NCBI GenBank assembly: GCA_018303225.1
Contig: JAGVYO010000006.1
Span: 1-48,046, forward strand
Direction: 5' to 3'
Origin: Candidatus Woesearchaeota archaeon
GTDB lineage: Archaea > Nanobdellota > Nanobdellia > Woesearchaeales > JAGVYO01
DNA: 48,046 nucleotides
This document shows positions 1 through 48,046 of the stretch, piece after piece. Every line of letters begins with the position of its first letter. The first letter of the stretch is position 1. The notes under the pieces were generated by a model that had not been told where the DNA came from, searched no databases, and saw only the letters and a list, made by a program, of their open reading frames with translations. Made by a program: the position numbers and the translations under genes.

Positions 1-2201
1 CGCTGGCAGATGCCCTGGATGACGACCCGTTTCTTCGGATCCACATAATGCGACGTCCGGAAGAAGTACGCAGGCAGTAATTTCCTCAGTTCCTCATCAC
101 TGGCATGGAGCACCTTTTCCGTAAGCCCTTTCTGGTCGAGATAGGCCTGCACTGTGGAATGGAACACCTTGAAGCGCTGGTTGCCGAACGACTCAGAGCG
201 GCGCGTATAGTAAAGGGCAAATATGGGCTCGATGCCGCCGCTGACTCCGATATAATGCCGGCCCTCATGAATATAGCCCAACACAATATTTGAGATCGTT
301 CCCGTCGGCGCAATGGACAAGAGGGCAATATTGCGCAACCCTTTCTGCTCTACCAATTGCTGCGTTGCGGGCTCGAGCATCTCCCGGAAAAATGCCCCTT
401 TTGAATATTTCTCAAAGTCAAACACCGGCGAAGAGCCTTTCTCTTCGGCCAATAAAGCAGAAGCCTCGTACGTCACGTTGGCGATGAATTTCCCGATCCT
501 CTCCATCAGCTGGATGCCTTCCTCGCTGTCGTACCCGATGCCCAATTGGTTGAGCATGTCCGCAATGCCCATGTATCCCAATCCCAAGCGCCGGGTCTCC
601 TTGGCGGCCTTGCGCTGCTTCTCCAGCGGGTTTAATGATTCGTTCCAGATCACCACATTGTCTAAAAACCGGGTCAATAAGATCGTAGTTTCGCGCAGCG
701 CATCCCAGTCTATAGAGGCATTCTCGCTATAGCCGTTGTTCACAAAACGGGACAGGTTGACAGAGCCCAGATTGCACGCGCCGCCATCTTCCAACGGAAC
801 TTCGCCGCACGGGTTCGTGGAGCAGATCGGCTTCCCCACATAATTCGAGGGCGAGTATTTGCGCATGGTGCTCCAGAAAATCAAACCCGGCTCTGCGGTT
901 TTATAATTTCCGTCGATGAACAGGTTCCAGATGTCGCGCGCCTTCACCATCCGCTTGAATTCGCCGGTTTCCGCAGAGTCGTAGTACAGCATGAAGTCCC
1001 CGGCGCGGTGGATCGCAAAGTCATACTCTTCCGTGGGCATCGGCACGATGAAATCGCCGAACGCATCCCTCTCCAGGGCATCGTTGAAGCGCTGGCTGTC
1101 CAGCGCTGCACCGATCTTCTGCTTCAGGAAATAGGCCAGCTCGGTCTCGTCTTCAAAGGCCTTGAAGAACTCGTAATGCTCCAATGCCTTGGACGGGATG
1201 CCGAACGAGAAATGCTCGGTCTGCAGCGCGTCTACGCCGTTGAATTTCTTATAGACCAGGATCTTTTCGGTCCCGTAGTCGTTCTGCTCTTTCACGGCCT
1301 GCATGAACTCATCCGAAACTTTTAAGCTGATATTCGCGAACCTGACCTGGGTGTTTTCACGCACCTGCTGTTCAATCTCCTTCAATTGCTTCTCATCAAA
1401 CTTGTTGGACCATTTGCACTGTTCCACGATCTGCTTCGTGACCCAGTTCGGGACTTTCTTGACATTGATGAAGTGCTGCGCATCCGGATGCTTCACGTCC
1501 AGCGTAATCATCAATGCACCGCGACGGCCGGATTGCCCAATCAATCCCGTAGTCAACGAATAAATCTCCATGAAAGAGACCGCGCCCGTAGACTTGTCAG
1601 CGGCATTGTGCACCACAGAATCCCGGGGCCGCAACCCGGAAATATCGACGCCAATCCCCCCGCCATACGAATACGTTCGGGCGCAGTCATAGGCTGCCTT
1701 GTAGATGGATTCGATGTTGTCTTCCGCGATCAGCGTGACGAAGCAATTGGCCAAGGTCTTCAGACGGTAGAGATCACCGGCTCCTGCGATGACGCGCCCG
1801 CCGGGCAAAAACGACCCGCGGTAGAGGCTCTTGTAGAAATCAACAGCCCATTGTTCCTGCTTCGCGTCGGTCTCTTCGACAGCGGCCACATAGGCTGCCA
1901 ATCGTGCGAACACATCCTCGGGCCTTTTTTCAATAGGCGCCCCTTCCAGATTCTTGAGAAAATACTTGTTGGTGTAGATGCTGGTGGCCAGCTCGCTGTT
2001 GCCGAGATAATTGTTCGCGGGATGCACCGGCAGTTCGCCCCTGGCCTGCATCTCGCGCAGCTTGAAGAGGAGTCTTTTGTATGCCTGGATACGGGAAGGA
2101 TCCACCAGCTTGGAAAGCTTGCTTTTGTGCTCAAACATCTGCTGCAGCGTCTCGTCCGATATCGCTGCTTTTAACCCCGATCCCCGCTCCTCTTTCTTCA
2201 T
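1..2201 (-). CDS. nrdJ: Ribonucleotide reductase catalytic subunit, class II (B12-dependent) type; N-terminal ~733 codons, runs off left edge
   Basis: Absent from the ORF track because no stop lies inside the window. Minus-strand translation from ATG (2201..2199) reads MKKEERGSGLKAAISDETLQQMFEHKSKLS... and stays open to position 1. It contains TNPCGEVPLEDGGACNLGSVNL and LLSIAPTGTIS, which I recognise as RNR active-site motifs. No N-terminal ATP-cone. Confidence 0.85.
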   Translation of the reverse strand, partial: MKKEERGSGLKAAISDETLQQMFEHKSKLSKLVDPSRIQAYKRLLFKLREMQARGELPVHPANNYLGNSELATSIYTNKYFLKNLEGAPIEKRPEDVFARLAAYVAAVEETDAKQEQWAVDFYKSLYRGSFLPGGRVIAGAGDLYRLKTLANCFVTLIAEDNIESIYKAAYDCARTYSYGGGIGVDISGLRPRDSVVHNAADKSTGAVSFMEIYSLTTGLIGQSGRRGALMITLDVKHPDAQHFINVKKVPNWVTKQIVEQCKWSNKFDEKQLKEIEQQVRENTQVRFANISLKVSDEFMQAVKEQNDYGTEKILVYKKFNGVDALQTEHFSFGIPSKALEHYEFFKAFEDETELAYFLKQKIGAALDSQRFNDALERDAFGDFIVPMPTEEYDFAIHRAGDFMLYYDSAETGEFKRMVKARDIWNLFIDGNYKTAEPGLIFWSTMRKYSPSNYVGKPICSTNPCGEVPLEDGGACNLGSVNLSRFVNNGYSENASIDWDALRETTILLTRFLDNVVIWNESLNPLEKQRKAAKETRRLGLGYMGIADMLNQLGIGYDSEEGIQLMERIGKFIANVTYEASALLAEEKGSSPVFDFEKYSKGAFFREMLEPATQQLVEQKGLRNIALLSIAPTGTISNIVLGYIHEGRHYIGVSGGIEPIFALYYTRRSESFGNQRFKVFHSTVQAYLDQKGLTEKVLHASDEELRKLLPAYFFRTSHYVDPKKRVVIQGICQ

Positions 2202-2227
2202 CTAACCATCCCACCTCTTTAAGGTAT

Positions 2228-2680
2228 TTAATGCCTGGCCAGCTTCTGCAGCTCCTTCTGGAAGGAGCGCAGGTCCGCAAATTCCCTGTAGACAGAAGCA
2301 AACCGGATATAGGAAACCTTGTCGATGCTTTTAAGCTTGCTCATGACCAGCTCGCCGATGATGCGGCTCTCCACTTCCGTGCTGTCCCGGTTGCGCAGCT
2401 CAATCTCCACCTCATCCACAATCCGCTCGATCTGCTGCTGCGAGACAGGCCGCTTTTCGCACGCCCGAAGGATGCCCTGGAACAGCTTGTTCCGGTTGAA
2501 CCGTTCTCTTGTACGGTCTTTCTTGATCACCATCAGCTCCACCATCTCCACACGCTCGTACGTGGTGAAGCGTTTTCTGCATTTCAGGCACTCCCGCCTT
2601 CGCCGGGTGGAGAAGGAATCCGTGGTCTCGCGCTTATCCAGGACCCTCGTGTCAGAATGGCTGCAGTAAGGGCATAGCAT
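2228..2680 (-). CDS. nrdR: NrdR-type repressor (zinc ribbon + ATP-cone)
   Basis: Track ORF 2228..2716. I prefer the internal ATG at 2680, giving MLCPYCSHSDTRVLDKRE..., with CPYC and CLKC zinc-ribbon pairs followed by an ATP-cone-like VIKKDRTRERFNRNKLFQGILRA. Stop lies 26 nt upstream of the RNR start on the same strand. Confidence 0.85.
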   Translation of the reverse strand: MLCPYCSHSDTRVLDKRETTDSFSTRRRRECLKCRKRFTTYERVEMVELMVIKKDRTRERFNRNKLFQGILRACEKRPVSQQQIERIVDEVEIELRNRDSTEVESRIIGELVMSKLKSIDKVSYIRFASVYREFADLRSFQKELQKLARH

Positions 2681-2695
2681 GCGCGGTTCCTCCGG

Positions 2696-2755
2696 TATAT
2701 TGTGTCTGGTCAGCAAAACACATACAACAGGTTGTGGTGTCGCTGATATTTAAAT
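2696..2755 (-). promoter_or_regulatory. Candidate nrdR-RNR promoter and operator
   Basis: In gene sense: TATA-like TTTAAATA (within 2746..2755), then ACACCACAACCTGTTGTATGTGT (2718..2740; arms ACAAC/GTTGT inside ACAC/GTGT), then ACACAATATA (2696..2705), which matches the left half of the NrdR-box consensus as I recall it. Confidence 0.3.
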
Positions 2756-2912
2756 CTATCTTTTTTACGATGAATCCCCACCACCCATGGTAGAACAGCA
2801 ACAAAAAAAACACAAACTATCGGATTCTTTCTCCGTGCAACTTCTATTTAAGCATTTCTGTTATAAAATATATAATCGGGTTACCTGCCATATGGAAAAG
2901 ATGTAAATATAA

Positions 2913-2952
2913 CAGAAGACCTAAGTTTTTAATAATATTGTTAGGTCTTCTG
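2913..2952. repeat. Perfect 12-bp-stem hairpin
   Basis: CAGAAGACCTAA (2913..2924) and TTAGGTCTTCTG (2941..2952) are exact reverse complements with a 16-nt AT-rich loop. The AAGACCTAAG core resembles the CAAGACC-TTAG junction of family B repeats. Confidence 0.7.
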
Positions 2953-2955
2953 AAT

Positions 2956-3000
2956 ATAATGGGGCCCATTCAAATATTAATCATTCATGTCCCCCATTAT
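2956..3000. repeat. 9-bp inverted repeat
   Basis: ATAATGGGG (2956..2964) and CCCCATTAT (2992..3000), separated by a 27-nt spacer. Confidence 0.6.
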
Positions 3001-3031
3001 AGAAGCAAAAAAGAAACGAATTCCTAAAAAT

Positions 3032-3176
3032 GTCAGAATTTTCCATCCAGTCTTTGACTGGTGGCACAAACTTCCTGTGCCAAAGTTCAGAAAATTCTGA
3101 GCATGCTCAAAAACCACATGAAGCAGACTAGCTCTGCTACAAGCACACTACCCATCTGTGATGGGTGGTTTTTGAC
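3032..3176. repeat. Twin-hairpin (TH) module, expanded copy
   Basis: GTCA-GAATTTTCC[45 nt]GAAAATTC-TGAGCATGCTCA(3098..3109)-AAAACCA[50 nt]GGTTTTT-GAC. Both long loops contain sub-hairpins (CCAGTC/GACTGG, TGGCACA/TGTGCCA, GCAGA/TCTGC, ACCCATC/GATGGGT). Confidence 0.75.
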
Positions 3177-3254
3177 AGGTTTAGGCAGAAATATATTAAA
3201 AATCTGAGAATTAAGATTATTTTTATATAGGTGGAATGGCTCCAAGAGTACATC

Positions 3255-3575
3255 ATGGAAAAAACCGCCTTTTTGGAAATCTTCGGCGACAGCCCAATCC
3301 TAAGGGCATTGGACTTTTTGATAGTTACTGAAGACTTTGATTATAGCATGACAGATATCGCCCATCTTTCCGGTGTTGGCTATTCTACATTAAAATTGTT
3401 TTGGGCTAAGCTAGAGGAAAGCAGGATAGTAAGCCAAACCCGAATAGTGGGGAAAGCCAAGATGTACAAGCTGAATCTTGCCAATCCTATTGTCAAGAAA
3501 TTCAGGGATTTCTATTGGGAAACCACGAAGAGAAGCATTAGAGAAGGGGTAAAGGAAAGTCTCGTAACTGCTTAG
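3255..3575 (+). CDS. Winged-helix DNA-binding protein (hypothetical regulator)
   Basis: Track ORF 3231..3575 starts at GTG. ATG at 3255 gives MEKTAFLEIFGDSPILRALDFL... The segment MTDIAHLSGVGYSTLKLFWAKLEESRIV..GKAKMYKLN looks like an HTH plus wing. Lower GC than flanks. Confidence 0.5.
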   Translation: MEKTAFLEIFGDSPILRALDFLIVTEDFDYSMTDIAHLSGVGYSTLKLFWAKLEESRIVSQTRIVGKAKMYKLNLANPIVKKFRDFYWETTKRSIREGVKESLVTA

Positions 3576-3679
3576 CCAATTTCTTTCCCTTCATCGCCAT
3601 CCGGAAACAATGGGCAATAACCAAAAAGCTTATATATTAGTTATACTATCTAGTTAACTATTAACTGAGGTGTTATACA

Positions 3680-3907
3680 ATGATTGCCTGCAAAACCAAG
3701 CGGTGGGGAAACTCCATAGGGATCATCCTGCCGAAAGAGGTAGTCCGGGAAAAGAACATCAAACCCGAGGAAGAGATTCTGCTGGATATTGTGGAGAAGC
3801 GCACGGTATTGCGGGAACTCTTCGGGGCGCTGCGATTCAAGAAATCCACGCCTGCGCTTTTGAGCGAATCCAGAAAGAGCTTGTCGAGCAAGTTTGAGGC
3901 GCCATGA
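3680..3907 (+). CDS. AbrB/SpoVT-fold antitoxin (VapB-like)
   Basis: KRWGNSIGIILPKEVV swapped-hairpin motif. Stop overlaps the PIN gene start (ATGA at 3904..3907). Confidence 0.75.
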   Translation: MIACKTKRWGNSIGIILPKEVVREKNIKPEEEILLDIVEKRTVLRELFGALRFKKSTPALLSESRKSLSSKFEAP

Positions 3908-4263
3908 AATGCCTGGATACGTATGCACTGGTTGAGATTTCAAGGGGGAATCCAAGCTTTTCAAAGTACGAAGCCGAAGCGTTTCTGATCACGGACGTGA
4001 TCCTTGCGGAATTCTATGGGATTGTCCTCAGGGAGCACGACGAGCGCACGGCTGACTACTGGTTCCGCCGGCTGGCCGCCTACAGCAAGCCCATGAGCAA
4101 AGAACTGCTGGTGGAGTCCGTGAAATACCGGTGCAAGCACCGCGCCAAACGGCTGTCGTTTTTTGATTGCGCCGGATACATATTTGCCCGGAGCCAAAGA
4201 ATACCGTTTGTCACGGGCGACAAAGAGTTTCGGGATGTGGAAGGCGTCGAGTTTGTGAAGTGA
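3904..4263 (+). CDS. vapC: PIN-domain toxin (VapC-like)
   Basis: MKCLDTYALVEI (N-terminal Asp), FFDCAGYIFA and VTGDKEF acidic positions typical of PIN. Translationally coupled to the upstream AbrB-like gene. Confidence 0.8.
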   Translation: MKCLDTYALVEISRGNPSFSKYEAEAFLITDVILAEFYGIVLREHDERTADYWFRRLAAYSKPMSKELLVESVKYRCKHRAKRLSFFDCAGYIFARSQRIPFVTGDKEFRDVEGVEFVK

Positions 4264-4276
4264 CGGCTACGGCAAT

Positions 4277-4411
4277 GTTTTTCTAAGGTCTTCGAATTCA
4301 AAAACCTTACGAAAAACAACGTTTTTCTAAGGTCTTGGAATCAAGAAGATTCCAAAAACCCAACGAAAGCAAAGCTTTCTGGGGTCTTTGAATTCTTCGA
4401 ATTCAAAAACC
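4277..4411 (-). repeat. Family B hairpin-repeat element (copy B1)
   Basis: Reverse complement reads GGTTTTTGAATTC-GAA-GAATTCAAAGACC, then CCAGAAAGCTTTGCTTTCGTTG, then GGTTTTTGGAATC-TTCTT-GATTCCAAGACC, then TTAGAAAAACGTTGTTTTTCGTAA, then a half unit. Collinear with copy B2. Confidence 0.8.
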
Positions 4412-4444
4412 TTTTAAAGGGGCGATTAATTCCTATTCAATCTT

Positions 4445-5296
4445 ATGGCAAAGCAATCCGTACAGGTTCTCGTAAGCGGAGGCCAGGCGACCGCCGCACC
4501 GCCGTTAGGCCCGGCCCTGGGCCCCATGGGCGTGAACATCGGCCAGGTTGTGGGAGATATCAACAAGAAGACCGCCAGCTTTGCCGGCATGCAGGTCCCT
4601 GTCAAAGTCATCGTGGATTCTTCCACCAGGACGTTCGAGATTGAGATCGGTACGCCGCCGGCATCGGCCTTGTTGAAAAAGGAAGCCGGCATTGAGAAAG
4701 GCTCCGGCAATCCGAAAGCAGACAAGGTAGCGGACGTCCTTATCGAGCAGATCATCAAGGTCGCCAAGATGAAAGAGGGCAACCTTCTGGGAAAGACATT
4801 AAAAGAAAAGGTCAAGGAGATCATCGGCACGTGCAATTCCATGGGCATCCTCGTAGAAGGCGTTACGGCCGTAGAAGCCATAAAGCAGGTCAATGAAGGC
4901 AAGTTCGATACGGAAATCAAATCCGAGAAGACCGAATTAACCGCCGAAGAGAAGAAGAAGGTGGAAGAGGAGCGGAAGAGACTGGCCGAAGAGATCCAGA
5001 AGCGCCGTGCCGAGTTCGAAAAGACCGCCAAGGACATCATCGCAGCCATGGCCGGCAAGGAACGCGGAGATATCAAGGCGAAACTGCACGAAGCGGGAAT
5101 CCCCGAAATCATGATCAAGGAGTTGTTACCGGTAGAAGGAGCAGCCGCTGCCGAAGGCGCTGCACCCGGCGCAGCTGGTGCTGGTGCGAAACCGGCCCCA
5201 GGAGCAAAACCCGCTGCGGGTGCGAAACCGGCCGAAGGCGCCAAGGCCGAAGCGCCCAAGAAAGAGGAGAAGAAAGCATCCAAGGAGAAGAAATGA
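4445..5296 (+). CDS. rpl11: Ribosomal protein L11 with ~125-aa C-terminal extension
   Basis: VLVSGGQATAAPPLGPALGPMGVNIGQVV and TPPASALLKKEAG are L11 signatures. After about residue 155 comes a KE-rich helix and an AAPGAAGAGAKPAPGAKPAAGAKPAEGAKAEAPKKEEKK tail. Confidence 0.9.
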   Translation: MAKQSVQVLVSGGQATAAPPLGPALGPMGVNIGQVVGDINKKTASFAGMQVPVKVIVDSSTRTFEIEIGTPPASALLKKEAGIEKGSGNPKADKVADVLIEQIIKVAKMKEGNLLGKTLKEKVKEIIGTCNSMGILVEGVTAVEAIKQVNEGKFDTEIKSEKTELTAEEKKKVEEERKRLAEEIQKRRAEFEKTAKDIIAAMAGKERGDIKAKLHEAGIPEIMIKELLPVEGAAAAEGAAPGAAGAGAKPAPGAKPAAGAKPAEGAKAEAPKKEEKKASKEKK

Positions 5297-5397
5297 GCAG
5301 AATAGTTTATTTTTCAGGCAGCATGCATCATCATCGTTAGTTCTACCCATCATTTATTACATCCATCCAAAAAGAGGTGTCGAGAGGGGGCTATAAA

Positions 5398-5718
5398 ATG
5401 AATCAAAATGGACTCAAAAGCAATGGAAAAGTGCCCGCGAAGGTAAACGATCCTATGTTAAGGGAGGTATTGGAAAAAATTATGGGCGATCCAAAATTAG
5501 AGGGCATCACAATTGAAATTGGCGAAACAGTACGGAGCCACCCAAGCACCCGAGCGTGTTTTGAAGTGGTGAAGAACCACGAGGGAACCCTGGAAACCGT
5601 CGCTGAGGGAGGTATTGGTGGATGTGATCATCGGAGAGTAACTTTCAGAACGGCAAATAGCAGTTACACACCAAAAGATGTTTTGGCCTATCTCAGAGAG
5701 CACTATACGGTGTATTGA
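5398..5718 (+). CDS. Hypothetical protein
   Basis: Track ORF 5377..5718 (GTG). ATG at 5398 follows GAGAGGGGG. No family recognised. Confidence 0.4.
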   Translation: MNQNGLKSNGKVPAKVNDPMLREVLEKIMGDPKLEGITIEIGETVRSHPSTRACFEVVKNHEGTLETVAEGGIGGCDHRRVTFRTANSSYTPKDVLAYLREHYTVY

Positions 5719-5870
5719 CCAAAACATTAATATACTTCTTTCTTTTTTTATTCTTTATGCAATCAATCATGTGTTGTTGCTGATTTCTCCATCGGTTAGT
5801 GTTTAAACTGTTTTTCTGCAGGCCCTTTGTTTTCAGGCTTCTATACATTTCCACAAGGAGGTCATTCACA

Positions 5871-6131
5871 ATGGAGCAATCATCTGAAAAGAAAGACAGC
5901 CGTTTCCGTTCGGCCATAAAGGCATTCTCCTATAGGGTCGTATCCACTTTGATGACGACGGGTGCAGTATTCGCCCTCACTGGAAAAGGGGCCCTGGCTC
6001 TGCAGATTGGGGGCTTCGAGGCCGTCTCGAAGCTGGTCCTGTATTACCTGCACGAGCGGGCATGGAACAGGAAATCATGGAGAAAGAAAATGTCAACGAT
6101 GAAAGCAGGGCATATACAAACAGCCGGGTAA
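5871..6131 (+). CDS. DUF2061-like small membrane protein
   Basis: Internal ATG at 5871 of track ORF 5799..6131. RSAIKAFSYRVVSTLMTTGAVFALTG...KLVLYYLHERAWN matches my memory of the DUF2061 pattern (..YY.HER.W). Confidence 0.55.
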   Translation: MEQSSEKKDSRFRSAIKAFSYRVVSTLMTTGAVFALTGKGALALQIGGFEAVSKLVLYYLHERAWNRKSWRKKMSTMKAGHIQTAG

Positions 6132-6141
6132 GGGGTTAAAA

Positions 6142-6522
6142 ATGGCAGGTTATCAAGCACCAAACAACCAGACAATCAAAGGAGAGAAACCAGTTGGAAG
6201 ATTAGGGGGTGAATTGGAGAAACTGGTGGGCGGATTTAGTTTCATTAAAAGCATCGTGGTAGAGAGTGGAAGAAAAGGGGGCATGTATACCCCGCACCCG
6301 CGCATCATTTACAAAATGGATACTGCTACAGGCCTCTTGGCGCGCGGCTATGGCGGAAAAGGCACCCAGGGGTACCAGCCGCTGAACATTATCGTGAGCA
6401 CCAACGGCACCAATGGAGAAATAAGGCAACATGAGGTTTCTGAAGAGGATCGCCAAACGATCTTCCGTGATCGGGTAGGGGAGGTAAAGGAATATCTGAA
6501 AAGAACCTATGGAGAGAAATAA
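6142..6522 (+). CDS. Hypothetical protein
   Basis: 126-aa ORF with no recognised family. Weak resemblance to the 5398..5718 product (LEKxxG-x6-IxxExG). Confidence 0.4.
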   Translation: MAGYQAPNNQTIKGEKPVGRLGGELEKLVGGFSFIKSIVVESGRKGGMYTPHPRIIYKMDTATGLLARGYGGKGTQGYQPLNIIVSTNGTNGEIRQHEVSEEDRQTIFRDRVGEVKEYLKRTYGEK

Positions 6523-7331
6523 CCTATCTTGTCCGTCCGCTCAAACGGGATATTCAGCTCGTTCAATAAATCAATAATCCGCTGCTTCTCTTTTCCCATT
6601 CCTTTCCAGTCCAAGAGAACAAAATCAGTTTTCTCTTTGATCTTTTCAATGCCCTGCTGCAGCATCTCTTTGTCCAGCTTTTCCAGGTGGTATTTCGGGC
6701 AGATGTGGCCCAAAGCAATGTCCGTCCGTTCCATCACCTTGTTGAACGTGGGACAGTAATGCAGGCCGCCCAACCCTAAAGCGATTTTATATTTCTTTCC
6801 GGAATCATTTTGCAGCGCATGCATAATCGTCTTCGCAATGATTTCACCGGCCTCTTTATTCTGCCACTGTTCTTCATTGCTCCCAATCTCGATGAAAAAG
6901 CACGGTTTGCCCACAACCGGCCCGTGATGCGTCGCTTCCAGGGTGATCTCATAATCCAGATGCGCCGCCAACTCCTTCAGTTTCAGGAATGCATTTTTCA
7001 GATAGACCGCGGACGAAACGCAGAGCGTCCGGTCTTTCCCGCCGAAATCCGCTTTGTTCCAGTTGCCGGGCGCATGGCACGACAGGGAATGCACGCCCTC
7101 CTTGCTCTGGTGCTTGGTGGCAAAAACAAATAAATCGGCATCAATCTTTTTATCAACATTCTCTAAGTAAATCGATTCGGTTTCTGCGGTGTAGAGAAGG
7201 ATATCCTTGAATTCAAAGACGGGATTAGTCTCGAATTTTTCCGTGGTCTCCTTGAAATCAAACAAGGAAAGCAACTGCTCTCGGATATTCATCCCGGCTG
7301 CATCTTTTTTGGAGGCAATGATCGCTTTCAT
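6507..7331 (-). CDS. dtdA: D-aminoacyl-tRNA deacylase, archaeal type
   Basis: Internal ATG at 7331 gives MKAIIASKKDAAGMNIREQL... SLSCHAPGNWNKADFGGK and TLEATHHGP fit the DTD2/tRNA_deacylase family as I recall it. Start overlaps the mutY stop (ATGA). Confidence 0.75.
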   Translation of the reverse strand: MKAIIASKKDAAGMNIREQLLSLFDFKETTEKFETNPVFEFKDILLYTAETESIYLENVDKKIDADLFVFATKHQSKEGVHSLSCHAPGNWNKADFGGKDRTLCVSSAVYLKNAFLKLKELAAHLDYEITLEATHHGPVVGKPCFFIEIGSNEEQWQNKEAGEIIAKTIMHALQNDSGKKYKIALGLGGLHYCPTFNKVMERTDIALGHICPKYHLEKLDKEMLQQGIEKIKEKTDFVLLDWKGMGKEKQRIIDLLNELNIPFERTDKIGYFSP

Positions 7332-14350: not shown

Positions 14351-16111
14351 TCAAACCCCCCACATGGGGTTCTCTTTCCGCATAATCGAAGCGATCTCTT
14401 TCAGCACATCCTTATCCTGTTGATTTAAATGCTGCTTCAGCTCCTTCATCTTCCGGAAATCCTCTTCGGATACATAGCTGTATAACACATCCCCTTCGAC
14501 AATCTGCCGGCCCACCATCACCCGATCCAAAGAAACCGCCACCTGCTTGCCCTTCTCGGCCTTCTCGATGTTCTCCTGGTCCATCTGGATGCCCTTCACC
14601 GTCGTCAGGGCATGGCCGTCCTTCTTCATCAGGGTCGTCCCGACTTTCAGTGTGCCCATCAGCACATCCACCCCTACCACGGCCGGATTGCTCTGCCGGA
14701 AAACGTATCCTTTCATCAGCTGGATCTTGCAGGGCTTCGTCACTACGTCCAGCTCGGACGTTTCCTGCCGCTTCCGCTCGGTGTCCTGCCATTCCTCGAA
14801 CTTCTCGATCAGCGTGTAGATGACGGCATCCGTGAGCACCTTGACCGGGCTGCTCTGGACCCCGGGCAGCAGCGAAACATTGAATCCCAGCACAACCGCC
14901 ATCAGCGGATCCTTCTCGCCGCAGCTGTCTGCATCCGCGATATCCTTTTTTGTGATGTTGCCGATGGACGCTTTCCGGATCTGGATATGCTTCTCTCTCA
15001 GCAGCGTCATCAGCGCCTCCAGCGAGCCCAATGAATCGGCCTTGATCACAAGCCCTTCCGGGTCTGTTTCCAGCAGGACCTCTTCCACCTCTTTCTGGAT
15101 TTCCTCTTTGACCCTCTCAACATCCTCAGCCTTTGCGCTGCGCAGGGGCATTCCAGCAACGGCTTCCTCAGTGCCGGGTGCAGAAATCTTCACTCCGGTG
15201 GCGGCCGTCACTTTTTTGATGCGCTTGAATTTGCTTTTGCGGTCCCGCATCTCCTCCAGGGGCAGCGGCTCGAACAGTGCCTTCACCTTGGCTACAATCG
15301 GCTCTCCCAGCGATCCGACGACAATTGTATCGCCCTCTTTCAGCATGCCGTCATAGAGAATGGCATCCATGGTTTTTCCCAAACCTTTGTCTTCCTTGAT
15401 CTCAAGGATGGTGCCCTTGGCAGCTCCTTTTTCCGACACTTCCAGCTCCCCGGCCAGGTATTTCTGCGCCAGCCCGGCCATCACCATCAGCAGCTCCGCA
15501 ATGCCCTCCCCGGTTTTGGCCGAAACAGGCACAATCGCAATCTGCTTGGTGAAATCATCCACCCGGTCAAAACGCTCGCTGTTGAACCCGTATTGGCTCA
15601 GTTTCCCGACCAGCTCATAGAGTTTCGTATCCAGGAGACGCTGGACGCTCTCGGGCTGCTTCTGGATGCACGCAAGCAACGCTTCTTTCTTGGTCTGCCA
15701 GCCCGGCAGCAGATCGATCTTGTTGGCCGCCAGCAGGAACGGCGTCTTGTAATGCTTCAGGATCTCGATGCATTCCACGGTCTGCGACTTGATGCCCTCG
15801 TTGATGTCCACCACCACGATGGCGATATCCGCTAAATTGCCGCCCCGTTTCCGCAGGTGGGTAAAGGCCGCATGCCCCGGCGTATCAATGAACAGCAGGC
15901 CGGGCAACGTAAGTTGGATGCCCAGTTTCTTCAGCAGATCGGCACAATGCGCCAGGATGACCGATGCCGGGATGATTGAGGCGCCGATGGCCTGGGTGAT
16001 CTGCCCGGCCTCCCCGGCCACGATAGCCGTGCCCCTAATCTTATCTAAGATGCTTGACTTGCCGTGGTCGATATGGCCCACGACCGTGCAGATGGGGCTT
16101 CGGGTTGCCAT
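14351..16111 (-). CDS. infB: Translation initiation factor aIF5B
   Basis: GTPase motifs VVGHIDHGKSSILD, FIDTPGH and ANKIDL. Length and domain order are typical of aIF5B. Confidence 0.9.
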   Translation of the reverse strand: MATRSPICTVVGHIDHGKSSILDKIRGTAIVAGEAGQITQAIGASIIPASVILAHCADLLKKLGIQLTLPGLLFIDTPGHAAFTHLRKRGGNLADIAIVVVDINEGIKSQTVECIEILKHYKTPFLLAANKIDLLPGWQTKKEALLACIQKQPESVQRLLDTKLYELVGKLSQYGFNSERFDRVDDFTKQIAIVPVSAKTGEGIAELLMVMAGLAQKYLAGELEVSEKGAAKGTILEIKEDKGLGKTMDAILYDGMLKEGDTIVVGSLGEPIVAKVKALFEPLPLEEMRDRKSKFKRIKKVTAATGVKISAPGTEEAVAGMPLRSAKAEDVERVKEEIQKEVEEVLLETDPEGLVIKADSLGSLEALMTLLREKHIQIRKASIGNITKKDIADADSCGEKDPLMAVVLGFNVSLLPGVQSSPVKVLTDAVIYTLIEKFEEWQDTERKRQETSELDVVTKPCKIQLMKGYVFRQSNPAVVGVDVLMGTLKVGTTLMKKDGHALTTVKGIQMDQENIEKAEKGKQVAVSLDRVMVGRQIVEGDVLYSYVSEEDFRKMKELKQHLNQQDKDVLKEIASIMRKENPMWGV

Positions 16112-16217
16112 AGAAATGCCCAGAACAAAAGCGGCTTTTTAAAGATTTGCACCCAAAAAATAATCCAATCGTTAAGGGCAGCCAGAATCAGTCAGATGTT
16201 GATTAGAGGGTTAGGAC

Positions 16218-16610
16218 CTATCTTTTTCTGAATTTAAATTTCTTATTATATTCATCATGGTTAATGATGTCGAGAACAAAAGCAATTATTTCAATCTCAT
16301 CGCTTTCCAATGTGTAGATCATCCTCCAATAATCGGGCAAGTCAGCAATGAAAAGATTATCCGCATCGTATTTTCGCCTATACGCTATTGGAATTAAGTC
16401 CTTCTTTGCATTTTCCCCATAAAATGGGTTATTGATGATAACATCAAAGAGTCTATTGATAGCATTAAGAAGGGTTATATCTTTTGAGCTCGTAACTCCT
16501 TGACTACGCTGTTCCCCAACTAGTTTGTTTAAGTCGTTGAATGCTTCTTCAGCATCACCAACCAGTTTGACAGTAATCTTTTTCTTTATCTTGCCCTTGT
16601 ACCTTTTCAT
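16218..16610 (-). CDS. RelE/ParE-superfamily toxin-like protein
   Basis: C-terminal LPDYWRMIYTLESDEIEIIAFVLDIINHDEYNKKF fits the RelE/ParE/YoeB-type pattern. 4-nt overlap with the upstream gene. Low-GC islet. Confidence 0.55.
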   Translation of the reverse strand: MKRYKGKIKKKITVKLVGDAEEAFNDLNKLVGEQRSQGVTSSKDITLLNAINRLFDVIINNPFYGENAKKDLIPIAYRRKYDADNLFIADLPDYWRMIYTLESDEIEIIAFVLDIINHDEYNKKFKFRKR

Positions 16611-16894
16611 CTAACAGCCAATCCCTGCATTTTTTTCAGTTTGCTCTGCGGCTTGAATGTCCAAAGCACTTTATCATCATGAACTACAATCTTACCGCTG
16701 TATTCCAAGTAATCAATGACAGCCATCAAAGTTTGGTGCATGACCTGCTTTGGAAGCAGTCTTTTGAGCTTTCCAATGGTCAAAACTTCGCCTATCTTGC
16801 TTAATGTTTCTTCCACCATCAGGACAGTGTTAAGCGTGGGGCTTCTTTGATCGCTATAACCCCTTTTCCTCATGAGTAGCGTTTCCGGGCTCAT
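16607..16894 (-). CDS. Putative antitoxin / winged-helix protein
   Basis: 95 aa, immediately upstream of and overlapping the toxin-like gene. LMAVIDYLEYSGKIVVHDDKVLW suggests a winged helix. Confidence 0.45.
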   Translation of the reverse strand: MSPETLLMRKRGYSDQRSPTLNTVLMVEETLSKIGEVLTIGKLKRLLPKQVMHQTLMAVIDYLEYSGKIVVHDDKVLWTFKPQSKLKKMQGLAVR

Positions 16895-16901
16895 TTTACC
16901 T

Positions 16902-16930
16902 CATATCAATTGATATGGTATCACTTGATA
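16902..16930. promoter_or_regulatory. Putative operator of the toxin-antitoxin operon
   Basis: Perfect 16-bp palindrome CATATCAATTGATATG (16902..16917) followed by TATCACTTGATA (16919..30). Both lie between an AT-rich TATA-like ATATATAAAT and the ATG at 16894. Confidence 0.5.
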
Positions 16931-17056
16931 TATAAATGTTTTGGTTTAATTAAGCAAATCCTCTTTTATTTCTATTTGCCACTTTAAAATGGTATCAAAA
17001 AGAAAACTTTAAATACCCTTCTGTATTCCCACTGCTATAAAGATTGGGGGGATTTC

Positions 17057-17452
17057 ATGAACCTGAAAAAATCCGTTATGTTGGCATTACTACCGTTATT
17101 TGTTCTTTCCGTCGTTGCAGCTGCAAGCGCTTCGGCAGACAACATCCGCATCGAGCAGATCGGCTTTGGATATTCGGATGTGGTAGAGCAGGGTGCAAGC
17201 CTGAACGCACGCATCCGCGTTACCCCGTATGATGTGGCTGCGCTGAAAGACACCCGCATCAGGGTCTATGTGCCGGAACTGAACGCCTACGGCGCCGCAC
17301 GCCCGTTTGAAGCGACCAGGAACAGCAACGAGCTGAGGACCGTCACGATACCTATCTATGAGGATGTTGCATCCGCGGATTATTATGCCCGCATCGTCGT
17401 GTACAGCGACGGCGCGAAGCGTGTGGTCCACCGGCCGTTCAGCGTCCAGTGA
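17057..17452 (+). CDS. Secreted small protein, paralog of the surface-protein C-terminal domain
   Basis: Signal peptide MNLKKSVMLALLPLFVLSVVAAASASA. RIRVYVPELN...YYARIVVYSDG aligns with HVKAFIPDLN...YYPVKIVARNDEG of the 19921..20271 product. Confidence 0.55.
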   Translation: MNLKKSVMLALLPLFVLSVVAAASASADNIRIEQIGFGYSDVVEQGASLNARIRVTPYDVAALKDTRIRVYVPELNAYGAARPFEATRNSNELRTVTIPIYEDVASADYYARIVVYSDGAKRVVHRPFSVQ

Positions 17453-17569
17453 TCTTTTTCTCTTTATTTTTATCACTATACAATAGTATCAAAATAGGAA
17501 GATTTATATAGTAGTGCGTCCCCCTATTTCCTAATATATCAACGTTGGGTTGCCCTAGTAGCGGCCAGT

Positions 17570-19828
17570 GTGCATGCCAATGTCGCACCGAATGCCCCCG
17601 TAGCAAGCTATCCGCAGGATAATACGGCCAATATACCTATCAGCAAAGACAACAGGGCCTATGGCAGCTATTTGATCTGGCGCGGCACAGACCCGGACCA
17701 CGATCCCTTGCTGCTTACACATGAGTTCTATTTCGGAAACGCATCCACTAACCTGATAATTAGGGAAACATCCGGCCCGAAAGACACCGACGGCACCGGG
17801 AAATACCTCCTGCAAGACCAGCTGGCCTATAGCCAGGCCTATTTCTGGAAGGTCATCGTTGTGGATCCATTAGGGGCAAGAACAGAAGGCCCTATATGGA
17901 GATTTACGGCTGAGCAGGCCCCGATCCAAAATCCGCCTGTCCTGGTCCTCATAGGCAACAGGCAAATCAATGAAGGCCAGACCCTCACATTTACAATATC
18001 GGCAACGGACGCAAACAATGACCCGTTGACGTATTCCGCAACCGGTCTTCCGACCGGCGCAAGCTTTACGCCCGCCACCAGAACGTTCGCTTGGACGCCT
18101 GGCTTTAGCCAAGCCAATGCCTATAGCGTGACGTTTAATGTGAGCGACGGCACGGCCACCGATTCCGAGACGATCACAATCACTGTGAACGATGTGACAC
18201 CGCCGCAAAGCAATGGTGCACCTACGGTGAGTTCGTTCAGCCCAAGCACAAGCACCCTGATTGCAGCGGATAATGTAGCAAAGAACTTCAGCGTCACGGC
18301 CTCCGACCCGGAAGGAAGCACCTTGACCTATCAATGGTACCTGAATAACAATGCAGTAGCAGGACAGACCGCCAACAGCTATTCAAACAGTTTCGCGACC
18401 GCCGGAACCTTCGGCGTGAAAGTAGCCATCAGCGACGGAACCAACGTGGTAGAGCGTTCCTGGACCGTCACCGTGAGCACCGTTCCGGTCGCAACAACCT
18501 TTGACGGCAGCACCACCAATTTTGCCCAGCTTTCCAATTTAAACAACGTCACCAATGTGACGCTGGAAAAAAGCGCAGCCGGAAAGATTGCGTTCGGCAA
18601 CAGCGCATTGAATTTGAGCGACGTGGCGGATGTAGACAGCAACGTAGTCATCGCCAACGGGCTGATCGGCATCAACACGCAGAACCTGCCGCAGCTGAAC
18701 AAGCCGGCTACCTTAACCATGTATAATGTGAATTTTGCCACTACCCCTACTATCTTTTACACCGACGGCTTCACCACGGACAAGAACCAGATCAACAACG
18801 TATGCACGTTCTGCAGCGTGGTCAGCTTCCAGAACAACCGGCTGGTATTCACCGCGAGCCATTTCACCACCTTTGCCGTGAAGAACGTGGTGGCCTCCAA
18901 ACTGGCCATCCGCGACCTGGATGTAAAAGTGGCCGATGCCACGGACCGCAACGTGGAGAACGGCGAGACCGTCAGCAAGGACATCGTGCCGGGCGACACC
19001 ATAGAGCTCACGTTGGATGTAGAGAACCTGTTCGCCAATTCCGAGAGGATAGAGATCAAGGACATCCGCATCGAAGCGGTCTTCAAGAAGATCGACGTGG
19101 ACGATGAGGACATCGAGAAGGAAAGCGACGAGTTCGACCTGAACGAGGACGACCACGTGAAAAAGACGCTCACGTTTTCCGTTCCGCACCGCGTCAAGGA
19201 AGACAAGTACGAGATGGACATCAAGGTCGAAGGCAAGGACGAGGACGGCAACACCCACCGCGTGGACTGGACCATCTTCTTTGAAGTGAAGAAGAAGAAT
19301 CACGATGTATCCATCAGCAGATTATTCTTAAGCCCGCAATTGATGCGCTGCGACGCCAGCACCAATCTGGAGCTGGAAATCACGAACACCGGCGACAAGA
19401 GCGAGGACGATGCAGGATATGAGATTGTCAGCAATATGCTCGACATCAATATCCAGAAATCTAATATTGCGCTGGATGACGACCCGGATGATGAAGATTC
19501 AAAATATCGGGAAAGTGTCAAACTCACCCTAGACAAAGACCTGGAGCCGGGCATCTACCAGATCACAGTAAAATCTTCTTATGATGGAAAGATTACCCAG
19601 GAGAAGCGGATTGACCTGACTGTAGAGCAGTGCAGCCCAGTAGCGGTTCGGGTGCCCGAGCCAGATACGAAAGTAGTCGTATCCACCGATGTGCCGGCAA
19701 CCCCTGCACAGCCGAAAGAGCAAGGCTTCCTTGAGTCCAGCGGATACCTCATCCTGGTGGCGGGAATCTACGTCCTGCTGATTGCCATAGCCATCTACGC
19801 AATGGTCTACCTGGTAAGGAAGAGATAA
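17570..19828 (+). CDS. Large cell-surface protein (Ig/cadherin-like and PKD-like repeats, C-terminal TM anchor)
   Basis: Repeats such as NDPLTYSATGLPTGASFTPATRTFAWTP and SDPEGSTLTYQWYLNN. C-terminal GYLILVAGIYVLLIAIAIYAMVYLVRKR. GTG start directly after in-frame TAG TAG. No N-terminal signal peptide visible. Confidence 0.7.
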   Translation: MHANVAPNAPVASYPQDNTANIPISKDNRAYGSYLIWRGTDPDHDPLLLTHEFYFGNASTNLIIRETSGPKDTDGTGKYLLQDQLAYSQAYFWKVIVVDPLGARTEGPIWRFTAEQAPIQNPPVLVLIGNRQINEGQTLTFTISATDANNDPLTYSATGLPTGASFTPATRTFAWTPGFSQANAYSVTFNVSDGTATDSETITITVNDVTPPQSNGAPTVSSFSPSTSTLIAADNVAKNFSVTASDPEGSTLTYQWYLNNNAVAGQTANSYSNSFATAGTFGVKVAISDGTNVVERSWTVTVSTVPVATTFDGSTTNFAQLSNLNNVTNVTLEKSAAGKIAFGNSALNLSDVADVDSNVVIANGLIGINTQNLPQLNKPATLTMYNVNFATTPTIFYTDGFTTDKNQINNVCTFCSVVSFQNNRLVFTASHFTTFAVKNVVASKLAIRDLDVKVADATDRNVENGETVSKDIVPGDTIELTLDVENLFANSERIEIKDIRIEAVFKKIDVDDEDIEKESDEFDLNEDDHVKKTLTFSVPHRVKEDKYEMDIKVEGKDEDGNTHRVDWTIFFEVKKKNHDVSISRLFLSPQLMRCDASTNLELEITNTGDKSEDDAGYEIVSNMLDINIQKSNIALDDDPDDEDSKYRESVKLTLDKDLEPGIYQITVKSSYDGKITQEKRIDLTVEQCSPVAVRVPEPDTKVVVSTDVPATPAQPKEQGFLESSGYLILVAGIYVLLIAIAIYAMVYLVRKR

Positions 19829-19920
19829 TTTTTTCTTCTGATTTTCGTAACTTAGACAGAATACAAATCTTTAAATAAAAGCCCACCCAAGAATAAGAGT
19901 GTTAAAAAAGGGTGGACGAT

Positions 19921-20271
19921 ATGAAGAATGAAGCTTTCATCTTGCCGTTTCTTGCATTGCTGGTACTGAGCCCTTTGGGCACGATGTTCTGGTACGATCC
20001 AGTAACCGATAACGACCCGTTCGAACTCTATGTGAACGTCCGCGGCCTGGATCATGACGCAGACGATGTGCACGTGAAGGCCTTCATCCCGGACCTCAAC
20101 ATCGAAGTGGCCTCCAGGGAGTTTGATCTGGACAGGAACGAGAATATGCTGGTATACATCAATTCCTTTGAGCTCGCAGGCGCAGTGCCGGGATATTACC
20201 CGGTGAAGATAGTAGCCAGGAACGACGAAGGCGTGAGGGACAGCCGCTATATCTGGTTTACTGTTGAATAA
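19921..20271 (+). CDS. Small membrane/secreted protein, paralog of 17057..17452
   Basis: ATG at 19921 gives MKNEAFILPFLALLVLSPLG (hydrophobic N-terminus). Shares the domain described for the neighbouring genes. Confidence 0.5.
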   Translation: MKNEAFILPFLALLVLSPLGTMFWYDPVTDNDPFELYVNVRGLDHDADDVHVKAFIPDLNIEVASREFDLDRNENMLVYINSFELAGAVPGYYPVKIVARNDEGVRDSRYIWFTVE

Positions 20272-20314
20272 ACTCCCAATAGATTTTTATGTGTCCTCTT
20301 TTTCTTAATAGGGT

Positions 20315-21319
20315 ATGGACCAACAGATAACCGAAGGCAAAGCCATCATCAGTGTCCCGAAAACCGAGAAGATATCCAAGGCCATGCCGGCCTTCTACAA
20401 CCCGGTCATGAAGCTGAACAGGGACATCTCGGTCCTGGTGCTGAAAGCATGGAGCAAAAACCAGCTCAACATCGCGCTGCCGCTGGCGGGAACCGGCGTA
20501 CGGGCAATCCGTTTTCTGAAAGAGCTGCCGAAAAGCAAGATCAGGAGCATAGCGGTCAATGATGCAAATCCGACGGCCATAAAGTATATCAGAGCCAACC
20601 TGAAAAAGAATAAGATAAAAAGGAAAATTTCCATTTCCAATAAAGATGCCAGCCAATTTCTACTGGAAAACAGCGCAATGGACTACATCGACATCGATCC
20701 CTTTGGGACCCCCAATCCGTTCCTGGACAGCGCAGTCAAGCGGATAACAAACGAAGGCATCCTGGCAGTAACCGCAACCGATACAGCACCCTTGTGCGGC
20801 ACCTATCCCGAGGCCTGCCTCCGGAAATACTGGGCGGTTTCCAAAAGAAGCCCCATCATGCACGAGACAGGATTAAGGATCCTGATCCGCAAGGTCCAGC
20901 TTATCGGAGCGCAATACCAAAAGGCGTTGGTCCCCCTCTACGCCTACGCAAAAGAGCATTATTTCAGGGCGTTTTTCTCGTGCAAGAAGTCAAAGGCAGA
21001 GTGCCAGCGATTGCTGCAACAGCACGGCATGCTCAACGATATAGGACCTTTTGCAAAGAAAGTAACTGAAAAAGCCGATAAGAAGGACAAAGAGACATCA
21101 AAATTCACAGAAACCATCGTAGAAGAGAGCAGCATCCAGGCAGTAGGGTTCTATGACATCCACCATTTGTGCAAGGAATACAAATTCCCCCAGATTCCGA
21201 AGCGAGAAGCGATCATCGGGAAAATCAGAAAGAAAGGCTACAAGGCCTCACCAACACATTTTACCGGCGAAGGCATACGGAGCGATATCCCACTAAAAGA
21301 ACTGCTGAAACTGTTTTAG
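20315..21319 (+). CDS. trm1: tRNA (guanine26-N2)-dimethyltransferase
   Basis: FYNPVMKLNRDISV, LAGTGVRAIRFLKE, DYIDIDPFGTPNPFLDSA and VTATDTAPLCG are TRM1 signatures. Confidence 0.85.
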   Translation: MDQQITEGKAIISVPKTEKISKAMPAFYNPVMKLNRDISVLVLKAWSKNQLNIALPLAGTGVRAIRFLKELPKSKIRSIAVNDANPTAIKYIRANLKKNKIKRKISISNKDASQFLLENSAMDYIDIDPFGTPNPFLDSAVKRITNEGILAVTATDTAPLCGTYPEACLRKYWAVSKRSPIMHETGLRILIRKVQLIGAQYQKALVPLYAYAKEHYFRAFFSCKKSKAECQRLLQQHGMLNDIGPFAKKVTEKADKKDKETSKFTETIVEESSIQAVGFYDIHHLCKEYKFPQIPKREAIIGKIRKKGYKASPTHFTGEGIRSDIPLKELLKLF

Positions 21320-21594
21320 CCCACGGCCCTTCGTACGTCCACCACTTCGACTGAATTGACGCCTCCTATTTTAGAAATCTGGTTCTCCAGCTCTTCGGTG
21401 GAGCCCTTGCTCTCATCCATGACAAACGTGAGCTTCAATGCCTTTAAACCGAAAGCGACCGGCTCCTGCTCCATCCTCATGTCTCCTGCACCTGCAAAGG
21501 AGGAGATGTAGGATTTCGCTTCCTCGGCCAGCTGGTCCAGATCGGTCTCCGGGCTTTCCGGCATGATTTTCAGGGTGATGATGACGTTTGCCAT
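21316..21594 (-). CDS. Elongation factor aEF-1beta
   Basis: Internal ATG at 21594 gives MANVIITLKIMPESPETDLDQL...EPVAFGLKALKLTFVMDE...VEVVDVRR. Stop codon overlaps the trm1 stop. Confidence 0.85.
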   Translation of the reverse strand: MANVIITLKIMPESPETDLDQLAEEAKSYISSFAGAGDMRMEQEPVAFGLKALKLTFVMDESKGSTEELENQISKIGGVNSVEVVDVRRAVG

Positions 21595-21647
21595 TTTGAA
21601 GAGATTTTCAAACAAACATTTCCCATTGGAATTTTTTTATTTTTTCT

Positions 21648-21898
21648 TTGCGGTAAGGCTCATCCCAAAAATTTCGGCACGAAATTTTTGGAATAGTACG
21701 CTTTCGCTAAAAAAATGATGTCAAGCGAAAACCGACCACCACCGGTCGGAGACCGGTGGCATGCTCGCTCGCTTCGCTCGCTCGGGTCGGTTTTCTGGAC
21801 CCTCAATTTTCCATGAGGTCGGTTTTCTGGACCCTCAATTTTCCATGAGTCATTTGACCACCACTCCGAGAGTGGTGGAAAATTGAGATTTTAATGCG
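21648..21898 (+). repeat. Family A element (copy A2) carrying a 167-nt nested-hairpin insertion
   Basis: TTGCGGTAAGGCTCATCC-CAAAAATTTCG-GCA-CGAAATTTTTG...AAAAAATGATG, then an insertion at 21721..21887, then ATTTTAATGCGTT. Confidence 0.8.
21786..21849 (+). repeat. Perfect 32-bp tandem duplication
   Basis: GTCGGTTTTCTGGACCCTCAATTTTCCATGAG occurs at 21786..21817 and again at 21818..21849. Confidence 0.95.
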
Positions 21899-21972
21899 TT
21901 GTTTTATTTTTGGCCGATTCCCCGGCATAATAGTTTCTAAAGCGCTAAAGATGATTAGTCGATATTGGCAAT

Positions 21973-22146
21973 TTAATTAGGACCCGAAAAGTTGCATCCC
22001 GTGCATGTGTACCGGGCCGCAATCTCCCGGCAGTGCCGGCACCGGACAATCTCGACCTTGCTGCAGTTCGGGCAGAGAAACCGGACAGCGCCCTGGGTAT
22101 TGGTGATCTGCTTCTTACACGAGGTACAAATGGTACTTTTTTCCAT
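21973..22146 (-). CDS. Small double zinc-ribbon protein (COG2888/DUF1610-like)
   Basis: Below the ORF-track size cutoff. My translation: MEKSTICTSCKKQITNTQGAVRFLCPNCSKVEIVRCRHCREIAARYTCTGCNFSGPN (57 aa, four CxxC pairs). Such a gene commonly neighbours aEF-1beta in archaea. Confidence 0.6.
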   Translation of the reverse strand: MEKSTICTSCKKQITNTQGAVRFLCPNCSKVEIVRCRHCREIAARYTCTGCNFSGPN

Positions 22147-22176
22147 CGACCAGAGGATTTAAGGCTGATTTATAAA

Positions 22177-22273
22177 GGTTTTGAAATCTGAAAGATTGCA
22201 AGACCCCAGAAAGCTTCGCTTTCGTTGGGTTTTGAAATCCGAAGGATTTCAAGACCTTAGGAAGCATAACTTC
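22177..22273 (+). repeat. Family B element (copy B2)
   Basis: GGTTTTGAAATCT-GAA-AGATTGCAAGACC, then CCAGAAAGCTTCGCTTTCGTTG, then GGTTTTGAAATCC-GAA-GGATTTCAAGACC, then TTAGGAAGCATAACTTCC. The last hairpin overlaps the final codons of rtcA on the opposite strand. Confidence 0.8.
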
Positions 22274-23360
22274 CGCAAGCTTGTTGTTTTGCCCGGATAA
22301 TCTTTTTTTCACGGTCAATCTCAAAACAGGGGCCCAGGAACTGCTCGATCACGTAGATGTTGGTAAGCACATGGTTCGTGATTTTGGAAACCGTAATCTC
22401 GCCTCCGAACAGGGCCAACCAGGGCAGCAGATTGTCTGCCAGATATTCGTCCACCGGCGTTTTGTACCCGATCTCGTTGGTCAGCCGCTCCGCCGCCTCT
22501 TTGCCCACGACTTCTGATTTCCTGCCCTTCTCCCCCAGCGCATCGGCGCCGACACGATTGGTTTTTTCGCCATCCGTGGAGAAAACCGCCCACAGCATGA
22601 TGCCCGATCCCGTGCAGGAGGAAGGCGCATACACTTCCTCGACCGAGAGCGGGCATTTCAGGTCCGATAAGATCACCTTGGCAGCCTGGCTTTGGCGTTC
22701 GGCGACCTTGGCGGCCTGCAGATCCTGGGACGCATGGCTGATGCCCCTGACATGCACCAGCGTGCCCTGCTCCATCAGCCTCAACGGCTTGTCTTCGGCC
22801 CGGAGATAATCCCACAGTGCCGAAAAATCCCTGAAATCCGCCAGCGTGTACGGGCTTTCCACCGAGACTTCCACTTTGCCGCCGCCGGCCGGATAATAGC
22901 CCCGCCGGATCAACCGAAAATCTACCTGCCCGTAAGGAGCCAGCACCGGAAGAAGGACCTCGCTGAAATAGTCCGCGGGCATGCTCCATTTCGTATCGGT
23001 TCCGCCGGTGATGCGCAGAAAGATTTTCCGCTCGGTAAAGAAGCAGGGCAGCAGCAACGCCTGCAGCAGCAACGTGATGGAGCCCGCGGTCTTGATATCG
23101 ATGACCAGCGTCCTTGTCTTCAGGCCGTGCGGCGTGAATTTCAGGCGTTCGGATCCGAGAACAGCCCCCTCCACTTCGGCATCGCACAATTCCTGCAGCG
23201 CCTTGATGGCGTACAGGTGCTGGTTCTTCAGCCCGCCCGAACAGCGGCCCTTGCGGATGTTGGAAACCTCAAACGGCTGCTGCGTCAATGCCGAAAATGC
23301 CAATGCTGTCCGGACAATCTGGCCGCCGCCTTCGCCGTAGTTCCCATCCAGGCTGATCAT
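22257..23360 (-). CDS. rtcA: RNA 3'-terminal phosphate cyclase
   Basis: MISLDGNYGEGGGQIVRTALAFSALTQQPFEVSNIRKGR is the RtcA N-terminal signature. Typical length. Confidence 0.9.
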   Translation of the reverse strand: MISLDGNYGEGGGQIVRTALAFSALTQQPFEVSNIRKGRCSGGLKNQHLYAIKALQELCDAEVEGAVLGSERLKFTPHGLKTRTLVIDIKTAGSITLLLQALLLPCFFTERKIFLRITGGTDTKWSMPADYFSEVLLPVLAPYGQVDFRLIRRGYYPAGGGKVEVSVESPYTLADFRDFSALWDYLRAEDKPLRLMEQGTLVHVRGISHASQDLQAAKVAERQSQAAKVILSDLKCPLSVEEVYAPSSCTGSGIMLWAVFSTDGEKTNRVGADALGEKGRKSEVVGKEAAERLTNEIGYKTPVDEYLADNLLPWLALFGGEITVSKITNHVLTNIYVIEQFLGPCFEIDREKKIIRAKQQACGSYAS

Positions 23361-23390
23361 ACAAAGAAAAGAAAAAGAAGGAATTTAAAA

Positions 23391-23531
23391 GGTTTTGGGA
23401 TTCAAAGAATCCCAAGACCCTAGAAAGCCCTGCTTTCGTAATAGCAAATTGCAAAAATAATGGAACTTTTTTGACGCAATTTGCTATTCTAGCAAAGCTC
23501 ACAAAAGTTCATAGATTAATGAGCTTTGCTA
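23391..23531 (+). repeat. Family B element (copy B3) plus two long perfect hairpins
   Basis: GGTTTTGGGATTC-AAA-GAATCCCAAGACC, then CTAGAAAGCCCTGCTTTCGTAA, then TAGCAAATTGC(23442..52)/GCAATTTGCTA(23476..86) and TAGCAAAGCTCA(23490..501)/TGAGCTTTGCTA(23520..31). Confidence 0.8.
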
Positions 23532-23541
23532 TAAGGTTTGC

Positions 23542-23784
23542 CTAAATCCTGCCCAGGACCCCATCCAGGTTGTCCAGCTCCTGCTCGGTCGCCGGGTCAA
23601 TCACCGAATCCACGTCGTTGGCTTCGCCAATGGCCTCACCGATGCTGTCCGGCGCTTCAACAGCAGGCTGAGGCGCAGCCGGAGGCACAGTGTCTGCCGA
23701 AGGAGCCGTTTTGCACCCTGCCAAAAACAGCAATGCCAGCACCATAATCCATCTTCGCATCGTCATCACCCTTTCCCTAGTCAT
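23542..23784 (-). CDS. Putative lipoprotein
   Basis: MRRWIMVLALLFLAGCKTAPS has a hydrophobic signal with an LAGC lipobox-like cysteine. Start choice uncertain. Overlaps the upstream gene's stop. Confidence 0.5.
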   Translation of the reverse strand: MTRERVMTMRRWIMVLALLFLAGCKTAPSADTVPPAAPQPAVEAPDSIGEAIGEANDVDSVIDPATEQELDNLDGVLGRI

Positions 23785-25276
23785 CAGAAACCTCTACCAT
23801 CTCTTCCACTTCGCCTTCCTCCTCGATCTCCAGATCATCAATATCCTCGCCTGCATCTTTCATCTCGTCACGGATTTGTGTAAGGAGATCGTGCGCCTCC
23901 TGCAGGCTCTGGTGCGCTTTTTTGGCCGCTTCCCTCGACTTCTGGACAGTCTCGGCAGCCAGCTCGGGATTTGAGCTCCGCAATTCCTGCGCTTCTCCGG
24001 CCAGCTTCTGGGCTTCGGCAAAATGATCCCGGGCTTCGGCAATGCGCTCGCTGAAGCGGTTGACCAGCTCGTCCACGGCAGAGACATCCTTGCCCGCATC
24101 TTCGGCCCGTGTCAGGACAATCTCCAATTGGCGCTCCATCTGCCGGCTGCGCACAATAATCTCTCCCACTTTGGCACGATACAACGTATTGACGTGGCGA
24201 TGGATGCCGTCCTTGACATCCTTCCAGGCATCCTTTATCTTTTGGCCTGCTTCGCGGATCTCCGCAGCTGTTGTTGCGCTTTCCGCCGAGGCCTGTGCAT
24301 CCTTCACCTTCGCTACGGCATCCTCGATCCAGGAGAGCATCTGCGACGCATCCTCTTCCTTGATATCGTCCGAGCTCTGGACACGGCTCTTCAATTGCTC
24401 GAGATGCTGCAGGATCGCCTCTGTAAGGCGCTGCAGGTAGTCTTTGGCATGCTGAAGCTTCTCTGCCTCATTCCCTTCCTCATCTGACCTTTCAAAGGCA
24501 GCTCGCTTCTCTTTCCATTCTGCGCTGAGGTTGTTGAGCCGCTCTTCCGCACGTTCAGATTTTTCACGGGCCTCATTGCGAACCTCATTGCGGACAACCC
24601 GTTTCTGAAGTTCCCGCGCCAGCTCGACGCGGTGGGCCTCGAGATTATCCAGGCGTTCCTTCAACTGCTTCTCGTCCAGCGCCGCGTATTCCCTCAACCT
24701 GCTTCGGTCCAACGAAGCAAGCTTTTCCAGCTGGAGGGCATCCAGCTCAGCTATCTTTTTAAGTTGATCCTCATTGAGGGAAGCAATCTTCCGCAGCCGC
24801 TCGGCTTTGACCGCGACCAGGCGCTGGATCTGCTCTTCCCGCAGCTCCGCCAGCTTGCGCTGCTTCTCCTCGGAAAGCTTGGCGACGCGTTCCAGCTCTT
24901 CTTTCCGCAGCTCCTGGAAGCGTTCGACTTCAGAAGCACTTAAGCGCTTGAATTTCTCCAGTTCCCCTTCCTTCAGCTCCCGGAAGCGCTTCAGGGATTC
25001 TGCATCCAGATCCTTGAAACGGGAGTCATCCTCGATGCGTATACGCTGCTGAACCTCTTCCTGCACGCGGATATCGGTTTTTTCCCCTTCAGAGACTGTC
25101 CGGATGCGCTCTTCGGTCCGCACCCGCACCTCATCGTCCTTGATGTCCGTGCGTTCGCGGATATCCACATTGGTAGTTGTAGCATCGTCCGAATCGGCAT
25201 CACGATCCTGCGCAACAACAAGCACACTTCCCACCAGAAACAGCCCCATTACAATAAAGGCAACAAGTCGCTTCAT
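23777..25276 (-). CDS. Secreted coiled-coil protein with ~11-residue repeats
   Basis: Signal peptide MKRLVAFIVMGLFLVGSVLVVAQ. Central periodic segment KLSEEKQRKLAELREEQIQRLVAVKAERLRKIASLNEDQLKKIAELDALQLEKLASLDRSRLREYAALDEKQL. Confidence 0.6.
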   Translation of the reverse strand: MKRLVAFIVMGLFLVGSVLVVAQDRDADSDDATTTNVDIRERTDIKDDEVRVRTEERIRTVSEGEKTDIRVQEEVQQRIRIEDDSRFKDLDAESLKRFRELKEGELEKFKRLSASEVERFQELRKEELERVAKLSEEKQRKLAELREEQIQRLVAVKAERLRKIASLNEDQLKKIAELDALQLEKLASLDRSRLREYAALDEKQLKERLDNLEAHRVELARELQKRVVRNEVRNEAREKSERAEERLNNLSAEWKEKRAAFERSDEEGNEAEKLQHAKDYLQRLTEAILQHLEQLKSRVQSSDDIKEEDASQMLSWIEDAVAKVKDAQASAESATTAAEIREAGQKIKDAWKDVKDGIHRHVNTLYRAKVGEIIVRSRQMERQLEIVLTRAEDAGKDVSAVDELVNRFSERIAEARDHFAEAQKLAGEAQELRSSNPELAAETVQKSREAAKKAHQSLQEAHDLLTQIRDEMKDAGEDIDDLEIEEEGEVEEMVEVSDD

Positions 25277-25346
25277 GCTATCCCTCCTTTTTTGACAAGA
25301 TTCAATTTGAACAGATTAATTTTCCATTGAAATTTTTTAATTTTTA

Positions 25347-25432
25347 GTTGGATAGGGAAATCCCAAAAATTCCGTGCCGGAATTTTTGAATTAAGCACAA
25401 CCTAAAAATAAAGGTTTTTTAGATTAATGCGC
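25347..25432 (+). repeat. Family A element (copy A3)
   Basis: GTTGGATAGGGAAATCC-CAAAAATTCCG-TGC-CGGAATTTTTG...TTAATGCGC. The hairpin is identical to copy A1. Confidence 0.75.
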
Positions 25433-25598
25433 CATTCATTATAGATTCCAAGATGTTTTTCGCACTTCCCACATAAAAAGCTTTCGGTGAAAATCAGGGA
25501 TAGGCAGGGCAAAAACAGCACGCAGGACAAGACCAGGGAAAATCAAAAGCCTTATAAATAAAGCCGCCCTCTCAGTCGCTAAAAGGGGTGGGGATACT

Positions 25599-26423
25599 GT
25601 GAGTGCAGAAAAAGAGATTGTGAATTTCTGGCTGAACAAGCGCGGTTTCTTTACGATTCATAATATAAAGGCATCCGGCAACAAGAGCATCGGCATCCTT
25701 GCCCTCCGTTTCAACCAGGAGCGCCTGAAGGAAGTGATGCACATCGAGATCAGCTGCTCCATTTCGGGCAACGTGACGGATGCCCTCGATGTGAAGAAGA
25801 ACGTGATGCATTTTGTGAAGGACAAGTTCTACGATAAGGAGGTAGAGCGCACGGTGCACAGTTATGTGAGCCAGTTCCCGGGCCCCAAGCAGGATACGCA
25901 CAAGATTCTCGTACTGGGGCCATTGCCCAAGACAAAACGGCAGGAGATCATCCAAAGCTTCAAAGAGAAGAGCATTGATGTGTGGGAATTCGAAGAAATC
26001 GTCTCCAAGGTCCTCCAGGATATGGACACCCAGTTCTATAAGGACGGCATCGTGCGCACCCTGCAGCTGATCCGTTACCTCCTGCTTTCCAATCCGCAGA
26101 AACTGGCCGGATTGGTCAGCGAAGAGGCCGGCATCCTGAACCAGAGCGCCCGGAGCGAGTTCATCAGCGAACTGCTAAAGACCGAACTGGTCCGGAAAGA
26201 GCTCGGCAAGAGCGACGCGGTGCAGTTGGCCGGGATCCTGAAGCATTCTTCCCTGCGGAAGCCCGAGCTGTTGGCAGAGCTGCTGGAAAAGGACATCCTG
26301 AACCAGCGCACGAGAAAGCCCTTTCTGAATTCGCTGCTGAAACAGGAGAAGATGCGCAAGCTCCACGCACCGGCTGTAGAAAAAAAGCCGGAAAAGCCGT
26401 TGAACCAATTCTTTAGTGCCTGA
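25599..26423 (+). CDS. Hypothetical protein; N-terminal region vaguely PD-(D/E)xK-like
   Basis: GTG start after GGGGTGGGG. EKEIVNFWLNKRGFFTIHNIKASGNKSIGILALRF...VMHIEISCS has the layout of small restriction-endonuclease-fold proteins, but the usual Asp and Lys are not evident. Confidence 0.45.
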   Translation: MSAEKEIVNFWLNKRGFFTIHNIKASGNKSIGILALRFNQERLKEVMHIEISCSISGNVTDALDVKKNVMHFVKDKFYDKEVERTVHSYVSQFPGPKQDTHKILVLGPLPKTKRQEIIQSFKEKSIDVWEFEEIVSKVLQDMDTQFYKDGIVRTLQLIRYLLLSNPQKLAGLVSEEAGILNQSARSEFISELLKTELVRKELGKSDAVQLAGILKHSSLRKPELLAELLEKDILNQRTRKPFLNSLLKQEKMRKLHAPAVEKKPEKPLNQFFSA

Positions 26424-26697
26424 GGCCGTGCCACTTTTTATACAGCAGGCGGTACTCGTAAAAGAGGAACATCCCGTATACCATGATAAACCCGAAGATG
26501 AATAGGATCAGCGGCTGCACCCTGGAAGGCGCCAGCTGTTCGCCGGCTGCCGGCGCCGTGCTGGAGAGGACCAGGTTGACGTACCAGCCAAAACCGAAAA
26601 GAAGCGGCAACGCAAGCATCACACCGTCCACCATCAGTTTCCTGCGCAAATCCCCGTGAAGCGTCTTCGGAGAACCACGGCTTTGCTTTTTCGCCAT
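26413..26697 (-). CDS. Small two-TM membrane protein
   Basis: ATG at 26697 gives MAKKQSRGSPKT... with hydrophobic spans VMLALPLLFGFGWYVNLVL and PLILFIFGFIMVYGMFLF. Confidence 0.45.
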   Translation of the reverse strand: MAKKQSRGSPKTLHGDLRRKLMVDGVMLALPLLFGFGWYVNLVLSSTAPAAGEQLAPSRVQPLILFIFGFIMVYGMFLFYEYRLLYKKWHGLRH

Positions 26698-26790
26698 ACC
26701 CTTTCCCACGCAAAAAGCCTATTTAAATGTTTGGCTCAAAAGAGGTGAAATAAGGGGAAAAAATATTGCACATTGACATTTTTATTTTAT

Positions 26791-26974
26791 CTGCGGTAAG
26801 GCCCAAAGGAAAAATGACGCATTGGCAAAAGCCTTTTTATGGGAGAGGGGTTCATTGCAAAATGTCAGAAACCTTTAGGTTTCTGATCATGCTCAAGAAC
26901 CAAAGGTTCTTGACAATTTCATGCCGAAATTTTTGGGCTAATCGCTATCGCTTAAAGAATATTTTTTAATGCGC
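26791..26974 (+). repeat. Family A element (copy A4) interrupted by a TH module
   Basis: CTGCGGTAAGGCC..., then TH module 26864..26914, then AATTTCATGCCGAAATTTTTGGGCTAATCGCTATCGCTTAAAGAATATTTTTTAATGCGC. Confidence 0.75.
26864..26914. repeat. Twin-hairpin (TH) module, compact copy
   Basis: GTCA-GAAACC-TTTA-GGTTTC-TGATCATGCTCA-AGAACC-AAA-GGTTCT-TGAC. Confidence 0.85.
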
Positions 26975-27078
26975 AAATGTCTTTTTCACAATGGGTGTCA
27001 CTTTAATGAGGAAGGTATACAGGCATACAGGAAACACCAGTATGCAATGCACAAAGCGTTTCCGTCGTTAAAAGCCTC

Positions 27079-27489
27079 TTACTTTAAGCGCTGCACCATC
27101 TTGACCGCTGCCTCGGTGGCGCTCTTGGCGTAGCTCTCGATGCGCTTCAGCCCGTCTGCCCGCGTCATCCGCGGACCCGAGACGCCCAGCGAAACGGGTT
27201 TTCCCGTAGCCACGGAGATGTCCATGATTTTCCGCGCCGCATTCTGGGCGATGATCTCGTCATGCGCCGTATCCTCTTCCACCACAGAGCCCAGCGTCAC
27301 CACACCGTCAATGTCCGGACTGTCCACCAGCTTTTTGACGGCCAGCGGCACGTCGAACACGCCCGGCACGCGGATGACCCTTTTCACGTCAGCCCCCAGG
27401 AAAACAGCGTGCTCCTGCGCGATTTTTTCCATCAGGTGCGTGATCTCCGCATTGTACTCTGAAATTACCAACCCCAACTTTTCGTTCAT
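27079..27489 (-). CDS. ribH: 6,7-dimethyl-8-ribityllumazine synthase
   Basis: GLVISEYNAEITHLM, VPGVFDVPLAVKKL and GSVVEEDTAHDE match the lumazine synthase pattern. Confidence 0.9.
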   Translation of the reverse strand: MNEKLGLVISEYNAEITHLMEKIAQEHAVFLGADVKRVIRVPGVFDVPLAVKKLVDSPDIDGVVTLGSVVEEDTAHDEIIAQNAARKIMDISVATGKPVSLGVSGPRMTRADGLKRIESYAKSATEAAVKMVQRLK

Positions 27490-27513
27490 CTCAATCCCTC
27501 CTGTGTGAATGAT

Positions 27514-28673
<1,160 letters not shown>

Positions 28674-28740
28674 TATTGAGTAACTAAGCCATCCGCTTGG
28701 ACAGGAGGTTGCCGCAGGAGCTATTCCGGCAGGGAGGAAG

Positions 28741-28806
28741 CAGCAAAAATTTCCGTAGGAAATTTTTGGTTCAATCGCTAACGCAACATAAATAAGAAAC
28801 AGTGCA
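28741..28806 (+). repeat. Family A element (copy A5, partial)
   Basis: CAAAAATTTCC-GTA-GGAAATTTTTG (28744..28768), then CGCTAACGCAACATAAAT...GTGCAC. Confidence 0.7.
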
Positions 28807-28863
28807 CATCATTCTGCCTAAAGAAAAACTTATTTAAATAGAATAAGCATCCCTAAAAACCAG

Positions 28864-30054
28864 ATGTCTGAACATAAGCCGAGTCGGCCGCTCATTGTGG
28901 GCATGGACCCCGGGACCACGCTGGGGTATGCGTTTCTCGACATGGATGGTCGGCTGCTCGAGACGGGCTCGGCCAAGCAATTTCCGATTCATCTTCTGAT
29001 CAGAAAAGCCATGGATGCCGGCACGCCGCTGTTTGTGGGAACCGACAAGAGGAACGTCCCTTCGGCTGTCCAGGAATTTGCCGCCAAGACCGGCGCCCGG
29101 ATCATGGCGCCCGCTGAAGACCTCAAGGTGCAGGAAAAGAAAATATGGACGAAAGAGCATCGGCTGAGAAACGACCATGAGCGCGACGCGCTGGCAGCGG
29201 CGCTGTTTGCCTGCAACGAACAGCTTCCCCTCCGGAAAAAGATCGAAAAATACGCCCGCGATCACGACAAGGAGAGGCTCAAAGATGCGCTGCAGCTGAA
29301 AGTGCTGACCCAAGGCATCAACATCCGCGACGCCGCCATGCTGCTGGAAAACCCGCCCATCAATGAGAAGCCAAAAATCCCAATCATGCCGCAAATGCCG
29401 TTGACGGTGGAGAACCCTACCAATCTACAGGTACGGCTGCTGCGATTGAAGAAGGAAAACCGGCTGCTGCGGAAGCAGAACCTGAAATTGAAACAGAGAT
29501 CGGCGAAAGAAGAGCACAAGCATAGGAAAGAGACCAAAAAGCTGCAGAAAGAAAATGTAAAAGAAAGAAATGAGACGGCGCTCCGCTTCAAGGAGAACCG
29601 CATCCGTTATTTCGACCGGGCGCTGCGGGAGAAGAACCATGAGGTGGAAACGATACGGCAGGAAAAAAGACAGCTGCTCTCCTTCTTTGGAAAGCTGAAA
29701 GACCATTATCTGCTCAAGAAGCTCAGCCATCTGGGACAGGAGGAATGGGAGCAGAAAAATGCCATCCTAAACATCCAGGAAGGAGATATGCTGCTGGTAG
29801 ACGATCCGAACCGGTTCAGCGAATCCATCGTAGAGAAGATAAAGGGTAAGGTGGATATCATCGTGCACCGGCTGCCCGTCAGCCCAAAACTCAAGGAGCA
29901 ATGGCCCTTCCTCTTTATACCGGCCCATTACCTGCGCATCGAAGAGAACGGCTACGTCGCCATCGTCCCGAGAAAAGACGTAGACCGGGAGCGGAAGAGC
30001 CGGGACGCATTGCAGAAGATGGTGGAAGATTACCGCAAAGAGCGTTTAGCCTAA
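28864..30054 (+). CDS. DUF460-family protein (RNase H/RuvC-like N-terminal domain, coiled-coil middle)
   Basis: LIVGMDPGTTLGYAFLDMDG...TDKRNVPSAVQEFAAKTGARIMAPAEDL...HERDALAAALFA matches my memory of archaeal DUF460. Confidence 0.7.
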   Translation: MSEHKPSRPLIVGMDPGTTLGYAFLDMDGRLLETGSAKQFPIHLLIRKAMDAGTPLFVGTDKRNVPSAVQEFAAKTGARIMAPAEDLKVQEKKIWTKEHRLRNDHERDALAAALFACNEQLPLRKKIEKYARDHDKERLKDALQLKVLTQGINIRDAAMLLENPPINEKPKIPIMPQMPLTVENPTNLQVRLLRLKKENRLLRKQNLKLKQRSAKEEHKHRKETKKLQKENVKERNETALRFKENRIRYFDRALREKNHEVETIRQEKRQLLSFFGKLKDHYLLKKLSHLGQEEWEQKNAILNIQEGDMLLVDDPNRFSESIVEKIKGKVDIIVHRLPVSPKLKEQWPFLFIPAHYLRIEENGYVAIVPRKDVDRERKSRDALQKMVEDYRKERLA

Positions 30055-30531
30055 CTCCGCATACGGCAGCTGCATCCTCTTTCCGGTATCCATATTCTTT
30101 ACGCCCACTTTCTTCCCCAGAAAAAGGATTTTGAGATTCTCGCCGCGGTGCACGACCACCTGGCCTTTCTTGAAAGGATACAGGCGGAACAGGACATTGA
30201 CCCGGTAGACTTCCCGGCTGGTCTGGTGGTGCCGGGTGAAAAGTTTCGCGCTGACGATAAGCTCGCCGCCAAAATGCTCCTGGAGCATCTTCCCCAGTTT
30301 CCTCATAAACCGCTGGGAGCTCAGGTACAGATCCCATCCGTTTTTGACCTTTAGCTGCTTGCTCATGAAGACCCCCTCTTGCCGGGACACGTTCTGCTGG
30401 ACAAAAACCAGGACAACCTGGGTAGGGTTCCGCAGCTGGAGGATGCCCTCGAAATAATTGGAATGGACGCTTTTCACGGAGCATCGGAAAATAGATAGGT
30501 TTTTATTAGTTTCGTTGCGAGAAGTCCCCAT
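30046..30531 (-). CDS. Truncated NMD3-like protein; start uncertain
   Basis: SNYFEGILQLRN...GGELIVSAKL resembles the post-zinc-finger part of NMD3. No CxxC clusters anywhere in the ORF. ATG at 30531 overlaps the divergent signal-peptidase ATG. An alternative GTG start lies at 30477. Confidence 0.45.
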   Translation of the reverse strand: MGTSRNETNKNLSIFRCSVKSVHSNYFEGILQLRNPTQVVLVFVQQNVSRQEGVFMSKQLKVKNGWDLYLSSQRFMRKLGKMLQEHFGGELIVSAKLFTRHHQTSREVYRVNVLFRLYPFKKGQVVVHRGENLKILFLGKKVGVKNMDTGKRMQLPYAELG

Positions 30532-31132
30532 GGCCCGATCCCGCAAAGCGCTCAGCTGGAGAAAGGTATGGAAGTTCATCTGGGACGACAACTCCATATG
30601 GAGCTGGCTCGTGAACGTCATTCTGGCGTTTGTGCTGATCAAGTTCATCATTTTCCCTACTCTTGGGTTTGTGCTGTCCACGACGCATCCCATCGTGGCC
30701 GTGGTATCGGGAAGCATGGAGCACGATGCACGGTTCGAACCATGGTGGGAGGCTCACGGCCAATGGTACGAAAGCCGGAACATCACGCTGAAAGAATTCC
30801 GGAGCTTCCCGTTCAGGGAAGGGTTTAACCGCGGGGACATCATGCTCCTCTACGGGAAAAAACCCAAAGATATAAAAAGAGGCGACGTGATTGTTTTTCA
30901 GAGCACAAGCCGCGACCCGATTATCCATCGCGTGGTGGACAAAAGACAGGATAAAAGCGATTATGTGTTCCAGACCAAAGGCGACAACAACGCGGATTCC
31001 ATCAAGACGTCCCAGCTGGACGAGACCCGCATCCCCGAAGCGCAGGTGATCGGAGCAGCTGTGTTCCGCATCCCGCTCCTGGGGTATGTGAAGATCATTT
31101 TCATCGAAATCATCCAGATGTTCCAGAGGTGA
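30530..31132 (+). CDS. Signal peptidase I, archaeal/ER type
   Basis: Internal ATG at 30530. TM helix WLVNVILAFVLIKFIIF, catalytic-Ser box VVSGSMEH, and GDVIVFQS...PIIHRVV. Confidence 0.8.
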   Translation: MARSRKALSWRKVWKFIWDDNSIWSWLVNVILAFVLIKFIIFPTLGFVLSTTHPIVAVVSGSMEHDARFEPWWEAHGQWYESRNITLKEFRSFPFREGFNRGDIMLLYGKKPKDIKRGDVIVFQSTSRDPIIHRVVDKRQDKSDYVFQTKGDNNADSIKTSQLDETRIPEAQVIGAAVFRIPLLGYVKIIFIEIIQMFQR

Positions 31133-31135
31133 ACC

Positions 31136-31456
31136 ATGTTTTGCCCGAAATGCGGCTCCATCCTGGTGCCGAAGAAAGAAGACACCAAGAAGGTGATGGC
31201 ATGCTCTTCCTGCGGCTACAAGACCGACAAGACCCGCGACGCGACCATCAAAGAGGTAACGGGCAAAAAGACCCGCAGAGTAGAGGTCATTGAGCATGGC
31301 GAACTCGATACGCTGCCGAAGACTGCTGCAGAATGCCCGAAATGCGGCTACAAAGAGGCGCGCTACTGGCTCGTCCAGACAAGAGCGGGCGACGAGCCCG
31401 AGACCAAGTTCCTGCGGTGCGTCAAGTGCGAGCACACCTGGCGCGATTATGATTAA
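31136..31456 (+). CDS. tfs: Transcription factor S (TFS/RpoM family)
   Basis: Zinc ribbons CPKCGS..CSSCGY and CPKCGY..CVKCEH, plus the acidic loop QTRAGDEPET. Confidence 0.9.
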   Translation: MFCPKCGSILVPKKEDTKKVMACSSCGYKTDKTRDATIKEVTGKKTRRVEVIEHGELDTLPKTAAECPKCGYKEARYWLVQTRAGDEPETKFLRCVKCEHTWRDYD

Positions 31457-31459
31457 GCG

Positions 31460-31675
31460 ATGAGAATAACCGTCCTCGCAAAGCCGAACAAGCCCAAGAC
31501 AGAACTGATTTCTGCAGACCCCGGCAAGAACACCTACCTCATCCACCTCAAGGCGCGGCCCGAGAACAACAAGGCCAACATTGAATTGCTGAAGTTCCTG
31601 AAGAAACACTTCAGGAAAGAAGTTTCGATCGTAAGCGGCTTCACTTCCAAGAAGAAAATCATCGAGCTGAAGTGA
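31460..31675 (+). CDS. DUF167 (YggU-like) protein
   Basis: 71 aa. ITVLAKPNKPKTEL...HLKARPENNKANIELLKFLKKHF fits the DUF167 pattern. Confidence 0.65.
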   Translation: MRITVLAKPNKPKTELISADPGKNTYLIHLKARPENNKANIELLKFLKKHFRKEVSIVSGFTSKKKIIELK

Positions 31676-31782
31676 ACCCAAAACTTTATAAACTACCATC
31701 CTACCTAAATACGTAAAAAAGAGGGGTGATTGCAATACCGATAGCAGGTAGTTCTGGGTGGATGTTTCTCTTACAGGTATTG

Positions 31783-32727
31783 ATGGCTTCTCAAAAAGTT
31801 CCGAAGAAAAAGAAAGCCAAGAGAGCTTCTGCAAAAACCAATAGAACAAAAGCGCAGGCGCCCTCTAAAAGAACGCCTTTTGACGCATTGCCTTCGGTGG
31901 AGACGGACGAGCTGCTGCCGCCTCCACCCCCGGAAGCCGCTACGGAGATTTCTGCCCCTGCTAATGACCTTCCTCCCCCGCCGGTATTTACGCCCGGCCA
32001 TGAGAAATGGGGGGTGTGGGAGGACATGAAGAAAACCATGGGCCTCTTCAAGAGCCGCCGCACCGAGGCAGAGCGCGAGAAGCGCCGGGAGCAGAAAAAA
32101 CTTGAGAAAGAGCGGAAACGGATGGAAAATCTGCAGCTCAAGGAGTTCCGCCAGGAAAAACCGGAGAGCATCACACTGGACTCTGAAAAAGCGCTGGAGC
32201 AGAAACGGAAGGAGCTGGAATCCGTCGAGCTTCCACCTATGGAAATGCCCGTAAAAGGGAGAAAGCAAAGGCAGAAAAAGCAGAAGGAGATAGAACTGCC
32301 ATCGTTTGAATCATCCGAGGACATCCTTAAAGAAAAAGAGGGATCCCTTGACGCATGGGGATTGCCCGCCTTCGGGCCAGAAGATGCAGGGTCAGGAGAC
32401 CTTCCAAAGCTGGAGAGCATAGAAGAGAAACGGCCCATGGAGCACCCGGGCCACCGCATGGAGATCAGAAGAGCCATCGAGAAGGCCAGAACACAAAAGC
32501 CCGCTGCCGTGATGGAAGGAGACACGGTCTTGGCAGTGATGAACCAGATGGCAGAAGATGGGAGGGAAGCCCTCCTCAACATGAACCTTGCGCGCGCACG
32601 ATACATCTACATCGAGCTGATGAAGATCTACCGGAGGCTTCCGGACGAAGAGCGGCAGAAGACCTACGAGATGCTGAAGGAATTGTATGAAGAGCGTAAA
32701 TCAGCGGAAAAGCTAACTCGTGCCTAG
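31783..32727 (+). CDS. Hypothetical Lys/Glu/Pro-rich protein
   Basis: ATG at 31783 gives MASQKVPKKKKAKR... Low-complexity middle and a helical C-terminal segment. No family recognised. Confidence 0.4.
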   Translation: MASQKVPKKKKAKRASAKTNRTKAQAPSKRTPFDALPSVETDELLPPPPPEAATEISAPANDLPPPPVFTPGHEKWGVWEDMKKTMGLFKSRRTEAEREKRREQKKLEKERKRMENLQLKEFRQEKPESITLDSEKALEQKRKELESVELPPMEMPVKGRKQRQKKQKEIELPSFESSEDILKEKEGSLDAWGLPAFGPEDAGSGDLPKLESIEEKRPMEHPGHRMEIRRAIEKARTQKPAAVMEGDTVLAVMNQMAEDGREALLNMNLARARYIYIELMKIYRRLPDEERQKTYEMLKELYEERKSAEKLTRA

Positions 32728-33261
32728 TTTTAACAGAATGCGGTCTATTTTCTGATGCAGCTCATCCATCGTTCCTGAATTATCTACCGTAAAATCCGCT
32801 TCCCTTATACAGGCACGGATCTCCTGGCCTTTGGAAGCGCCTTCGTTCTCCGCATCATCAATCTTCTTAAATGCTTCAAATGTAACCGGGTCTCCTTTTC
32901 GCTTTCGCGCTTTCAGGCGCTCAAAGCGCAGCTTCTGCGGTGCATCCACGGCAATAAGGTAGAAGGAAGGGGCTTTCCGCAGCTCGGCCAGCTCAACCCG
33001 GTTGCGGACGCCGTCCAATACGGCTTTGTCGCCCTTGATTTTTTTCAGCAGTCTTTTTGCGATAACGCCCTGGTCATCGTATTCCCTGCGCAGCAGGTTG
33101 CCAACATGCTGCAAGCCCTCCCGGGATTGGGGAAGGCTTCTCTTCTTGGCCTCTTCACGGATGATATCAGAAAACGTATAGTATTCAAACCCTTTGCGCT
33201 TGAGGTAAGAGGCCACTTCGCCCTTACCCGCTGCAATGGTGCCCACGAGACCGATAATCAT
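32713..33261 (-). CDS. P-loop nucleotide kinase (CoaE/dNMP-kinase-like)
   Basis: MIIGLVGTIAAGKGEVASYL is a P-loop. About 180 aa with a lid-like RFERLKARKRKGD. Specificity cannot be assigned. Confidence 0.55.
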   Translation of the reverse strand: MIIGLVGTIAAGKGEVASYLKRKGFEYYTFSDIIREEAKKRSLPQSREGLQHVGNLLRREYDDQGVIAKRLLKKIKGDKAVLDGVRNRVELAELRKAPSFYLIAVDAPQKLRFERLKARKRKGDPVTFEAFKKIDDAENEGASKGQEIRACIREADFTVDNSGTMDELHQKIDRILLKLGTS

Positions 33262-33301
33262 AAGAAAGAATAATCGTGTTGCGATTTAAATAATTATTGC
33301 C

Positions 33302-33520
33302 TCACTTCTTTTGAAGCGCCTTATTGATCTTTTCCAGCATCATGACCAGCTCCTTATCAGTCATCCGGGCCATCTTCGCCAGATTTCCAACGATCTCTGC
33401 CTTGGATGTGTTGTTTTCATGGCAAACCACTCCGAAACCTGCCATGATCTTCAGGGAATCCGGATACTTAGAACGAAGCTCTTCAAACGTAGTGTCCTGC
33501 GTCACAAATGGTTTCATCAA
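33302..33520 (-). CDS. DUF1858-like small protein
   Basis: TTFEELRSKYPDSLKIMAGFGVVC...MTDKELVMMLEKIN resembles DUF1858. 4-nt overlap with the dcd stop. Confidence 0.45.
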   Translation of the reverse strand: MMKPFVTQDTTFEELRSKYPDSLKIMAGFGVVCHENNTSKAEIVGNLAKMARMTDKELVMMLEKINKALQKK

Positions 33521-34077
33521 TCACCCGAGATTCTGCTGGGCTGCGGCCCGGTCTGCTTAAGATACTTGGATCCCTTGCGCGTGTTATACGGATTCTCGCT
33601 CGGCGAACTGAGCATATCGAACGTAAGCCGGCAGATCCTGGAGCCCGGCCACAATTTAACCGGCACCTTGGAGATGTTGGCCATCTCCAGTGTCAATTGC
33701 CCTTCAAACCCCGGATCAATAGAGCCTGCAGTCGAATGGATTACAATGCCCAATCTGCCCCATGAACTCCGGCCGTCCAATCTGCCCACCATATCCCCCG
33801 GCAGCTTCACGTATTCCATTGTGTTGGACAAAACAAATTCACCGGGGTGAATAATGAACGACTGGCCTTCAGGGATCTCGATCAGGGACATCAGCTCATC
33901 TTTGGCATTTTCCCGCGGATCGATATGCGTGACCTCTGCATGCTTGAAGACCATGAACTTGTTGCCCAGGCGCAGATCAATGGAAGAAGGTCCGATATGC
34001 TCTTCCTGCAAGCCTTGGATTACAATCTTGCCTGAGGAAATAGCCTTTTTGATGTCACGGTCGCTTAGAACGGTCAT
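33517..34077 (-). CDS. dcd: dCTP deaminase family
   Basis: Internal ATG at 34077 gives MTVLSDRDIKKAI... IGPSSIDLRLGNKF and GFEGQLTLEMAN are Dcd motifs. Confidence 0.9.
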   Translation of the reverse strand: MTVLSDRDIKKAISSGKIVIQGLQEEHIGPSSIDLRLGNKFMVFKHAEVTHIDPRENAKDELMSLIEIPEGQSFIIHPGEFVLSNTMEYVKLPGDMVGRLDGRSSWGRLGIVIHSTAGSIDPGFEGQLTLEMANISKVPVKLWPGSRICRLTFDMLSSPSENPYNTRKGSKYLKQTGPQPSRISGD

Positions 34078-34151
34078 AAGCCGCGGGATAAGAGGGGGCT
34101 TTTTATAGTTTTCCACAAAGTATAAAAAAGCGGTTTGAATTGCCTATATCC

Positions 34152-34766
34152 ATGGCAAAAGGCCTATTTATCGTATTGGATGGGTTAGACGGCTCTGGAA
34201 AGAGCGTGATGATAGAGCGGTTAAAGAGATACCTCGATTCGAAGGGCTACCGGATCCTGGCCACAAGGGAGCCCACAGACGGCGAATACGGCAGGCAGGC
34301 CCGTGAACTGTTAAAGAGGGAGAAAGACCCCATGGCCAATGCGCAAAAATGCCTGGAACTGTATGTGAAGGACCGGAAGGAGCACCTGGAGAAGACTGTT
34401 CTCCCCTTCCTAAAGAAAGAAGGGAGCAATATAGTCCTTTGCGACCGCTATTATTATTCCACCCTTGCCTTCCAGCATACCCAGGGATTGAGCTGGGAAA
34501 ATGTCCTTAACGCCAATAAAGGGTTTGAAAAGCCCGATGTCGCATTTATTCTTGACGTGCCGCCTGAAACTGCATTAGAGAGGATTTCGAAATCCAGGAA
34601 TCAGAAAGAGAAGTTTGAGCAGCTGGAGTTCATGAAGAAGCTGAGGAAGAATTTTCTGCAGTTGCCAGAATTGTTGAAAGAGGACACTATCAGGATCATT
34701 GATGCGTCCAAAGGAAAAGAGGAGGTTTTCAAGCAGCTAAAAGAAGAGATGGATAAACTGCTCTAG
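34152..34766 (+). CDS. tmk: Thymidylate kinase
   Basis: ATG at 34152 gives MAKGLFIVLDGLDGSGKS (P-loop). TREPTDGEYG and DRYYYSTLAFQ are also present. Confidence 0.9.
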   Translation: MAKGLFIVLDGLDGSGKSVMIERLKRYLDSKGYRILATREPTDGEYGRQARELLKREKDPMANAQKCLELYVKDRKEHLEKTVLPFLKKEGSNIVLCDRYYYSTLAFQHTQGLSWENVLNANKGFEKPDVAFILDVPPETALERISKSRNQKEKFEQLEFMKKLRKNFLQLPELLKEDTIRIIDASKGKEEVFKQLKEEMDKLL

Positions 34767-35107
34767 AAATTCGTCCGTACATAAGGTTCATCGGGCGTTT
34801 CCCCACGGATTTTCGGCTTTTCGTGCGCTTCCTTCTTATCGTTTCGCTTATGCCTTAGGATAACCGCCACAGCAACAATGGCCACGCCCAGAATGATAGA
34901 AGGCCACAGGAATTGGTTCTGAATAACGATCTCCTTTTCCAGAACGGGAATCTGATTGCAGGTATGCCCGACATCGCAGTAATAGCCGCTGCCGCAGTCG
35001 TCATTGGAATTGCACTCCCGATAGCCGAGATTGATCAGCCACGCAAGAAAAAAGGCAATAATAATGACGACAATGGTGACCGTGAAAACCTCTCCCTTCC
35101 TGTTCAT
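34763..35107 (-). CDS. Small membrane protein with Cys-rich loop
   Basis: Two hydrophobic spans flank CNSNDDCGSGYYCDVGHTCN. Confidence 0.45.
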   Translation of the reverse strand: MNRKGEVFTVTIVVIIIAFFLAWLINLGYRECNSNDDCGSGYYCDVGHTCNQIPVLEKEIVIQNQFLWPSIILGVAIVAVAVILRHKRNDKKEAHEKPKIRGETPDEPYVRTNF

Positions 35108-35380
35108 GCAACCACTCCCGGAAGCGAGGAAAGAAAGGCATTATTTAAATCTTTACTTCAGAGTGATTAAGGTGTAGGTTTTAACTCCCACCTATAGAAA
35201 CGAAATGTCCTTCTGCGGCGCACAAGATAAGAACCATCGGAAGAGAGAAGCAGTATTATTCCGGCTCTTCGCTCTCTTCGTCTTCCTCGTCCTTCACCAA
35301 AAACTGCCGCAGGGTCTTGTTGCGCTTTATTGTTTTATAGCTGATTCCATCCAATGTACTCGCCTCTTTTTCTGGAAAAT

Positions 35381-35818
35381 TTAATGACCGGTACTTCCGA
35401 AACCGCCCTCTCCCCGCGAGGTGTCATCCAATTGGGGCACTTCCTCAAATTGGACGGTCTCGATTTTTTTGAACACCATCTGGGCAACCTTTTTGCCTTT
35501 CTCAATTTTTATAGGTTCGCTGCCCAGATTGATGCAGATAACACCTACTTCTCCCCGATAGCCGGCATCGATGGTACCGGGTGTATTGACAATGGAAAGC
35601 CCGAATTTCAGGGCCAGACCCGATTTGGGCCTTACCTGGGCTTCATACCCTTTCGGAACCGCAATCTTGATACCGGTGCGGATCAATCTGCGCTCACCGG
35701 GCTTCAGCACTGCGTCCTCAGCTGCATACAAATCCACCCCTGCGTCGCCGGGATGCGCGTACGAGGGAATGACAGCACCCTCTGTAATTTTTTGGATTTT
35801 GACAGTAAGCATGCTCAC
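35381..35818 (-). CDS. dut: dUTP diphosphatase, trimeric type
   Basis: HPGDAGVDLYA, RPKSGLA and GTIDAGYRGEVGV are classic Dut motifs. Confidence 0.9.
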   Translation of the reverse strand: MSMLTVKIQKITEGAVIPSYAHPGDAGVDLYAAEDAVLKPGERRLIRTGIKIAVPKGYEAQVRPKSGLALKFGLSIVNTPGTIDAGYRGEVGVICINLGSEPIKIEKGKKVAQMVFKKIETVQFEEVPQLDDTSRGEGGFGSTGH

Positions 35819-35913
35819 ACCAAAAAGATGTCAATCCTTCCAACACATAGCTTATATTTAAAGTATGTTGAAATGAGAAATATAGTTTTGGAAAAGGTAT
35901 ATTGCATGTGAGT

Positions 35914-36444
35914 TTAAGTGAATTTGCCCATGTCCATCAGCGAGGTAATATGGTGCGACAGGATTTTTCCGTCCGCGGCGCTGAGCTTGATGTTAAGGGC
36001 GTTGAACGCCTGCGTCACAAACGTAAAATTCCAGATCGGGCCCAATTTGTCCAGGTTCTGAAGGATGCAGATCCGCTTGAGCACGGTTTCCCGGGGATAC
36101 GTCTTCTGCTGGAACCCATCGGCCTTTTCAACAGCTTCGGGAAGGGAAAGCTTGACATCCGGCAACGCCACTTCCCTGATCCGCTTCTCCTTTTTCTGGA
36201 AAATCTCTTCTTCCGGCACGGCCGCGACCGTGCTGCCTTCGATGATGAAAGTGGCAATCTTGTTGCTGTCCGGGTTGTAGTAGCCCAGCTGCCACGGCGC
36301 CTGCTGCTGATTCTCCACCATGGTGAATGCGGAGGATAGATAGCCGTCTTTATGGCTCGTTTTCCATTCCTTGAAAAGTTTATGTGTCTCCAGCGCTTTT
36401 ACCGCTTCGGCAACGTCCATAAGAAAAGAGAAAGAACGGTGCAT
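35914..36444 (-). CDS. Hypothetical protein
   Basis: 176-aa ORF with no family recognised. Start could be the internal Met at 36420. Confidence 0.4.
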   Translation of the reverse strand: MHRSFSFLMDVAEAVKALETHKLFKEWKTSHKDGYLSSAFTMVENQQQAPWQLGYYNPDSNKIATFIIEGSTVAAVPEEEIFQKKEKRIREVALPDVKLSLPEAVEKADGFQQKTYPRETVLKRICILQNLDKLGPIWNFTFVTQAFNALNIKLSAADGKILSHHITSLMDMGKFT

Positions 36445-36549
36445 TATAAAAAAGTTGCTATATGGGGAACAAGATTGGATATATTAAGAGGGAAACATTT
36501 GAAAAAAATGATGCATTTGAAAGAATTTCTTTTTAACGAAAGAGGAAGT

Positions 36550-36600
36550 GTCAAAAACCGTTAGGTTTTTGAGCATGCTCAGAAATCTTTGATTTCTGAC
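36550..36600. repeat. Twin-hairpin (TH) module, compact copy
   Basis: GTCA-AAAACC-GTTA-GGTTTT-TGAGCATGCTCA-GAAATC-TTT-GATTTC-TGAC. Enclosed by GAGGAAGT (36543..50)/ACTTCCTC (36610..17). Confidence 0.85.
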
Positions 36601-36604
36601 AGAG

Positions 36605-36672
36605 CAAAAACTTCCTCCGGAAATTTTTGGATTGGTCGCTATCGCAACAAAAAATAAAAAAGAAGTTTAATG
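36605..36672 (+). repeat. Family A element (copy A6, right part)
   Basis: CAAAAACTTCC-TCC-GGAAATTTTTG-GATTGGT-CGCTATCGCAACAAAAAATAAAAAAGAAGTTTAATGG. Confidence 0.75.
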
Positions 36673-36689
36673 GAAAAAATGAGCTATAT

Positions 36690-37286
36690 TTATATCGTTA
36701 CCAAAACACCTTCAGGCCCTGGATTGATTAGCCGGGTGATTCCTATTTTGTCCTTTTTCCCCGCATTCTCATGCAGATGACCTGAAACCGCCAGTTTCGG
36801 CTTGAAGTCTTTGATAAATTTAGTGTAGGATTTGTTTCCGCAATAAGCACCGCTCAGCTTGTCCAGCCTGTTGCCGTACGGCGGCTGATGCGTCACCAGC
36901 ACACGGGATTTCGCTTTTCTCAGTTTTTCTTTGTGCTTTTTTACGGATTTTTCAAAGCCTTTGTCCGTGCTCGCAAATCCGCCACCACCATAACCAAAAA
37001 ACAAGACACCGCCTTTCTCATCGGTAGTGTTATGAATAAAAACAAGGTTCCTGAACATCCCGCAGGCTTTTTTCAGAGAGGCATCGCCCTCGTGATTGCC
37101 CGGAATCATCAGCACCGGGATGCCGATCTTGCTTAGTTTTGACAATAGTAAATCCAGCCCCCTCTCAAAATTAGAGAGGTCGCCGGCGCAGATCAGCAGA
37201 TCGGGGTTTTCCTTCTTCGCTTTCTCCTGGATTTTGCTTAGGGCCTTCAGCGAGCCGTGCACGTCTGCAAACAGGAGGAGTTTCAT
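36690..37286 (-). CDS. Calcineurin-like metallophosphoesterase
   Basis: LLFADVHGS, AGDLSN, IPGNHE, VTHQPP and SGHLHE form the canonical metallophosphoesterase motif series. Confidence 0.8.
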   Translation of the reverse strand: MKLLLFADVHGSLKALSKIQEKAKKENPDLLICAGDLSNFERGLDLLLSKLSKIGIPVLMIPGNHEGDASLKKACGMFRNLVFIHNTTDEKGGVLFFGYGGGGFASTDKGFEKSVKKHKEKLRKAKSRVLVTHQPPYGNRLDKLSGAYCGNKSYTKFIKDFKPKLAVSGHLHENAGKKDKIGITRLINPGPEGVLVTI

Positions 37287-37376
37287 ACATCAGGGGGCAG
37301 AGTAAGGGTATTTAAATAATATGTAACCACTCTATGATGAGAAAAGATAGAAAAGTTTATAAAGCGCTTAAAAACT

Positions 37377-37961
37377 TTGATAAGTATGGCAAACAACAGA
37401 AGTAGCCATATCGAAACGCTTCCAAGTTTAATAGGCGATTTTACATACGTGCTGGACAATAAGGACAGAATCAATATCCCGTCAACTTTTAGGAAAGACA
37501 TCCAAGAAAGAAACAGATTTCTCATAAGGCATGATAGGAATTTTACAGTTACGGATGATTGTCTTTACTATGGAACCACCCCCCTCCTAGCAGCAGAATT
37601 AGAAAGAGGGGTGCTGGATATAGTGCACGATATGCTAGTGTACAACCTGCTACGAAGAAAAAGAGATGAGCAGCGATCACGAAAGAAAGAGTTGACAGGG
37701 AATGGAGAACTTGAAAATTTCCCCATTTATATGTATCAGACAGGAGATTCTGAAATTTTTGTATGCGGATATGCTGATTTTACAATCATTAGTGGCGAAA
37801 AAGGGAGTAACATCAGACCCTTGTACAAACATCCGTTAGACAATCAGGGAAGAATACCGATACCTGAAGAAGTTAAAAGACAACTTGGGCTCGAAGACAA
37901 AGTCAGATTTGTAGGGTATGACAACAAAATTAAGCTAGAGAAGCCTCAGCCAACGCTATAA
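37377..37961 (+). CDS. MraZ-like protein (two AbrB-type DxxxR half-domains in one chain)
   Basis: LIGDFTYVLDNKDRINIPSTFRKDI and HPLDNQGRIPIPEEVKRQLGLEDKVRFVGYDNKIKLEKP parallel the two MraZ repeats (..LD.KGR..iP..fR.. and ..D.aGR..IP..LR...gL...v..vG....eiW). Confidence 0.5.
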   Translation: MISMANNRSSHIETLPSLIGDFTYVLDNKDRINIPSTFRKDIQERNRFLIRHDRNFTVTDDCLYYGTTPLLAAELERGVLDIVHDMLVYNLLRRKRDEQRSRKKELTGNGELENFPIYMYQTGDSEIFVCGYADFTIISGEKGSNIRPLYKHPLDNQGRIPIPEEVKRQLGLEDKVRFVGYDNKIKLEKPQPTL

Positions 37962-39133
37962 TAATCTTCCAGCACAACCTTATCCACTTCTTCCAGTTTC
38001 CGCACAATGAACAATCTACCTTCGCCCAATTGAGCGATCTTCTCTGCCAGTTTCCTTCCCTTCTCGTCCAATTGGATCCCGATGACTGAAATCGTGATGC
38101 CGTGGCTTCGGGCCAACGAGACCATCTCCAGCGTCTCTTTCTCCGGGTCTTCGCCGATGGTGGGCAGCGCATCGCTCAGCAGGATCAAATGCTTGGTGAT
38201 GTGCGTCTCCGGAAACAATTCGATGGCTTTCTTCAGCATGGCCGCAAGATTCGTCTCCCTGCTGGCCCGTATCCTCGCAATCTCGTTCAATAGCAGCGAG
38301 AAATCGTGCGTCGGTGCGATCTCTTCCTTGATGTCCGATCCGAACACAATCAAACCCACTTTATCCTTTTCCTGCAGCGCCTTGTACGCCAGCGCGATGC
38401 CGGCCTTCTTGCAGACATCGATCTTGCGGCCGCGCATAGAGCCTGAGGCATCCAGTGCATAGATGAGGTTCACATTGCCCTTGCTCTCCTTCTCGAAGGT
38501 CTTGAGATCGGTCTTCCGCAATTCCTCGTGGCCGCGGCGCACCGCCGTCTTAAGGGAACTGCGCAGCGCGATATCCCGGTAGCGATCCCCTTTCCTATAC
38601 TCTTTTACGTCGTTCTTGTCGCCATAGAGGAACTGCCTTTTGGTGGCTTTCTCGCCGAACGCGCCTTTCGGAAGGAGATGATCCAGCTCTTCAGTATAAA
38701 GAATCAGCGAAGCCAGCTGGACGCCCTTGTCCGTGATGCTGCCTTCGTTGTCCACGAAATGGGCATCTTTCAGCTTCTGGAAATGCGCCGCCATGGAAGT
38801 GCGCAGCTCTTTCTGGAACTCCGGGATATGGATGTTTTTCTTGACGTAGGCAGGCTCATAGCCTGTCAGCTCGCGGATTAAGGATTCGCCAAACAGCTGC
38901 TTCGCCAGAGAATAGTTCTTCACCAGCTGCTCAAACATCAGCTCCGCTGTAAAGGAAGAAAGCCCCTGGTTCAGGGCCTCCTTGAGCAGACGGCCCTCCT
39001 GGACAATCTCCTTGTCATTGTCCATCACAAGGTGCATCAGCTTCTGCTCCTCGGTCTGCGAGGCCAGTTTGCCGGTCAATTGCTCTATCTCAGAAGCCTC
39101 TTCGACCTTCGCCTCAACGTCAAAGAGACTCAC
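37946..39133 (-). CDS. von Willebrand factor A-domain protein (ChlD/BchD-like C-terminus)
   Basis: MIDAS motif NLIYALDASGSMRG and later LLSDALPT. About 200-aa helical N-terminal region. 14-nt overlap with the upstream ATPase gene. Confidence 0.8.
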   Translation of the reverse strand: MSLFDVEAKVEEASEIEQLTGKLASQTEEQKLMHLVMDNDKEIVQEGRLLKEALNQGLSSFTAELMFEQLVKNYSLAKQLFGESLIRELTGYEPAYVKKNIHIPEFQKELRTSMAAHFQKLKDAHFVDNEGSITDKGVQLASLILYTEELDHLLPKGAFGEKATKRQFLYGDKNDVKEYRKGDRYRDIALRSSLKTAVRRGHEELRKTDLKTFEKESKGNVNLIYALDASGSMRGRKIDVCKKAGIALAYKALQEKDKVGLIVFGSDIKEEIAPTHDFSLLLNEIARIRASRETNLAAMLKKAIELFPETHITKHLILLSDALPTIGEDPEKETLEMVSLARSHGITISVIGIQLDEKGRKLAEKIAQLGEGRLFIVRKLEEVDKVVLEDYYSVG

Positions 39134-40142
39134 CGCGGTCTGCTTGCTCCTCGTACATTTCAGAAATCTGTTTAAACTGCTCCTCGATAAATTCCTCGGG
39201 CTTCTGCAGGAATTTCACCGAAGGCTTGAGCGCGATGCGGTGCGCCAATACCGAAACGACGACCGCTTTCAGATCTTCGAACGTGACGTTCTTGCGTTGG
39301 TTCAGGTAGGCATGGCTCTGGCTGCGTTCATACAGGCCGATGGTGCCGCGCACGCCGGGCTTTTTGCTGAGCTTGTCGCTTTCCCGCAGCAGCCGGACGA
39401 AATGGATGGCCATGGTCAGGAGCGCGTCCGGGAAAGCCGTCATTTTCTTTCCTTTGCTCAGTACGATCTGCTTTTCAAGGTCCGCGGTCTCCGGATAGGA
39501 CATATGGATTAGGTCAAAACGGTCCAGGAAAACATCCGATAATTTTTCGGTGCTCGTATCCTCGGGATTCATGGTGCCGATGAAGATGAAATCGGCCGTC
39601 AGGTCAACCGAATAGCTGCCGATGGTGGCTTTGCGCTCTTCCAGCACCTGCAGCATCGCGTTCTGCAGCTTCTCCGGGCAGCGATTGATCTCGTCAAAGA
39701 ACAGGATGCCGCGGTTGGCCTTGAAGATCTTGCCGGGCGTGAACGCCTCTAAGCTCAAGGCGCCGTACTGGATGGCCTTCACCGGATCGATATCCCCTAT
39801 CAAATCTTCTACAGTCAAATCCGGACTGCCCTGGATGCGCACAAACCGCTGCTCGCCTCTGATTTTCTCCGCACTTAAGGATTTCCTGCTCCGGCACTGC
39901 GGGCATATCGGATCTTTCGGGTCGCAATGGTATGGGCAGCCTTTTACCACCTCAATCTCAGGCAGCAGCTTGGCCACATTTTTGGCCAGCGTTGTTTTTC
40001 CAACGCCGGGCATGCCTACGATGATGACGTGCCGGCCCATCAGGAGCGCGGACTTTAAGGAGGACTTTACCTCTTCCTGCCCCAGGATATCGCCAAAGGG
40101 CTCTTTTCCTATCAGGATGGTCTTCAGTTGCTGGTAGAGCAT
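39120..40142 (-). CDS. AAA+ ATPase, ChlI/BchI-MoxR-like
   Basis: Walker A IIVGMPGVGKTTLAKN and Walker B GILFFDEINRCPEKLQNAMLQVLEE. Cys-rich insert GCPYHCDPKDPICPQC. Confidence 0.85.
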   Translation of the reverse strand: MLYQQLKTILIGKEPFGDILGQEEVKSSLKSALLMGRHVIIVGMPGVGKTTLAKNVAKLLPEIEVVKGCPYHCDPKDPICPQCRSRKSLSAEKIRGEQRFVRIQGSPDLTVEDLIGDIDPVKAIQYGALSLEAFTPGKIFKANRGILFFDEINRCPEKLQNAMLQVLEERKATIGSYSVDLTADFIFIGTMNPEDTSTEKLSDVFLDRFDLIHMSYPETADLEKQIVLSKGKKMTAFPDALLTMAIHFVRLLRESDKLSKKPGVRGTIGLYERSQSHAYLNQRKNVTFEDLKAVVVSVLAHRIALKPSVKFLQKPEEFIEEQFKQISEMYEEQADRGESL

Positions 40143-40233
40143 GGTATACAGCAGAGAAGAAAGCGCTGTGATTTAAAAAGATTTGGACAAAACAATTGGT
40201 TTTATATAAGGGAGTTGCCCGACACCCTGAAAA

Positions 40234-48046: not shown

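Follow-up and report, generated by a model that had tools for sequence, protein, structure and literature searches.

Twin-hairpin modules and their surroundings

The window analysed here, 48,046 nucleotides of DNA from a Candidatus Woesearchaeota archaeon, is an ordinary archaeal chromosome segment of 50% GC with AT-rich spacers. Its genes include those for aIF5B, RtcA, an archaeal CCA-adding enzyme, Trm1, L11, P0/P1, RibH, dCTP deaminase, thymidylate kinase and MoxR/VWA proteins. Among these housekeeping genes lie four intact copies of a twin-hairpin module, at intervals of 10 to 24 kb, and one degenerate copy, all of them intergenic (Table 1). The four intact copies share the frame (A)TGTCA-hairpin-TGA(G/T)CATGCTCA-hairpin-TGACA(T), and a script for hairpins of the form TCA plus 6 nt...6 nt plus TGA finds all eight hairpins perfectly paired. 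The coordinates and stems that an earlier note had given for the four copies agree exactly with ours. The hairpin foot, TCA+RRA.../...TYY+TGA, yields stems of 9 to 13 bp, and the frame, with outer ends (A)TGTCA and TGACA(T), is longer than that note had it. The exact 12-mer TGAKCATGCTCA occurs in the window only at the four sites, where by our own arithmetic about 0.01 chance occurrences would be expected in the whole window. A covariance model (R1) built on 38 copies from other genomes, and run on the window without filters, matches at the same four sites only, with scores of 73, 71, 49 and 28 bits and E values from 1e-13 to 4e-4.

The repeating unit can be written 5'-[AT]G-TCARRA...TYYTGA-GC[AT]-3'. 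One module is a unit plus an inverted unit with a common central AT, which gives the core TGAGCATGCTCA; the flanks read A.ATG outside and GCATGC inside, and all of 164 flanks have a T at the second base before TCA. Adjoining modules are joined through TGAC-AT-GTCA, again with AT in common, and in the module chains found at loci L096, L055, L046, L099 and L003 the core GCATGC and the junction CATG alternate in a head-to-head/tail-to-tail arrangement.

Copy 1 lies between two gene starts, that of a NrdR-like gene on the minus strand and that of a 106-aa gene on the plus strand. The spacer is thus divergent, as reported earlier, but by ORF calls (2717 to 3230 or 3254) it is about 515-540 nt long and not 574 nt. 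The arms of this copy are homologous to those at L080, L063 and L055. Copy 3 is 92-94% identical to copies at L107 and L028, whose gene contexts are unrelated. Copy 4 is separated by 5 nt from the preceding stop codon, that of ribosomal protein P1, and by 40 nt from the DUF7121 gene that follows. The degenerate fifth copy scores 56 bits under a further model (R2) and is kept in L098 with compensated changes in two stems; the earlier count of four therefore stands for intact copies and falls short as a complete count.

Table 1. Positions of the hairpin elements in the window
Feature	Positions	Strand	Details
Copy 1, both arms expanded	3030..3177	.	core TGAGCATGCTCA 3098-3109
Copy 1, beta-type arm	3033-3100		foot TCAGAATTTTC/GAAAATTCTGA, 11 bp
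Copy 1, alpha-type arm	3107-3175		foot TCAAAAACCAC/GTGGTTTTTGA, 11 bp
Copy 2, compact	26862..26916	.	arm 26865-26886 (GAAACC); core TGATCATGCTCA 26884-26895; arm 26893-26913 (AGAACC)
Copy 3, compact	36549..36601	.	alpha arm 36551-36572 (AAAACC); core 36570-36581; beta arm 36579-36599 (GAAATC)
Copy 4	46769..46865	.	compact arm 46772-46792 (AGAATC); core 46790-46801
Copy 4, expanded beta arm	46799-46862		GAATTTTCC, 13-bp foot
Fifth copy, degenerate, both arms expanded	21722..21886	.	core TGGACCCTCA degenerate; 32-nt internal duplication
Fifth copy, expanded left unit	21722-21798		foot GAAAACCGACC/GGTCGGTTTTC
Fifth copy, expanded right unit	21835-21886		foot TCAATTTTCC/GGAAAATTGA
Second hairpin family	14242-14327, 21636-21700, 25334-25404, 26915-26951, 28742-28799, 36603-36660, 43882-43961		
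Third hairpin family	22167-22276 (two tandem copies), 23381-23439	plus	
Third hairpin family	4275-4412 (three copies)	minus	

Other hairpin families share the spacers of the window. Perfect hairpins with a stem of at least 9 bp and a loop of 3-8 nt number 16, whereas block shuffles that preserve composition yield about 1. Almost all of the 16 lie between genes and can be assigned to a few families, and in general the organism seems to retain or create perfect palindromes in its spacers. The second family consists of perfect AT-rich palindromes, CAAAAATTYC-nnn-GRAATTTTTG, which lie between two conserved blocks, GCGGTWAGGCTCATCC and TCGCTATCGC, and could be a bidirectional terminator or promoter module. 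Members of this family directly adjoin copies 2 and 3; the one next to copy 3 shows a loop flip and two substitutions between strains, and another member has a stem SNP. The third family has the form GGTTTTG-variable perfect stem-CAAGACC, followed by a small AGAAAGC...GCTTTCG hairpin. In most of its copies the fourth stem position is a conserved mismatch, T·G (or A·C), each copy has its GGTTTT-first orientation opposite to the flanking genes, and RtcA is flanked by the family on both sides. A further two-hairpin module with feet TAGCAAA/TTTGCTA and long loops, found at 23431-23538 of the window, is 77-83% identical to loci in two Woesearchaeota-type MAGs (L021 6807-6883 and L033 1444-1547) and in L021 directly abuts a twin hairpin.

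Two genes of the window merit separate mention. The L11 gene (4445-5296) encodes 283 aa here and in other strain contigs, of which the first 137 residues make up the L11 domains; the remaining tail is Ala/Pro/Gly-rich and carries 18-nt tandem repeats at 5179-5250. At 1-2716, the NrdR-like regulator (zinc ribbon plus ATP-cone) adjoins a gene for the large subunit of ribonucleotide reductase. Given that NrdR is mainly bacterial, its presence in this archaeon may reflect gene transfer.

Spread and structure in other genomes

We scanned one genome per prokaryotic species with the pattern GTCARRA-N10-20-TGAKCATGMTCARRA and obtained at least 119 loci. Among the matches listed, about 92 loci carry the labels Woesearchaeota, Pacearchaeota, Nanoarchaeota/Nanoarchaeia or Micrarchaeia (with some low-GC TPA MAGs otherwise titled), and about 27 are bacterial, lack hairpins and are about as numerous as chance would give. 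The frame search in related genomes that the earlier note had proposed thus yields at least about 95 further copies of the module outside the window, in DPANN MAGs of 25-62% GC, with up to five copies within 8 kb at L079. Model R1 finds further copies with the variant cores TGAGCACGCTCA, TGAGTGTGCTCA and TGAACACACTCA, all with intact hairpins, and core variants such as CACG, TGTG and CACA are tolerated with the hairpins kept, indicating that the foot is retained even where transitions alter the central CATG. The scan of viral contigs gave three matches, all of them chance matches without hairpins, and no module copy; on this ground a virus or plasmid origin was rejected. The 276-aa protein that adjoins copy 4 has as relatives one contig of the same population and 13 distant loci, and the nine of these distant loci that were searched hold no module. 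The literature on the core sequence and on DPANN or Woesearchaeota hairpin repeats holds nothing on this family. The feature is real and widespread, and the family is apparently undescribed.

Within some genomes the family has recently multiplied. The Woesearchaeota MAG JACQXV has at least six copies of a 210-nt composite repeat that includes the module (90-96% identity), JACPMZ has two 94-nt copies that are 88% identical, and CAZBTP has two 258-nt copies; such multiplied copies bear variable amounts of flanking sequence. The 210-nt composite (L012 626-834; also L015, L030, L062, L088, L092, L076 and L014) consists of at least five hairpins, of which the twin hairpin occupies the centre. Three of its stems are compensated between lineages, for example ATCGGTC/GACCGAT versus ATCCGCC/GGCGGAT, and a T5 run marks its end; the repeat may be either a multicopy small RNA or a non-autonomous element of larger size.

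The module also turns up under unexpected labels. TPA MAG records titled "uncultured Methanosarcinales archaeon", with 27-50% GC, bear the same module as Woesearchaeota MAGs (L005, L006, L014, L017, L028, L035, L044, L048, L052, L055, L056, L058, L066, L068, L075, L080, L083, L084, L086, L087, L090, L091, L095, L096, L101 and L107), and L001, titled Alphaproteobacteria and of 36% GC, has a proper module. Since these records share near-identical composite repeats with Woesearchaeota MAGs (L014 versus L076, 85%), the "Methanosarcinales" label is in doubt, and the labels or binning of these MAGs and of L001 look doubtful. The module could serve as a taxonomic marker that flags mislabelled MAGs.

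The scan pattern left the 3' arm of the second hairpin unconstrained. Among the listed matches, and with mismatches allowed, all nine foot pairs are Watson-Crick in 148 of 196 hairpins and eight of the nine in a further 42, so that 190 of the 196 have at least eight; of 130 core matches, 71 have both arms perfect for at least 8 bp and a further 27 have a single arm of this kind. Across 38 compact copies, both sides have changed in 12 stem pairs (144 cells), a level of covariation reached in none of 500 shuffles, and sliding the partner column abolishes the pairing; as these 38 copies were pre-filtered for pairing, the unfiltered count over 196 hairpins is the fairer measure. The covariation consists of Watson-Crick to Watson-Crick double changes only: stem positions 4-8 hold two G·T and three A·C among about 980 cells, and only one mismatch recurs, TCG...TGA at the outer foot (13 cases). 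The earlier argument that a conserved frame with compensated stems speaks for selection on structure is strengthened by these double changes and by the further copies.

Arm types such as GAAACC, GAAATG, GAAATC, AAAACC and AGAACC, among others, recur across genomes. When arms of the form RRAACY are called alpha and all others beta, the pairings are 42 alpha-beta, 5 alpha-alpha and 18 beta-beta, as compared to 31, 10 and 23 expected, and the G-to-T variant of the core is always on the alpha side (9 to 0); the copies are related, so both counts are indicative only. The window copies differ from each other in arm type, and each is nearer to copies in other genomes. The arms of copy 1 are 84% identical over 83 nt to those at L080 and also match L063, in genomes of 34-36% GC. 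Identical module types stand in unrelated gene contexts across genomes, and four orthologous doubly expanded modules have unrelated neighbour genes.

Eight expanded arms of beta type have one layout, namely a long foot, a single-stranded stretch, a hairpin A, and a hairpin B (CCACCNGT...ACNGGTGG) that abuts the 3' strand. Model R2 finds more expanded arms in L038, L063, L026, L059, L109 and L079. All five doubly expanded modules (copy 1, window 21722-21886, L055, L063 and L080) have the same layout on both sides if each insert is followed from the core toward the outer end, so that dyad symmetry extends to the entire module with its inserts. Compact forms of the same feet exist, for example at L084 and L035, and the spacing of half-sites varies from 19 to 94 nt. 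The inserts are kept across genomes with compensated stems; thus the sub-hairpins already seen in the expanded loops are conserved structured inserts with dyad symmetry, and not random filler. Hairpin loops flip between otherwise identical copies, as in L024 (TCC) and L033 (GGA) of the same MAG and in L012 (AAA) and L014 (TTT), and among hairpins with the same stem 5 of 81 distinct loop pairs are exact reverse complements, as compared to about 1.3 expected. A polarity of the loops relative to the core first seemed real; after removal of duplicates the count was 52 versus 40 (p = 0.25), and it was rejected.

Strand symmetry, gene context and residence

The module looks alike on both strands. 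Copy 2 scores 73.4 bits under R1 on the plus strand and 70.8 bits on the minus strand, DNA folding is equally strong on both strands (z from -6 to -7.7), and the loop bases have no strand bias. Its gene context shows equally little preference. Among the listed matches, 67 classified spacers divide into 23 of class --, 19 of ++, 13 of -+ and 12 of +-, which are near-random proportions, and the alpha-to-beta orientation runs with co-directional genes in 7 cases and against them in 11. All-against-all BLAST of 483 neighbouring ORFs revealed no element-linked gene family.

We found no TATA-like sequence at a fixed distance (-25 to -35) on either side of the modules, and a promoter hypothesis was rejected for want of such a positional signal. 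No consistent T-run occurs at the modules. Rfam 15 at the gathering score gives no match in the window and, on 12 loci, only SRP RNA and RNase P RNA elsewhere in L096 and L080; nothing credible appears around copy 1 (E up to 10) or the L012 composite (E up to 5). A tRNA-like reading of the expanded arms was rejected, since ARAGORN finds no tRNA in the window and a tRNA lies within 50 nt of a copy in 3 of 60 loci, about the chance level. Inspection of the sequences and folds likewise eliminated a C/D-box reading (no RUGAUGA/CUGA pairs), a bulge-helix-bulge reading (at most a single-nucleotide bulge, where such a site has two 3-nt bulges 4 bp apart) and an H/ACA reading (an internal loop on one side only, where a pseudouridylation pocket and an ACA box would be expected). 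The features that normally mark an RNA element are thus all missing, although a strand-symmetric motif could still work in any transcript. Locus L096 has, at 5306-5479 and 5505-5777, about three modules in a chain that stops 33 nt short of the gene for an archaeal SRP RNA; nothing but the TATA-like ATATTTAAAAAT separates the two. The earlier note had left the choice between RNA and a DNA cruciform open; the near-absence of wobble pairs, the equal strand scores, the lack of a positioned TATA-like sequence and the lack of orientation bias lean toward DNA or a strand-independent form.

In other samples, contigs of this population that are 99.0-99.9% identical to the window contain all four copies in 19 contig-by-locus observations (2-8 contigs per locus), and no window copy is polymorphic for presence among them. 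Copy 1 is unchanged in two other strain contigs, copy 2 in six and copy 3 in three; copy 4 is present in eight, one of which (L156) carries the only module SNP within the population, an uncompensated change at 46789. The modules thus have 1 SNP in 1649 nt, other spacers 19 in 7313 nt and coding DNA 206 in 44223 nt (0.47%), a deficit in the modules with a Poisson probability of 0.006 against the overall rate that is not significant against spacers alone (p = 0.15). Being fixed and conserved, the module behaves in this population as a long-resident and probably domesticated element, not as an active parasite.

A partner enzyme was sought around the copies. The window contains no transposase or integrase. 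The IS200/IS605, RAYT or TnpB gene that the earlier note had proposed to look for was found neither in the window nor in the 4 kb on either side of about 95 copies; for these flanks the query for IS200-type TnpA was an approximate IS608 TnpA sequence, and the lack of a match is weak evidence.

Interpretation and comparison with known systems

Several explanations could account for the module. An orientation-independent structured RNA motif, whose two stem-loops with their conserved foot and GCAUGC linker would be the target of an RNA-binding protein or a nuclease conserved in archaea, is the main rival of the reading favoured below and is in our judgment unlikely. It could stabilise transcripts, punctuate their processing or release the inserts as small RNAs, and its reverse-complement-symmetric design would permit function in either orientation. 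The strongly conserved and covarying structure agrees with such a motif, as do the folding of copy 1 as RNA (z = -5.7) and of the expanded arms (z from -3.2 to -7.2), the inserts conserved across genomes with compensated stems, the near-invariance of the elements within the population, and the position of some copies directly before RNA genes, namely SRP RNA (L096) and tRNAs (L044 and L046). The recurrence of the same arm types and inserts in unrelated contexts across genomes of 25-62% GC indicates purifying selection, and the function under selection could equally be that of an RNA. An RNA motif is at odds, however, with the lack of an Rfam family match at E values up to 10, the near-absence of G·U pairs, the equal strand scores, the lack of a fixed-distance TATA-like sequence or consistent T-run, and the lack of orientation bias relative to flanking genes; moreover, the inserts of doubly expanded modules face opposite ways, so that one transcript would carry one sense and one antisense insert.

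Three further explanations are far less probable. A double-stranded DNA site for a palindrome-binding regulator or chromosome-organising protein, with the core TYYTGAGCATGCTCARRA as operator and the outer GTCARRA as auxiliary half-sites, would suit the 18-bp palindrome of the core, the fourfold repetition of one half-site and the intergenic position of copies, some of which abut a TATA-like sequence. We regard it as very improbable, since it leaves unexplained the constant complementarity of variable stem bases and the 19-94 nt range of half-site spacing, and since no particular genes are associated with the module and the CACG, TGTG and CACA core variants are tolerated while the hairpins are kept. 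We rank slightly lower still the reading as an active MITE whose terminal inverted repeats would be TGTCARRA/TYYTGACA and which a DDE transposase would mobilise. The TG...CA ends, the within-genome multiplication and the fact that orthologous spacers differ in holding a copy (the spacer after aIF5B has a twin-hairpin module in L079 and a different hairpin module in the window) would accord with it. Yet flanking direct repeats of 3 bp or more are not in excess, whichever boundary offset is taken, hence there is no target-site duplication, and about 0.75 Mb of loci contain no longer element with the same ends, that is, no kb-scale arm pairs enclosing ORFs. Multiplied copies also have variable amounts of flanking sequence, the population of the window shows no insertion polymorphism, and the window copies all differ in arm type, each being nearer to copies of other genomes. 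A bidirectional transcription terminator is the least probable of the readings. The module is hairpin-rich and intergenic, and GGTTTTT closes the alpha arms of the AAAACC type. In archaea, however, termination depends on oligo-T tracts, and a T5 run is missing from most arms; copies lie about as far from gene 3' ends (median 153 nt) as from gene starts (median 120 nt); and 13 of the 67 classified spacers, that of copy 1 included, are divergent and have no gene 3' end. The earlier view that a simple terminator role does not fit is thus borne out by copies that occupy tandem, divergent and convergent spacers in roughly random proportions.

The reading that we favour, with slightly less than even confidence, is that the module is a doublet of extragenic palindromes, an archaeal counterpart of the bacterial REP pairs (BIME/REPIN) that would act at the DNA level as extruded hairpins. 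In its favour are the stem pairing far above chance, the double changes, the near-absence of wobble pairs, the equality of the strands, the lack of a link to transcription, the inverted units with two alternating linkers and mostly unlike arms, the dyad symmetry of expanded arms, the within-genome duplications, the loop flips, the aIF5B spacer that has a module in L079 but none in the window, and the lack of a target-site duplication. We infer that each arm would extrude from either strand, in the form of a perfect hairpin, wherever the DNA becomes single-stranded or carries negative supercoils. A putative structure-specific protein would read the invariant foot and the CATG-containing linker, while the hairpin tips would be free to vary or to bear structured inserts, and mismatched arms would presumably be removed by selection or corrected inside the hairpin. 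Observation covers the anatomy, the covariation, the strand symmetry, the taxonomic spread, the within-genome duplications and the conservation in the population, whereas the extruded hairpins, the protein partner and a copying mechanism are inferred. This REP-like reading at the DNA level is weakened by the failure to find a partner enzyme in the window or, with a weak query, within 4 kb of about 95 copies. It is also weakened by the absence of a GTAG/CGTC tag, by palindromes that are perfect whereas those of REPs are imperfect, and by the lack of presence/absence polymorphism together with 1 SNP in 1649 nt in the population.

Given that DPANN genomes are small and streamlined, so widespread a conserved non-coding family is unexpected. 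The same core in genomes of 25-62% GC, fixed and near-invariant in a population, argues for a conserved molecular partner and probably a cellular role. The core TGAGCATGCTCA with its flanking feet is a simple sequence handle for a search for that partner by phyletic co-occurrence, and could help to test how perfect palindromes are maintained and to ask whether the conserved inserts are small RNAs.

For comparison with REP, BIME and REPIN elements we relied on published descriptions (PMC3733652, PMC3333891, bioRxiv 10.1101/2021.07.10.451892) and general background. Like REP/BIME elements, twin hairpins are short extragenic palindromes with many copies per genome, paired in inverted orientation with fixed linkers and arranged in alternating head-to-head/tail-to-tail arrays. 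In both, the two partners are mostly unlike, Y joining Z in E. coli and alpha joining beta in the twin hairpin; both also lack target duplications, persist for long periods and are conserved within populations. In contrast, REPs carry a GTAG (or CGTC) tag, neither form of which occurs at the flanks of the twin hairpin, and their stems are imperfect and GC-rich whereas those of the twin hairpin are perfect and AT-rich. Each twin-hairpin arm is its own hairpin, so that two REP-like units do not pair together as they do in REP pairs, and the 12-nt core and the foot are conserved across lineages of 25-62% GC whereas REP families are usually genus-specific. REP/REPIN systems have a RAYT (Y1 HUH) transposase, whose gene lies in the same genome and is typically flanked by REPs; none was found near twin hairpins in the window or, with the approximate query, within 4 kb of about 95 copies. 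Without a GTAG/CGTC tag or a RAYT to be found, and with perfect stems, the module is not filed as a member of a REP family.

Other small elements resemble the module in part. The Correia/NEMIS, ERIC and RUP MITEs are likewise small intergenic inverted-repeat elements that can fold as long hairpins, but they have target-site duplications and related autonomous insertion sequences, neither of which we found for the twin hairpin. Integron attC sites, which are recognised as folded single strands, are also palindromes that vary in length and are free to vary in the centre, but are conserved at their ends. The twin hairpin differs from attC in its end motifs (TCARRA/TYYTGA as compared to RYYYAAC/GTTRRRY), in having no extrahelical bases save a possible single G/C beside the foot, and in the lack of cassette arrays and of a nearby integrase. 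The mitochondrial double-hairpin or repetitive hairpin-forming elements of fungi and sponges (PMC2800124) also consist of two adjacent stem-loops as one dispersed intergenic unit, with structure kept more than sequence and no known transposase. They are, however, organellar, GC-rich and lineage-specific, and they have neither the palindromic core nor the tip inserts of the twin hairpin.

Of the Y1 subclasses, only the IS200 type is known in archaea (PMC6006769), and REPINs are reported not to be detected in archaea (bioRxiv 10.1101/2021.07.10.451892). Against this background it is possible, and we propose it tentatively, that the twin hairpins represent the first archaeal REPIN/BIME-like system. 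Such a system would be a class-wide (Nanoarchaeia/DPANN), vertically maintained, dyad-symmetric double hairpin whose foot and core are read by a putative structure-specific protein and whose tips hold conserved structured inserts, and it would be a new type of host-integrated ssDNA (or dual-strand) hairpin system, not a decayed transposon.

Follow-up and report, generated by a model that had tools for sequence, protein, structure and literature searches.

Modular palindromic intergenic repeats abutting core promoters in a Woesearchaeota population: a possible archaeal counterpart of REP, BIME and BOX elements

Between several genes of the stretch of archaeal DNA analysed here, which is 48,046 nucleotides long, comes from a Candidatus Woesearchaeota archaeon and is referred to below as the window, lie short hairpin-forming units, designated family B, which raise the question of whether they encode structured RNAs or constitute a class of DNA repeat. 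An earlier note on this DNA had described units flanked by GGTTTT(T)G and CAAGACC, with variable inner stems that remain complementary, and had seen in a conserved T.G pair a pointer to an RNA made from the strand carrying GGTTTT. The reading to which we give moderate confidence, judging from the DNA sequence, is that family B would belong to a single Woesearchaeota population as a lineage-specific DNA repeat, intergenic, palindromic and modular in build, and would be an archaeal analogue of the bacterial REP, BIME and BOX elements rather than a gene for an RNA.

The host is a groundwater Woesearchaeote, a DPANN archaeon. The best genomic relatives of its RtcA protein (RNA 3'-phosphate cyclase) belong to Woesearchaeota MAGs, with 44-56% identity, and identical genes are found on contigs from the Rifle aquifer and from other groundwater assemblies. 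The other neighbours of the repeats are likewise archaeal, namely L11 (with an archaeal N-terminus), a PIN-domain gene, an HVO_2753-type zinc-finger gene, aEF-1beta and Trm1. Near the ends of the window, ORFs 313-732 and 47213-48043 have no called-gene record.

The units themselves are real features of the window: the search pattern GGTTTT-N6-30-AAGACC retrieves 6 of them against 0.28 expected, a number reached by 0 of 100 shuffled sequences, and direct reading of the sequence agrees. They fall into three loci, labelled W1 (4267-4411, minus strand), W2 (22177-22276, plus strand) and W3 (23391-23441, plus strand), whose components, together with the adjacent TATA boxes, are as follows.

4412-4419, plus strand: TATA box of the L11 gene (TTTTAAAG), directly abutting W1; the ATG is at 4445, 33 nt after the TATA start.
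4383-4411, minus strand: W1 unit 1, TATA-proximal, GGTTTTTGAATTC-GAA-GAATTCAAAGACC, with a 13-bp stem and T.G at position 4.
4361-4382, minus strand: W1 mini-hairpin, CC-AGAAAGC-TTT-GCTTTCGT-TG.
4331-4360, minus strand: W1 unit 2, GGTTTTTGGAATC-TTCTT-GATTCCAAGACC, with a bulged T.
4307-4330, minus strand: W1 variant mini-hairpin, TT-AGAAAAAC-GTT-GTTTTTCGT-AA, in which a G-C pair has become A-T on both sides, with a T5 run on both strands.
4287-4306, minus strand: W1 truncated unit 3, GGTTTTTGAATTCGAAGACC.
4267-4286, minus strand: W1 partial mini-hairpin (TTAGAAAAACATTGCCGTAG), ending 3 nt past the stop codon of the PIN gene (4261-4263).
22169-22176, minus strand: TATA box of the HVO_2753-type zinc-finger gene (TTTATAAA on the minus strand); the ATG is at 22146, 30 nt after the TATA start.
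22177-22205, plus strand: W2 unit 1, TATA-proximal, GGTTTTGAAATCT-GAA-AGATTGCAAGACC, with one A.G mismatch.
22206-22227, plus strand: W2 mini-hairpin, CC-AGAAAGC-TTC-GCTTTCGT-TG.
22228-22256, plus strand: W2 unit 2, GGTTTTGAAATCC-GAA-GGATTTCAAGACC.
22257-22276, plus strand: W2 distal variant mini-hairpin, TT-AGGAAGC-ATA-ACTTCCGC, closed by a pair that reads C.A here and T.G in the sense orientation.
23384-23390, minus strand: TATA box of RtcA (TTTTAAA on the minus strand); the ATG is at 23360, 30 nt after the TATA start, and the promoter is kept in an array-less relative.
23391-23419, plus strand: W3 unit, GGTTTTGGGATTC-AAA-GAATCCCAAGACC; in other strains its place is taken by an array resembling W1, with two units or more.
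23420-23441, plus strand: W3 mini-hairpin, CT-AGAAAGC-CCT-GCTTTCGT-AA.

Read in the GGTTTT orientation, W1 thus consists of a unit, a mini-hairpin, a second unit, a variant mini-hairpin, a truncated unit and a partial mini-hairpin, W2 of a unit, a mini-hairpin, a unit and a variant mini-hairpin, and W3 of a single unit followed by a single mini-hairpin. The linker between units is the mini-hairpin AGAAAGC-NNN-GCTTTCGT, found exactly at all three loci with the loops TTT, TTC and CCT, just as the earlier note had described it; the inner stems that it listed and the A.G mismatch of the unit at 22177-22205 are also borne out by the sequence reads. Its description of units with fixed flanks holds as well, apart from the bulged T in the unit at 4360-4331, and its three loci were rightly placed, although W1 extends to about 4267 through the partial mini-hairpin and the third locus comprises 23391-23441 only. 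Beyond the W3 mini-hairpin, the interval 23442-23531 contains two hairpins unlike family B.

On the sense strand of the neighbouring genes, the repeating module is 51 nt long and consists of the mini-hairpin ACGAAAGC-NNN-GCTTTCT followed by a 29-31-nt unit of the form GGTCTTG-variable stem-loop-CAAAACC. One to three such modules are arranged head to tail from the stop codon of the upstream gene to the TATA box of the next gene, and the units are in direct orientation in every array. The sense-strand layout is accordingly a stop codon, (mini-hairpin + unit)n, CAAAACC immediately followed by TATA, about 22 nt and the ATG. Arrays start 0-25 nt past the upstream stop codon, with the exception of W2, which begins within the last six codons of RtcA: the minus strand of its distal mini-hairpin supplies these six codons together with the TAA stop. 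This overlap apart, all copies of family B are intergenic. Identical family B sequences are carried by independent assemblies of several samples, which rules out an assembly artefact.

Outside the window, the exact unit/mini-hairpin junction pattern was found on 6 JGI metagenome contigs, all of this population and three of them bringing new sequence, whereas 185,579 species of GTDB, each scanned through a single representative genome, gave 0 matches and viral contigs likewise 0. Public contigs contributed three further loci and one alternative allele. The first of these loci, on contig L006, is a two-unit array upstream of the undecaprenyl-diphosphate synthase (UPPS) gene; the second, on L008 and L011, is one module between divergent genes for a CDP-alcohol phosphatidyltransferase and CDP-archaeol synthase; at the third, on L036, the start of the W1 array is fused, within a unit, to another downstream gene, of which the search recovered only fragments, from relatives. 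Within the approximately 100 kb of host genome in reach, 6 loci and 10 distinct units are therefore on hand. The earlier note had recommended a search with a covariance model of the family. Such a model, built on unit plus mini-hairpin and run with filters off on the window and about 77 kb of contigs, and under default filter settings on about 336 kb of additional sequence, returned no additional or more divergent copies in the window, the contigs or the relatives, about 260 kb of the searched DNA coming from 17 relatives; one weak match (13.9 bits at 36550-36600) belongs to a different hairpin family. The lack of copies outside the contigs of this population indicates that family B is narrow in lineage, and the frequency with which contigs break in arrays suggests that the genome may hold more copies.

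Comparison of strains and relatives gives an indication of the age of the arrays. In L054, a syntenic relative whose RtcA is 60% identical and whose upstream gene order is the same, the TATA box lies 0-3 nt past the upstream stop codon and there is no array; the TTCTTTTTCTTTT that precedes the ATG in the window is shared, and the window carries 181 nt of hairpins where L054 has none. At the UPPS gene, a sister species (UPPS 67% identical) shows ACATTCCATAAGG joined to TATATAAAC where the focal genome has ACATTCCAAAACC joined to TATATAAAC, that is, a one-arm remnant and no detectable unit. Similarly, L059, a relative sharing 85% identity in the gene that follows the L036 junction, has kept the TATA region with only a degenerate remnant upstream. 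Turnover is also seen between strains: on contigs L002 and L005, which stem from two independent assemblies, the W3 site is occupied by a W1-like array with no fewer than two units, within flanks that are 99.3-99.4% identical to the window. A chimeric assembly was considered for this allele and rejected, as both assemblies carry it; that the allele is real also follows from its difference from W1 at two positions and from the shortness of the sequence, 13 nt, that W1 and W3 have in common at the junction. Besides, many public contigs terminate within arrays. The array-less promoters of relatives and the differing strain alleles show the arrays to be young, fast-changing insertions upstream of pre-existing promoters.

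The point of insertion is remarkably constant in the sample from which the docking and orientation rules are drawn, namely six loci in about 100 kb of host genome. At 6 of 6 loci (W1, W2, W3, L006/L042, L008/L011 and L036), the GGTTTT end of the array meets an A/T-only 7-8-mer (TTTTAAA, TTTATAAA, TATATAAA or TTTAAAAA) with a gap of 0 nt. The ATG of the opposite-strand gene lies 30-33 nt from the TATA start, the exception being L036, where the distance is 45 nt and an SD-like GAGGG is present. An archaeal core promoter, in the sense of an A/T-rich 8-mer about 30 nt before the ATG combined with an A-rich BRE, is recognisable at all six. The promoters concerned serve the genes for L11, the zinc-finger protein and aEF-1beta, RtcA, UPPS-GAN and the CDP-alcohol phosphatidyltransferase. 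The spacing is the usual one in this genome: among the called genes on the fetched contigs, 22 promoters have a TTTAWAWA-type box starting near -30 from the ATG, which implies mostly leaderless mRNAs; the UPPS start given by the gene caller matches the database protein exactly, and its spacing to the TATA box fits the same rule. In the 21 promoters without family B, A is the commonest base at -5 to -3 from the TATA box (12, 13 and 15 of 21) and G at -4 occurs in none; a simple weight matrix scores CAAAACC at 4.8 bits and CAAGACC at 0.1 bits. The CAAAACC arm that touches the TATA box hence looks like the A-rich BRE of the host, whereas the flipped orientation, presenting CAAGACC, would not.

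The folding properties of the units bear on what kind of constraint they are under. Counting over the alignment of 10 units with their mini-hairpins, 93% of cells are paired and 7 pairs have changed on both sides, a result equalled by 0 of 500 shuffles, and pairing falls to about 60% when the partner is shifted by one column; the statement that the variable stems remain complementary is in this way substantiated. The foot of the hairpin, including its single mismatch, is conserved, and the upper stem varies with full Watson-Crick compensation. The T.G pair at stem position 4 is present in 9 of the 10 aligned unit rows, these nine comprising 8 distinct unit sequences. It was described as common to every full unit, which stands for the window; the new unit at L006 6201-6230 lacks it, having an A at the wobble position that results in T-A plus a bulge. 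Such a copy had been named beforehand as a finding that would speak against the RNA. No variable stem pair of the ten-unit alignment uses a wobble on either strand. In addition, two mini-hairpins, at 22257-22276 in the window and at L006 6231-6252, have undergone a G-to-A change at the closing pair, so that the pair reads C.A in the GGTTTT orientation and T.G in the sense orientation. Either strand can fold, and the one carrying GGTTTT is more stable by about 4 kcal/mol per unit; on the sense strand, where in this comparison every unit shows a C.A mismatch (L006 6201-6230 having T-A at the wobble position), full-length units reach -6 to -15 kcal/mol and the truncated unit 4306-4287 alone is unfolded. 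Finally, identical stems can carry reverse-complemented loops, GAA in the unit at 22228-22256 and TTC in that of L008, which is the product that would be expected of recombination between the arms of a DNA palindrome and would be an odd triple change for an RNA loop.

As a repeated, short and intergenic imperfect palindrome, family B answers to the description of the REP and BIME elements of Enterobacteria and Pseudomonas. The likeness extends to the length of about 30 nt, the mosaics formed with other short conserved motifs, the conserved mismatch that gives polarity, the compensated stem changes, the lineage-specific consensus, and the copy number and arrangement that vary between strains. 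Nevertheless, BIME units alternate in orientation whereas those of family B are all direct; REP sequences have a GTAG-type 5' tetranucleotide, which is absent here, and are G+C-rich and bacterial, whereas family B is A/T-rich and resides in a DPANN archaeon. REP are also found with an associated RAYT (a Y1 HUH transposase); the Pfam assignments precomputed for the genes of the fetched contigs (about 100 kb) include no transposase or HUH/RAYT-type gene. To our knowledge, docking onto BRE/TATA in a fixed orientation has not been described as a property of REP. The BOX elements of Streptococcus pneumoniae and the Correia and ERIC elements resemble family B in being modular, with a variable number of an internal module of about 45-50 nt, in forming hairpins between genes and in their ability to affect the expression of neighbouring genes. 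BOX, however, has distinct boxA and boxC ends and is thought to be mobilised in a MITE-like way, whereas no end modules are seen in family B, and the two have no sequence similarity. REP-like palindromes of archaea figure in a survey published in 2025 (PMC12306157), but only in a loose and generic sense of the term, and repeats of this kind in Woesearchaeota or other DPANN lineages did not turn up in the literature searches. The family is undescribed, and its direct tandems of two alternating hairpins and its fixed orientation relative to BRE/TATA set it off from known repeats.

Under the palindromic DNA repeat reading that we favour, new modules would arise as DNA copies of existing ones, made by ectopic gene conversion or by tandem duplication between arrays. 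Alternatively, a structure-specific enzyme acting in trans on single-stranded hairpins could spread them, the G.T then being a mismatch tolerated in single-stranded DNA. Only one docked orientation may survive because CAAAACC can replace the A-rich BRE that TFB needs beside the TATA box; CAAGACC set against the TATA box would put a G where host promoters never have one. The same constraint may also account for the asymmetry of the arms that was previously read as a wobble. This argument covers the TATA-adjacent unit, whereas common descent would be the only reason for internal units to retain the asymmetry; the strict compensation of the stems, for its part, would also be compatible with selection on RNA structure. 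As to mobile elements, the hairpins of IS200/IS605 are recognised as single-stranded DNA, and insertion takes place in one orientation beside a short A/T-rich target. The sub-terminal hairpins of IS200/IS605 and of their non-autonomous derivatives (PATEs) are, like the units, strand-specific imperfect hairpins with a conserved foot, and as a lead, by analogy, this behaviour would fit both the G.T polarity of family B and its docking at a TATA-like sequence. Yet no TnpA or TnpB gene occurs in the approximately 100 kb covered, family B has no distinct left and right ends, and its tandem alternation of two hairpin types is atypical of IS200/IS605. A bolder version, which we consider rather doubtful, holds that the 51-nt module could be a promoter-targeting mobile hairpin cassette, inserted as single-stranded DNA just upstream of the TATA box in one orientation and bringing its own BRE (CAAAACC) and a one-way antisense terminator. 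If this were true, the element would rewire or insulate core promoters while spreading, a behaviour not known from REP-like elements or from archaeal promoters.

A cellular function at the boundary between transcription units would be secondary to this origin, the case for a role in termination or insulation being circumstantial. The arrays could halt read-through from the upstream gene by means of their hairpins and of the T4-T6 runs that they carry on both strands, and they could halt divergent antisense transcription begun at the near-symmetrical TATA box. Taken as the primary explanation, which seems to us rather improbable, this would mean that the mini-hairpin and the GGTTTT(T) run end divergent antisense transcripts, so that the array acts as a one-way insulator between packed transcription units, and that the C in GGTCTTG serves to take the T-run off the sense strand. 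Divergent transcription is reportedly found at archaeal promoters. Symmetrical promoters are reported to be transcribed divergently (Warman et al. 2021, as cited in PMC10268837). In agreement with such a role, the mini-hairpin followed by GTTGGGTTTT(T) is flagged as terminator-like on the GGTTTT strand at 4379-4365 and 22209-22223, the four arrays of sufficient length (W1, W2, W3 and L006) have T4-T6 runs on this strand at a distance of about 54-77 nt from the TATA box, the single-module L008 has a T5 run about 17 nt beyond its mini-hairpin, and all arrays are docked on the TATA box in one fixed orientation. Archaeal oligo-T terminators likewise place T4-T6 runs, frequently next to a hairpin, in the narrow space separating a stop codon from the following promoter, but ordinary ones are not built from 51-nt repeats whose stems covary and whose junction with the TATA box is constant. 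Moreover, T4 runs are weak archaeal terminators, the terminator-like sites are only mildly enriched (about 2 sd in a generic terminator scan), and the sense strand has T5 runs too, at the stop-codon end of W1, W3 and L006. A T-run on the sense strand ahead of the promoter would be harmless, which leaves a weak case for keeping the C, and the same promoters work in relatives without any array.

The structured antisense RNA with which the question began now appears quite unlikely. According to this reading, the units are transcribed from the GGTTTT strand as small hairpin RNAs, and selection on the RNA maintains the G.U pair and the compensated stems. Its main supports are the T.G of nine rows, the better folding of the GGTTTT strand, the covariation of the stems and the orientation of the GGTTTT strand, which is antisense to the adjacent gene at all three window loci, as had been claimed, and at 6 of 6 loci when the new ones are included, a check that had also been suggested; the flanking genes read opposite to it are PIN and L11 on the plus strand and RtcA, the HVO_2753-type zinc-finger gene and an 80-aa ORF on the minus strand. 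The T.G, however, is one position of the conserved foot inherited by all copies and hence effectively a single observation, it is absent from the unit at L006 6201-6230, the two G-to-A mini-hairpins are polarised oppositely, and no variable pair has G.U; in the light of these points, the proposal that an RNA is made from this strand is not supported. The layout of the promoters is equally unfavourable. Archaeal transcription starts about 25 nt past the TATA box, and since the sole TATA box near the GGTTTT end abuts the unit, the start would fall about 25 nt further on, in the loop or the 3' arm, leaving the hairpin of the first unit outside the RNA; single-unit loci (W3 and L008) would give no unit hairpin at all, the start falling inside the unit. 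The BRE-like A-tract is on the side that directs transcription to the protein gene, there is no second TATA box upstream on the GGTTTT strand at the loci read, and orthologous sites in relatives are without units. No TATA/BRE is thus placed to start transcription before the first unit, and the polarity of the wobbles is mixed, which is not what a gene for a structured antisense small RNA would present. A search of Rfam 15 gave 0 matches at the gathering threshold, permissive filters yielding only miRNA-precursor-like hairpin noise far below it, and a scan for tRNA and tmRNA returned nothing. The pointer towards a GGTTTT-strand transcript would seem weak, nothing beyond the single wobble adding to it. 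If the antisense RNA were real, it would add a new family to the RNAs of archaea, though this is not the reading favoured by the available evidence.

Transcription of the other strand has also to be weighed, since REP sequences in E. coli stabilise upstream mRNAs against 3'-to-5' decay and sense-strand arrays could do the same as 3'-UTR hairpins. The start of the arrays within 25 nt of the upstream stop codon, or ahead of it in W2, the folding of the full-length units on the sense strand and the T.G that both variant mini-hairpins form there would all suit this function. It is nonetheless given little probability: L008 lies between divergent genes and has no upstream gene to stabilise, the sense T5 runs at the stop-codon end of W1, W3 and L006 mean that the TATA-proximal units may seldom be transcribed, a C.A mismatch occurs in every unit on the sense strand, and the exact docking on the TATA box is left unexplained.

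A protein-binding function is just as hard to sustain. Archaeal activators such as Ptr2 bind immediately upstream of BRE/TATA, which is where the arrays lie, and the half-sites GGTCTTG and CAAAACC, whose centres are about 22 bp apart, could in principle bind a dimeric factor, as operators or upstream activating sites that co-regulate the docked promoters; the conserved outer arms around a variable centre and the mostly housekeeping, growth-related nature of the docked genes would agree with this. A protein site, however, needs no self-complementary variable centre, the copy number ranges from 1 to 3 and differs between strains at one and the same promoter, the internal units and the second conserved hairpin are unexplained, relatives have the same promoters without the site, and no candidate regulator was identified, so that we regard a shared operator as distinctly improbable.

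Several other classes were considered and rejected. A MITE would show terminal inverted repeats or a target-site duplication, neither of which is visible, and no array has, at its stop-codon end, a second copy of anything like the TATA-side junction; only 3-5 nt lie between the 13-bp arms of a unit. In a CRISPR array the units would not differ from one another as they do here, the 22-nt 'spacers' are in fact a conserved hairpin, there are 1-3 units only and no cas genes are nearby. Integron attC sites measure 57-141 nt against 29-31 nt for the units, the GGTCTTG/CAAAACC flanks misfit their core sites, the neighbours are housekeeping genes and no integrase was found. Readings as a replication-origin ORB or as protein-coding sequence were rejected on anatomy.

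The intergenic regions of the same genome contain at least two other families of hairpin repeats, one of which is common to the sister species, so that family B belongs to a broader, as yet unexplored set of structured repeats between the genes of this lineage. In bacteria, short interspersed palindromic repeats have been studied extensively, in archaea hardly at all, and in the reduced genomes of DPANN least. At a practical level, the arrays break metagenome assemblies and mark strain polymorphism as well as at least one apparent rearrangement junction, which makes them relevant to the curation of MAGs and to strain typing. As to the biology of the organism, a reduced DPANN genome, in which intergenic bases are costly, still accumulates fast-changing hairpin modules at the upstream edge of BRE/TATA, and the arrays thereby constitute a natural experiment on the ways in which core promoters of archaea put up with insertions or make use of them, and on the separation of adjacent transcription units.

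Family B arrays form the start or end point of many public contigs from the focal population, among them L002 (1-115), L005, L004/L007, L009 and L010, whose ends fall at window positions of about 23380-23440 and 22200. Since so many contigs start or stop inside these arrays, the family B repeat fragments metagenome assemblies, and the breaks hint at further copies elsewhere in the genome. In one assembly (contig L003, about 1090-1130, corresponding to window 23384-23403), five clustered substitutions affect the 5' arm of the unit at locus W3, reading GGTTGGGAGATTA where the W3 unit has GGTTTTGGGATTC and thereby destroying the hairpin; the explanation is either decay of the allele or a mistake in assembling a mixture of strains. 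A contig at low coverage (L036, 0.8x) has a junction at 495-640, where the PIN gene, together with the beginning of array W1, is fused to another downstream gene (MKDPKDLL...) that has a TATA box of its own. The junction, which falls within a family B unit, is either a chimeric assembly or a rearrangement at the repeat, and under both readings it reveals one more family B unit docked on a promoter.

Regarding the extent of the W3 locus, the third family B interval of the earlier note had taken in 23442-23531, which has to be withdrawn: the two additional hairpins found there, both starting with TAGCAAA, are not family B. They occupy the remaining space between RtcA and the 80-aa ORF.
23442-23531, hairpin 1: TAGCAAATTGC...GCAATTTGCTA
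23442-23531, hairpin 2: TAGCAAAGCTCA...TGAGCTTTGCTA

A second repeat family located between genes, family A, is distinct from family B. Its core, CCAAAAATTYCG-NNN-CGRAATTTTTGG, folds into a perfect hairpin and shows T5 on each of the two strands; around it lies a conserved frame of 60-117 nt (GCGGTAAGGCTCATCC ... GCTATCGC). As with family B, promoters lie immediately downstream of these elements; in contrast to family B, the family A hairpin is also found in the sister species, whose UPPS is 67% identical to that of the focal genome. The third family, C, is composite (GTCA-hairpin-GAGCATGCTC-hairpin-TGAC). The flanks of family B are similar to its hairpin arms (TCAAAAACC/GGTTTTTGA), and the sole weak extra match of the family B model, at 13.9 bits, is a family C element (36550-36600).
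14228-14344: family A
21636-21700: family A
25320-25436: family A
26779-26951: family A
28742-28799: family A
36603-36660: family A
43882-43961: family A
L050 (contig outside the window) 2654-2678: family A
about 3050-3200: family C
26860-26915: family C
36545-36605: family C
46760-46870: family C
L059 (85%-identical relative, outside the window) 130-250: family C

The family A copy at 21636-21700 lies within a 360-nt gap without coding (21616-21972) that separates the aEF-1beta gene from the zinc-finger gene, and to which nothing in Rfam matches. Two further features are present in this gap.
about 21737-21761: strong G+C-rich hairpin, CACCACCGGTCGGAGACCGGTGG
about 21785-21850: 33-nt tandem repeat, GGTCGGTTTTCTGGACCCTCAATTTTCCATGA x2
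The copy number of this tandem repeat appears to differ among assemblies, to judge by BLAST segments that overlap at 21817.

At the protein level, the L11 gene (4445-5296) encodes a product of 283 aa in which the two L11 domains span residues 6-137 only, the C-terminal extension being of low complexity, with an 18-nt tandem coding repeat at 5179-5250. Finally, the distal mini-hairpin variant at 22257-22276 encodes the final six codons of RtcA (CGSYAS) and its TAA stop; a housekeeping protein has therefore had its C-terminus remodelled by the repeat.
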